Source: Narcine bancroftii
Lineage: Eukaryota
Assembly: GCF_036971445.1 (NCBI RefSeq)
Contig: NC_091472.1
Coordinates: 298,282,001-298,346,000 of the forward strand
Direction of reading: 5' to 3'
Length of the DNA: 64,000 nt
Shown here: positions 1-64,000 of the stretch, piece by piece
How positions within the stretch are numbered: the stretch's first letter is position 1
Layout: every line of letters starts with the position of its first letter
Position numbers and translations under genes: made by a program
Notes under the pieces: generated by a model
The model's database searches: none
Told to the model about the DNA's origin: nothing
What the model saw: only the letters and a program-made list of their open reading frames with translations

Positions 1-1460
1 GATCTAACATCTTCTGCTATGAAGCACTCTGTGAAGCTGGTCATGCCTCACATCAACGATAGCATCTCATCCAGCCTTGATCCACTACAATGTTCCCACC
101 CATCAATACGTTTATGGCAAATGCCATCACCTGACCATCCACTTGCCCCTAGAACACTTGGGACACCTAGGACCCTTATGGTCAGACTTGTGTTCATTGA
201 CGACAACTCCACTTTCAAATCCATAGTCCTTCTTGGCTTCCAGTCTAACAGACTGCAATCAGTGAAGATGAGTAGCAACATCTCCACAATCAAACTCGAG
301 ACCAATGCTCTTCAAGGATGCGTACTCAGCCTCTACTATACTTCCTGTACACCCTTGACTATCCAGCCAAACACCATTCCAACTCTATCTTTAAGTTCAC
401 TGATGACACCACAGCCATAGGCTGAATATTAAATAATGAAGAGTCAGAATACAGAAATGAGATTGAGAACCTAGTGACATGGTGCCAAGGTAACAACCTC
501 TCATTCTCACATCATCATTAATACAAGGGAGCTGATCACAGACTTCAGGAGTTGAGGGAGAGTGATATTCAGGCCAAACTCCTGTTATCCTCAACAGCAT
601 TGAAGTGGACACCGTGGATAGTTTCACATTTTTGGGCTTGTACTTTTCCAGTGATCTGACCCGGACCAACCACATTGACACAACGGTCAAGAAAGCACAC
701 CAAAGCTTTCTTTTTTCAGAAGCCTGAGGAAGTTCGGCATGTCTCCCAAGTGCCGCAAGAACTTCTACAGCTTTAACATCAAAAGCCTACTGGCTGAATA
801 TATGGGGTTTAGTATCTTTAAAAATGGGTAATTTTCCAATCTGAATAGAATGCATCTCAGATTCCTAAAATGGAGGAAACAGCAGACTGCATAACTATTA
901 TTTCCTAAACCTATTTGGCTATGGGAAAGCTGCCAGAAGACAGACTAATGTGGTATAATTGTTTAAAAAGATGGAAAGGGATAGATCACTGGCCAATTGT
1001 ATATATGACAATGTGGTTTAGGAACTGCTCTGCCCAAGTTTGGAAGAGGCTGCAGATGATGGTGAATAAATCTCAAAACTTCATGCAACTTGATTCCATT
1101 CATCAAACCCATCTACATTTCCTGCTGCCTGGGAAAGGCAGCCAACGTTCTAAAGGATTTATCCAAACCAGGCACACCCTCTTCTCTCTCCTCCCACCAG
1201 GAAGAAAATTTACAAACAGACTTAAAACGTATTTTTCTCAGCAGCCCTCAGGTTTTTGAATTATCCTTCAACAGTATCGTTATGCTGCCCTTGCTATGTA
1301 TTAATTATTATTTTCATTGGAACACTGACCTCTGTAATTGCTCTAGCTCTCCTACTTTGTACAGTTGTACACATGTTAGAGTTAACATGCTGATCTGCTC
1401 AGGGAAAACCCCTTCTTACTGTACGAACTAGAATGTGAGAATAAATTTGAACTTGAACTT
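1..1460 (+). mobile_element. Degenerate Rex1/Babar-type LINE (RT and 3' end), interrupted at about 800-1010
   Basis: Fragments SSSLDPLQ, RLVFID..STF, QGCVLS, KFTDDT (KFADDT-like), ELITDFR; ends aataaa + ttgaac repeats. Confidence 0.75.
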
Positions 1461-1715
1461 CTCTTGCCACAGAAGTTCCCTAAGCTACTGAATATTTGCA
1501 GCATTTTTGTTTAGGACCTAGGATTCGTATGGGTTTCTAACTCTTCCTATTCTATTTCTTCTTCCCACCGTCAAATTTTGCAATTCTGTACTTTTGATGG
1601 TCATTCCATTCAGGGTTCAGGCTACATATAAATGCATTGTTGATGAGAATGGTACATTTGTATTTTTAAATGAATGTACCACTCGTTAATGTACCTTAAT
1701 GAATCAATTGATGAG

Positions 1716-1845
1716 AAAAAGACAAAAACATGCAGGAAATCTGAAATCAAAACAGAAAATGTTGGAAACATTCAGCAGCTCAAACAGTATCAGTGGAAAG
1801 ATGAATATTGTGAATATTTCTGGCTGAAGACTTCATCAGAATGGG
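1716..1845. mobile_element. Penelope-derived short repeat (one arm)
   Basis: acagaaaatgttggaaacattcagcag...cttcatcag; reverse strand reads CTGATGA...GAAA. Confidence 0.55.
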
Positions 1846-3082
1846 AAAAGAAAAAATGCATCTTGTTTTTTTTAATGACCCTCATGGTGATGTTGTCACT
1901 CAACATGGAGACTTAGGGTTCAGGAAGGGACTCTGCATGAACAGTCTTCAGAATCATAACTTGTGATCGAGGTGCACTGTGTTGGTTCCATTATTCACAT
2001 GAAATAATGTACAAACCCTGTTTCTATGTTTACAAATGGGCACATCAGATTTCAAGATTTTTTTTTGATCAAGGCTTTTTTTGATCAAGTTTGATCGTGT
2101 TCTACTGGTGTGATGTTTATCAACCAATTAAAAATCACCAACATCAACTTCATGGATTATCCAATATCTTACTGTAAAAATGAAACTTCAATCAGTACAA
2201 ATCAGTTGCTGTATTATGCTTACTGCCTGTGAAGTATCCTTGGAATTTAACAGAGCAGTATTTAAATGCAATTTTTTTTATTGTTCTGATAAGCTGAAAA
2301 GAATAATGAAAATGTTTACTCTTTTCCTTGATGGTTAAATAACCAATATTGCATTATGATGATCTTCCAACTTTTTGCTCTTGTCAGCAGCAAGAATTCG
2401 AAAAGCAATTCAGTGATGACTCTGGAGTTGCATTTAAACAAAAATCTTGATAAGTAATTTTAGTGCAGTTTGATAAATATAAATAAATATACTTTTTAAT
2501 TAAATAAATGTAATAATTTTAAAATAAGCATAATTCTGTGCCCAAAGGATCTAGATTTATTTTGTAGCCTTCTCAAAGACCCATATAAAAATGATAATTA
2601 ATTTATTCTAATTTCATTGCAGTTTTTGGGAGTGAAGCCATCTTCAAGTAGTCTTTTTTAGACCAATGAAAATACCACTAGAATGCAGTTAATTCAAGAT
2701 ATAATTTTAGATGAAAATTCCTCATTGTTTTATGTGGACACTTGTTTTAAAAACAAGTCAATATTGTGGGCAGAAACAGATTGAGCTGAGTCACATGATT
2801 GCAGAAGGGAATTTGTATTGTATTTAAAGAACAAACCAGGATAAGAATTAAAACCTGAGAACACCTGGAGGTCCATTGACATTGACCAAGTAGAATGATA
2901 TTTGTATCTGATGGCAATGATCTTGCCTGATCAAAGTTGTATCAGTGTTTGACAAAGAATTAAAGATCAATTCCTTGACAAATTTAATATCTATTTTTAC
3001 CATCTTCTTGCACGTTAAAAAAATTTGAAATTTAAAATTTGAATTGAGGAATTTAAAGATCTGATGAATTATCTAATGTTGA

Positions 3083-3220
<138 letters not shown>

Positions 3221-3659
3221 TAATATATATTTAATCTAATATATTTATATTAGATATATTTTTAATCTAATAGTTCTTTAATATATATTTCATCTAATAG
3301 TTGTTAATTTTATTCATGTTGGCTTAAATTTGCTTACTAAATAATGCTTGCAGACATTCAGGGATGAATGTATATTATTTAAACTTGATTGTCGCTGCAT
3401 CTTAATAAAGAATTGACAATATGACTCCGATTGGAGTTTGAATGGGCATGATGAGCAACAGTGGGTTCAACTCTGAATGAAGTAGAATCCATAGTGATGT
3501 GAAAATGAGCTTTTAAAAAGGTACTGTGCTGAACATTATTCCACTAGTCCCAGCACTGCCACAATTTCCCCATCCATCACTGCCACAAACACCTCCTGTC
3601 CAGTGCAGCCTCAACTGTCCAGCGTGGCCACCACAACCTCCCTGTCCAGAGACTCTTCT

Positions 3660-3765
3660 AGTCTTTGTTTCGGGCAAATCTGAGATCAGCGCAATTACTT
3701 ATGTATTATCTGAAATATTCCAAATTCCGGTCCCAAGATTTCGGATAAAAGATTCTGTACCTGTA
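3660..3765. mobile_element. End fragment of a Tc1/Tigger-like DNA transposon
   Basis: Ends ...ggataaaagattctgtacctg-ta, a CAGGTAC-type TIR with TA; partner TIR not clear. Confidence 0.4.
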
Positions 3766-3769
3766 TATC

Positions 3770-4750
3770 CTTTAGTAAGTAAGGGAGACTGCACAGAAAT
3801 CTTGGTGTGACCTTCCCAGGATCCTACACAATTCTAATAATAATTCCATTTCTCTCAACAGCAATCCTCCTACAATAAAGGCCAAAGAGTCCATTGTTTT
3901 CCTAATCCCATTGCTACCCTTGTCTGTGAACCTATTGTGGATAAATACACCAGATACCCTCTGTACTGGCTTCACCTGCAAACTTTCACTGTTTAGTGAA
4001 TATCTTTAGATTCCTCTTACTGAAGTATATAACCTCATATTTTCCACAATAAACCATTTGCCAAGTTTTTGCCCACTTACTCAACCTACCTGTATCCAGT
4101 TTTTATCCTAATTACTGCACATTGTCTGGAGGGGGGAAAAGGAACAGACTGATTTATGGAACAAAAATAAACTAATCATTAATATCATGTTACAAGTTAG
4201 TAAACCCATAAAGAAAGCAGAAATTGACATTTATTTCTAATGAGATGAAATTGCAAATTAGGCAAGTCATACTGAATATGTATGAGACCTTGGTTGGACT
4301 ACACTTGGATAAGCACCTCTAATTCAGGTTGATATATTAATAAAGGGCGCGGAAGCACTGGAGAGGGTGTAGATTGTGTTTCTTTTCGTCTGAGTAAGAA
4401 AGGCTGAAAGGTAATAAAGTCATTTAAAATGATGGAAGGTGTTGATCAAATTAATGCAGAGAGAATATTTCCACCAGTGGGAAGGAGCATAATTAATGGT
4501 CATGACTTTTCAATCATCATCAAGAAATCCTGCTGAGAATACAAACAAAAACTCCTGATGCAAACTGGTGAGATTGTGGAACTTCGCAATAAAAGTAACA
4601 GGGAAAGCAACTGGAAGAGATGCATTCAAGAGAAGGCCTGACAAGTATACAAAGTTATTGAGGTTCATGCTAGGGATGAGAAAAGATGAAGGGGCCTCAG
4701 GTGAAACAGGCCTGGTTCCTGTCTCATTCCTCCTGTGCAATTGTATGAAT
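3770..4750. mobile_element. Two old CR1 fragments (about 3770-4100 minus; about 4200-4750 plus)
   Basis: Degenerate RT C-terminal/3' CR1 text (DSLAFIVGG..., VRLWN..., DAFKRR.DKY). Confidence 0.55.
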
Positions 4751-5593
4751 CCAGAATCCAATTTAGAATCTGATAGTTATTAATAACAACTGATGGATCC
4801 TAAAGATTGCTGTCAAGATATTGCATCTTTTGAACTAATTAGTAATTTATGTACACATTTGCTTCTTGTTCCTCTTGTGCTCATTATAGGTTTTTTTTCA
4901 AAAATGCACTAATATAGTTATTGAAATACAAAGAATAGACAGTAAAAACCCTTACAAGCTTAATCTATAAATGTTGATAATTGAACTACAATTATGTCTT
5001 GTTCAAAAAAACAAACCTATTGCTTCCAGCATGACTACCTGGAAATATTCATCTCTAGACTGAAACTATTTATCCACTTTTGGAATCAATCTACCATACT
5101 TGCTGGAGCAAAACTTACTTTGCAATGGCAGGGACAAAATCAGTCAAATCATAAAATGCTTAGTTATGGGTAAATTTATTTCTTTTAATTTCTTTGTTGA
5201 TGTTAATATTTATTGTGCATTCAATGTATTTTCCCTAAATAGTTAATCTTTGCTGTTTTCTTTGCAAAATGATTTTTGAAAATGGGAGTGTGATCATAAG
5301 TTGAGAAGGGAGAAGACATGTGGTGCTGGCACAGGTTCCTTCCTGTTACATTCAGTTTACTATTTAAATATATTGACAAATAACTCAAAGAAATAATCCG
5401 TTCAACTTCCATCATTTATTGTTGACCCATCTTATTCTGGTTTTTTTTTCCCCCATACTGTCATTTGAATGAAAAAATAGGAAAACTTGACTTGGGTTTA
5501 ACACTACATTGCTGTAAAACATGGTAATGAAGGATAACTGTTCATCTTTTTCTTTTCTACCTTTGAAATTTTTCTGCTATGTTTCAACAAATT

Positions 5594-6160
5594 TTAGAAC
5601 ACTACAGCACAGAACAGGCCCTTTGGCCTTCAATGTCGTGCCAACTCACATATTCCTTTTAAAAAAAATACTAAACCCTCCCTACCCTTTTACCCTCTAT
5701 TTTTCTTCCATCCATGTGCCTGTCTAGGAGTCTCTTAAATGCCCCTAATGTTTCAGCCTCCACCATCATCCCCAGCAAGGCATTCCAGGTGCCCACAACA
5801 CTGCATTTATATTAAAAAAATATATTCCCTTAATATCTCCCCTAGACTTTCCTCCCTTCACTTTGTACTCATGTCCTCTGGTGTTTGCCATTCCTGCCCT
5901 GGGAAACAGGTGCTGGATATCCATCCTATCTATGCCTTTCATAATCTTGTAGACCTCTATTAAGTCTCCTCTCATCCTTCTTCGCTCCAAAGAAAAAAGT
6001 CCTAGTTCTGCTAACCTTGCCTCATAAGACTTATTTTGCAATCCAAGTAATCTCCTCTGCACCCTCTCCATAGCTTTCCATGTACTTTTTGTAATGAGGT
6101 GACCAGAATGGAACATAATACTCTCAAGTGTTGTCTCACCAGAATTTTGTAGGGAACTCA
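5594..6160 (-). mobile_element. 5'-truncated CR1 LINE
   Basis: ORF 5766..6161: ERVQRR...SYEARLAELGLFSLERRRMRGDLIEVYKIMKG...TRGH, the CR1 ORF2 C-terminus. Confidence 0.9.
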
Positions 6161-6474
6161 AGCCCCCTATATTGTGAACTGCTGTTTAGGAATTTTATGA
6201 AAAGTTGGATCCAAACTTAGAATGGTGCATCATTTTAAGTGTAAAATTGTGTCTCAATAATATACTGATCGTAGAGGCACAATTGAAAAGTATTCAACCT
6301 GAGTAAAAGGCTACTGACTTTGGATGCAATACACAAACATGCTGGAGAAACTCAGCAGGTCATGCAGCTAAGAAGTAAAGGGTAACCAATGTGACTTTAG
6401 ATTTTTTTTTTGCAAATGTGCTTAAATATGATAATGTGTGAGAACGTGAACTGAATATGTTAAAAAGAATAACA

Positions 6475-6622
6475 GTAAACACTCCGAAATGCTGGAGAAA
6501 CTCAGCTGGTCTTTTCAGCATCGAATGATTTCTCTCCAGGCCGAGTACCATGGAATGGCACTGGGGATATCGTTTGATGCTGCAAAACCAGCTGAGTTCC
6601 TCCAGCATTTTGGTGTGTTTAC
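6475..6622. repeat. Long inverted-repeat hairpin element (Penelope-derived MITE-like family); a further single arm at about 6320-6400
   Basis: Arm gtaaacactccgaaatgctggagaaactcagctggtcttttcagcatc pairs with gatgctgcaaaaccagctgagttcctccagcattttggtgtgtttac. Confidence 0.8.
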
Positions 6623-6774
6623 CACAATCACAGGGATTGACGCCTATCGTGTTTCACAACGAATAACAGTGTCAAGTCAAAAGGTACATGAATATCACTC
6701 ATATGATTGGAAAGAAGCTTACAATATCAAAAGCTTGCATTAATTTATCTCATTTCCCTCCTATCATATTTTAG

Positions 6775-6884
6775 AGCTATTTTTGGGAAATGACAAGTGG
6801 AGTGGAAGAAACCCCACCTGGTATCATTAATAAGGAACATATTATATTTGGAAATATTCAGGAGATCTATGAATTTCACAATAA
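6775..6884 (+). CDS. KALRN: Kalirin DH1 exon: [36 protein letters not shown](N)
   Basis: tttag / gtaagt, 110 nt, phase 0 to 2, continuous with neighbouring exons. Confidence 0.95.
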
Positions 6885-8089
6885 GTAAGTGTTGGAGGAA
6901 TTTTGTGTGTCTCCTTGCATTTAAAGTCTGCCTTTCACAGTTAATTGTAGCTCAGACCAAGACATCGGACTGAGGAAAGCTCGTAAAGCAATGGTGAGAT
7001 TCACGAACAAGTTGGTTTATTCTGGTCCATTGAAAAATTAGCTCAAGTGTGCACACTCTAAGAACCTAAATATTTTCCAGCAATTTATAATACTGCTTTG
7101 TACTAGTTAGAATATTCGCATACTGCTATTAAAATTTTAAACCAAGTTTGGATCCGTAAAGAGAAAAAAGTCAATGTTTGGGGCCTGCCACCCTCAAATC
7201 TGGCAAATAAATCACAGGCCCCAAACCTTGACGGTTTCCCATTCGAGAAAATCTCTTTGAATTGCTTAGAGTTTCAGTATTTCTATGTTTTATACTTCCA
7301 GCATCTGCACATTTTTCTAAGATTTTCATGCCTGCCTAATTTGACGATTTTTAAAGAAAGGAGATTGTTTAGAAGAAACATTCAGTGTCCCCTATTTATG
7401 TGACTTCTCTAATAGTCAACATTTGATTAACCTGCACTGTGGTTTAGACAATTTGTACAATGTTCTTATTTCTGTATTTGGGAACCATTCAAATTCTTAA
7501 CATATTTTAAATAAACAACCTTGTCACATAGCCAGTAAGTCTAAATATCACACTTTCACTGAACTGGCCCCAAATCTTAGCACATGTAACCAGGAGGAAG
7601 GTTGGATTCACAATCCTGATTTGTATAAGTGATTGGAAGTTTTATTGTTTCTTGATCTATGGTCATGCACACAAACCATAAGCTGATGCCATGCTTCCAA
7701 ACAACATGTAATTCTTGGTATTTACAATGATTAAATTGCAAATAATAAGCACAATGTTGAAGTCACTGTCCTAACAATTGGATTGTGTCTTTGTTGGGCA
7801 CAACTGTGGTGGAGATTGCAATGCTGCATCTAATAGGTCCCATGGCATCCCTGAGGCAAAAAGGTATATAACTTCATTAACATTATTTGTAAGCAATGGC
7901 CAGTCCCCATGCTCCCAGAGCCATATACATGATTGTGATCAGTCCATCAAAATTTTTGAGCTTCAAAAGCCATAAGATGGCTCAGCAGGAATTCTCATTG
8001 TTGGTATGAAAGAACTTGGAAGGCAGTGAAAAGGTGTTGATGTAGTGGTGAGGAAGCATATCTGTGCTTTGTAGCTTTGCAAGCTTTGT

Positions 8090-9058
8090 AGCCAGCTCTT
8101 CAGCGCTTGACGTCCTGCTTTGCGGAAACTGCCAAAATGTTTGGCCTGGAAGTCAGCCTGAAGAAAACTGAGGTCCTCCATCAGCCAGCTCCCCACCATG
8201 ATTACCAGCCCCCCCACATCTCCATCGGGCACACAAAACTCAAAACGGTCAACCAGTTTACCTATCTCGGCTGCACCATTTCATCAGATGCAAGGATCGA
8301 CAATGAGATAGACAACAGACTCGCCAAGGCAAATAGCGCCTTTGGAAGACTACACAAAAGAGTCTGGAAAAACAACCAACTGAAAAACCTCACAAAGATA
8401 AGCGTATACAGAGCCGTTGTCATACCCACACTCCTGTTCGGCTCCGAATCATGGGTCCTCTACCGGCACCACCTACGGCTCCTAGAACGCTTCCACCAGC
8501 GTTGTCTCCGCTCCATCCTCAACATCCATTGGAGCGCTTACATCCCTAACGTCGAAGTACTCGAGATGGCAGAGGTCGACAGCATCAAGTCCACGCTGCT
8601 GAAGATCCAGCTGCGCTGGATGGGTCACGTCTCCAGAATGGAGGACCATCGCCTTCCCAAGATCGTGTTATATGGCGAGCTCTCCACTGGCCACCGTGAC
8701 AGAGGTGCACCAAAGAAAAGGTACAAGGACTGCCTAAAGAAATCTCTTGGTGCCTGCCACATTGACCACCGCCAGTGGGCTGATAACGCCTCAAACCGTG
8801 CATCTTGGCACCTCACAGTTTGGTGGGCAGCAACCTCCTTTGAAGAAGACCGCAGAGCCCACCTCACTGACAAAAGGCAAAGGAGGAAAAACCCAACACC
8901 CAACCCCAACCAACCAATTTTCCCCTGCAACCGCTGCAATCGTGTCTGCCTGTCCCGCATCGGACTTGTCAGCCACAAACGAGCCTGCAGCTGACGTGGA
9001 CTTTTTTTACCCCCTCCATAAATCTTCGTCCGCAAAGCCAAGCCAAAGAAAGAAAGAA
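8090..9058 (+). mobile_element. Young 5'-truncated RTE-clade LINE, copy 1
   Basis: Uninterrupted 295-aa frame (FGLEVSLKKTE, FTYLG, LLFGSESW, QLRWMGHV, LYGEL, CxxC...HxxxC); (GAAA)n tail; TSD agctttgcaa at 8073-8082 and 9059-9068. Confidence 0.95.
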
Positions 9059-9536
9059 AGCTTTGCAATCAGGTGAGTTTAAAAAAAAACCATCCTCAAC
9101 ATTATCTTTATAGTGGCAGGCACCATTGGAACTTGAAAGAGAATTGCCTTAGTTGCTGGGTGCTGGAAAACCTGTCACATACATAGGGTAATGCTAATCA
9201 CAATACAACTTTACAAAGGGGATAAAAACAAACATTAAGCAACCAATTTCTGCATGCAATGGTCTTAACAGCAGATCTAATTGCTTTCCCTGGTTGCCTA
9301 CAGAAGAGTCCCAAGCCATAAGGAAAGTTAAACAACTCTGCTTGGGTAGGCAAGATGTTACGAGCCCAGAGGACTCTAAAACCCAGCAGTAATAGCTATT
9401 CACCAAGATAAATGGTTATTTAAACAAAAGTTGTTTTTAATTATCTTTAAACATGAAAACAGAATCACACTTTGACTTATCACTATTGACTTAACTAACC
9501 TAGCCTAACTCCCTTCTAATTCTAAGTGCATGTGTA

Positions 9537-9540
<4 letters not shown>

Positions 9541-9592
<52 letters not shown>
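9541..9592. repeat. (GT)n microsatellite
   Basis: Perfect GT run, about 26 units. Confidence 0.98.
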
Positions 9593-9594
<2 letters not shown>

Positions 9595-10067
9595 GTTCAG
9601 AAAAGTTCTTTGATTCTCAGTCCAATCTCATTTCTTATTCCTCCAAGTTCACTGGTTGCAGGCAATTCTTATACTTTGCACAAAATTTAACATTTATAAA
9701 GATTACCAGGCTTTGGTGCTTGAATGGTAAATGGTTACCGCTCAGGAAGGTTCTTGTTGGTTTTCAGAGAGACATTTGTTGTTCCAGGACACCCACAACT
9801 GATTTATTTCTATCAGCCACTCCAGTGACGAAACTTGCCCCCTCAGGGTTCTCCAGATGATGACCTCTTTCTTTCAGGTCATCAAGAGTTCCTTTTTGTT
9901 TCTTTTATTCCAAGTGAAACATTAGACAGCCAGTCCTCTCCTCTTGCATGAACCACAAGGGCTTTGACAAGGCTGAACCAAGCACTCATAACTTGTCTTC
10001 CAAAATGGGGTTTTCCACAAGGTTGCCAGCTTGTCCTGGTCCAGTCCTAGCTGCTGTTGCTGACTAT

Positions 10068-10069
<2 letters not shown>

Positions 10070-10141
<72 letters not shown>
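10070..10141. repeat. (CT)n microsatellite
   Basis: Perfect CT run, about 35 units. Confidence 0.98.
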
Positions 10142-10149
<8 letters not shown>

Positions 10150-10694
10150 GAGAGAAAGCCTTTTTGACTCTCTCTGCTTGCAAAACCACATGGCTCTCTT
10201 AGAACAGCAAGTTCCCTTCCAGACAGAATTCTGCTCCGACAAGCTCTTTCATCTGTTGCCTTTTTGTAAACAACAATCCATAAGTGAAGTCTCTTGGGCA
10301 CTCTCCAAAGCTTTTGCAAAGATTGTTGGCCCCGATATGTCTTGCATGAGCAGAGCTCCAGTATTTTAAATAAGATCTGTTTTAAAGTGTTTGTATGTGA
10401 CCTATACGAACAAACCTTGCCCCAATTTATCTCCCAAAAACATATCTATATTCTGTTATTGAAACCTTTGATTGCTGTTTGTTCTTGTAAATTTGGCACG
10501 TGATCTGCTATATGGAACAGTGTGTTTCAGTTTTCAAAGAATCAATTTTATGTTTAAAATTTAAAATTTATTTTTCAAAGCTCATGTAAAATTTGATCTA
10601 CTTGATTCAACTACTGTGCTTACAATTCATAATATAATTTGTCTAAAGGTTGTGTCATGGCTCCAAACCTTCATTTCAGTTCTAATGAACTAAA

Positions 10695-13410
10695 TTTTTT
10701 TTGTAATATATTTTATTTATCATTTTAAATCAACAATCATACCGAATGCAAAACATCAAGAGAACCCCTCCCCTCTGTAAATGTTCTAATAAACAGAAAG
10801 AACGAAGAAAAAGAAACACAAAAAAAAAAGCATCCCATTGTAAGTGTGTACAGTAAAACATCCGGAGACTCGATAATACTACAATGTAAACATTTTTACA
10901 GAGGTCTACGAGCTAGCCAGTAGTGATCGTAACCCTATATGGTCACCAATGAGGTACCTGTATGCTCTAAATAAGGCTGCCAGATATTTAGGAAGGTGTT
11001 ATATCCATTCCTGAGATTGTATGTGACCTTTTCAAGTGTAGCTTTCCAGCTCCAAAGACCACCTATCCATGAGTAGATGGGAGTCAGACTTTCATGCTAC
11101 TGCTATACACTTCCTGGCCACACTTAAGGCAATTGTTGTGAATTTAATTTGAGAATTAGTTAGTGATCTACCAACCGTGGTAAAGTTTCCTAGAAGGCAA
11201 AGCTCTGGGACTACTGGGAAGTTGACTCCTATTATCTTGGTTAAGTTGTCACAGAGGATATACCTGAAGGGACTCACCTTCATGCAAAGCCAAGTAGAAT
11301 GTAAAAAGCAACCAGCCTCTACATCATACCTAAAATACCTCTGATAATTCAGGTTAATATTGATGTAATTTCTGGGGTGAGGTACAGTTGATGGAGAAAT
11401 TATAACAGACCAATCTATACCTGGCATTGATAGTGGTGTTATGAACTAATAAAATCTTATTAGAACTAACAAAGGAACAGCAATGGAAAATTCACCATAC
11501 AATGGTAAATTCAAAATAATAGTTTGTATTAAACTATCAATAACATAACATTTCTTACTTATCTCTAAACATAACTATTTTAAACCCCATTATGCCCAAA
11601 TGTATATATGTGTTTGTGTATGCTTAAATTCATACCATTACAGTTTAAGGTTAATTATGAAAAGTCGAGTTTCAAACATCTTATTGAACTTGAGGATACT
11701 TTTTAAATCACAGCTCAGAGCTAATTATGAAGCACTTTTAAACATTATATCTTCAGATCTCTTTAAACTCACAAGTCTCTTGATGAGGAGTCTTTCAGAG
11801 ACATATTCTTCAAACAGGCGTGACCATCTTCTGGACACAAATGAGGCTGCCTCTCTTAAAAGAGAGATCGGAAGTGGTCTTACTTATTTAAAAGCCATTG
11901 ATGTTGTGTATCTCTTATGATAAGGATGCTACAACACAGAACAGCAACTACCTCTTTCTAGAGATTATTGTGCCAATCCTGTCTTTCCAGGATGTTGTTT
12001 CTTCAATCTCTTCAGTCTTCTGATTCAAAATGTCTCTCTACCTTCAGTATATAGTTCTCTGACATCATGTGTCTTGATGTCACCACTGTTTTCAGTTCAT
12101 TTATGCAAAACCTCCTGCCTTTCTGAAAAACCACTCAATATCCATAAAAACATCTGACCACATCTCTGTTCAAGTGGCTTAAGTGGTTTATAATTCTGGA
12201 ACTCTGATGATCACAAGCAAAAGCCTGTTTATGTTTAAACAGATGGCTTCCTTCAGCAGTTCTTCTTGAGTACCTTTATACTTCAGTTTTTAATAAAGCA
12301 AACATTCCATTGTTCTTGAATCAATTCAAACCCACTTCAGTTCCACTAGCTCTGCCTTTCCAAGACACATCAACTCTAAAAATTACCTCACATCTGAGTG
12401 TATTGTGAATGTAATGTGACCTGCGTGTGACTCTATACCAGCCCACAACTAACTTACTAAGAATACCTACACAATATTTCAACTCTATAAGTTACTTTAC
12501 TAAGAAATATATATTTTATAACTAAAGATTTTAACTTTAGTAAATCAGTTACAGTAGCCAACAAACTTCCCTGACATAGATCTGACCAGAGTTGTTCATC
12601 AGTTGTTGTGTCTAAGTCTGACTCCCATCTCACCTTAGATTTCTGCAAACCTGGCTTTAGTTCTCACTCATCACTGAAAAATACATTCTAGAAATAAACA
12701 TATACATTTCCTTCATGGAGTAGTTTCTCCTTTTCAGTGAGTCCCAGTAGAGTAATTTCAGGTCCCGAATTGGCCCTAAGGAAGGATCGTAACTGAAGGT
12801 AACAAAAAAAAAGCTTTATTGGACAAATCATACGAAAAGTTAATTTTCATAACAATCCTCCATACGTTGTATCCCCTTATGATACCAAGATTCCAAAATT
12901 TTATTATTGAAAGTAATGGGTATAAGTTCATTCTGTCTTAAAGGTGCCCTCGGTGACAATCCTCTTCAATCCAGAGTCTGCAAATGTCTCACACCATATT
13001 TTTACCATGTTTTAAAATAGAATTGTCTGTCCTGCTGGCTATAAGTCTGGAATTCTCCAGGAAGGGGGTATCATCCCTCTCAAAAAATGAAGAAATTAAT
13101 CTTATTTGGGTCACCAAATAATACTTATTGAAACTAGGCAACTGGGTGCCTCCTAACCTATAATCCCATGTTAACTTTTCCATGGATATTCTAGGTATCT
13201 TACAATTCCAAATAAATTTCCCAACATGCTTATTAAGGGTTTTAAAAAAAGGTTTGAGATAAAAAAATTGGAAAGGACTGGAAAAGGTTCTGCAATCTTA
13301 GCAATATATTCATCTTTACACAGTTGACACTGCCAATTAGTGATGGGCAAATTCATCCACCTAATCAAGTGTTCTTCAATTTTACTGAGTAGCAGGAGGT
13401 AATTGGGTTT
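10695..13410 (-). mobile_element. Degenerate L1-clade LINE, split by an LTR insertion
   Basis: Fragments WMNLP, GGTQLPSFNKYY, WESDL...LWSDLC, ALSVARKCIAV; T-rich tail at left end. Confidence 0.8.
11437..12553 (-). mobile_element. Solo LTR inserted in the L1
   Basis: TGTTA...TTACA termini; 4-bp TSD gtgg/gtag; removal rejoins the L1 frame SLLAT-INARYRLV. Confidence 0.7.
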
Positions 13411-13581
13411 ATATCAGTAAAGTACTTTCTTGAAAATGTCAGTTCATCAAGGTTTATTAATCTTTTATATGAATGATACCCAGACCAGAAACCGCAGTAC
13501 ACTGAAATTAAAACAGAGCACAGAAATAGTGCAACAATGCAATAGGGGTTGTAAATAATTGAAGCTGTGTATTTATTTCAG

Positions 13582-13651
13582 CACCTTCCTGAAAGAACTG
13601 GAGAAATATGAACAGTTGCCAGAAGATGTGGGCCACTGTTTTGTCACTTGG
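13582..13651 (+). CDS. KALRN: Kalirin DH1 exon: [23 protein letters not shown]
   Basis: tttcag / gtgagt, 70 nt, phase 2 to 0. Confidence 0.96.
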
Positions 13652-14425
13652 GTGAGTGATATATTTTTATATCATAATTAAAAATCAAAATCTAATGATC
13701 TCAGGCAGATTTTAATGTGTAAAGTGTAGTTTTAACCCTGATTTCAATTTCACTAATATGAAGACCCCAATAGAGGTTCAGATCACAGAATTCAGTGAGA
13801 TGGTTATTTTAAAATTACAACTTAGGATTTCTACATAGGTTGTCTCTGCAAAAGGCAACAGATTTCTCATCTAGATGAGATCATGGTGCCTTTAACATTC
13901 ACAATGAATAAGTCAGCATTGGTCTGTATTTATGAAAAAATGTTTATAATCTCTCTTTTTTTCATAAATATGGCTGAAATTATATGAAAAAATAAGATTG
14001 CTTTAATGAGGTGCCTTGCTTCTGTTATCAGTTACTTTGGAAGACAAAAGCAATGTTGCTTGATGTCAATGACTGTATAATTTCTAAATAGCCCATTTGA
14101 AGGAGCAAATTAGATAAACAGAATTGATTTCTTCTTATTTTACAGCTTATTTCACTTTTTTCACTTGGTATTGGCCTTTGTGCAAGAACAAACAGGACTT
14201 TAGAATTTCATGAGCAATGCTCTGCAGTGTCCTACATTATAGCCATCACATGATAACTGCAGCATTCATAAATTTGCAGGATTTATTTTTTTTTCCAGGA
14301 AAGTTCAATATTTTTAAATGCTGTTTAATTCAAAATAGTTTGTTCTCAAAAGGTTAAGTACAAAGGCAGTACTGTTACATTGCTCTCTCTTACATGAATC
14401 TATTGTTTGTTTTCTTTCTGCACAG

Positions 14426-14515
14426 GCAGACAAATTCCAAATGTATGTCACGTACTGTAAGAATAAACCTGACTCTAGTCAGTTAATTTTAGAGCATGCA
14501 GGAGCATTTTTTGAT
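14426..14515 (+). CDS. KALRN: Kalirin DH1 exon: [30 protein letters not shown]
   Basis: cacag / gtaag, 90 nt, phase 0 to 0. Confidence 0.96.
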
Positions 14516-15004
14516 GTAAGTTGACTTTACCTTTACTGTCTGATTTTGTTTGCAATTGAAAAGATAAATCTTGCAACTAGAATTAGAATATATCAATTAA
14601 AATAGTAATGCCAATGGCAATATTCATTTTAATTATAATTTTTACCTTAGCAATCCTTTTCTTCCCAAAATCTATGCAGAAAATGTTGAATCATTTTGGA
14701 GATTTTTTTCAGTTCTTGTCTTTACTGATTTTTGTCATTCCTGGTTCAATACCTTTGTGTTTATGAAACATAAAGTTTAAAAAAACACACCTACTCACAA
14801 AATCTTTTCTCATGAATGGGAATTCACCAAATATTTCTCTTGTAGAACTCTCATCTGAAGTTATAGGAAACAAAACAAATATTGATGACAATATAAATTC
14901 TTAATTTGTTCACTTAAAGGAGCAGAATGTTTCAATTTACATGTTTTAGTCTTAAAATTTTTTAACATTTCTTTATTATTCTCATTTGATACCAATCTAT
15001 CTCC

Positions 15005-15910
15005 ATAAGACATCAGAGCAGAAATAGGCAATTCTGCCATTTAATCATTAGCTGATCCATTTTCCTACTCAGGCCCACTGCCGGCCTTCTCCCCATAACC
15101 TTTGATGAATTGGCTAATCAGGAACCTATCAATATCTGCCTTAAATACAGCCAATGATGGACTCCACAACTGCCTGTGGCAACATATTCCATATATTTAC
15201 CAACTTCTGGTTGAAGAAATACCTCCGCATCTCTGGTTTAATTGGATGCTCTTCAATCCTGAAGTTGTGCCCCCTTGTCCTAGACTCTCCCACCATGAGA
15301 AACAAACATTCTACAACTACTCTGTCCTGCCTTTCAACATTCAAAATGTTTCAATGAGTTCCTCCCTCATTCTCCTAAATTTCAACGAGTACAGGACGAT
15401 AGCTGACAAAGGCTCCTCAAATGATTACCTTTATATTCCCAGAATTTTTCCCAGAAACTCCTCTGAACCCTTTCTAACATCAGAACCTTAAAGAAGGTGC
15501 CCAAAAGTGCTCACAATACTCCAGGTGATGTCTCACAAGTGCCTTATAAAGCTTCAACATCACATTCCTGATCTTGTATTCTGTTCCTCCTGAAATGAAT
15601 GCCAGCATTTCATTTGCCTTCTTTACCACCAACTCAACCTGCAAGTTTACCTTCAGGCTATCCTGTCCAAGAACTCCCAGGTCTCTTTGCATCTGAGTAT
15701 TTTCAATTTTCTCTCCATTTTGAAAATTGTCCATTTATTTTTTTTCCTACCAAAGTGCATACACTTTCTAACATTTTATTTCATTTGCCACATCACTGCC
15801 CATTCTCCTAGTCTTAGTCCTTTTGCAGCCTCCTTGTTTCCTCAACACTACCTGCTTTTCCACCTACCTTCACATCATCTGCAAACGTAGCCACAAAGCC
15901 ATTCATTTCG
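15005..15910 (-). mobile_element. 5'-truncated CR1 LINE
   Basis: RDLGVL...KKAN.MLAFI...LYKALVRHHLEYC; SRTRGH...YFFNQKLVNIWN.LP. Confidence 0.9.
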
Positions 15911-16727
15911 TAAGACATGGATGGCATGCTGTATTTTTCCTTATCTTGTATCCCCCCAAGTCACTCTGCTCCTTATAATTCACACAACACTCAGCAGTGG
16001 ATTATCAGCAAAAATGATATATCACTCATGGTCTCTTCGTTGAAATTATTTATATGGATTGTGATAAGCTGGAGCTATCTGCAGCACTGATATTTCTTCT
16101 AAACAACTAAAAAAATTAATTCAGCTGGATAAAATAAGAAACAGTTATCCAGTAAATTTCCACTCTCTGACTCAGTGAGTTTGCTACCTTGTTTCATATT
16201 CAGGTGGCATGGTTCTTTAATTCCATATGACTTATCACTATTGGAATTTGCCAAGAGTGGGTGCCTTTATGGAAAATAAAGGGTTCACATTCAGTACTTT
16301 TAAAATTGTTGGAATCTGGATTATTTTAATTTAATATAATATTTTTAAAAATAATAATCACAGAGAAAAAGCAAAAAAAGTTTCATTTTTGATAAACCTT
16401 TGCTGATTTTAAAGTTTCTGGTATAGAAAGTCTTGAGCATGTTAAATTATCGTATTGAATCAGTGCTAACTTGCAATGCAGTGTATGCATGAGAACTTAG
16501 TTCATGTAATCATTGCATAAAATGTGTGGTGGGCACAAATTCATGCATGGAGCTTGACTGACACCCCCTTAAATAATAAACTGCTTTGGCAGATCTGCCA
16601 TTCATGTGGAGAAGCAGTGAGCAAAGATGCTGCATGCTTCTGGCAAACATATTTTCATTTGAGGTAGACAACTGAGGAGAACACTATTTTAAATAAATGG
16701 ATTCTGAGGACATCCTGGAAGAACAAT

Positions 16728-16915
16728 TGGGTGGCATGGTTAGCATTGCAGTAAGTGCGGCACTATTACACCACCAGCTACCCTGTATTGTCGTTTTCCC
16801 CGTGTCTGCGTGAGTTTTCTCTGGGTGCTCCTAACACCCTCCAAAACTTGGGTTGCAGGGTGTAATTGGGTGGTATGGGCAAAATTGGGCTTCTACCATT
16901 TTGTAAAATAAAAAA
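16728..16915 (+). mobile_element. Degenerate tRNA-derived V-SINE/HE1-like SINE
   Basis: tggcatggttagc head; core ccccgtgtctgcgtgagttttctctgggtgctcc; A-rich tail. Confidence 0.65.
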
Positions 16916-17235
16916 AAGAGAATGATGGGGCTTTTCACTGTCACACTCCCAGCTGCTACCCAGGTCGGGATAAGCCCTTGAAGTAAAGAATCAGTTTAAT
17001 CTTGCATCTAAGGATTGAACTGTTCACAAATTACATGTTCATTTCAGGGCAACATCAGCTATGTCTAAATATCGATTAATGTCGATTATTGTTTCTGCAA
17101 GTATATTTGATGTTTACGTGATCATGTTGGTATGATTGGTTTTAAAGTAATTTATCTGTGTACAATTTAATACTTTCCTATGGAATGAAACTTTGATTTG
17201 CATAAATTAGAAAGCAAATTTGTATATCACATTGA

Positions 17236-18051
<816 letters not shown>

Positions 18052-18678
18052 CTGGCCTGTGGCCATGATGGAGGTCATAGAAAAACACACATTATTCTCA
18101 GTTCCAAGAGACAAGAAAAACACCAAAGCTTAGTGTAGGCTAGCAAAAATTTGACCAAAGAGCAGGGAGAACCCTAGTACTGAAACTGGAAATAAGATTG
18201 ATTTTATTTATTTATAGGATAAAAGGAATCAGTTTTTTCTACTCATCCAAAATTTTTCTTGAGCAGAATGTAATTAGGGATGGACAATAACTGTAGTCCC
18301 TGCTACCAACATATATTTCACGTGGTAACGGGCTGCACAGATCTGCAAGAGGTACTGGGCTGACATCACAATTGTCTGGGTGGGGGTCCTGCAAAGGATT
18401 ATAGGAGTCCTGTTGATAAGCTCTTGGTGAGTTCCAGTAAAGTTCAGATGGTTGATTCAACTCACTACAGCGTCTGTTTTTTTTTTTGTTCGTTGCACGG
18501 CACGCCGACCACAAGGTGATTTTTTTTTTTAATTTGTCTTCACCATTATATTATCAGTTCCTTTACCTGTGCAACTTCTGTAAACAAATGCAGAAAGGAA
18601 TTTTTGTGGAAATTAAATAATTAAATGCTGATTTGTTTTTATTTTGATTTGTAGCATTTTCAATATTTATATCAATAG

Positions 18679-18858
<180 letters not shown>

Positions 18859-18870
18859 TAACATTCACAA

Positions 18871-19385
18871 TTTCAGAATCAGAACTTACTGTCATAAATA
18901 AATCATAGTGCAAACATTCATATTATAAATAACATAAGACATTACTACATATATATAAAAAAAGTGCACAAAAAGTAAGGCAGTGTCTTTGGTTCATTGG
19001 CTATTCATGAATCTAATGGCAGCGGGGAAGGAGCTGTCCTTGTGCCATTGAGTGTTTGTCTTTAGGCTCCTGTACATTTATCCTGATGGTACCAGAGTGA
19101 AGAGGGCATAGTCTGGATATGAGGTTTTTGAGGATAGAGAACACTGCCTCATGTAGGTGTCCTCAATGGAGTGAAATCTGATGTCTGTGATGTTGCAGGC
19201 CAAGTTAACAACCTTCTGGAGTTTATTCCTGTCCTGAGAGTTGGCTCCTCTATACCAGGCAGTGATGCAACCAGGCAGAATACTCTCCACAGTACACCTG
19301 TAGAAGTTTATGAGAGAGCCTTTGGTGACAAGCAAATCTCTTCAGACACCTCACAAAGTATAGTTGCTGGCGAGCCTTGTTTGTT
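18871..19385 (-). mobile_element. Rex1/Babar LINE 3' fragment
   Basis: KARQQLYF, NFYRCTVESIL.GCITAWY...LQKVV, LFTL.PSG; (ttctga)n tail. Confidence 0.85.
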
Positions 19386-21638
19386 GAACCAACTTGCATC
19401 CATACCAAGCCTTTTAAATAGTACAATTTATCTTGCATCGACTACATCTATTTTGATTTGAGGGACATTCTTGGTATAATAATGCCTGTAGACTTATCCA
19501 GTTAGCTGAATATAGTCTTATTCTGCATTACTGGGTTCTGCATTTAAAACTAAGATTTCAGATATGTGACCTTGATTGACCACCTCTAAGATTTCATTGG
19601 ATGTTCAGGTCTACCTTAGTCAAATTGAAAGTTCTATGTTAATCATTATTTCATTAATCACAGACTAGTACACCAGCAACTAAGTTGATTTTGAGTATTG
19701 GTTTTCACTCTATTTCAATAACTAGTACAAGTTAAAACAAAAGAGTGATTATTTTCCACGGTAGGTCAAGGAAAATTAAGAGGTATCAAGTTGAATGTTT
19801 AGCGGTCTCCAATTTCAACTAGTGCCATAGTTTGGAAACCAGAAAGGGTTCAGACCCAAAATATAAAAAGCCTTTTACATCCTATGGATTCTGTGTGACC
19901 TGCTGAGTTTCTCTTGCACTTTTGGGTTGTGCCATAGGTGACTGCTTTGCTCCTATATCATAAAAATCTTCAAAGCCTTTTAAATCTGTACAATTTGAAG
20001 ATTGCCAAAGCACAATATTTAAAGTGTGTTGGTCACCATCTCAAAATCTCTGTTCTGCACCTGGTTCAGCCTTTTTGAAATTCTGCAAAGTGCATTTGGT
20101 CTTGAAAGTCTTAACATTTTTTACATCATTCTAATCCAAACAAACTCATTATTTGAGCACCTAAAATTGATTTACCATAAATAATAAAACTTGCATTGAT
20201 TATGTTTAAATCTATATGATTGGCATATTTTTGGCTGGTGCTTTTCTAATTAACTCATTGTTATTTTTATGAAATTCAGAATTAAACTATTATTGTTCCA
20301 TAAACTCTTAACTTTTAATTAATCTTACAGCCAAATTATTTCAAGATTATCTTTCTTTGCAGAAAATATGCCTTCCCTGGTAAACTTAGAGATGAGAATG
20401 AGTAAAAGAAAGACAAGTGTGGTATAAAAACTTCACTTTTAAGTTTTATATCTTTGTGTATTTGTTGAAGGTTGCACGTGGAATTGTCAGTAATGTATAA
20501 TGACTGAAAAATAACATTATTAAATAAAGATCTGTCTGAACTCAGTCAGCTACTTTATATGTTAGATACCAGAATCATAATTTAATTTTTAATGGTTCCT
20601 GACGTGATCAATTATGTTGAAAATTATTTCTGTATCTTACAAATGAAAGTTTGGAATGAAATAGCTTTTATTTGCTGTTTGTAATAATATTTCAGCTTTT
20701 TAAATGCAGAGCTAAAAAAGAATCTGCTCAAATAACATCAAAATCTTGACCTAGCAATGAAAGCAGGAATGATGGAAGAAAGTGTCCGGCATGCACTAGA
20801 AGGTCCAAACTGGCCTGTTTCTGTGCTACAATTGTTAATTGTTAATGCTCAAAGTCCCAGCACTTCCTTCCATGACAGCATTTCCAAAGATTTTAGCTGT
20901 GTCCTTTCAATATTAATCGTATTCTCTCTTTCTGCAGATTATAAGCCAATAGTAATGCAGGATTTTCTCCTATTTCATTAATTTCTAGTACTCTTATTTA
21001 TTTTCGTCTGGGCTCCATTCATCCCTTCTCATTTCCTAAAACATGAATCTGGTTCCACCAACTATTTAGTGCCTCTTTCAAATAACAAAATAGCAATTCC
21101 ACTGAATTGAAAAATTGAACTATGGTTGGTTTTAAAGTGCTATGGAAAGAACAGAGTCTGATCCAAATCGCATCTGTGATGTTTGCTAGTAATTAGGAGT
21201 GGAAACGAACCAGAGTAGAATGTTTATCTGCCATCCTCATGGAATCCACTAAAGCAGCGCAGCTAGGAAAATTCTACATAACTGTATGACTTAGCTGCTC
21301 GTTGAATTAATCAATTACCTTATCAATGGTTTAAAATTGCCAAGTATCAGAGAAATTACACGACATACAAAACAAACTCAGCAAAACCTAACCAGATTAT
21401 CTTGAATTGGACATTTTGATAGAAGCTAGTTCAAATGCTGTTCTAACAAGAACTAGTTCTGCTATTCACGCACACATGCACATTTCACAATTATATTACA
21501 TGATGTGTAATATAAATGAACTAGGGAAAAGTGCAGAACAGAAACAGGCTCTTCAGCACACTGTGTACATAGCAACCTATCTACATTAACCCAGTCGATC
21601 AGCACTTGTTCTGTAGCCAATTGTGGCTCATGTAGATA

Positions 21639-22273
21639 TAGGTACTCCCTGACTTGCAACCTATGTATGCAACTTGTATCCATCCGCATATACAACCAAT
21701 TTTTTTTTTAAATATTGTTTTTGACAAACTATTACAGAGATACAGGGCATGTAAGAGCCAAGATGTGCGTACTTACTTTGTTAGTTGATGTCCCGGGGTC
21801 CGTAGGCTGGGCGCAGCCATCTTAATTTCTGCATACATGCGCGGTGGGTTTGCGTATTAGAGTTCAGTTGGCGCATGCGCGAGAGTTAAGGGCCTGAATT
21901 TAATATCGTTAGAGTGCTTAATTCTCACACATGCGCCTACCAAACTCCAAAACTTGAACCCACTATGCATGCACCACCTGTAGGCTCGCACATGTGCAGA
22001 GGAATCAAGATGGCCGCACCCATCCTACGGACTCTGTGATGGCGACTAACAAGGTAAATGTGGTCCAAAATGTGGAAAGATTTGCCAAAGTTGATTGTCA
22101 AATTCAGGAAGCTTTAAGTTGTTATCATCAAATCTATGATGAAAAAAATGATTAAAAAGTTTGCTTTAAGATTTCAGTATTCCATATGTGCAGGCAAAAT
22201 TCCAACTTGCATCCATTTCAAGATAAGACCAATACTTTGGTCCCAATTACAGTTGTAAGTAGGGGAGTACCTG
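21639..22273. mobile_element. Tigger/pogo-like non-autonomous DNA transposon with an internal palindrome
   Basis: TIRs (t)aggtactccctgacttgcaac / gttgtaagtaggggagtacctg, TA on both sides. Confidence 0.75.
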
Positions 22274-22340
22274 TACTTAAACTACTGCCTCCACCCATCT
22301 TCTCAAGAAGTGCATGTCAATTCTCAGGTATTGTGTTCTT

Positions 22341-24225
22341 TTTTTTAAAAAAATTATTTTTCACACTATGAACCATATTAACCAAAATACACATGAACAT
22401 TTCCCTCTTGAATATACCCAGTGTCATTTTCTCCCATTTCCCCCCCCTTCCTTCCCTCCCTCCTTCCCACCCCCCTCCCTACCCACTAAACATTCAACAT
22501 ATGCAATACAATAAACCATTAAACAATGTCATCACACAATGAAAATAAACAAGAAAATTGTGTAATCTACTGTTACACACTGGGTCAGTTCATTTTGTCT
22601 TCTCATTCTGTCAGTTTAGAGGGTGGAGGTCTGCGGTAGGCCCTCTCTGTTGTGTTCCATGTATGGTTCCCAAATTTGTTCGAATACTGTGATGTTATTT
22701 TTTAAATTATATGTTATTTTTTCCAATGGAATACATTTATTCATTTCTATGTACCATTGCTGTACTCTCAGGCTCTCTTCTGATTTCCAGGTTGACATTA
22801 TACATTTTTTTGCCACCGCTAAGGCTGTCATAATAAATCTTTTTTGTGCTTCATCCAAATTGAGACCTATTTCTTTACTTCTTATATTTCTTAGAAGAAA
22901 GATCTCTGGATTTTTTGATATGTTGCTTTTTGTGATTTTATTTAATACCTGATTTAGATCTTCCTAAAACTTTTCCATTTTCTCACATGCCCAAATTGCA
23001 TGTACTGTTGTTCCCATTTCCTTCTTACAGTGAAAACATCTATCTGATACTGTTGGGTCCCATTTATTTAACTTTTGGGGCGTGGTATATAGCCTGTGTA
23101 ACCAATTATATCAATAAAAGAATTACATAAGAAATTGAAGGAATATGGAGAAGTATCGGGGTACAAGATCAACGCAAATAAAAGTGAATCGATGCCAATA
23201 AATAATGCTGATTTCACCAAGTTTAAATGGCAAACACAAGCAATCAGATACCTAGGTATTAGACTAGATAATAATCTAGGTCATCTATACAAATTATATT
23301 ATCAGCCATTAATGAAGAAATTACAAGATGACTTAGAACATTGGAAAGATTTACCACTAACACTGATAGGAAGGGTAAATTGCATTAAAATGAATATCTT
23401 CAATCGTTACCAATTCCCTTAACAGAGAAATTCTTCAATGAGCTAAAGAAAAGAATAAGGAAATTCTTATGGAAAGCGGGGGAAACTGAGGATAGCACTA
23501 GATAAATTAACAGAATGGTACAAACAAGGGGGCTTACAGCTACCAAACTTTAAGAATTATTATAGAACAGCACAATTAAGATATCTATCAGATTTTTATC
23601 AAACAAGGGAAAAACCAGATTGGACCAGGTTAGAGCTAGATAAAATAGGGGAGAAGGTACCAGAACATATACTTTATAAGTGGGATGAAAAGCTGGTGCA
23701 ACATAGAAGTTCACCAGTACTGCACCATCTGCTCAACATTTGGGAGAAGATTCAAGTAGAAAGGAAAAAACAAATTACCAACCTCCAAAATTATTATTGA
23801 CGCAAAATCAACTAATTCCTTTCACAATGGATAACCTTCCCTTTCGAGAATGGCAGCAAAAAGGGATCAAAAGAATAGAAAATTGTTTTTTGGGAAATAA
23901 TTTATCTTTTGAACAAATAAAGTACAAATATGGTATAACTCACGGTACAATGTTTGCATACCACCAACTGAAAACCTACTTGAAGGACAAATTGGGAAGC
24001 AGGCTGAGGTTACCAGAAGGAAGCAGCTTTGAATATGTGATTACAGACACAATGATAATTAAAAGATTTATAACAAACATGTACATCAAGCTGCAAGAGA
24101 AAGAGAATGATGAAATAAGCTGTAAACCCAACCAAAAGTGGGAACAAGATCTAAACTTAAAGATGAAAAATGGGAAAAGCTATGCTCTGGAACTATGAGA
24201 AATACAATAAAAACGAGGTTATGCA
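22341..24225 (-). mobile_element. L1-clade LINE with 5' inversion (3' part on minus 22341-23110; inverted part on plus 23111-24225)
   Basis: 15-bp TSD aggtattgtgttctt (22326-22340, 24226-24240); motifs YGEVSGYKIN, YLGI, LPLTLIGRVNCIKMNI, GGLQLPNFKNYY on +, ALAVAKKCI...IWEPY on -. Confidence 0.93.
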
Positions 24226-24336
24226 AGGTATTGTGTTCTTGAAGTGAATATGCATTGTAAGAGCTTCACATGAATTGTTTGTAAATATTGTCCTTTATGT
24301 ACAATAATTTTTTTTTCATGTTCCACCTATGCTCAG

Positions 24337-24527
24337 GATTTGATGAAAACTTTGATGTTCAGGGTGAACTCATCCTTCAAGATACCTTCCAAGTGTGGGA
24401 CCCCAAATCACTCATTCGGAAAGGACGGGAACGACACTTGTTTCTCTTTGAATTAGCTTTGATTTTCAGCAAAGAGATCAAGGATTCCTCAGGACATAGC
24501 AAATATGTTTACAAACACAAGTTACTG
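24337..24527 (+). CDS. KALRN: Kalirin PH1 exon: (G)FDENFDVQGELILQDTFQVWDPKSLIRKGRERHLFLFE...YVYKHKLL
   Basis: ctcag / gtgag, 191 nt, phase 1 to 0; embedded in ORF 24288..24575. Confidence 0.97.
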
Positions 24528-24688
24528 GTGAGTTCAGTACTTTACATTCATACAATTTCCTTAATTACCACTTGAACAGCATTTAATGAAATGGTCTATA
24601 ATCTATATTTATCAGTATTCTATATTACAAATGTGCAAGAAGATATATAGACATTCAATAATGTTTCTAAAATCTCTTTCTAATATTT

Positions 24689-24776
24689 ATACATATATAT
24701 ATAGATATCTATATATATCTATATATATGTATATATAGATATCTATAGATATATATATAGATATCTATATATATAT
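24689..24776. repeat. Palindromic (AT)n / atagatatctat low-complexity tract
   Basis: Repeated self-complementary tatatagatatctatata. Confidence 0.85.
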
Positions 24777-25734
24777 TTCTCTATCATTTCCTTTGGACCT
24801 CTCTGATAATTGTATCTTGAATTGTATTTGATTAAAGGTTTCTTACATTCATGCTGCTGAAGTTCAAGTTTTAGAAGCTCAGAACCCTATCAGTCTTAAT
24901 GTCCTTATCTCTGTTTCATTTATTTTGCTTTTTATTGTCCCTTTAAGGGCTATAATTGGCTTTGGAGCACACATGCATCTCTACAATAATACAGCACTTT
25001 CTTTAATGATAAACCTATTCATGAAACAGTTGAAATCCAGAAAGGAAAACTTTGCCTTTGCATTCTTGTGTCTTGATAAAACTGGCTCATTATCAAACAA
25101 GTCAAGATGAAAGATATACAACTGATAACATGACTTTCTGTACCTACAAGTTAGATCAATGAAATATTGAATAACTAATTAATAATTAAACATTAACATG
25201 ATTGCCAACACTCATGTTTATCCTGAAGTAATGCCACCACTGACAACTGGTTGGCTCTGCAGACAACCAGTACATTAATATATAGAAAAAAATCTCATGA
25301 TCTTAAAACCTGGCCTCTGATCATGTGGAACCTGCAAGCCATGTATTAAATATGCACATCTTATTCAGGCCTATGAAACAATGACTTCTATTTAAACAGT
25401 GCCTTTTACAAGGCAAAACTTCCCAAGAGGCTTCACAGGCTTGACATCAAGCTATTTAAAGAACTGTTATTCTTGATGTCAAATAGTTTCTCAAATATGT
25501 GTGTCATAAGGAAAGCCCTGAAGGAACAAAGACAGGTGGAAGAGCCTAAAGAGGTAATTGTAGAATCTGTATACTGCAGTTAAGAGTGTACTGGTCTTGT
25601 TGTGGCTTGATGGAGCAGTATCAAGTCACAACAGGTTCTGATTAATGATACTATAAACAACTTCATTTTGACCCAAATGTGTATGAAAAAAATCAGCTGT
25701 TATTTTTAATTTATCTTATTCCTTCAATTTCCAG

Positions 25735-25836
25735 ACATCAGAGTTGGGGGTAACAGAGCATGTAGAAGGTGATCCCTGCAAATTTGCTTTGTGGGTGGGC
25801 CGAACACCTTCCTCAGATAACAAGACAGTCCTTAAG
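25735..25836 (+). CDS. KALRN: Kalirin PH1 exon: TSELGVTEHVEGDPCKFALWVGRTPSSDNKTVLK
   Basis: ttccag / gtaat, 102 nt. Confidence 0.96.
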
Positions 25837-26194
25837 GTAATTTTCACCAGATTGATTTGTTTTATAATGAAACAAATAGGATAATGCATGACCTATATTC
25901 TTCAGTAAGAAATAGTTAAAGATCATTGTTTTAAAAAGTAAAGATGGATTCACCTTTTTTATTCAAAAAATGAGACTGGCTGTATGTTAAATTAAAAACT
26001 GAAAATGTGTAATGTCATTATAAGCTGCTTTCATCTCAAAACATTTATTTTGTTCAACCTGAAATCCAATATTTATGTCTTGATAATGTACCCGGACTTC
26101 AGGGTTCAGTGCTTCATGCAGCTGAAGAATAATGGTTTTGGAAATGTGCATGGATGAAATATTGGCAACATGATACCATAGAAATTACCCAGAA

Positions 26195-26855
26195 ACAAAT
26201 TTGTTTATTGTCACATGGTGCAATGAGAAGGGTTCATTCCATGAGAAGTCCAGCAAGTCAAATCTCAAACCTAATGTGCATGCAGCAGTAAAAAAAAATA
26301 GAAGAACAAAGGCACATTTCAGTGTGGTGTTACAGTGAAAAGATCAATTAGTACATTGCAAGGTTTGCAAAGAAACACTATTGAGATGTTAAGGAATTTC
26401 ATGGTTGTGAGGAAAAAACTGTTGGTGCAGGTTTTTGGACCCATGAACTTTCTTCCTGATGGGAAGAGGGAGAAGAATATGTGGCCAGAGTAAGATGGGT
26501 CCTTCAGTAAATTTACTGCTTTTCTAAGGCAGCATGAATTGTGAATGGAGTTGATCGAAGTCTGTGATGATCTGAGTTTCATTCACCATTTTCTTCAGCT
26601 ATTGATCGAGAGGAAAGCTGCTCCCATACCACACTGTGATGCATCTAGCTTGGGTGCTTTTGATGGTGCACCTGTGAAGTCATTCAGGGGAATGGGGGAA
26701 ATGCTGAACTTCCTTAGGAAGTAGAGCCATTGGTGCACTTTCTTGACTGTCTCCTTCATGTGGTTGGTTCAGGTTAGATCAATGGAAATGTTTAAACTCT
26801 AGAACTTGAAGATATTCACTATTTCTGCTTTACCATCATTGATGTGGAACAAGCA
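26195..26855 (-). mobile_element. Old Rex1/Babar 3' fragment
   Basis: CLRKA..LLKDPS..GH.FFSL.PSGRK. Confidence 0.7.
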
Positions 26856-27577
26856 GCTGTTGTAGGAATATCTCATTTATTGGTACATGAATGAATTCTC
26901 ACGCTTGAAAGACTCAGTAATAAAAAGGAGCCTTCCCCAGCTACTGTTCTTTGAAAGAAATTAGTTTTCACCAACTTTGTGGAATTAATTTGAAATAATG
27001 TGGAATCAAAATTCAGATGATGTTTGTTGTTTCTAACTTGGAGGGTTTATTTTGGACAATTTGATAGCAGTTAAGAGAAATAATTTAAATTATGTTCAGA
27101 ATTAAACAAGAATGAAATCCCATAGAAACAAAAACACTATAAAAACTTAAATCAAAGCTGCTTTCGCATCAGAACAAACTTGTGAAATGAAAGTAGCTAA
27201 TACTGATTTTACAGTCCTCCATATTTCATATAATGCAGCAGGCAGACAGTCAAAATAGAATGTTTAGAAAAACATCTTCTAATTCTTTACCTGTTTAAAA
27301 AAATAATTATTTATTTCTATATAATACAGATCATGCTGTATTCCATTTGTTTTCATCCATTCATATTGTGTTATTAGACAAGAAAGTTTAACGATTGATA
27401 ATCTTTACCTGTTTGTCATTAATATCCTGCATATGTATCCAATAATTATACATTGGCTAAGAATTTTCAGGGATTTTCTCCTACTCTGTCACCAAATTTG
27501 AAATGTGCTTTGCAAGCCATTGACATTTTGTCACAATATGTTAATGTTTAAGATTTCTTGCCTTTTTTTTTCTTCAG

Positions 27578-27720
27578 GCTTCCAATATTGAAACAAAGCA
27601 GGATTGGATTAAGAATATTCGGGAGGTAATACAAGAAAGAATTATTCACCTGAAAGGAGCTCTGAAAGAACCCATCCAGTTGCCCAAAACCCCAGCAAAA
27701 CAGCGGAATAATAGTAAAAG
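27578..27720 (+). CDS. KALRN: Kalirin PH1 end exon: ASNIETKQDWIKNIREVIQERIIHLKGALKEPIQLPKTPAKQRNNSK(R)
   Basis: polypyrimidine tract + cag / gtacc, 143 nt, phase 0 to 2; KTPAKQRNNSKR is Kalirin-like. Confidence 0.96.
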
Positions 27721-28095
27721 GTACCATTTTCATTGGTGTATGTGCTGTCTTAATTTTGTAACCTATTTTATTTCACAATATTTGTGTGATTTTGTATTAT
27801 TAAGTCTACTCAAAATTACACACAAATAATTATCAAGAAGTCCATTTGACTTGCTGTGGAATATCTATCCAGAAGACCCCATTATCTCACCGCCTCTGCA
27901 CTTCCACTCCCCTCTTCCCCAACCCTGCTTCCACCATTAGCACCATTTCCCTTCCTCCACTTAGAACCACATTGAATGTATCCCAGTCTTTTCATCTCCA
28001 ATACTCTGCCTCATGGTCCTTTTCATCAAATTCTAACTTGATTTATTTGATGCACAATCCAGTTTAAGCAGGATCTCCTTTAATTAATTAATGGC

Positions 28096-28441
28096 TTTTT
28101 TTTTTTTTTTTTCTTCTTGGACTGCCTAAAGAAATCTCTTGGTGCCTGCCACATTGACCACCGCCAGTGGGCTGATAACGCCTCAAACCGTGCATCTTGG
28201 CGCCTCACAGTTTGGCGGGCAGCAGCCTCCTTTGAAGAAGACCGCAGAGCCCACCTCACTGACAAAAGGCAAAGGAGGAAAAACCCAACACCCAACCCCA
28301 ACCAACCAATTTTCCCTTGCAACCGCTGCAATCGTGTCTGCCTGTCCCACATCGGACTGGTCAGCCACAAACGAGCCTGCAGCTGACGTGGACTTTTTAC
28401 CCCCTCCATAAATCTTCGTCCGCGAAGCCAAGCCAAAGAAA
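28096..28441 (+). mobile_element. Young RTE LINE, copy 2 (3' about 320 bp) with extra T-tract at the 5' junction
   Basis: Near-identical to 8727-9050; TSD aattaatggc at 28086-28095 and 28442-28451. Confidence 0.93.
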
Positions 28442-28544
28442 AATTAATGGCATTAATTACTTTGTCTATACTGCTTAGCGCTCGCTTTGCTTTATTGATG
28501 ATGTGCTGATGCAATGGTCAGCCATTATGGAGTGTCAACATTTT

Positions 28545-28800
28545 TTAAATTTAATATTTACATTTTGACATACAGCATGGTACAGGCCCTTTTGGCCCAT
28601 GAGCCAGTGCTGCCCAATTATGCCCAATTGACCTACAACCCTGGTATGTTTTTGAAGGGTGGGAGGAAGTTGGAGCCCCTGGGGAAAATCCACGCAGACA
28701 CTGGGATAACAAACAAACTCCTTACACACAGCGTGGGATTCGAACCCCCGTCCTGATCGCTGGCGTTGTAACAGCATTGAGCTAACTGCTATGCCAATCG
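28545..28800 (-). mobile_element. tRNA-derived V-SINE/HE1-like SINE
   Basis: Minus strand has A-box tggcatagcagttag, B-box ggttcgaatcc, core gtgtctgcgtggattttcc and a CR1-like 3' end. Confidence 0.85.
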
Positions 28801-29987
28801 TTCTCTAGTATCTTGTCCAGTTTAAAAGATTTTAAAAGGTTAACATTTAGAATGTTTATTTTATATACCACTGGCATTATTTTAAACCCAGCAAGCATTA
28901 TTAGTGATCAGATGTAGCGTTGAAGCCTGAAAATTATGAAAAGGAAATAACAAGTAATTTGACTAAGTAACACCAAGGTTCATGATAGATCTGTTTATAG
29001 TGGTGGATGCCAAATGTCAACCTTCATGCTTCAATGCCTTTGCTTCCAATCAAAAGGGTGTTGGCATGCAAAACATGAAACCAGTGAGATGAAACAAAGG
29101 CTTTTCTGATGCAAAGGGAAAGAATCAGTCTTTCATTAAATTTAGCAATGTAATTTCCAAATTGCATTTCCTTTTTTTTACATGATCAAAGTTTGGCAAT
29201 GTTTTGGAATATCAATGCAAAATACCTGTTTCAGCTTTAACATTTCAGACTGACGTGCTTGGCAAATACTTGCTCACAATGCATTGTGCTATAATTTTTG
29301 ATTTGCACATAATTCGGAAATGGAGTGAACATTGGGATTGAGCAGAGAACCTCAATGTTTTGATTTCAAAATAAATCCCTTTTTGTTTTTACTGCTGTCA
29401 GAAGGACAAAAGAGTAAGCACTGCCTCAGTTTTTGGCAAACAATCTTCCAGTCACACATACTTAACAGAGTGTAGATCAGTGATCAGTGAACAATTATAA
29501 ATCCCAAATTTAGAGTTTCATTAAATACAACAGGTTGGAATGGTTAGGTAATTCATTATTGTTCCTTAACATCTATCCTAGCTATGTTCAGTACAATCTT
29601 TCAATTTTCTCTCTAAGTGATTCATTTAAATAATTGCTTAACATCACATGTATATTTTTTTTACCAACTTTTTGCTTTGTTAAAATGTTACCCTTTCACT
29701 GTAAAGGCAGTACAATTTTTAAACTTGTCGTAGTTACACCTCCAACTATCTCAATGGACCCACTTTATTTTAGAAACACCAGAAGTATGTCTGAAAGTAT
29801 TTTACAACTGTTATCTTTCTTTATATGCCACACTACTCCCAGTTAAGAAACTTACCATTTGTTTTAAGATGCACATCCTTAAACACAATCAAAAAGTCCG
29901 CTTACAATGAGAATTCTTTGTATGTTTCTGTCCGAATCTGGCTGAGGGAGCAGAAACTTAATAATTTAATGTTGTTGTTGTCCTCAG

Positions 29988-30090
29988 GGATATGGGAGAA
30001 GATGGAGATAGTCAGGGAGATGGTAGCAGTCAGCCAGATACTATTTCAATTGCATCAAGGACCTCGCAGAATACCATGGATAGTGATAAG
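29988..30090 (+). CDS. KALRN: Kalirin post-PH1 linker exon: (R)DMGEDGDSQGDGSSQPDTISIASRTSQNTMDSDK
   Basis: cctcag / gtagg, 103 nt, phase 2 to 0; in mammals this exon precedes the choice between the Kal7 terminal exon and the SH3 exon. Confidence 0.96.
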
Positions 30091-30684
30091 GTAGGTGCAA
30101 TTTCATGAAATCGACAGGTCTAGCATATAAATTTATCCACAATATTCTGGACATTGAAAATCCAGTAACCCCACATTAACTGCTGAATTATTATCTTCTG
30201 ATCTGCATATTCATGAGGTGAACCAAGTTTTTGTGAGAGTGTTGCTCAATATAGTTTGCTCTTCCTGTGGTGTATACTAAAACTTGTTTTCTGTGAGATG
30301 GATTGTATTTGATGCCTTGTGCTGTGAAGTAGTGAAATATCAATATTTAGTGTGTGCCCAGAGCCGAGGTCCAGAGTGTGGGCTGGAAGTGTGGTCCAAA
30401 TCAGATTGGAGACGGAAATGTAGGCAGATGCTTACAAACTCAAACATACAAGCTGAAACTTGCATGAAAATTGTTATCTCCATGCAGTGGTTAATCACTG
30501 AATGTTATTGTAGCCTTAGCATCATTGCCAGTGGTCATAGTGGCTCCCCAATTCTATTACTGGTGGGACTGTATCACAACCTTCAGACTTTAACTTGTGC
30601 AACATATCCATCTATCAATAATAACTATCAACCATGACTGGTATCAAACATGCATAAAATCTACATTGACGAAGATGATATCAA

Positions 30685-31895
30685 TATCTATGGAAGACTG
30701 GAGGGTAGCTAATGTTGTGCCTTTATTTAAGAAGGGCTGCTATGTTAAACCACAGAACTACTGGATGGTCAGCCTGATAGCATTGGTGGGAATGTTTCTA
30801 GTGAGGATAAATGAGGAACAAGATCTCTATGCATTTAGAAAGGCAAGGATTCTTTAAGAATAATTAACATGGCTTGTGTGTGGAAAATCCTGTCTCACAA
30901 ATTTGATAAAGTTCTTGGAAGAGGCATCCAAGAGGATTGATGGGAGTGGGCCAGTGGACATCAACTTTAGCAAGATCTTTGACAAGATCCTGGGTGGTAG
31001 ATTGTGATTCAGAATAAGATCGCCAATTGGTTACAAATTTGGTAGGAGTCAGAGGGTGATAGCAGAGATCTGTTTTTCAGATTAGAAGTTTGAACAGCAG
31101 GAATCAGTACTGGGTTCATTGCTGTTTGCCATATCCATTAACGAGTTAGATGAGAATATAATTGGCGTAGTTAGTAGTTTTGTGAGTGGCAGCAAAATTA
31201 CTAAAAGTTGCAACACGATCTAGTACAACTGGGAAAGTAGACCAAAGAATGCTAGGTGGAATTTAACTGTCTCAAGTGAGAGATGTTGCCTTTTGCAAGT
31301 TAATCCAGACAGAACTTGCACAGTAAATGGTTGGGCCGTGAGGAATATTGTACAACAAAAAGGCCTGGCGAAACAGCTGTATGATTTCCTGAATATGGAA
31401 ACACAAGTAGACAGGGCAAGAAGGAAAGTGTCTGCCATTCTTGCCTTCATTGGTCAAAGCATTGAGTACAAGAACTGGAATTCCATGTTACAATTTACAG
31501 GTGTTGATTTAACCACATTTAGAGTGTTGTGTGCATTTCTGGGCATTTAGCTGCAGGAAGGACGTAATTGAGCTGGAAAGGATGAAGAAATAATTCACAG
31601 AGATGTTATCAGGACAACAAAGCTTGAGTTGCAAGGAGAGACTGAGTAAAGGAAGTTGAAGGGTGACTTTATGGAGGTAAACAATATAATGAGGAGCGTA
31701 ACTAAGGTCAATGGTCCATCTTTTTCCCTGGATGTGAATATCTGAAACTTGAGGGGAAAGATTTAAGGATCAACTTGTACTCACAAAGTGTGGAGGTTAT
31801 ATGGAACATAAATGATATGGTTCAAGTATGCAACTTAGTTCGCATTGACGAGTTGGGCCAAAGGGTCAGTTTCCATGTTGTGTAACTTTATGACT
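30685..31895 (+). mobile_element. Degenerate CR1 RT fragment
   Basis: EDWRVANVVPLFKKG...NY..VSL; KSCLTNL; ILAFIGQSIEYK. Confidence 0.8.
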
Positions 31896-32365
31896 GCTTT
31901 TTCTCCTTTGAACTACTGGATTTCATGACTTGTGCACACTAGTGAGCAAATGTATGCACACTCCCCTTTCCTATCCATGCAAATAGAGAGTATTCCACCA
32001 CATATTTGGTGATGGTGGAAAAGCTTTGAGGTGTCAGAAGGTGAGTTGCTCACTGTGCAATATCCAGCCTATGACCTACTCTTGCAGTCACAATATTTAT
32101 GTCAGATTTCAGTTGAATTTCTGGTCAATTTGTGATGAAAATCTTACTTGCCACTTATCAGTCCATGCTGAATATCCATATCAATGCTATAAACATATTG
32201 ATTCCCCTCAGAAATCTACCATGAGCGGTGATGGAAACTAAAAACAATGGCTTTGATTTTCCAAATATTTATTTAAAGGACATTTCTACTTTTCCAATGC
32301 TGAATGTGAGACAATTAGCCCAATGGCATAGAGCTAGTGTTTGAGAGGTAGAACTCAGGCTTAGA

Positions 32366-35300
32366 CCATATAAGGCCATAAGATATAGGAGCAGAAGTAG
32401 GCTATTCAGCCTGTTTGGTCTACCCCATGAGGTGATCCATTTACCCACTCAGCCCCACTGCCTGGCCTTCCCATAATCTTTGATGCCCTGACTAATCCTA
32501 TCAATCTCTCCATTAAATACATCCAATAACTTGGCCTCCACAACCGCCTATGGCAACAAATTCCACAGATTTATCCCCCTCTGGCTGAAGAAATACCTCC
32601 TTCTAAGTGGCTGCCCTTTTATCCTTTAGTTGTGCACTCTTGTCCTAGACTCTCCTACCATGGGGAAATAACTTTTCTCCATCTACTCTGTCCATGTCTT
32701 TCAACATTTGAAATGTTTCAATGAGATCCCCTTCATTCTCTTAAATTCCAATGAGTACAGGCCAAGAGCTTTCAAACACTCCTCATATAACCCTTTCATT
32801 CCTCAATCAGAGACTCATTTAAGCACTCTTACCTATGCACTTTATTGATTTTCTTTTTGTTCTCTCTGTATTGCAGTCAGTTTGTTTACATTTGTTACCT
32901 GTTAACAGTTCTTTTGATTGTTTACGCTGTGTACAGTTTATTTTTTGGACTATCATTTAGTGGTGATTCTCCTGTGCCTGCAGAATAAAGGAATCTCAGG
33001 GTTGTATGTGATGTCATGTATGTACTCAGACAATAAATCTGAAATATGCGACACCTTGTCAAAGGCCTTCAGAAAATCCAAATACACAATATCAACTGCA
33101 TCTGCTTTATCTAGCCTGCTTGTCACTTCTTCAAAGAATTCCAATAGGTTTGTCAACCAACATTTTCCCTTAAAGAAACTATGCTGGCTTTGACCTCCAT
33201 GTAATCTGTAACCTCATCCTTGATAATTAACTCCAACATCTTCACAACCACTGACATCAGGTTAACAGTTCTATAATTTCCTTTCTGTTGCCTCCTCCCT
33301 TGAATAGTGGGGTGACATTTGCAATTTTCCGGTCCTCTGGGACATTACCATAATCTAGTGATTTCTGAAAGATCCTTACCAGTGCCTCCACTGTTATTTC
33401 TTTCAGAACCTGAGGGTGCAATCCATCTAGTCCAGGAGAGTTATCTAACCTTAGACCATTCAGCATTCTGAGCATCCTCTCCCTTGAAATAGTAACTGCA
33501 CTCAATTCCATTCCTTAATATCCTTCGACATCTGATACGGTGGTAATGACTTCCACAGTGAAGACTGATGCAAAATACTCATTTAGTTCCTCTGTCATCT
33601 CCTTGTCTCCCATTATTATTTCTCTACCATCTTTTGCTTGTGGTTGTATATCTACTCCCATCTCTCTTTTACACTTTATATTCTTGAAGCTTTTTGTATC
33701 TTCTTTGATATACTTTCATATTTCATCTTTTTCCCTTCTTATGAGTTTTTAGTTACCTTCTGCAAGTTTTTAAAAACTCCCAATTCCTCGACCTTCCCAC
33801 TAATTTTTGCTTCCTTGAATGCCCTCTTTTTGGCTTTTACGTTGGCTTTAACTTTGCTTGTGATATTTGTCCATTTGAATATTTTCTCCTTTTTGCTGTG
33901 TATTCTGCACTTTATTCATTTCTTGTTTTCCCTTCTAATCCCCCCATCCAATCTACTTTGGTTAGTTCCACTCTCATGCCACTGTAATTTCCTTTACTCC
34001 ACTAAACTATTGTCACATTTGACTTTAGTTTCTCCGTGTTAAATCTGAAATTTAGCTTGTTCATGTTGTGATCACTATCCTCTAATGGTTCATTTACTCT
34101 AAGCTCTCTAATCACCTCTGGTGCATTAGACAACATGTAATCCAGTACATCTGATCCTTATCAGTAAGAAGTTCTAAAACACCATCTCATAGGCTTTCTA
34201 CAAATTCTCTCTTGAGACCCAGTCCCAACCTGGGTTTTCTAATCTATTTGCATGTTAAAATCCACATGACTACCAGAGCATTGCCCTTCTCACACACCTT
34301 TTCTCTTTGCTTTTGTAATTTGTTGTCCACATTCTGGCTATTAGTTGGAAGTCGACATGTAACTGCCAACAATGTATTTTTATCCTTGCCATTTCTTAAC
34401 TAAACTTACAATGATTCAATATCTTTTGATACATGTCACTTCTTTCTAATGATTTAACATTGTTCCTTACCAACAGAGCCAAACCACCCCCTCTGATTAT
34501 CTGCCTATCCTTTCAATGCACTGTGTATCCCAGAGCATTAAGCTCCCATTGATATCCATATTATAGCCACAATTCCATAATAATCACATCTGCCAGTATG
34601 TAGCTGTATTATAAGGTAGTCAACTTCACTTCTTATGCTGCCTGGATTTAAATACAAAATCCTTTCCCCTTTATTTGTCACATTTGACTCTGTGTCCCTG
34701 TTGCATTACAACATCCTGTTGGCTGTGATTTTGCCCCATCTGCCTGTCCTTTCACATAAACTCCCTACCAACTGTCCCTGCTTATGCGCCAATCACCTCC
34801 TCTTCTGCCTCTTTCTTTGGTTTCCAACTCCCCCCCCCCCCCATGAATCTAGTTTAAACCCTCTGCCCCCTCCCCCAACAACATTAAGAAACCTCCTTGT
34901 GAATTCCCCTCACCTTCATTTTCAATCCCTCCCAATTGTACAGGTCAACCCTTCCCCAGAAAAAGTTCCAATAAAATCCAAGAACTTGAAACCCTGTCCA
35001 ATGCACCATTTCTTCAACCGCACATTTATCTACACTATCTTCCTGTTCTGATCTTCCTTATCTCATGGCACCAGGTCTAATCCAGAGATTGCCACCTTCA
35101 AGGTCCTGCTCTTCAGCTTCTTCAACTTACTGTTCAGGACCTCTGCCCCACTTCTGCCTATATCATTGGTGCCAATATGTACCATTACTTCTGGCTGCTT
35201 ACACTCCCCTTTAAAAATATTCGGCACCTGTTCAGAGACATCTGGACCTGAGCACCTGGAAGACAATGCACTATCCTGGAGTCTCTTTTACTGCTGCAGA

Positions 35301-35760
35301 ATCTTCTGTCTGTTCCCCTGACTGAGTCCCTTATGATGATCATTTTACCTGACTTTACCTTTCCCTTTGGAGACTTAGACCTGACCATGGTGATATTGAT
35401 CCACCTGCTGTCTGGCCCAGATAAATCATACCCCTCAGCTGTATCCAAAGGGATATACTTGTTTCTGAGGTGAATGGCCACAAGGGTACCCTGCATTTCC
35501 TGCCTATTCCCTTTCCCTCTCCTGATTGTCATCTAACAACCTCCTCCTGCCTTCTAAGTATGATTGTATTCCTGTGACTCCTGTCTATCATCCCCTCAGC
35601 CTCCCGAATGATCTGGAGTTCATTCAACTCCAGCTCCCATTCCCTAATACGGCCTGTGAGGTGTTGCCGTTGGATGTACTTCTCACAGATGAAGTTATCA
35701 GGGATACCGTTGATTTCCCTGTCTATTTGCATTTTGCAAGCAGAACATGTATATAAAAAG
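32366..35760 (-). mobile_element. Near full-length degenerate CR1 (ORF1 zinc finger/esterase + ORF2), with a Rex1 3'-end insertion at about 32810-33045
   Basis: ORF1 CSAC..FICEK, DSVRGTDRRFC, CLPGA, VHIGTND; ORF2 SPGLDGLHPQVLKE, TNLLEFFEEVT...VYLDFLKAFDKV. Confidence 0.88.
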
Positions 35761-36084
35761 TAAATGGGGAAAAAAGGATACTCAAGGACATGAATAAAAA
35801 TGCTGCATGTCCAGAAAGAGCTACAACTCAAAAAGTAGGATTAGAACCAAGAGTGACCGGTCCCACCCAGATTGATAAGAGATGAGAAACGTTGAATAGT
35901 AAACTGTAATCAACAGGTCAAAGACTCCAAAGAAGTGGGGAAGGATGAGAAATAATAGATATTTTTTAACAAAATCACAGGATATCATTTGTGACTTTGA
36001 AAGAATATGTTTTGATTCTATGGCAGAGGTAGGAACAGTAAACCGCAGGACACTAAGACCAAGCAAGGGAAAAAGCATTCCAAA

Positions 36085-36310
36085 TTTAAATTAGGCATAC
36101 TGCACTGTAACAGACCCTTTCAGTGCACAAACACGTACTGCCCAAACACACCTACAACCACCGTACATTTTGAAAGGGTGGGAGGAAATCAGAACACTCA
36201 TGGGGAAAACCCGTGCAAGTACAGGGAGAATGTACGTGCTTCTTACAGTCAGTGCGGAATTCGAGCCCAGCTCACTTGCACTAATAGTGTGGCGCTAACC
36301 ACTACACTTT
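36085..36310 (-). mobile_element. tRNA-derived V-SINE/HE1-like SINE
   Basis: Same family as 28545-28800, more diverged. Confidence 0.7.
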
Positions 36311-36969
36311 CCCACCAAGATTCACTGCAGTTTCTTGCAAAGGCTTCTTTATAAAGTCCTTCCTTAGCTACCCAGAAGAGGAAAGCCAGCATTCAAGCAG
36401 GAAATCTGCAAAATACAATTTCCTGTCCAAATTGGAAATTATTTTCACTTGATCTTGTTTTTGCTCTTTCTTCTCCATTGCTGGATCCAAATCCTGGTGA
36501 ACAGTTTTGTGAGAAATTCTTCACTAGGTGTAGCAATTAAAGATAAGCAAAATTTCAGCCTTCCTAGCAACATTCATTCCAATAAATGAACTTATTAATA
36601 AAAATGAAGAATTTGTATGAGTCATTTCACTCCGATAGTAAGAAAGTGATTTATCATTAACATGTTATTTCCATATTAACAAAAGAGTACTTTGGAACTA
36701 GAACATGGAATAAATCCAGCCTAGTACCTTTTAGATTATCCAAGATCTTATTGGAAAAGCGTCACTCTGGCACATTTAACAATTTTCCAAAATTGAACTT
36801 TAACAGTATGTAAAGAATTTTTTATTTTGTGAAATCTTGCACTTTAGCTCCCTATGTCTGGTAGATTACACTGGATGAGATACAAAGTGATTAAATCAAA
36901 GTCAAAACTGGTGAGTGATAGCATTTAAAGTTAATGCAGCTGACTGACCAACTTTTATGAGTTGTATGT

Positions 36970-37400
36970 TCTTTTTCAATAGTTTGATTGGATTTTACAG
37001 AAATACTACATAAATAACAGTCATTTTTCAAAGGTAATAAGGAATATACAGAAAAAAGTTATATAAGAAAAATAAAACTATTATATATAAACTCAATATC
37101 ATTACAGTCAAACAGAAAAAAAATGTAAAAAACACTTAAACAGTTACCACATATGGCTAATTGAAAAAGACTTAAAAAAAAACTATTATATCATAGAAAT
37201 TCTAATCCCTTCCCCCCTGAAGTTATCTGGTAAGTACAAATGATTACACTACTATTAAAAGAAGCCACTAATTTACAAACTAAGTGATCTTATAAATTGT
37301 GAAAAAAAATTGATAAAAGGACCCTATAGTCTTAGAAAATTAAACATCTGATTTTTTCCAAAGTTAGGCATGCCATCATATTGGATAACCATTGATAGTA
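36970..37400 (-). mobile_element. Old L1 3' remnant
   Basis: A-rich antisense 3' UTR layout resembling 57700-58640. Confidence 0.4.
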
Positions 37401-37699
37401 AGAAGTGGTAAGTTAATATTATTATTTAATGTTTTGACCTACATTGTGTAAGAGATGAAAATGGGCTGGTTTATTGGTGGTAAGCATACATGGTTTTAAA
37501 AATCTGTTGTGGTAAGTAATGTAGAAAAATTATATTTCTTAAAATGGGTCATAACTTGCAATCCAGGGTTTCTTTGAGTTTCAGATTAGAAATGCAACAT
37601 GGTAAGAGGCCCTTCCAAATGCACTACCCAACTGCACCCAGGTTAAGCACTATTCACAAATTCCAGGAAACAAAGGCATATGCATCTTCAAGCAAAGAC

Positions 37700-38830
37700 A
37701 TTAAAATAAAATGCTGCAGATACTGGAAATTTGGAAAAAAAAATCAGTAAATTCTGGAAATGCTGAGCAGATTTGGCAACTTTTCTGGAGAAACAGGGTT
37801 AACATTTCAGGTTGATGACTATTCATCAGTTAAAGAAGCTTTAAGATGCAGGCAAAGCGGGAGGTAGGGAAGAGACAGGTAAAAAGATTTGTAAAGGGGG
37901 ATTCAAAGACAAAGGGATGCTAGTATAAGCCAAAAAAGGGACAGTATGCAGTGAACTGGGATTTACCCCCATCTGCTCACATATATCCATGGTTTCCTGC
38001 CTCAACCCAGAACCTTTCTGAAGACCACTGTGAAGCCCTACCCTTAGTTATAAGCTAATAAAAGTGTTTGTTCTCCCTCCAGTTGTGAAAAGTTTTATTC
38101 ACGCTACATAGTAAAAGATTTGTATTTGGCTTCATCCTGGCGGTGGAGGCCAAAGACATACAGGTGCCCAGGTGTATTCTGAATAGCGATGACTATGTTA
38201 TAATTTGAACTTGTAAATAGTGTATAACTGAAGTTCTTTAATATTAACGTGATTTCTTGTAATCACTGAATGAACCATCTTTGTTAAAGGGAACAAAGGA
38301 CATGTGTATAATGTGAGTATGGTGAGTGAATTTAAAATGGGTTGCAACCAGGAGCTCAAGGTGACCATTGCTCACAGGTACTCAGCAAAGAGATCACTTC
38401 GCCTGCACTTGATCTCACCAATATAGAGAAGGCCACATCAAGAGCAATGAATGCAATTGCCAAAATTGAAGGAGGTGTATGTCTCACCTGGAAAAAATAT
38501 TTAGGTCCTCAGATGGAGGTGAGTAAGAAGGTGTAGGGAGAGGTGTTGCACCTTCCACGGTTGCAAGGTTTCGTGGAGATGGGTATAGATAGGTGGGGAG
38601 GGAATCATGGAAAGAGTGGTCCCTGCAAAAAGCAGTTGATGAAGGAAGGTGTAACTGGTGGTGGAATAGTGTTAAAGTTGGAAAAAATGACAAAGAATAA
38701 TGTGCTGAATGTGGAAGCTGGTAAGATGAAAGACATGGACCAAAGGAATTCTATGTCTGTTCTGTTTGGGGAGAGGCAGGATGAGAGCAGAAATGGGGGA
38801 GATGCAGGTGAGGAATGGTGTCAAGTTGAT
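37700..38830 (-). mobile_element. Penelope-like element remnant (terminal repeat + GIY-YIG fragment), interrupted
   Basis: Minus-strand PCNRGRC..PY, GPK.FFQV, CGLLYIGEIKCR...FAEYL (GIY-YIG); terminal repeat with CTGATGA..GAAA at 37805-37829. Confidence 0.75.
37947..38108 (+). mobile_element. Short, internally deleted solo LTR
   Basis: TGcAGtGAA...TTCACGCTACA termini; AATAAA near 38057; TSD cagta/tagta. Confidence 0.5.
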
Positions 38831-41384
38831 TAATTTTGAATTGATTGCCTTTACCAGTATAAAAGCTCTAAAATAAACATCCAAAATAAACCATAATCTT
38901 CAGAAGAGAAATGTTGAAAAAATAAGGTTTAAAAAAAAAGGGATTTTTAAAAGGAACCTTTTCATTTTCATTCATAAGTGTCAATGCTTTCCCAGTTACT
39001 GTAGTACAGTGGCAAAAATCATAGTTACATGAAAAAAAATATTGAAGTGCATGTGACAAGATACCAAAATAACATTATGGAAGAAAAACATTGTTGCTGA
39101 ATACAAAATAATCGTAGAAAAAGGATGTGAATAGATGAAAGAATTAATACAAGGCATAACTGTCATAAGTGACTCCAAAATTAGTTACGGCCCATTAGTA
39201 TTTATTCACACAACTGAAAATGTGTCATATGCATTAGTTATAGCAATGCATGGCTAGATTTAATCAGGTTTCAAAACTGCAATTAAACAAATTATTACCA
39301 AGATTCTTTTTAAATCTTATTGTCATATTGTAATCAACAACTCATGTGGATCAGACATGTTCCTCATTTTATGAAGTCTCTTCAGAAAGAACATTTTATT
39401 CAGTCAAACACAGCTATCGAAGCAGCTTCTGTTTAATTAGCAGACAAAACCTATACAAGTCCTTCAAGGACAACAATTTTCTTTTCCTTTTTTAGATGGA
39501 TGTGAAGGAGCAGAAAAGACTTTCTCTAGAAGTTTGGGAGATAAGGGATTTCAGTTACAAATGTAGACTGTGAAGTTTGGGTTGTACAAAGAATTTTAAG
39601 AGTAGATTTGTAGAAATGCCAATATTGTTTAAATAGCATGAATTGAGGAAGTTGTTCACTTAACCAGGTGGTTTAGGATGTCTCTTTAACATTTTAGGCA
39701 AAATATACAGAATAAGGAAAAACTATTTTATACAAAGTCATTGTGGCGTTGAATTCACCGTCCGCAAGAATGATGGAAACAAAATCAAGTAACTTCCAAA
39801 AAGAATTAGATAGGAACAGAAGGAAGAATTATTTTTACTGTTATGGGAAAGCATAGAGGAGTGAATTGACTGAATTCTACTACTAGGAACTAACTCACTT
39901 GACTCAGTCGGGCAATGATCTCCTTCTGTGCTACAGCATTATTAACTGGGAAGATAGCAATTATTACAAGGTCCATGCTGTGGCTGATGTTGGTGAACTA
40001 CCTTCTGATTATAACTGTTTGGCATCTTTTTTCGTGGCTAAATGCTGGTGTTGAAAAGAATTCCTACAAAAGGATGTGATACATTGCCAAAGCTGGAACT
40101 TGTCAGCTGACAATTTCAAAGCCAAGCATAGAAATTAATTTGCTTTTCAATGAAATTGAAGGTCAACAGTGCTGCATATGGGTGAATATATTTTTAGAAA
40201 CGTTAAGGAAGCATGAGCAATAAATTATGTTAAGCTGAAGTTTCCTCAGTTAGTGGGAAAAGAATGTAATTTATTTCCAGAACATTCATAATTGAGATGC
40301 TGGAAAATATAAAGTCAAGGAATTATTGAAAGTTCCACAATCCCTGCAAATTTGCTGCCAGGTCCACTAAAGAGTCTCTCGGGCTAATGCGTGGAGTAGT
40401 TTTGATGGGTACAGCAGCATCCAACAGTGTTTCACACCAACTTTGTTACCATTCCTATGATATTGGTCCATGTATGCTTGGCTTTCAGAGCTGAACCCAC
40501 ATCAGCGACGTAGAAGCAATCCTTCATCAAGTGTGGAAGATCTGCATAATCACTGCAGGGATCGTGCCATGTAGATCTGAAACCATGCACTCTGATTCTG
40601 GGCATTTGTTTAAGATGGACCGTGTTAATCTCTCCCAGCAGCTTCCTTTCTCCACTCCTATCAAAAACAATCACAGCTCCTCTGAAAACCACTGCTATTA
40701 ATGATGAAGCATTAATCTCAACATTCTAAACAACTCCCCTGCTTCCTTCTTCCACAAAATTTCATGATTTCTTCCCCAGTGACTCTGGAATTTGACTTGC
40801 ATCTTATCAATTTCTCTTTGTATGTTTGCATGACAGAGCACGCACAGGAAAGGTCTTCAGAATTTACACAGAGTACCATTCAATACCTTGAGCCTCAGGC
40901 TCCCACAGAATTTTGCAACAGCAGATATTTGAGCAAAGCACGGGTTAGTCTGCTGCCACAACCTGTTTAACTTATTCAAACATCAACTTCTCAACCAACA
41001 AATCTGCCTGCAAAAATAAATAAATAAATAGATAGAGCCCTCATTCAATTTATTTAATTCCTGAATCCAAAGTCAAGAGGATGTGTGGGGGACTGTGTTG
41101 GTCTTGGCGAAATTACAAATGGGCAGCAGATATCGTATTGACATTTCCACAGCATATAATGATGGATCAAGGGAAAATCATAGACTGGATTATGATGCCT
41201 ATGTTCACCGCCATAAACTTGTGCAACTGTCAACAACAAAAAGATTTTCAGAAGCACCCATCTGAAAACCAGGGACATATTGCATTTTTAGAAGCAGTTT
41301 TCAGCCTTTTCCAGTGCACTTAAACTACATTCACTTGATCTGATATGAATTTAATTTTTTTTTGTTGAAAAAGTATTTTCCCTG

Positions 41385-43665
41385 AAAATACTCTTCATCT
41401 TGAGGTTGAGGATGATGGTCTTTGTTCCTATGGGCTCTTAAGTGGTTTATGAGTCCAATCTTCGAAAGTGGCCCACCGAGCAAAGGTGCCTGTGCATGTG
41501 TTTGTTTTACGTGCTCTAATATTGCATTCCAAGAAGCACATGATACTTCACAAATCAGCTATCTAGTTCCAATGGCATGAAATCATAACATTTGGAGCAG
41601 ATGGATTTGAGACAGCCTTCAACCAACCGCCTTCACAGACATTAAGCCTTCAACCGCCTTCACAGACATTAAGCCTTCAACCACCTTCACAGACATTAAG
41701 CCTTCAACAATTCAGACATTAAGCCTTCAACCGCCTTCACAGACATTAAGCCTTCAACCGCCTTCACAGACATTAAGCCTTCAACCGCCTTCGCAGACAT
41801 TAAGCCTTCAACCGCTTTTGCAGACATTAAGTCTTCAACCACTTTCGCAGACATTAAGCCTTCAACCGCCTTCGCAGACATTAAGCCTTCAACCGCCTTC
41901 ACAGACATTAAGCCTTCAACCACCTTCGCAGACATTAAGCCTTCAACCGCCTTCGCAGACATTAAGCCTTCAACCGCTTTCGCAGACATTAAGCCTTCAA
42001 CCGCCTTCGCAGACATTAAGCCTTCAACCGCCTTCGCAGACATTAAGCCTTCAACTGCCTTCGCAGACATTAAGCCTTCAACCGCCTTCGCAGACATTAA
42101 GCCTTCACCCGCCTTCGCAGACATTAAGCCTTCAACCGCCTTCGCAGACATTAAGCCTTCAACCGCCTTCGCAGACATTAAGCCTTCAACCGCTTTCGCA
42201 GACATTAAGCCTTCAACCGCCTTCGCAGACATTAAGCCTTCAACCGCTTTCACAGACATTAAGCCTTCAACCACCTTCACAGACATTAAGCCTTCAACAA
42301 TTCAGACATTAAGCCTTCAACCGCCTTCACAGACATTAAGCCTTCAACCGCCTTCACAGACATTAAGCCTTCAACCGCCTTCGCAGACATTAAGCCTTCA
42401 ACCGCTTTTGCAGACATTAAGCCTTCAACCACTTTCGCAGACATTAAGCCTTCAACCGCCTTCGCAGACATTAAGCCTTCAACCGCCTTCACAGACATTA
42501 AGCCTTCAACCACCTTCGCAGACATTAAGCCTTCAACCGCCTTCGCAGACATTAAGCCTTCAACCGCTTTCGCAGACATTAAGCCTTCAACCGCCTTCGC
42601 AGACATTAAGCCTTCAACCGCCTTCGCAGACATTAAGCCTTCAACCGCCTTCGCAGACATTAAGCCTTCAACCGCCTTCGCAGACATTAAGCCTTCAACC
42701 GCCTTCGCAGACATTAAGCCTTCAACCGCCTTCGCAGACATTAAGCCTTCAACCGCCTTCGCAGACATTAAGCCTTCAAACTGCCTTCGCAGACATTAAG
42801 CCTTCAACCGCCTTCGCAGACATTAAGCCTTCAACCGCCTTCGCAGACATTAAGCCTTCAACCGCCTTCGCAGACATTAAGCCTTCAACCGCCTTCGCAG
42901 ACATTAAGCCTTCAACCGCCTTCGCAGACATTGCCTTCAAAAATTCACAGACATTAAGCCTTCAACCGCCTTCACAGACATTAAACCTTCAACCATTCAC
43001 AGACATTAAGCCTTCAACCATTCACAGACATTAAGCCGTCAACCATTCACAGACATTAAGCCTTCAACCGCCTTCAAAGACATTAAGCCTTCAACCATTC
43101 ACAGACATTAAGCCTTCAACCATTCACAGACATTAAGCCTTCAACCATTCACAGACATTAAGCCTTCAACTGCCTTCGCAGACATTAAGCCTTCAACTGC
43201 CTTCGCAGACATTAAGCCTTCAACCGCCTTCGCAGACATTAAACCTTCAACAATTCACAGACATTGAGCCTTCAACCATTCACAGACATTGAGCCTTCAA
43301 CCGCCTTCACCGACATTAAACCTTCAACCGCCTTCGCAGACATTAAGCCTTCAACAATTCACAGACATTGAGCCTTCAACCATTCACAGACATTGAGCCT
43401 TCAACCGCCTTCACAGACATTAAGCCTTCAACCATTCACAGACATTAAGCCTTCAACCATTCACAGAGATTAAGCCTTCAACCACCTTCACAGACACTAA
43501 GTTTGAGGTAACTTTGTCTGCCTGTTCCAACATTGGCTGGATTGTTCTTTGTCAGGGACCTCACCCTCGACCTTACCACCATGGGTGGCCCTACAGGAGC
43601 ATAGTTCCTGACGGCATCGATCTCAGGACCACACAAGCTTCTCCTCTACAAAGTGACAATCTACA
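41385..43665 (-). mobile_element. Non-autonomous bipartite RTE-derived element (Bov-A-like 5' UTR + RTE-like 3' end) hosting a minisatellite
   Basis: Minus strand starts gattgtcactttg...aagcttgtgt...ctatg...agggccaccca...ctgacaaa, resembling RTE/BovB 5' UTRs; ends catcatcctcaacctcaagatgaagag. Confidence 0.65.
41613..43500. repeat. 27-bp minisatellite, about 70 units, consensus GCAGACATTAAGCCTTCAACCGCCTTC
   Basis: Directly visible; includes shorter (23-26 bp) variants and a 590-bp higher-order duplication. Confidence 0.98.
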
Positions 43666-44451
43666 GAGAAGCCTGAAAATATTATGTTTCATTCCAATTG
43701 TATAAGAAATATTTACTGTTGTACTGAGCCATAATTACATTTTCCCAACCTTTCTGACCATAAAATTGGCACAGTGGATCAGTTAGGCACAGATTCAACT
43801 GGGTGTAAATACACAAAAGTGCTGGAGAAATTCAACAGGGGTTTAGACCTGACATCACAGTGTCTGCTCTTTTGTTTCATTCCATTAAATTGGTGGATTT
43901 TTTTCATTGGCTCAGATTTTTATTGGAATGATCTCCTCCTTGTCATAAAAGTGTAGAATAGCTAGTGTTCAACTGTTTTTATTACTCTTTTTATATGCAT
44001 GTTTCTTGATGTATTGAACCAAATCGTATCCTCCATGTACTTTGTCATCTGGGAGGTTCTAAGCTTGGCAGCAGCACCTTTTTCTGAAATTATGAGACCA
44101 AAGTCCAGAAATTCAATCCACCAGCATGTATATGATTTAGAGGTGAGAGTTGGGTAATTGGCCACATGGACTTCCTCAACTAATCAATAAGATTATAGCT
44201 GCTTTGACTGTAATCTCAATTCCACATTCCTGCCTATCACCTGCAATGTTTCAGGTCTTTCCTTATTAAGAATCTACCCAATTCTGACTTGATGACTTTG
44301 CACCAACTAGCCTTTGAATAAACATAAATTCTGATGACTCAGCTTCAATTCCTGACCTCCTGTGCTCCCTGTGTGGAGTTTGCGCATTCTCTCCATCATC
44401 ATGTGGATTTCCTATGGAGGCTTCAGTTTCTGCTCATATCCTAAAAACAGA

Positions 44452-46677
44452 CAGTGTTCTCCATAATGTTTGGGACAAAACATTTTTTCCTTTTTTTTCC
44501 CTGTGCTGCACAGTTTCAAGTTTGTAATCAAACAATTCAAGAGACTGAAGTGCATATTCCAGATTTTATTCAAGGTTATTTGTATACATTTAGGTTTTAC
44601 CATGTAGAAATTACAGCACATTTTATACATAGTCCCCTTATTTCAGAGCACCATAATATTTGGGACAAAGTAATGGTATTTATTAAAGTACTAATATTTA
44701 AAAACCTCACAAAGATAAGCGTATACAGAGCCGTTGTCATACCCACACTCCTGTTCGGCTCCGAATCATGGGTCCTCTACCGGCACCACCTACGGCTCCT
44801 AGAACGCTTCCACCAGCGTTGTCTCCGCTCCATCCTCAACATCCATTGGAGCGCTCACACCCCTAACGTCGAGGTACTCGAGATGGCAGAGGTCGACAGC
44901 ATCGAGTCCACGCTGCTGAAGATCCAGCTGCGCTGGATGGGTCACGTCTCCAGAATGGAGGACCATCGCCTTCCCAAGATCGTATTATATGGCGAGCTCT
45001 CCACTGGCCACCGTGACAGAGGTGCACCAAAGAAAAGGTACAAGGACTGCCTAAAGAAATCTCTTGGTGCCTGCCACATTGACCACCGCCAGTGGGCTGA
45101 TAACGCCTCAAACCGTGCATCTTGGCACCTCACAGTTTGGCGGGCAGCAACCTCCTTTGAAGAAGACCGCAGAGCCCACCTCACTGACAAAAGGCAAAGG
45201 AGGAAAAACCCAACACCCAACCCCAACCAACCAATTTTCCCTTGCAACCGCTGCAATCGTGTCTGCCTGTCCCGCATCGGACTGGTCAGCCACAAACGAG
45301 CCTGCAGCTGACGTGGACTTTTTACCCCCTCCATAAATCTTCGTCCGCGAAGCCAAGCCAAAGAGAGAGAAGAGAATATTTAGTACTTTGTTACATATCC
45401 CTTGCATGCAATGCTTAAAGTCTGTGATTTCAAAGATACCATCAGGCTTGGAACATCTTCTCTGGTGATCCTCTGCCAGGCCTCTACTGCAGCCACCTTC
45501 AGCATGTTTAAAGGATTTTTCCCCTTAGGTTTTTCTCTTCAGTATATGGAAGGCACGCTGAATTGGATTTAAATTGGATGACTGATTTGGCCATTCAAGA
45601 ATTTTCCAGTGTTTAGCTTTGAAAAGCTCCTTTGTTGCTTTAGCAGTATGTTGGGATCATTGTCTTGCTGTAGGATGAAGTGCCATCCAATGTATTTAGA
45701 GGCATTTGCTCAAACTTGAGTAGATAATAAGATGTTTCTAACTCTTCAGAATTAATTTTGCTCCTGCCATCAGCAGTTAGATCATCAATGAAGATAAATG
45801 CTCCAGTACCTGTGGCAACCTTCCATGCCCAGGCCATAACACTTCCACCACAATGATACAGGTTAATCTTAGTCTCATCTGTCCACAAGACCTTTTTTAC
45901 AAAAATTTGCAGGCTCTTTTAAATACTTCTTGGCAAACTGTAATCTGACCATCCTGTTTCTGTGGCTAACTAGTCGTTTGCAATTTGCATATTAACCTCT
46001 ATATTTCTATTCATGAAGTCTTCTGCAAATGGAAGCCATTGGCACATCCACACCTACCTCGTGAAGAGTGTTTCTGATCTGTCAGACTGGTATTTGGGGA
46101 TTTTTCTTCATTATGATGAAAGTTCTTTTGTCATCAGCAGTGGAGGGTCTTCCTTGGCCCACCAGTCCTTTTGCCATTACTGAGCTCACCAGAATGCTCT
46201 TTCTTCTTAATGGTTTTCTAAACAGTTGATTTGGGTAATCCTAAAGTTTAGACTCTGTCTCTTCCTGCTTTATTCTTGTTTTTAAGCCAAATAATCGCTT
46301 ATTTGATTTTCATCGGCACAACTCTGGTCCTCGTGTTGAAAAATGGCAATTACAGACTCCTAAAGTTACCAAAAGCTTTGAAGCAAGTTGAGCTCTCTTA
46401 TACTTGTACCAATGAAGCAATTAAACATACCCAAATACTCACAAACAACTGTGAAGCCAAATGTCCCAAACATTATGATGCCCTCAAATGGGGGGGAACG
46501 ATGTCGCTTCTGGGGGTTTGTGCAGTAGTTTCTACATGTATGTAAATAACTTTGAATAAAATATTGAATGTGCACTTTAATTACATGACAATTGTTTGAT
46601 AACAAATTTAAAACTATGGAGCATAGGAGCAAAAAAGGAAAAAAGTGACCATGTCCCAAACATTATGGAGGGCACTG
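44452..46677 (-). mobile_element. IR/DR-type Tc1 DNA transposon, defective
   Basis: TIRs cagtgttctccataatgtttgggaca / tgtcccaaacattatggagggcactg-TA; inner direct repeats at about 44651 and 46462; transposase remnant WTDETKINL..GGSVMAW (45640..45888). Confidence 0.9.
44701..45374 (+). mobile_element. Young RTE LINE, copy 3, inserted in the Tc1
   Basis: Near-identical to 8383-9050; TSD aatattta at 44693-44700 and 45375-45382; GA-rich tail. Confidence 0.95.
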
Positions 46678-46850
46678 TACATAGCTGAAGATTAAGTAGC
46701 TTCTATAAATTGTCCTTGTATAGATAAGTGGAATAATCAGGTGATTTTATTAATTTATGATATTTCAGCCTTTTTAATCAATGTTTATTTTATATTCTCC
46801 ATAATATTTAAAAGTTAAATATATCTTTTCTGCCCATGATTGGCTGCTTA

Positions 46851-48405
46851 ATCAGAATCAGAATCAAAATTTATTGTCATGAATAAGTCACGAAATTTGG
46901 TGTTTTCCAGCAGCAACATTCTTATTATGAACCATCTTACAACAATAATATATATATAAAAATTAAAATAGTAATGCACGAAAGGTATGGCAGTGTCTTT
47001 GGTTCATTGATTATTTGGGAATCTTATGGCGGAGGGGAAGAAGCTGTCCCTGTGCCACTGGGTGTTTGTCTTTAGGCTAGTGTTCCTCCTTCCCGATGGT
47101 AGCCGAGTGAAGAGGGCATGGCCTAGGAAGGGGGTCTTTGAGACTAGAGTCTGCTTTTGTAAGACATTGTCTCATGTAGATGTTCTTGATGGAGTGGAGT
47201 CTGGTCCCTGTGATGTCACAGGCTGAGATAACAACGCTCTGGAGTGTTTTTTTTCTTGTCCTGAAATTTGACGCCTCCATACGACAGTGATGCAACCAGT
47301 GATGCATGGCCCTCCTGTCCTCAGCAGAGGGAGGAAGGGCGGTGATGAACGAGATGCACTGAGCTCCTTGCCCCGTCCTGGTGTCTGAGCATCAGCGTGT
47401 GGGGTCCAAACAGCAGGGACCACCGATTCTGGTCAAAATTATGGGGACATGTGGAGGGTCCAGGGCTGCGCTGGCCAGATCCAAAGTCCAGGGCTACACT
47501 GCCTGGGTCCAGGCCTGCACTGGCCAGGTCCAGGGGAGGAACAGGAGATGTTGAGGGCAGTCAAAAGAGAGAGCAGTGTTTTTTCAGGAAAAAAAATAAT
47601 CTAGTAGGTTGAGATTTGGGTCACTCCAAAAGTAAGGAGAAGCAGAAAAAAAAGAGGTTTAATGAGTGAAGTCAAAAATATTGAGGGGAGTGAGGAGAGA
47701 GCAGAGGGTTTGGGGGGAGGGAGAAGAGGGAGAGAGAAAACAGTTCAATTTTTCGCTCTGGATGTTATTTAGCTCAGAACGACTGGCCATACTCTGATCA
47801 CCTTGGTTTACTGGAACTCGAAAACAAAAATGGTATTGACATAGGAATTGGACTGCATTCCCACACTAATGCTACAGAGATAATTAACTACATAACCATT
47901 AACATTAAAAAGAAAATTTGCCAGCGTATCAAGCAGATAAATGGCAAAATTTCTGTTCTCATTGATGAATCAATAAGTCTGAACATTAAGAACATCCAAA
48001 TAGTTCATTTGAAATGTGAAAGTGATAAGGAAGGTGATCTTTATGTTGATAATTATATTTTATGATTAATTAGTTCACTACTCCCATGCAATATCTGTTG
48101 TATTATACAATACTCGATTATAGAATGCCAAATACAACATGGTGGTTACCAAGGCCCGATCTCACGAGACCTCAATGTCGCTGTTTTTAGTGAGGTCCAG
48201 CACCTTAAAAAATTAGCATGGCACCCTGGTCTTCACAAAGCATCTCACAAAGTGCAGCTACTGATTGGCCTTCTTCATGTTGGCATCAACATGGAGGCTC
48301 CAGGACAGATCCTCAGAGATGTTGACACTAAGGAATTTGAAGTTCTTGACCCTCTCCACTACTGAGCCCTCGATGAGGACTGGGTTGTGTTCCCCTGACT
48401 CCCTC
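46851..48405 (-). mobile_element. Rex1/Babar fragments (about 46851-47305 and 48232-48405)
   Basis: (ttctga)n tail; LQSVVISACDITG..L.SI.NIY..QCL.KA; upstream piece with FKFLSV...KKANQ. Confidence 0.75.
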
Positions 48406-48561
48406 ATTGCAGTTACTTATGTTAATGATCCTCTTAAATTCTTGCTAATAATGAAAAACATCCAGATAAAGGAACTCTCTTTATGGCCATAAGGAATAAA
48501 GGTTTTAATTGGACAAAGGTAAATTTTACTCAGCTTAGTTCGGCTGGGAGTCGGAGGAGGA

Positions 48562-50155
48562 CAATAGACAATAGGAGCTGGAGTAGGCCATTTGGCCCGT
48601 CGGGCCAGCACCGCCATTTTAGATCATGGCTGATCATTACCATCAGTACCCTTTTCCAGCCTTATCCCCATAACCCTTAACTCCGTTACCCACAAGAGTC
48701 TTATCTAACTCTCTTTTGAACATAGTCAGCGAATCCGCCTCTACCACCCTCTGTGGCAGAGCATTCCACAGATTCACACTTCTCTGGGTAAAAAAATGCT
48801 TTCTCATCTCCGTCCTAAAGGGCCTACCCTGTATTCTAAAACTATGCCCTCGTCTCCCCCATCATTGGGAACAAGTAATCAGACTTCACCTTGTCTATCC
48901 CCCTGATGATTTTGTATACCTCAATCATGACCCCCCTCATCCTTCTAAACTCCAATGGATACAAGTCCAGTTTTTCTAGCCTTGCTGCATATGACAACCC
49001 TGCCATCCCTGAAACTAACCTTGTAAATCTGCGCTGCACACCCTCTATAGCTAGTATGTCCTTCCTCAAGTTTGGAGACCAGAACTGGATGCAATACTCC
49101 AGGTGGGGTCTCACCAGGGCCCTGTATAACTGCAGAAGGGCGTCTCTGTTCCTATACTCCAATCCCCTCTTTATGAAAGCCAATATTCCATTTGCCTTCT
49201 TCACAGCTTTCAGAACCTGCATGCTAGCCTTCAGTGACCGGTGAACAAGTACACCCAGATCCATTTGCACTTCCCCACTCCCTAGCTTGTCTCCATTTAA
49301 ATAATACTCAACTTTCCTATTACTTCCCCCAAAATGAATAACCTCACATTTGTTCACATTGAAATTCATCTTCCATTTAGCCGCCCACTCCTCCAGCCTG
49401 TCCAAGTCCATCTGCATTTTCCTTACATCCTCCTCACACCCCACACCGCCACCCAGTTTAGTGTCATCTGCAAATTTGCTCTTGTTATTTATAATCCCCT
49501 CATCCAAATCATTAACATAAATTACAAACAACTGAGGACCCAACACCGATCCCTGAGGCACTCCACTCGTCACATCCTGCCATTCTGAAAAAGACCCATT
49601 TACTCCAACCCTTTGTTTCCTATCTCTTAACCAATTTCCTATCCATGTCAGCACCTTACCTCCAATACCATGCTCCCTGATCTTGCCCACTAGACTCCCG
49701 TGCGGTACCTTATCAAAGGCCAAATACACCACATCCACTGGCTCTCCCGAGTCCACCTTCTTTGTCACATCCTCAAAAAATTCCAGAAGGTTAGTCAAGC
49801 ATGACTTACCCTTAAGGAATCCATGCTGACTAGCCCTTATACTATTATTACTGACTAAGTGTTCTGCTATTTCTCCTTTTATGATGGACTCCAATATCTT
49901 CCCCACCACTGATGTCAGGCTAACCGGTCTATAATTTCCCGTTTTCTCCCTCCCTCCTTTCTTAAAAAGCGGCACCACATCAGCCACTCTCCAATCCTCA
50001 GGGACCTCCCCGGAATCTATGAAACTTTGGAAAATGTCGACCAGTGCCTCCACAATTTCCATAGCCACCTCTTTAAGCACCCTAGGATGCAGCCCATCAG
50101 GCCCTGGGGATTTATCAGCCCTCAGTCCCAACAATTTACTCATAACCTCCTGCTT
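48562..50155 (-). mobile_element. CR1 RT half with 3' UTR and (ctattgt)n tail
   Basis: 433-aa ORF: KSPGPDGLHPRVLKE, QHGF.KGKSCLTNL, SGVPQGSVLGP, KFADDTKL, LEYCIQFWSP. Confidence 0.95.
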
Positions 50156-52970
50156 CTGGAGAGATCAGAGGAGGAGGAGCTTGCTGAAAGTGAGTCAGAG
50201 GAGGAGGAGCTTGATGAAAGTGAGGCGAAGGTAAGCTATTAAAGTCGGGGGCTTACCGGGGCTTGGGCCTACTTGGTTCGGCTGGGAGTCGGAGGAGGAG
50301 CTTGGAGAGAGTCGGGCTGTGAATCAGAGGAGGAGGAGCTTGGTGAAAGTGACAGGGTTAATTGGTCAAGGGGCCAATAAAAGGAGTGAAAGGGGAGGGA
50401 GCGGCCAGCGAGGAGTGGCTCAGTGAGTGAGTGGAGCAGTGAAGGAGTGAGACTTCCTGGTTTTGGCTTATCAGGAGAAGGAGTGAGACTTCCTGGCTTT
50501 GGCTTATCAGGCTTCGGCAAAAGCAGGCAAGGAGAAAAGGTAAGCTGAGTTATTTGCCTTCATGTTCAGAGTCATGCCAATAGGGTTAGTGCTCTGTACT
50601 GGGTGTCGGATGTGGGAACAATGGGTGACCTCCACCCTCCCAAATACCCACATCTGCACCAGGTGTACCGAGATGCAGTTACTAAGGGAGCGAATTAGGG
50701 ATATGGAGTTGCAGATTGATGACCTGCGGCTTGTAAGGGAGAATGAGGAGTTAATCGACTCAACTTTCAGGGCGATAAATACTCCAGAACCCATGTCAGG
50801 TAAGTGGGAAACCGTCATGGGGGGGAAAGAAAAATGCGAGAAAAACGGAGAGCACACCAGTGACTATCCCACTCAGCAACAGTTACGTTGTGTTGGATTC
50901 TGTTGAGAGAGATGACTGGACAGAAGATGGCCACGGGCACCAGGTCAATGGCAATGAGGCTGGCAGAGTGGTGCAAAAGAAAAGGAAAAGGAGAAATGCA
51001 GTAGTTACTGGGGACTCCATTGTCAGAGGTACGACAGGAGGCTCTGTGAGCCAGGTAAGTATACCCGCATGGTGTGCTGCCTCCCTGGTGCAAGGGTACG
51101 AGATATCACAAATTGGGTCCAAAATATTCTGAGAGGAGAGGGAGAGCAGCCTGATGTCTTGGTACATGTGGGTACAAAAGATATTGACAAGAAAAGGGAG
51201 GAGGTAATGAAAAGGGATTACAGTGAGCTGGGACGAAAGCTGAAAGACAGGAATGCTAGGGTGGTGATCTCGGGATTACTACCTGTTCCAAGTGCAAGTG
51301 ATGAAAAGAATGTAAGGATAAGGAAAATGAACATGTGGCTGAGGTGCTGGTGTACAAGGCAAGGATTTGGCTTCTTGGATCATTGAGATCTCTTTTGGGG
51401 AAGGCATGATCTTTACAAGAGGGACGGGTTGCACCTAAATCCAAAAGGTGTCAACATTTTGCCAAGTATGTTTGGTACAGCAGTGGGGCAAGGTTTAAAC
51501 TAATTTGGCAGGGGTATGGGAACCAGAGTGATAGGAAAAAGGGAAGGGAAGATAAAGTAATGGGCAGGAAAAGTAAAATAGGAAAAGTAATGTTGGGAGG
51601 AGAAAGTAAAAAATCAGATGGTGCAGTGAGTTTTCGGGTCAATGATAGTGTTAAGAAAATTACAAAGAAAAATAGTGGGCAGAAAAATCAAAAGAAAAGG
51701 TTACAGAAGTCACGAGATATTAAAAGGACAAAGAGCATAAGGGCACTTTATCTGAATGCCCGCAGTATTAGAAATAAGGTTAGTGAACATGAGGCGCAAA
51801 TCGGTACCCATGCCTATGATTTGGTAACCATCACGGAAACATGGCTACAAGGTGACCCTAAATGGGAATTAAACTTTCAAGGGTATCAGGTGGTGCAAAG
51901 AGATAGACAGGATGGTAAGGGAGGTGGAGTTGCACTCTTAATCAAAGATGAGCTCCAGGCAGTAGTGAGGAATGATATAAGATCTAATGAGCATAATGTT
52001 GAGTCCATTTGGGTAGAGATAAAGAATAACAAAGGGAAAAAATTATTGGTGGGTGTTATCTATCGCCCACCATATAATAATAGTTTAGTGGCACAGGAAA
52101 TAAATAGAGAGATAAGTGAGGCATGTAATAATGATACGGCAGTCGTCATGGGGGACTTTAACTTCCACATAGATTGGGAAAATCAAGTTAGTCGTGAGAG
52201 TCTGGAAGAGGACTTCATAGAATGCATCCGCGATAGCTTTCTTGAGCAGCATGTTAAGGAACCCACAAGAGAAAATGCTCTCCTGTATCTAGTGTTGTGC
52301 AATGAGATAGGTAGAGTAAATGATATAATAGAGACCATCTGGGAAATAGCGATCATAGTATGATTGAATTTCTCTTTCAGATGGAAGGGGAAGTAGTTAG
52401 ATCTAAAACTAATATATTATGCTTAAACAGGGGTGACTACCATAGGATGAGGGAGGAATTGGGCAGAGTGGACTGGGAACACAGGCTCATTGATGAAACA
52501 GTTGAGGAACAGTGGAAGATTTTCAAAGAAATATTTTGTAATGCTCAACAAAAATATATTCTGGTCAGGAAAAAGGGCAGCAAGGGAGGGAAAAATCAAC
52601 CGTGGTTAACAAAGGAAATAAAGGAGAGTATAAAATTGAAGGTGCAGGTGTACAAAGCTGCAAAGAGCAGTGGGAAACTGAAAGATTGGGAAAACTTTAA
52701 GAGACAACAAGGGGTGACAAAGCGGGTAATAAGAAATGGGGAAAAAGGATTATGAAAGTAAATTGGCACAAAATATAAAAACAGAAAACAAAAAATTTTA
52801 TAAATATATAAAACGGAAGAGGGTGGCCAGAGTTAACATAGGACCCTTGGAGGATGAGAAAGGAAAACTGGTAGCAAAAAATGAGGAAATGGCCGAGGCA
52901 TTAAACAAATATTTTGTGTCAGTCTTCACGGTGAAAGACACGTCCAGCATGCCCAAGTGCGGAGTTAATG
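50156..52970 (+). mobile_element. CR1 5' half: repetitive 5' UTR, ORF1 (CxxC zinc finger/leucine zipper + SGNH esterase) and ORF2 APE endonuclease; ends before the RT
   Basis: CTGC..CTRC..LLRERI; GDSIVRG, CCLPGARV, VHVGT, DGLHLN; LYLNARSIRNK, ITETWL, GGGVAL, IYRPP, MGDFN; last motif LNKYFVSVFT. Confidence 0.93.
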
Positions 52971-53573
52971 CAGCATATATTTAGTAACTAGTCTAATTTC
53001 AAGGTCCCAGAGTTTTGGTTAATTGCAGACATTGAAATGAAGTGAGATTCTGACAACAAATAGATTGGTGATATTTGTTCAGTGCCTTGTTCTGTTTTCC
53101 ACTTGCTCAAAAATTGCCTGGCATAAAAATTGACAAGAGGCAATGAATTGTTACTAAAATCCTGGGATGTCAATGTGCCATGACTGTCCTTCTTTAAAAA
53201 AAATATATATTCTTCAAAAATATGAAAGCAGATCTCATTTTCTCATGACATTTAAATCTCCATTCCTTCTGCATTTTATTGTGATTCTCTTGAATCTTGT
53301 AGTAGATGCGATTTTTGTTTTCAATGTCAATTTGTATTTCTCTGAATACTTCAAAAAGTAGACTGTTGAAATTTATGATCCAACAATTGATGGGGATAAG
53401 GGATACATGGCTGAGAAAGACATTGTACACAAGAGCACAACAGAGTAAGCGCAGCACATAATTAATGGTTCAAAAATACCATGACAACAGTAACGAGGAA
53501 AGGCATTCAATTAAATTCTTAGGTTACAATAAACATTTTGAGAGAGAGGATATTCCTAGCTTATGGCTAGGGT

Positions 53574-55400
53574 TTCAGATTTCAGATTTATTGTCAGCGT
53601 ATACGCATGACATCATACAATCCTGAGATTCTTTTTCCTGCTGGTGAGCCAGAATGACAAGACACGTTTATTGTCATCTGGTTGTACAAGTACAACCTGA
53701 TGAAACAGCGTTCTCCGATCCTTAGTGCAAAACACACGGACATACAACCAGACATAACTTGTAGACAGACAAACAATTCATATGCAGGACAAATATTTCA
53801 TCTAAATAACTAAATAAATAAATATTGTTTCATGAATATGAGAGTCTCAGATGGTTAGTGTGAGTAGTTCTTTTGGTCATTCAGTATTCTCACTGCCCGT
53901 GGGAAGAAGCTATTCCCCAGCCTGGTGGTGTTGGCTCTGATACTCTTTTATCTCTTCCCTGATGGGAGCAGCTGAAAGCTGTTGTGTGCAGGATAGATGG
54001 GGTACTCAATGATTTTGCAAGCCCTCTTCAGACAACGATCCTAGTAGATCAAGTTAATGGTGGGGAGTGGAGAGAGAGAGAGATGGCAATGATGCTGCCA
54101 CTCTTATGGTTCCATGGATTGACCTCTGATCTTTGTTCAGCAACCCTACCACAGGGTGATGCATCTGACCAGGATGCTTTTGATAGAGCTCCTTTAAAAG
54201 GTTGACATAGTGGTGGCCGGTAGCCTTGCCCGCTTAAGTCTTCTGACTTTTGCGCCTTCCTGACAAGTGAGGAGATGTTGAGTGTCCACGATAGGTCGCT
54301 AGTTAAGTGAACTCCAAGGAGCTTGGTGCTCTCCACTCTGTCTACTGTAGAATTGTTAATGTGTAGTGGAGTATGGATATTCCTCATCCTCCTGAAGTCC
54401 ACGATCATCTCCTTCATCTTGTCCACGTTAAGACTCTGTTACTGTCACATGAGATTTTCTTCCTCTTCTCTCTAGTGTGACTCATTGTTGGTGGTGAGGC
54501 CAACTACTGGTGTTTCATCTGCAAACTTGGTGACATTATTGGATCTAAATTACCACTTATTGATAGTGCAAAAAATATGCAGTCAACAAAAACATTTAAA
54601 AAATGACATCAAACTGGAATGCAGAGAGAAAAAAATGAATAATGTGCAAAAGTAAGTCCTTAAATGTGTTCCTGATTGAGTTTGTCATTGAGGAGTCTGA
54701 TGGTGGAGGGGTAACAGCTGTTCCTGAACCTGGTGGTGCGAGTCTTATGGCACCTATACCACTTTCCTGATGGTAGAAGTGAGGCAGAGTGTGTGCTGGG
54801 TGGTGTGGATCCTTAATGATTGCTGCTGCTTTCTGACAGAGTGTTTCCTGTAGATTATCTTGATGGTGGGGAGGATTTTGCCTGTGATGTCCTAGGCTGT
54901 GCCCACTACCTTTTGCATGGCTTCACACTTAGGGGTATTGGTGTCCCCATACCAGACCTTGATTGATGCATCTGGTCAGGACACTTTCCACTGTACATCT
55001 GTAGAAATTTGCCAAAGTTTCTGATATCATACTAAACTTCCACAAACTCCCAAGCAAGTGGAGCTGTTAACGTCCTTTCTTCACTATGCCATTTGTGTGT
55101 TGGGTCCAGGAAAGATACTCAGAGATAATGACTCCCAAGAACCCTCCTCCTCTTATCCCCCAATGATCGAACTCCTCTGGTTGCCCCTTCCTGAAATCAA
55201 CAATCAGCTCCTTGGTTTTGGTGACAATGAGTGTGTGGTTGTTGTTGGTGCACCATTCAGCCAAGTTTTCAATCTCCCTCCTGTAGGCTGACCCATCCCC
55301 CCTTGTTCTACCACCCACTACCATAATATTGTCAGCAAATTTGTAGATTGTTTTATTGTACTGAACCACACAGTCATAGATGTATAGCAGGGAGAGCAGG
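53574..55400 (-). mobile_element. Cluster of Rex1/Babar fragments
   Basis: KEMIVDFRR...KLLGVHLTSDLSW; YKFADN...YRREIENLAEWC..N...KTKELIVDFRK. Confidence 0.85.
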
Positions 55401-55756
55401 TTTAAGGGATAAGCGATTACTGTTAAAATTTTTGATGATATGAAGATGTGACATTTCTTTATTCTTCATTTGCTATCTATCTATCGACCCTCAAATGGTA
55501 CACATATAAATACCTTCTTTGTAAAATTATCTGTCTTGGAAGTAAAGGAACTGCAATTTTTCAACATTTTTGGACCTTATTTTTTCAAGTTATTTCTACA
55601 AAGGATGCTTGTTTTTTTTTTAAATTCTGATACTGTCTATGGTACTGTGCAGAAGTGTGATGTTCAGTGATTTGGTTTCATCACACATGGACTTGATCAA
55701 GGATAAAAAATGATCAGTTGGAAATGCTTATATAAGAGAAAAACAAATCACTACTG

Positions 55757-56105
55757 TGTAGCAGCTGTGTAGCAGGCTGAGCGGGCACTCAGTGCGGTAA
55801 TGCGAACCGCCACCGTCAGTACAGTGCACGGACTTACCTAAGGGCTGGCATGCTAGTGGTACTGAGTGCCGAGGGACGGCACGTTGATCACTGGGTTCCT
55901 GCTGAAAGGCATGGGATGTTAACAAGTCTCAATTTAAAATTACTGGTCCCGTAGACCAGCAGCCGTCCCTTAACAAGGTCCATGTGGAGCCCGGAACAGG
56001 CAGGGAATAAAAGCTGCTTGTAAAGCTTCAATAAACCAGTCTTGAGTTGACTACTCTGGTGTGTGTTTGTATTTCATTAGTAGCTCTACCGTAGTAGCCG
56101 CTACA
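55757..56105 (+). mobile_element. Solo LTR (Gypsy-like, 349 bp)
   Basis: TGTAGCAGCT...AGCCGCTACA termini; perfect 4-bp TSD actg (55753-56, 56106-09); AATAAA at 56006 and 56030. Confidence 0.88.
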
Positions 56106-56369
56106 ACTGCATTTATTGTTTTATTTTATCTATCTTCTGCTTCCATGTGGAAAGTTCATGTAGACATTGCAGAACAAACAAATGAATTAATTTCTATATA
56201 GGTTGACAATTCTGCCAGAATATTCTGCATATGTGTACTTTAATGTTTGTGTAATCATTAATATATGGGTTACAGCACTGAAGTAAACTATTTAGACCCA
56301 CTGGCTGTTTATACCCCACATAAAATTATTCCTTTATTCAAGAGGGGAATCAGGAGTAAACCAGGTTAT

Positions 56370-56680
56370 AAACAAGAAAATCATCAGATGCTGGGGTCCA
56401 GTGCAGTACCCAAACATGCTGGAAAAACTCAGCAGATCATGTATGGTTTACAACACAGAATTAAACCATCCAGGCCAACTGGCTGGTGTTTATGCCCCAC
56501 ACAAAGTGATTTCTTTATGCAAGAAGCAAAGCAATGATAAGCCAATTATGAACAAGAAAATTTGCAGACACTGGGGTCCAGGATAGTACACAAAAATGCT
56601 GGAGAAACTCAGCAGTCATGTAGATCCTTAGGAAGTAAAAGTCAGTTGATGTTTTGGGTCTGAGTCCTTCCTCACCCTTT
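56370..56680. mobile_element. Two tandem arms of the Penelope-derived repeat
   Basis: aacaagaaaa...ctggggtcca...atgctgga.aaactcagcag at about 56370 and 56551. Confidence 0.7.
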
Positions 56681-56759
56681 GTTATATCAACCTTGATGTT
56701 AATTGAGATGGTATGATTAGTAAGTGTGTTACACATGCAAAACTTAGTTCATTTGTCAA

Positions 56760-57510
56760 TAATGGGGAGCATAGATACAGGCTGTCAAAAGGTATTGATC
56801 ACATAGTAATTTGACAGAGAGTGACAGGTAGAATTGGATCCTGATGAATGAAGTGATGCATTTTGGCAAGTCAAATGAGAAGAGAATGTAATCAATGGCC
56901 ATGGTAATGGTGAACAGAGAAATCTTGGTGTATAAATCAAAGTTCAAATCTAATGAATGCTAAATGTGACAGCAGTGATAAGTAGGATGGTAATGAAGAG
57001 CTATTGGATATAGGTTTCATTCGCTGGGGGATAAGAACTGAGAAATAATGGAACAGCTTTATAAAATATTGATGAGGCTACATCTGAAATATTGGGTTCA
57101 GTTTTGGTTGCCATCATATGAAAGGAATGTCCCCCTTTGATGGAGTGTCCCCCATATGAGAAGAGAGAGTGTGTTGGCTGAGTTTGTTGATGTTGGAACA
57201 GCAAAGGCTGAAGGCAGACCTGATAGAAATATACAAAATAATGAAGGGCATTTGTAGGCTAGGGAGTAGTGAACTGTTTCCCATTGCAGAGGTATCTGTA
57301 ATCAGTGGGACAGGTTTAAGTTGAGAATGTTTAGAGGGGATGAGTTTGAGGGGATGTTTAGAGGGGATAAAGAAATGAGTTTGGCGGGCACTAGGCAATA
57401 TTTAAGCAGGTTATGGACACACACTGGATCTATTACGGTGTAGAAGTGCTGATGAATGAATAGTCATAGATGGGCATGACTGAAGAGTCAATTTCAGCTC
57501 TATTTGATTC
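56760..57510 (+). mobile_element. Old CR1 3' fragment
   Basis: EVMHFGK, LYKILMR.HLKY.VQFW, RLKADLIEIYKIMKG. Confidence 0.7.
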
Positions 57511-57699
57511 TCAAATGAGCTTCCTTCCACCCCTCTTTCACCTTAATGTCATTTCTTTCTGCTGCATATATCTGTCTATCTTCTCCCCTTAAATGCATTA
57601 ATTCTGCTCATTTCAGCTAACTTTGGTCGTGGCAAATTCCACTGTCTATTATTCTATTTTGATGAATTAACTCTTACTTTTCTGAATATTTAAATTATA

Positions 57700-58640
57700 A
57701 TCAACCACGCTTACACCAATAATTTAATAATACATATATAACTTCAAATTTAACATGGTAAACCCTCCATCCACCCCTAACCTCAACAATAATACACCCT
57801 CTCCTCCCATCTCCACCCTACTTACCCCAACTACCCCTAATAAAGAAATAGAAAAATGGAGAAAAAACTTAAATAAGAATTAATATCTCGTGGAATGAGG
57901 GAACAAAGTCTTCAGTTTCCAATTGAAATAATCCAAATAAGGGCTCTAAATCTTCCTGAAAATATAACTTTTATCTCTCAAATTATACGTTATTTTTTCC
58001 AAAAGAATACAAGACCTTCATTCTGAATGCCATCTCTCTAAATTAAGTTCCATCTGATCTTTCCCTTGCCACTGCCAAAGCCAACCTCAAAAAAGCTACT
58101 TGAAATTTATCCAATCTAAAAACCAAACAAATTTCACTTATATCACCGATTTTTTTTTTAATTGAATCTAAAGAAAGTTTTAATTTCAAAACATTCTGTA
58201 AATAATCCTTAACACAAGACTTGTCATAAGACCATAATGAATGCAAAAACGTACCCTTCTGTCTGTTACATTGAAACACAAATCAGAAAAAAAATCAAAT
58301 TATATCTTTTCAAACGAAATTTCCGTCTATACCAGACATTAATGATTTTTGTCATACTATCATTACAAATAGTTTTTCAATTATCTCTATCCAAATCAAT
58401 TCCCAAATCCTTTTCCCATTTCAGTCTTGATTTATGCAAATCAATTTTAGACATTTTCTGTTGCAATAATTTATATATTTCAGATATAAATCCTTTCTTT
58501 CCTCCATCACGAACCATCATTCTAAATTTCGACTCTTTTGGAAGAAACAAATTCTTCCCAAAAGAATCATACCACATCAATTTAATTTGATAATAACAAA
58601 GAAGAGACTGATGCCGTTCATCACCGGGGCAACTCTCCCA
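57700..58640 (-). mobile_element. Old L1-clade 3' fragment
   Basis: FISEIYKLL...KWEKDLG; FLRLALAVAR. Confidence 0.7.
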
Positions 58641-58643
58641 AAG

Positions 58644-59480
58644 TGTCTCACTTTCCCTGCCTAGTAAGAGTATCAAGGGTTACGTTTCACCAACAGCAAT
58701 GGAGAGATGCACAAACAGAAGGGTTAACTTTAAGACAAAATTTATCAACAAATTACATTGGTTCTTCATTGATTCAAAGAAAACATATTTTTGTGCAGCT
58801 TTTGCCAAAGATGAATTTCTCCAGTTGTTTGATGTAATGTTGGTACAGAGTCCAGGTCTCACATCCGTATAGGAGAGAAGGGATAACCATCATTCTGTAG
58901 TCGTTCAGCTTTGTAGATATGAGGACATTGTGTTGATTGAACACTCTGGCACACAGCCTCCCCAGAGCCTGGCTAGAATTACCTCAATAAACTTAACCCC
59001 CAAACATAAGCCTTTATGGAAACTCTACATTACCAACAGATGTTTACAAGGTGTATGTAGGAAAAATACCCAAACCATTACAGTCCAAGTTCAAAATGCC
59101 CCAAAAGAAAACTCCCAAAACAAAACCTCAAGTCAGTCATGTCAAGTCCGTCAGTCAAAAAGGAACAGCTCACAGAGTCTGGTTTTCAGGCTTAAGCTTC
59201 TTAGTTTGGTTGCATGCTGGTCTTCTAGTTGGACCTGTAGACTGATGGCCATGGTCACTGTAGACTTACATTCACTGTAAACTTGCATTCACTATAGACT
59301 TACGACTTTCCTGAGTTTTGAATGTGACAACAACCACCTTTGTTTTCTTCTCGGGAATTTTCACCCAGTGACCTCCTAGTCACTACACAAGGTTCAAGCC
59401 CACTTTAGAGTTAACAAGTGGCCTTCTGTCACACAAGTCTTCCCCTCTAAACACCCTGTCTTGGGTCACCTTCTGTCACA
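58644..59480 (-). mobile_element. Probable old LTR containing an ancient RTE fragment (about 58760-58980, minus)
   Basis: cagcaatgga motif shared with the 11437 LTR; ends tctgtcaca; insert reads STKL..YR..VIPSLLYGCETWTLY. Confidence 0.5.
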
Positions 59481-60509
59481 CGAAGTCCGCCCATTACTCC
59501 TGTGCTTGCTGACCTACACTGATTTCCAGTTAAGCCATTCATGGTTTTGCCCTTTCCAATATTTTGTAATATGCTAATCCTGGAAGTCACCAGTGCTCCT
59601 CCAGCCTGGTCCCTTAATCATGCAAGAACTTAATCACCCTACCAATGGAGCTGGATTTGCTGACTTTGCATTTCAAATTAGAGGAGTATGTCATGAGCAG
59701 GCTGGTGTTGTAAAATTATGTTTAGGTCAGTATCCCAGAAGTTCCCACTGTCAGGATAAATTCTGGGGTAAATGTCAACATATTTCAGAGGTCAATAGCA
59801 AGGTGGCAGTTTCCACTGATGACTTCAAAATCCTGACTATTTTATCCGCCTGTAGGCTCTGGAACAATCATTGTCCTCAATTCATTCACCTTCCTATACC
59901 TTGAGAGCCAATCTTTTTAGGTCAAAAGCTTGGATTTGGAAAAAACATACTTTAGTGCCAGATATCCATTTTCTTACTTAAGTAAGTGGTATCCTGTCCA
60001 AAACAGGGCTGTTGACAACCCTGCCTCTCTCTCTTTGCGCCATCCCATCCCTCTTCTATTATTTCTCCCCTTTCTCTTACCTTCCATGCATTTTCAGTCT
60101 GTATCATGTTTCCACCAAATCTCTGCATTGTTTTTCTTCCTTCTAACTTTATCTTTCTGTTTGCTTTACTCTTTTATTTATCCCAGTATCTCTTCCTTCA
60201 TTTCGTATTGATTAATCCCATGCACTGTGTTAGCCCTGAGGATGATTGACATAAACTATCCAAATTAAGAAAGGCCTGCTCTGGTACTTTGAAACTAATC
60301 CATTTTTCAAGTGCCAATCGCACCACAATTGCAGTTGGAGATACCAATCACATGCCAGTTGATATCACTGCTGCTCGCCCAACATGTGACATACACATTA
60401 CAGAACATCATGATATAGTTTTTCAAATGCACTGTTTCCATATCCTTTAAGGAATATACATACAGAAAGCCTCTGCACCCAGCCAAGAGGGTAGAACCAA
60501 AGAACCGTA

Positions 60510-61190
60510 GAAGATTACAGCTCAGAAACAGGCCCCTTCGGCCATTCTAGTCTATGCAGAACCATTTTTCTTTGCCTAGTTCCATTGACCAGAACCCAGT
60601 CCATAGCCCTCCATACCACTCCCATCCATGTACCTGTCTGAATTCTTCTTAAATTATAACATTGAGCCTGCATTCGCCACTTCATATAGCAGCTCATTCC
60701 ACACTCCCATCACTCTCTGTGAAGAAGCTTCCCCTTATGTTCCCCCTAAACCTTTGCCCTTTCACTTTTAACCCATGTCCTCTGGTTTGTATCTCACCTA
60801 ACCCTCACTCTTAACCCATGTCCTCTGGTTTGTATCTCACCTAACCTCAGTGGAAAAAGCCAATCTACATTAATTCTGTCTATCCACCTCATCATTTTAA
60901 ATACCTCTATCAAATCTCCCCTCAGTCTTCTACGCTCCAGGGAATAAAGTCCTAACCTGTTTAACCTTTCCCTGTAATTCAGTTCCTGAAGGCCAGGCAG
61001 TGTCCTAGTAAATCTTCTCTGCACTCTTTCTATCTTATGGATATCTTTCCTGTAGTTAGGTGATCAAAACTGCACACAATATTCCAAATTTGGCCTCACC
61101 AATGTCTTATACAACTTTACCATAACATTCCAACTCCTATTCTCAATAATTTGATTTAATGAAAGCCAATATGCCAAAAACATCACTTTT
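60510..61190 (-). mobile_element. 5'-truncated CR1 with an internal 43-bp tandem duplication (60762-60846)
   Basis: LYKTLVRPNLEYCVQF; QRRFTR.LPGL..LNYRERLNRLGLYSLERRRLRGDLIEVFK. Confidence 0.9.
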
Positions 61191-61771
61191 GAAATTCCAG
61201 GCCTATAGACATTGCTGGCAGGGCCAGTATTCATTGCCCATTCCAATTAAAATGCTTATTATTTCAGAGAGCAGTTCAGAATCATTCACATTTGGGATTT
61301 GTGGATAATTGGATCAATAATCCAGACCTTTTTAGCTAGTCCTCTAATTTAACCATAGTGGTTCATCCCCACTGATAAAGATTTTTTTTTTGGTTGCTGC
61401 CTTCATGAACCTAAGGAAATGGAAGTGCACAGGAGCTCAATGGTTTACTAGTATCTGACATGTGACAAATGACATTTCCCTAGAGAACCCCTCCATGCTT
61501 CTTAATTGCTAAGTTAGCATTTCTTGCCACTTCTCCTCAGAGAAGTGATATCATTATCCCACCAAAGTTATTTGTTCAACCAAGGTGCGAAGCCCATTCC
61601 TTTGCAGTTGTTTCTATCTATGGATCAATAATAAAATATAATGTGCAATCTTGTGTATAATCACAATTTAATTTCACCATCTGCATTAATGTGATAATTT
61701 TTAGTTCATCATTGTTGATTCTACCTACGTATCCAAAGACTGTTGCATGCTGAAGGTCCCTAATGCTGGGG

Positions 61772-61948
61772 TAAAACATGAAATTCTGCAAACCCTATGG
61801 ATGAAGTAAAAACACAATGCTGGAGAAACTCAGCAGGTCAAACAATGTACTTTATATAGCAAAGATAAAGATACATAACCAACGTTTCGAGCTTGAAGGG
61901 CTCAATCCTGAAACAATGGTTATATATTTTTATCTTTGCTATATAAGG
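61772..61948. repeat. Penelope-derived hairpin element
   Basis: atgctggagaaactcagcagg arm; stem tatatagcaaagataaagatacataacca / tggttatatatttttatctttgctatata. Confidence 0.75.
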
Positions 61949-64000
61949 TTCCTAATTTTGTCTATTCGAACTGTGGGCTTAGCTATATCATTAACCACTG
62001 AGTTTCTCTGAAGTTTTACTCTCTGTCTTGCTGTTGACCTTCTATGTCTTAATGTAACCCAAAGCCTGTCTGGTTATGGGAACTTGCTATGAAGAAATAA
62101 ATAATAATGTGTGCATAAGAGATTTCCCAATAGATATTTGAAGATTATTTGAAGAAGAGAAAGGAATCTGAGTAAATAGAAGCCTCATTGAGAGGGTGCT
62201 CTTCACAGTTGCCTTAAAAGCAGTATACTGAGGAAATTAAAGCTAAGCAATAGACTTGCAATAACTTGATAAAGAGTGTAAGCAGAAAATTTAGTTAGAG
62301 TTCTTCAGCTTTAGTGAAATCAAAATCTAAACATCTACAAATTACCATGATCCTGGAATTTGGAAAACATTAAGATGGCAATGGGTTTCCTGAATAAAAT
62401 AATAACAGCCATGGAAAGCCAGGTAGTTTCCCTTGGGGATTTGCCACACATATTCAAGCCTCAGTGCAGTCCAATAGTTCAGTCTTGCAAAGAAAAAAAA
62501 CGAAATGTTTTACTGTGCGGTCAGAAGATAGAGGATTCCTGCACGAGCAAGCCACTTCAGACCAATGATAAAGGTGAAATATTGAACTGCCCAAACATGG
62601 CTAATGAATGCCATCATTCATCTTCACCGCCAGACAGAATTCTCAAGACAAGTTCCACAAGTAATTTTATTTTCTGGACATCTCGGCATAAAACAGCAGC
62701 TGGGTTTTAATGAGAAGCAGTAGATTTGAAGTGGAATGCTATATCTAGAACTATCTAATGACCTTGGTATGTGTTTCTGCTTTTGCACTTGTTTTTTTGT
62801 AGCCTCAGTCCATTTGACAGTGGTCTGGCAAACTTAAATGATTGCAGAATAAATCATTATTGGTCAACCACCAGAAAAGATATGAGAGGCACACTCTGGA
62901 TCACATCTATTTTGTGTTCATTGGAGCGTCTTGACATGTTAATTCAGGAAGTTAGTCTTTCAAAGATGAATTTTAAGATCAGCAATGGCAAGAATGAATA
63001 GAGTCATAGTATCATGGTTATAGAGAGCTCAGAAGCAAGCCCTTCAGCCCACCATCAAATATCCCTTTGCACTAATCCTATAATAACCCCATTTTCATTC
63101 TTCTCACTTTCTCATCAATCTCCCCCATATTCTACCACTCACCTACACCTTCAGGACATTTAACCCTGGGGTGTGGGAGGAAACTGGAGCACTGGAAGGA
63201 AACCCACGTAGCCATATACTAACTCAACAAAGAAAAAACACCCCTATTATCTGTGCCACATTGCTACCCAATCCTCAACACTGGACGGCAAATAATAGGG
63301 ATTTAAGGAAAATGCAAGCATTAACAATGATATGTGGAAAAAAACTCTTGTTGCAGGAAAATAATGTTGGTTAGTGACCAATATTGTCACCAACGATATT
63401 AGCTTTTCCCAAAGGTAAGGGGAAATTTGTCACTTTCAGGACTTTAGTGGAACATAGACTTATTTATTTTGTTTATTTATTGCAGATCCTTTTGTTAATT
63501 TTGCTAGACATTTCAAATCCTGATCTTAAATTTAGTTTATAGATTCTCCTTGTATTTGCACAATATCACATGTAATTACATAGAAAAAACATACAAGTGA
63601 AATAAGTGATGTTATTTCCCAAATAGAAATGACCCTTTGTGTTGTTCCTTTCTCAACTTGCATCCTCTGCCATCTTATTCTCTCATTTACTTTTCCCTGT
63701 AACTATTTTTTCCACACATTCTCAACAACTTTACTACCCACATACATAAGGAACAAATCACAGTAGCCGTACACCTTTGATCTCTGGAGCTGTGAGGTAG
63801 TGGCTCTACTAGCTGCGCCATGTTTGTATTCCCTCTCATTTCAATAGTCATACAAACAAGTTTCTTATAACACGTGGAGGCAAATTGCTCTATTCCTCAC
63901 ATGTATGGTTCATGTTAACTATGAAGCATTTTGAACAGAACCTATTCTGGTCATCACTCAGGAGAGTCTGTCCCAAAGCATATAATGGATTTAATTCTGT

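What the first reader, a model, noticed from the sequence alone, without database searches (positions are those of the whole stretch)
22326..24240. Clean twin-priming-type 5' inversion in a non-mammalian L1
Seen: one insertion bounded by a 15-bp TSD (aggtattgtgttctt). The 3' part and tail are on the minus strand (22341-23110) and the upstream ORF2 part is flipped onto plus (23111-24225). The plus part ends NTIKTRL and the minus part starts YNWLHRLY. By recalled L1 ORF2 consensus these are near-adjacent with only a few nt lost, and there is a short tat overlap at the inversion point. The nick context TTCTT/GA fits L1 endonuclease preference. Established: this is the twin-priming geometry, best documented for mammalian L1. 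Inference: a probable chondrichthyan L1 lineage uses the same mechanism, so it is either ancient or convergent. The insert ends 96 nt before a KALRN acceptor.
Basis: partly seen in the sequence, partly recalled or inferred. Interest (0 to 1): 0.72.

Follow-up and report, generated by a model that had tools for sequence, protein, structure and literature searches.

The report
Human-rate L1 inversions in cartilaginous fish
A dead L1 jumping-gene copy in a likely shark or ray genome sits with its front part flipped, and about one in six of its sister copies is flipped the same way, close to the human rate, so this copying accident, likely "twin priming", is not special to mammals.

Summary
One L1 insertion lies between two identical 15-bp target copies, with its 3' 0.77 kb on minus and 1.1 kb of upstream ORF2 flipped onto plus. 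On sister copies the two arms are 7 nt apart, and they overlap by 3 nt at the inner junction. The neighbouring exon is 97% identical to a shark kalirin.

It is not a one-off. 21 of 124 copies picked by their 3' end alone are 5'-inverted (17%, CI 11-25%; human germline L1 18%). Most have long target duplications and microhomology at the outer junction, and some carry the same RNA stretch in both arms, which favours twin priming. A young RTE family also inverts (10 of 90). A CR1 family that leaves almost no long duplications does not (0 of 48). So 'ancient or convergent L1 trait' is too narrow: it likely follows from a long target overhang.

Caveats: this copy has no outer microhomology, its own empty site is untested, and four key older papers were unavailable. 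The scan noted single L1 and RTE cases in other cartilaginous-fish DNA before; the rates and the CR1 contrast were measured here.

The parts
22326..22340 (.). Target-site duplication, copy next to the tail (15 bp)
   Evidence: exact, only two copies in the window
22341..22361 (-). Short A-rich tail with an internal T run, as in sister copies
22362..22615 (-). L1 3' UTR; its terminal 35-mer has 986 exact matches in the genome
22616..23111 (-). Sense arm: ORF2 C-terminus with the cysteine-rich motif (zf-RVT hit in sister copies), broken by stops
23109..23111 (.). Inner inversion junction, 3-nt overlap TAT shared by both arms
23109..24225 (+). Inverted arm: ORF2 from 14 codons after the FADD motif to NTIKTRL; ends 7 nt before the start of the sense arm on sister copies; about 50 nt of small internal deletions
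24226..24240 (.). Target-site duplication at the inverted end; no microhomology with the L1 RNA here; junction bridged by a short-read contig
   Evidence: table 8 records 8 and 16
24337..24527 (+). Host KALRN exon (first PH domain), 96 nt downstream; the insertion is in the intron after the exon match at 18733-18813

Best explanation
This is a single, dead, 5'-inverted L1 insertion in a KALRN intron of a likely cartilaginous fish, likely made by twin priming, and 5' inversion is a regular outcome for this family (21 of 124 copies). Shown: the geometry, the target duplication, the adjacent breakpoints and the family rate. Inferred steps: the endonuclease nicked TTCTT/GA; reverse transcription from the tail made the 0.77-kb arm; the second nick 15 nt away freed a 3' overhang before the first cDNA was finished; that overhang primed a second cDNA on the same RNA 7-10 nt upstream of where the first stopped; the two cDNA ends were joined through a 3-nt overlap by host end joining; and RNA upstream of the RT core was lost. 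The route is likely open to any LINE that leaves an overhang of about 9 nt or more in this host, since RTE does it too and CR1 does not.
For: Geometry: in all 21 inverted L1 copies the antisense arm has its 3'-most end at the outer boundary. In 13 of 16 (first sample) that end maps within 35 nt of the start of the sense arm, and in 5 of 5 in the second sample. TSD: 17 of 21 have a duplication of 9 nt or more allowing up to 2 mismatches, read by eye. Outer microhomology of 2 nt or more: 10 of 14 inverted against 3 of 16 truncated copies, Fisher p=0.009, and above chance (binomial p 5e-6 to 1e-3). Same RNA stretch present in both arms: L1 L128 (21 nt) and L074 (11 nt), RTE L234 (about 47 nt) and L247 (12 nt), which needs two syntheses on one template. 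Empty target holds the duplicated word once where the host site is itself a repeat: L1 L047 and L066, RTE L140. Clade contrast: L1 16 of 100, RTE 10 of 90, CR1 0 of 48 (p=0.0015 and 0.015). An exact TSD of 9 nt or more is found in 1 of 48 CR1, and in 9 of 10 inverted against 17 of 80 other RTE copies (p=4e-5). This matches the long-overhang model of PMC4245944.
Against: This copy has 0 nt microhomology at the outer junction, while only 4.6% of human inverted L1s lack it; 3 of 14 sister copies also scored 0. This copy shows a 7-nt loss, not an overlap, so taken alone it cannot separate twin priming from a break-and-flip of one cDNA. For L1 the link between inversion and an exact long TSD is not significant (10 of 16 against 32 of 84, p=0.10). 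Its own empty site was not seen. No contig bridging the inner junction was among the rows shown (table cut). One inverted copy (L127) has no TSD.
Confidence: 0.82

Rival explanations
1. One long first-strand cDNA broke, and host end joining put the freed 5' piece back in reverse. There was no second priming on the RNA.
For: This copy has no outer microhomology and a small loss at the break. Several RTE inner junctions carry short templated additions typical of end joining (L234, L246, L252).
Against: It cannot easily give the same RNA stretch in both arms (L128, L074, L234, L247), nor the excess of outer microhomology over truncated copies.
Confidence: 0.12
2. An ordinary 5'-truncated L1 inserted first and its 5' part was inverted later by DNA repair or recombination.
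For: The family is old enough (about 5-9% substitutions between copies) to carry later deletions and nested insertions.
Against: A later inversion would need one break exactly at the element's 5' end in every case. CR1 copies in the same genome show none in 48, though they are somewhat younger. The very young RTE copies (mostly 92-100% identical) already show it.
Confidence: 0.03
3. Two independent L1 fragments inserted back to back, or an assembly join of two copies.
For: The family has thousands of copies (10,078 first-look candidates), and the inner junction was not shown bridged in short-read contigs.
Against: One TSD pair encloses both arms, the arms are 7 nt apart on a 6-kb element and equally diverged, the outer junction is bridged with no differences by a 527-nt contig, and 21 sister loci repeat the pattern.
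Confidence: 0.03

Closest known systems
5'-inverted (twin-primed) human and chimpanzee L1 insertions (model of Ostertag and Kazazian 2001, not held; seen as described in PMC2912911, PMC12016303, PMC4245944)
   Same: Geometry; long TSD; arms meeting within a few tens of bases with small loss or overlap; outer microhomology; rate 17% against 18.4% of human germline L1. Among copies with an exact TSD, 10 of 42 (24%) against 30.9%.
   Different: Host is a likely cartilaginous fish; the element is a fish-type L1 whose nearest named relatives are teleost ORF2 proteins at 49% or less; it prefers CTT/GA-type nicks; outer microhomology looks somewhat less strict (4 of 15 without, counting this copy, against 4.6%).
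LINE inserts recovered in chicken DT40 cells (PMC4245944)
   Same: Their model ties inversion to a 10-20 nt overhang; one zebrafish Nimb-2 insert was inverted; the short-TSD ZfL2-1 never was, like CR1 here.
   Different: Human L1 gave no inversions in the chicken cells, whereas endogenous L1 and RTE in this non-mammalian germ line invert often.
Fish L1 / vertebrate L1-clade elements
   Same: About 6.0 kb, two ORFs, APE endonuclease, RT, C-terminal cysteine motif, A-rich tail, TSDs of 10-19 nt.
   Different: No report of 5' inversion rates for them was found in the library searched. Ichiyanagi and Okada 2006 and 2008, which may address this, were not seen.

Membership tests
Twin-primed (5'-inverted) LINE insertion | One TSD pair encloses both arms | tested here: met
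   15 bp exact
Twin-primed (5'-inverted) LINE insertion | 3' arm with tail in sense, upstream arm antisense with its 3'-most end at the target | tested here: met
Twin-primed (5'-inverted) LINE insertion | Arms adjacent on the RNA (small loss or overlap) | tested here: met
   7-10 nt lost
Twin-primed (5'-inverted) LINE insertion | Microhomology at the inner junction | tested here: met
   3 nt; 3 nt alone is weak evidence
Twin-primed (5'-inverted) LINE insertion | Microhomology between target end and RNA at the outer junction (usual, not universal) | tested here: not met
   0 nt in this copy; met in 10 of 14 sister copies at 2 nt or more
Twin-primed (5'-inverted) LINE insertion | Empty site holds the target word once | tested here: inconclusive
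   No ortholog or paralog of this site; met for sister copies L047 and L066
Twin-primed (5'-inverted) LINE insertion | Second cDNA made by the element's RT from the top-strand end | not testable with these tools
   Inferred from overlaps in sister copies
L1 clade | RT closest to L1 ORF2p | tested here: met
   Sister copy RT: human L1 ORF2p E 9e-58, R2 8e-11
L1 clade | APE endonuclease, RT and C-terminal cysteine motif in ORF2 | tested here: met
   Exo_endo_phos_2, RVT_1, zf-RVT in sister copies; the three window fragments scanned had no Pfam hit
L1 clade | L1-type ORF1 (coiled coil, RRM, CTD) | tested here: inconclusive
   An ORF1 region exists in full-length copies but gave no significant Pfam or PDB match
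L1 clade | Placement in L1 proper rather than Tx1 on an RT tree | not tested
   No tree with named references was built

The most novel reading that the evidence does not exclude
Twin priming is a general property of apurinic-endonuclease LINEs that leave a target overhang of about 9 nt or more, working at human-like rates in the cartilaginous-fish germ line for both L1 and RTE. This genome would then hold thousands of natural twin-primed junctions in two LINE clades beside a non-inverting CR1 control, which makes the overhang-length rule testable by counting alone, and no such rate would be in print.
Probability: 0.5. Interest if true: 0.6.

Novelty: new member of a known kind. Interest (0 to 1): 0.44.

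Why it matters
5' inversion is treated as a hallmark of mammalian L1, and one cell study found it absent for human L1 in chicken cells. A rate of about 17% for L1 and 11% for RTE, against 0 of 48 for CR1 in the same genome, separates element from host effects. It supports the idea that the length of the target overhang decides whether a second priming happens. It also means that repeat annotation in sharks and rays will split a good share of LINE copies into false pairs. The single copy is inert apart from lying 96 nt from a KALRN splice acceptor; no effect on the gene was tested.

Tried and rejected
Read support for the inner junction: laying four runs on 23050-23170 listed no record with 31 letters on both sides, but 1,734 rows were cut, so this is no evidence either way. 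Only assembled contigs were available, no long reads. Empty site: organisms B and C hold the family but did not cover the right flank, and the last 60 nt of the left flank have no paralog among 40 scored hits. RTE was chosen as a negative control and failed as one. ORF1 gave no family or structure match. Fold-back of one cDNA was rejected because it would give a palindrome at the inner junction, which is not seen. A longer TSD with hidden microhomology was rejected because the bases outside the two copies differ. Complex L1 loci with antisense pieces downstream, nested or distant (L130, L137, L138, L083, L095, L286, L288) were counted as not inverted. In the truncated-copy microhomology count, 10 of 26 copies were dropped because the two bases inside the junction did not match the references, and one more had no reference. 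Papers not held: Ostertag and Kazazian 2001, Ichiyanagi and Okada 2006, Ichiyanagi et al. 2007, Kojima and Okada 2009; Ichiyanagi and Okada 2008 was not requested and was seen only as cited. No supplements were read. The search tool cannot take the phrase with an apostrophe, which weakens all 'not in print' statements.

Full report
Observation. The 15-mer AGGTATTGTGTTCTT is found twice in the window, at 22326 and 24226. Between the copies, the minus strand holds the end of an L1 ORF2, a 3' UTR and a short tail, and the plus strand holds the ORF2 stretch just upstream. A search of the own genome (3.33 Gb) returned many sister copies. In 28 of 29 fetched, the two arms lie in line 7-11 nt apart, and the family text shows that 7 nt are missing here, up to 10 depending on how the shared TAT at 23109-23111 is assigned. 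Both arms are 91-95% identical by substitutions to the same 16 long copies, so they are one subfamily of one age. A 527-nt short-read contig crosses the outer junction with 34 L1 letters and no differences; that sample may be the one the assembly came from. The inner junction was not among the listed rows.

Element and host. Full-length sisters are about 6.0 kb, with endonuclease, RT and zf-RVT domains. The RT matches human L1 ORF2p at E 9e-58 against 8e-11 for R2, and its nearest named relatives are teleost proteins. The exon 96 nt downstream is 97% identical to kalirin of the shark Hemiscyllium and 89% or less to all other listed hits, mammals included; other KALRN exons flank the insertion on plus. 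The host is therefore likely a cartilaginous fish, on the evidence of one 64-residue exon. Earlier scan notes call this genome an electric ray; I did not test that.

How often. I sampled copies by an exact 3'-terminal 35-mer, blind to their 5' ends. The first 100 of 986 hits, all on contig C1, gave 16 inverted copies. All 24 hits of a one-base variant, spread over 11 contigs, gave 5 more. Together 21 of 124, 17% (Wilson 11-25%). Seventeen of the 21 have a target duplication of 9 nt or more by eye with up to 2 mismatches; three have 7-8 nt and one has none. Human figures are 18.4% of germline L1 (PMC12016303, section 8 read) and 30.9% of TSD-flanked L1 (PMC2912911, section 8 read). The like-for-like share here among copies with an exact TSD is 10 of 42.

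Junction signatures. In the first sample 13 of 16 antisense arms end within 35 nt of the start of the sense arm. Outer microhomology of 2 nt or more is seen in 10 of the 14 inverted copies with a usable TSD; two values were corrected by eye for a register shift and one was read. The figure is 3 of 16 for truncated copies (p=0.009). The window's own copy has none. Two L1 and two RTE copies carry the same RNA stretch in both arms. Where an inverted copy landed inside another repeat, paralogues show the target word once (L047, L066; RTE L140). Target sites favour TC/AAG on the top strand (C at -1 in 24 of 40, A at +1 in 37 of 40), which is the context of this copy.

Controls. A young RTE family (65,657 exact 3' hits) was meant as a negative control, but 10 of the first 90 copies are inverted in the same geometry, 9 with an exact TSD of 9-14 nt and the tenth with 12 nt and one mismatch. 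A CR1 family (811 hits) gave 0 of the first 48, and only 1 of 48 has a TSD of 9 nt or more. L1 and RTE each differ from CR1 (p=0.0015, 0.015) but not from each other (p=0.40). Among RTE copies, long TSDs are far commoner in inverted ones (9 of 10 against 17 of 80, p=4e-5); among the older L1 copies the same trend is not significant (p=0.10). The RTE sample comes from a 4-Mb stretch at the start of C1, and only one family per clade was tested.

Mechanism. The twin-priming model (described in PMC2912911, passages) predicts this geometry, small losses or overlaps, and outer microhomology; all three are met by the family. The nicks, the two primings and the end joining are inferred, not observed. 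Break-and-flip of a single cDNA remains possible for this copy, which has a loss and no outer microhomology, but it does not explain the overlaps in sisters. Later inversion and chance pairing are unlikely for the reasons given under rivals. PMC4245944 (passages and section 16 read) proposes that a 10-20 nt overhang is needed and that host factors matter. It saw no inversion for human L1 in chicken cells, none for the short-TSD ZfL2-1 and one for Nimb-2. The L1, RTE and CR1 pattern here fits that model in a natural germ line, and makes 'ancient or convergent in L1' the wrong pair of choices.

What is known. Ten searches turned up no paper giving 5' inversion rates for shark, ray or other fish L1 or for RTE. 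I saw listings and abstract starts for most hits, 40 of 106 for 'twin priming' alone, and passages of PMC5389967, PMC4476161, PMC6007223, PMC11371274 and two preprints. Four older papers most likely to bear on this were not held, a fifth was not requested, and no supplements were read, so absence from print is not established. This scan has noted single inverted L1s in ray-like genomes and inverted RTEs here and elsewhere; these are unchecked notes, read after my counts were made.

Verdict. Real, a new member of a known kind. The copy itself is ordinary for its family. The value lies in the measured human-like rate outside mammals and the clade contrast. Interest 0.44.

Noticed in passing
L141-L170, L201-L260 (RTE family; window copies 8090-9048, 28119-28438, 44700-45363): Very young, very abundant RTE family; 10 of 90 copies are 5'-inverted with 9-14 nt target duplications.
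   Followed up: yes
L234 (G000:C1:4553087 region): An inverted RTE with a second 41-nt RTE 3' stub on the opposite strand at its outer end, giving three copies of the target word; either a second insertion into the duplication or a two-RNA event.
   Followed up: partly
L234, L246, L252 inner junctions: Short added stretches (6-16 nt) copied from nearby sequence at RTE inversion points, of the kind that polymerase theta end joining leaves (recalled).
   Followed up: no
L161, L226: RTE copies in which a piece of the 5' end is joined straight to the last 205-212 nt; possible non-autonomous derivative.
   Followed up: no
L217 5' end: Full-length RTE starts with a long tandem array of a 15-nt unit, over 700 nt in this copy.
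   Followed up: no
window 22341-22361 and most sister L1 tails: Tails are A-T-A runs (A tract, T tract, A tract) of varying length rather than plain poly(A).
   Followed up: no
40 L1 target sites: The family prefers TC/AAG on the top strand (CTT/GA on the nicked strand), unlike the human TTTT/A type.
   Followed up: partly
window 23113, 23177, 23197, 23916, 24206: The inverted arm is sense to KALRN and carries five AATAAA words inside the intron.
   Followed up: no
window 21773-22057: Imperfect nested inverted repeat, repeated in the genome by read depth; probably a MITE.
   Followed up: no
window 48540-52755 (minus): Near full-length young CR1 element, used as control reference.
   Followed up: partly
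window 41611-43034: Long tandem array of a roughly 24-nt unit that gives open frames on both strands.
   Followed up: no
L075, L116: L1 copies with both ends but internal deletions near the start of ORF2 and RT (about 90 nt and 1 kb); L130, L137 and L138 are complex multi-piece L1 rearrangements.
   Followed up: no
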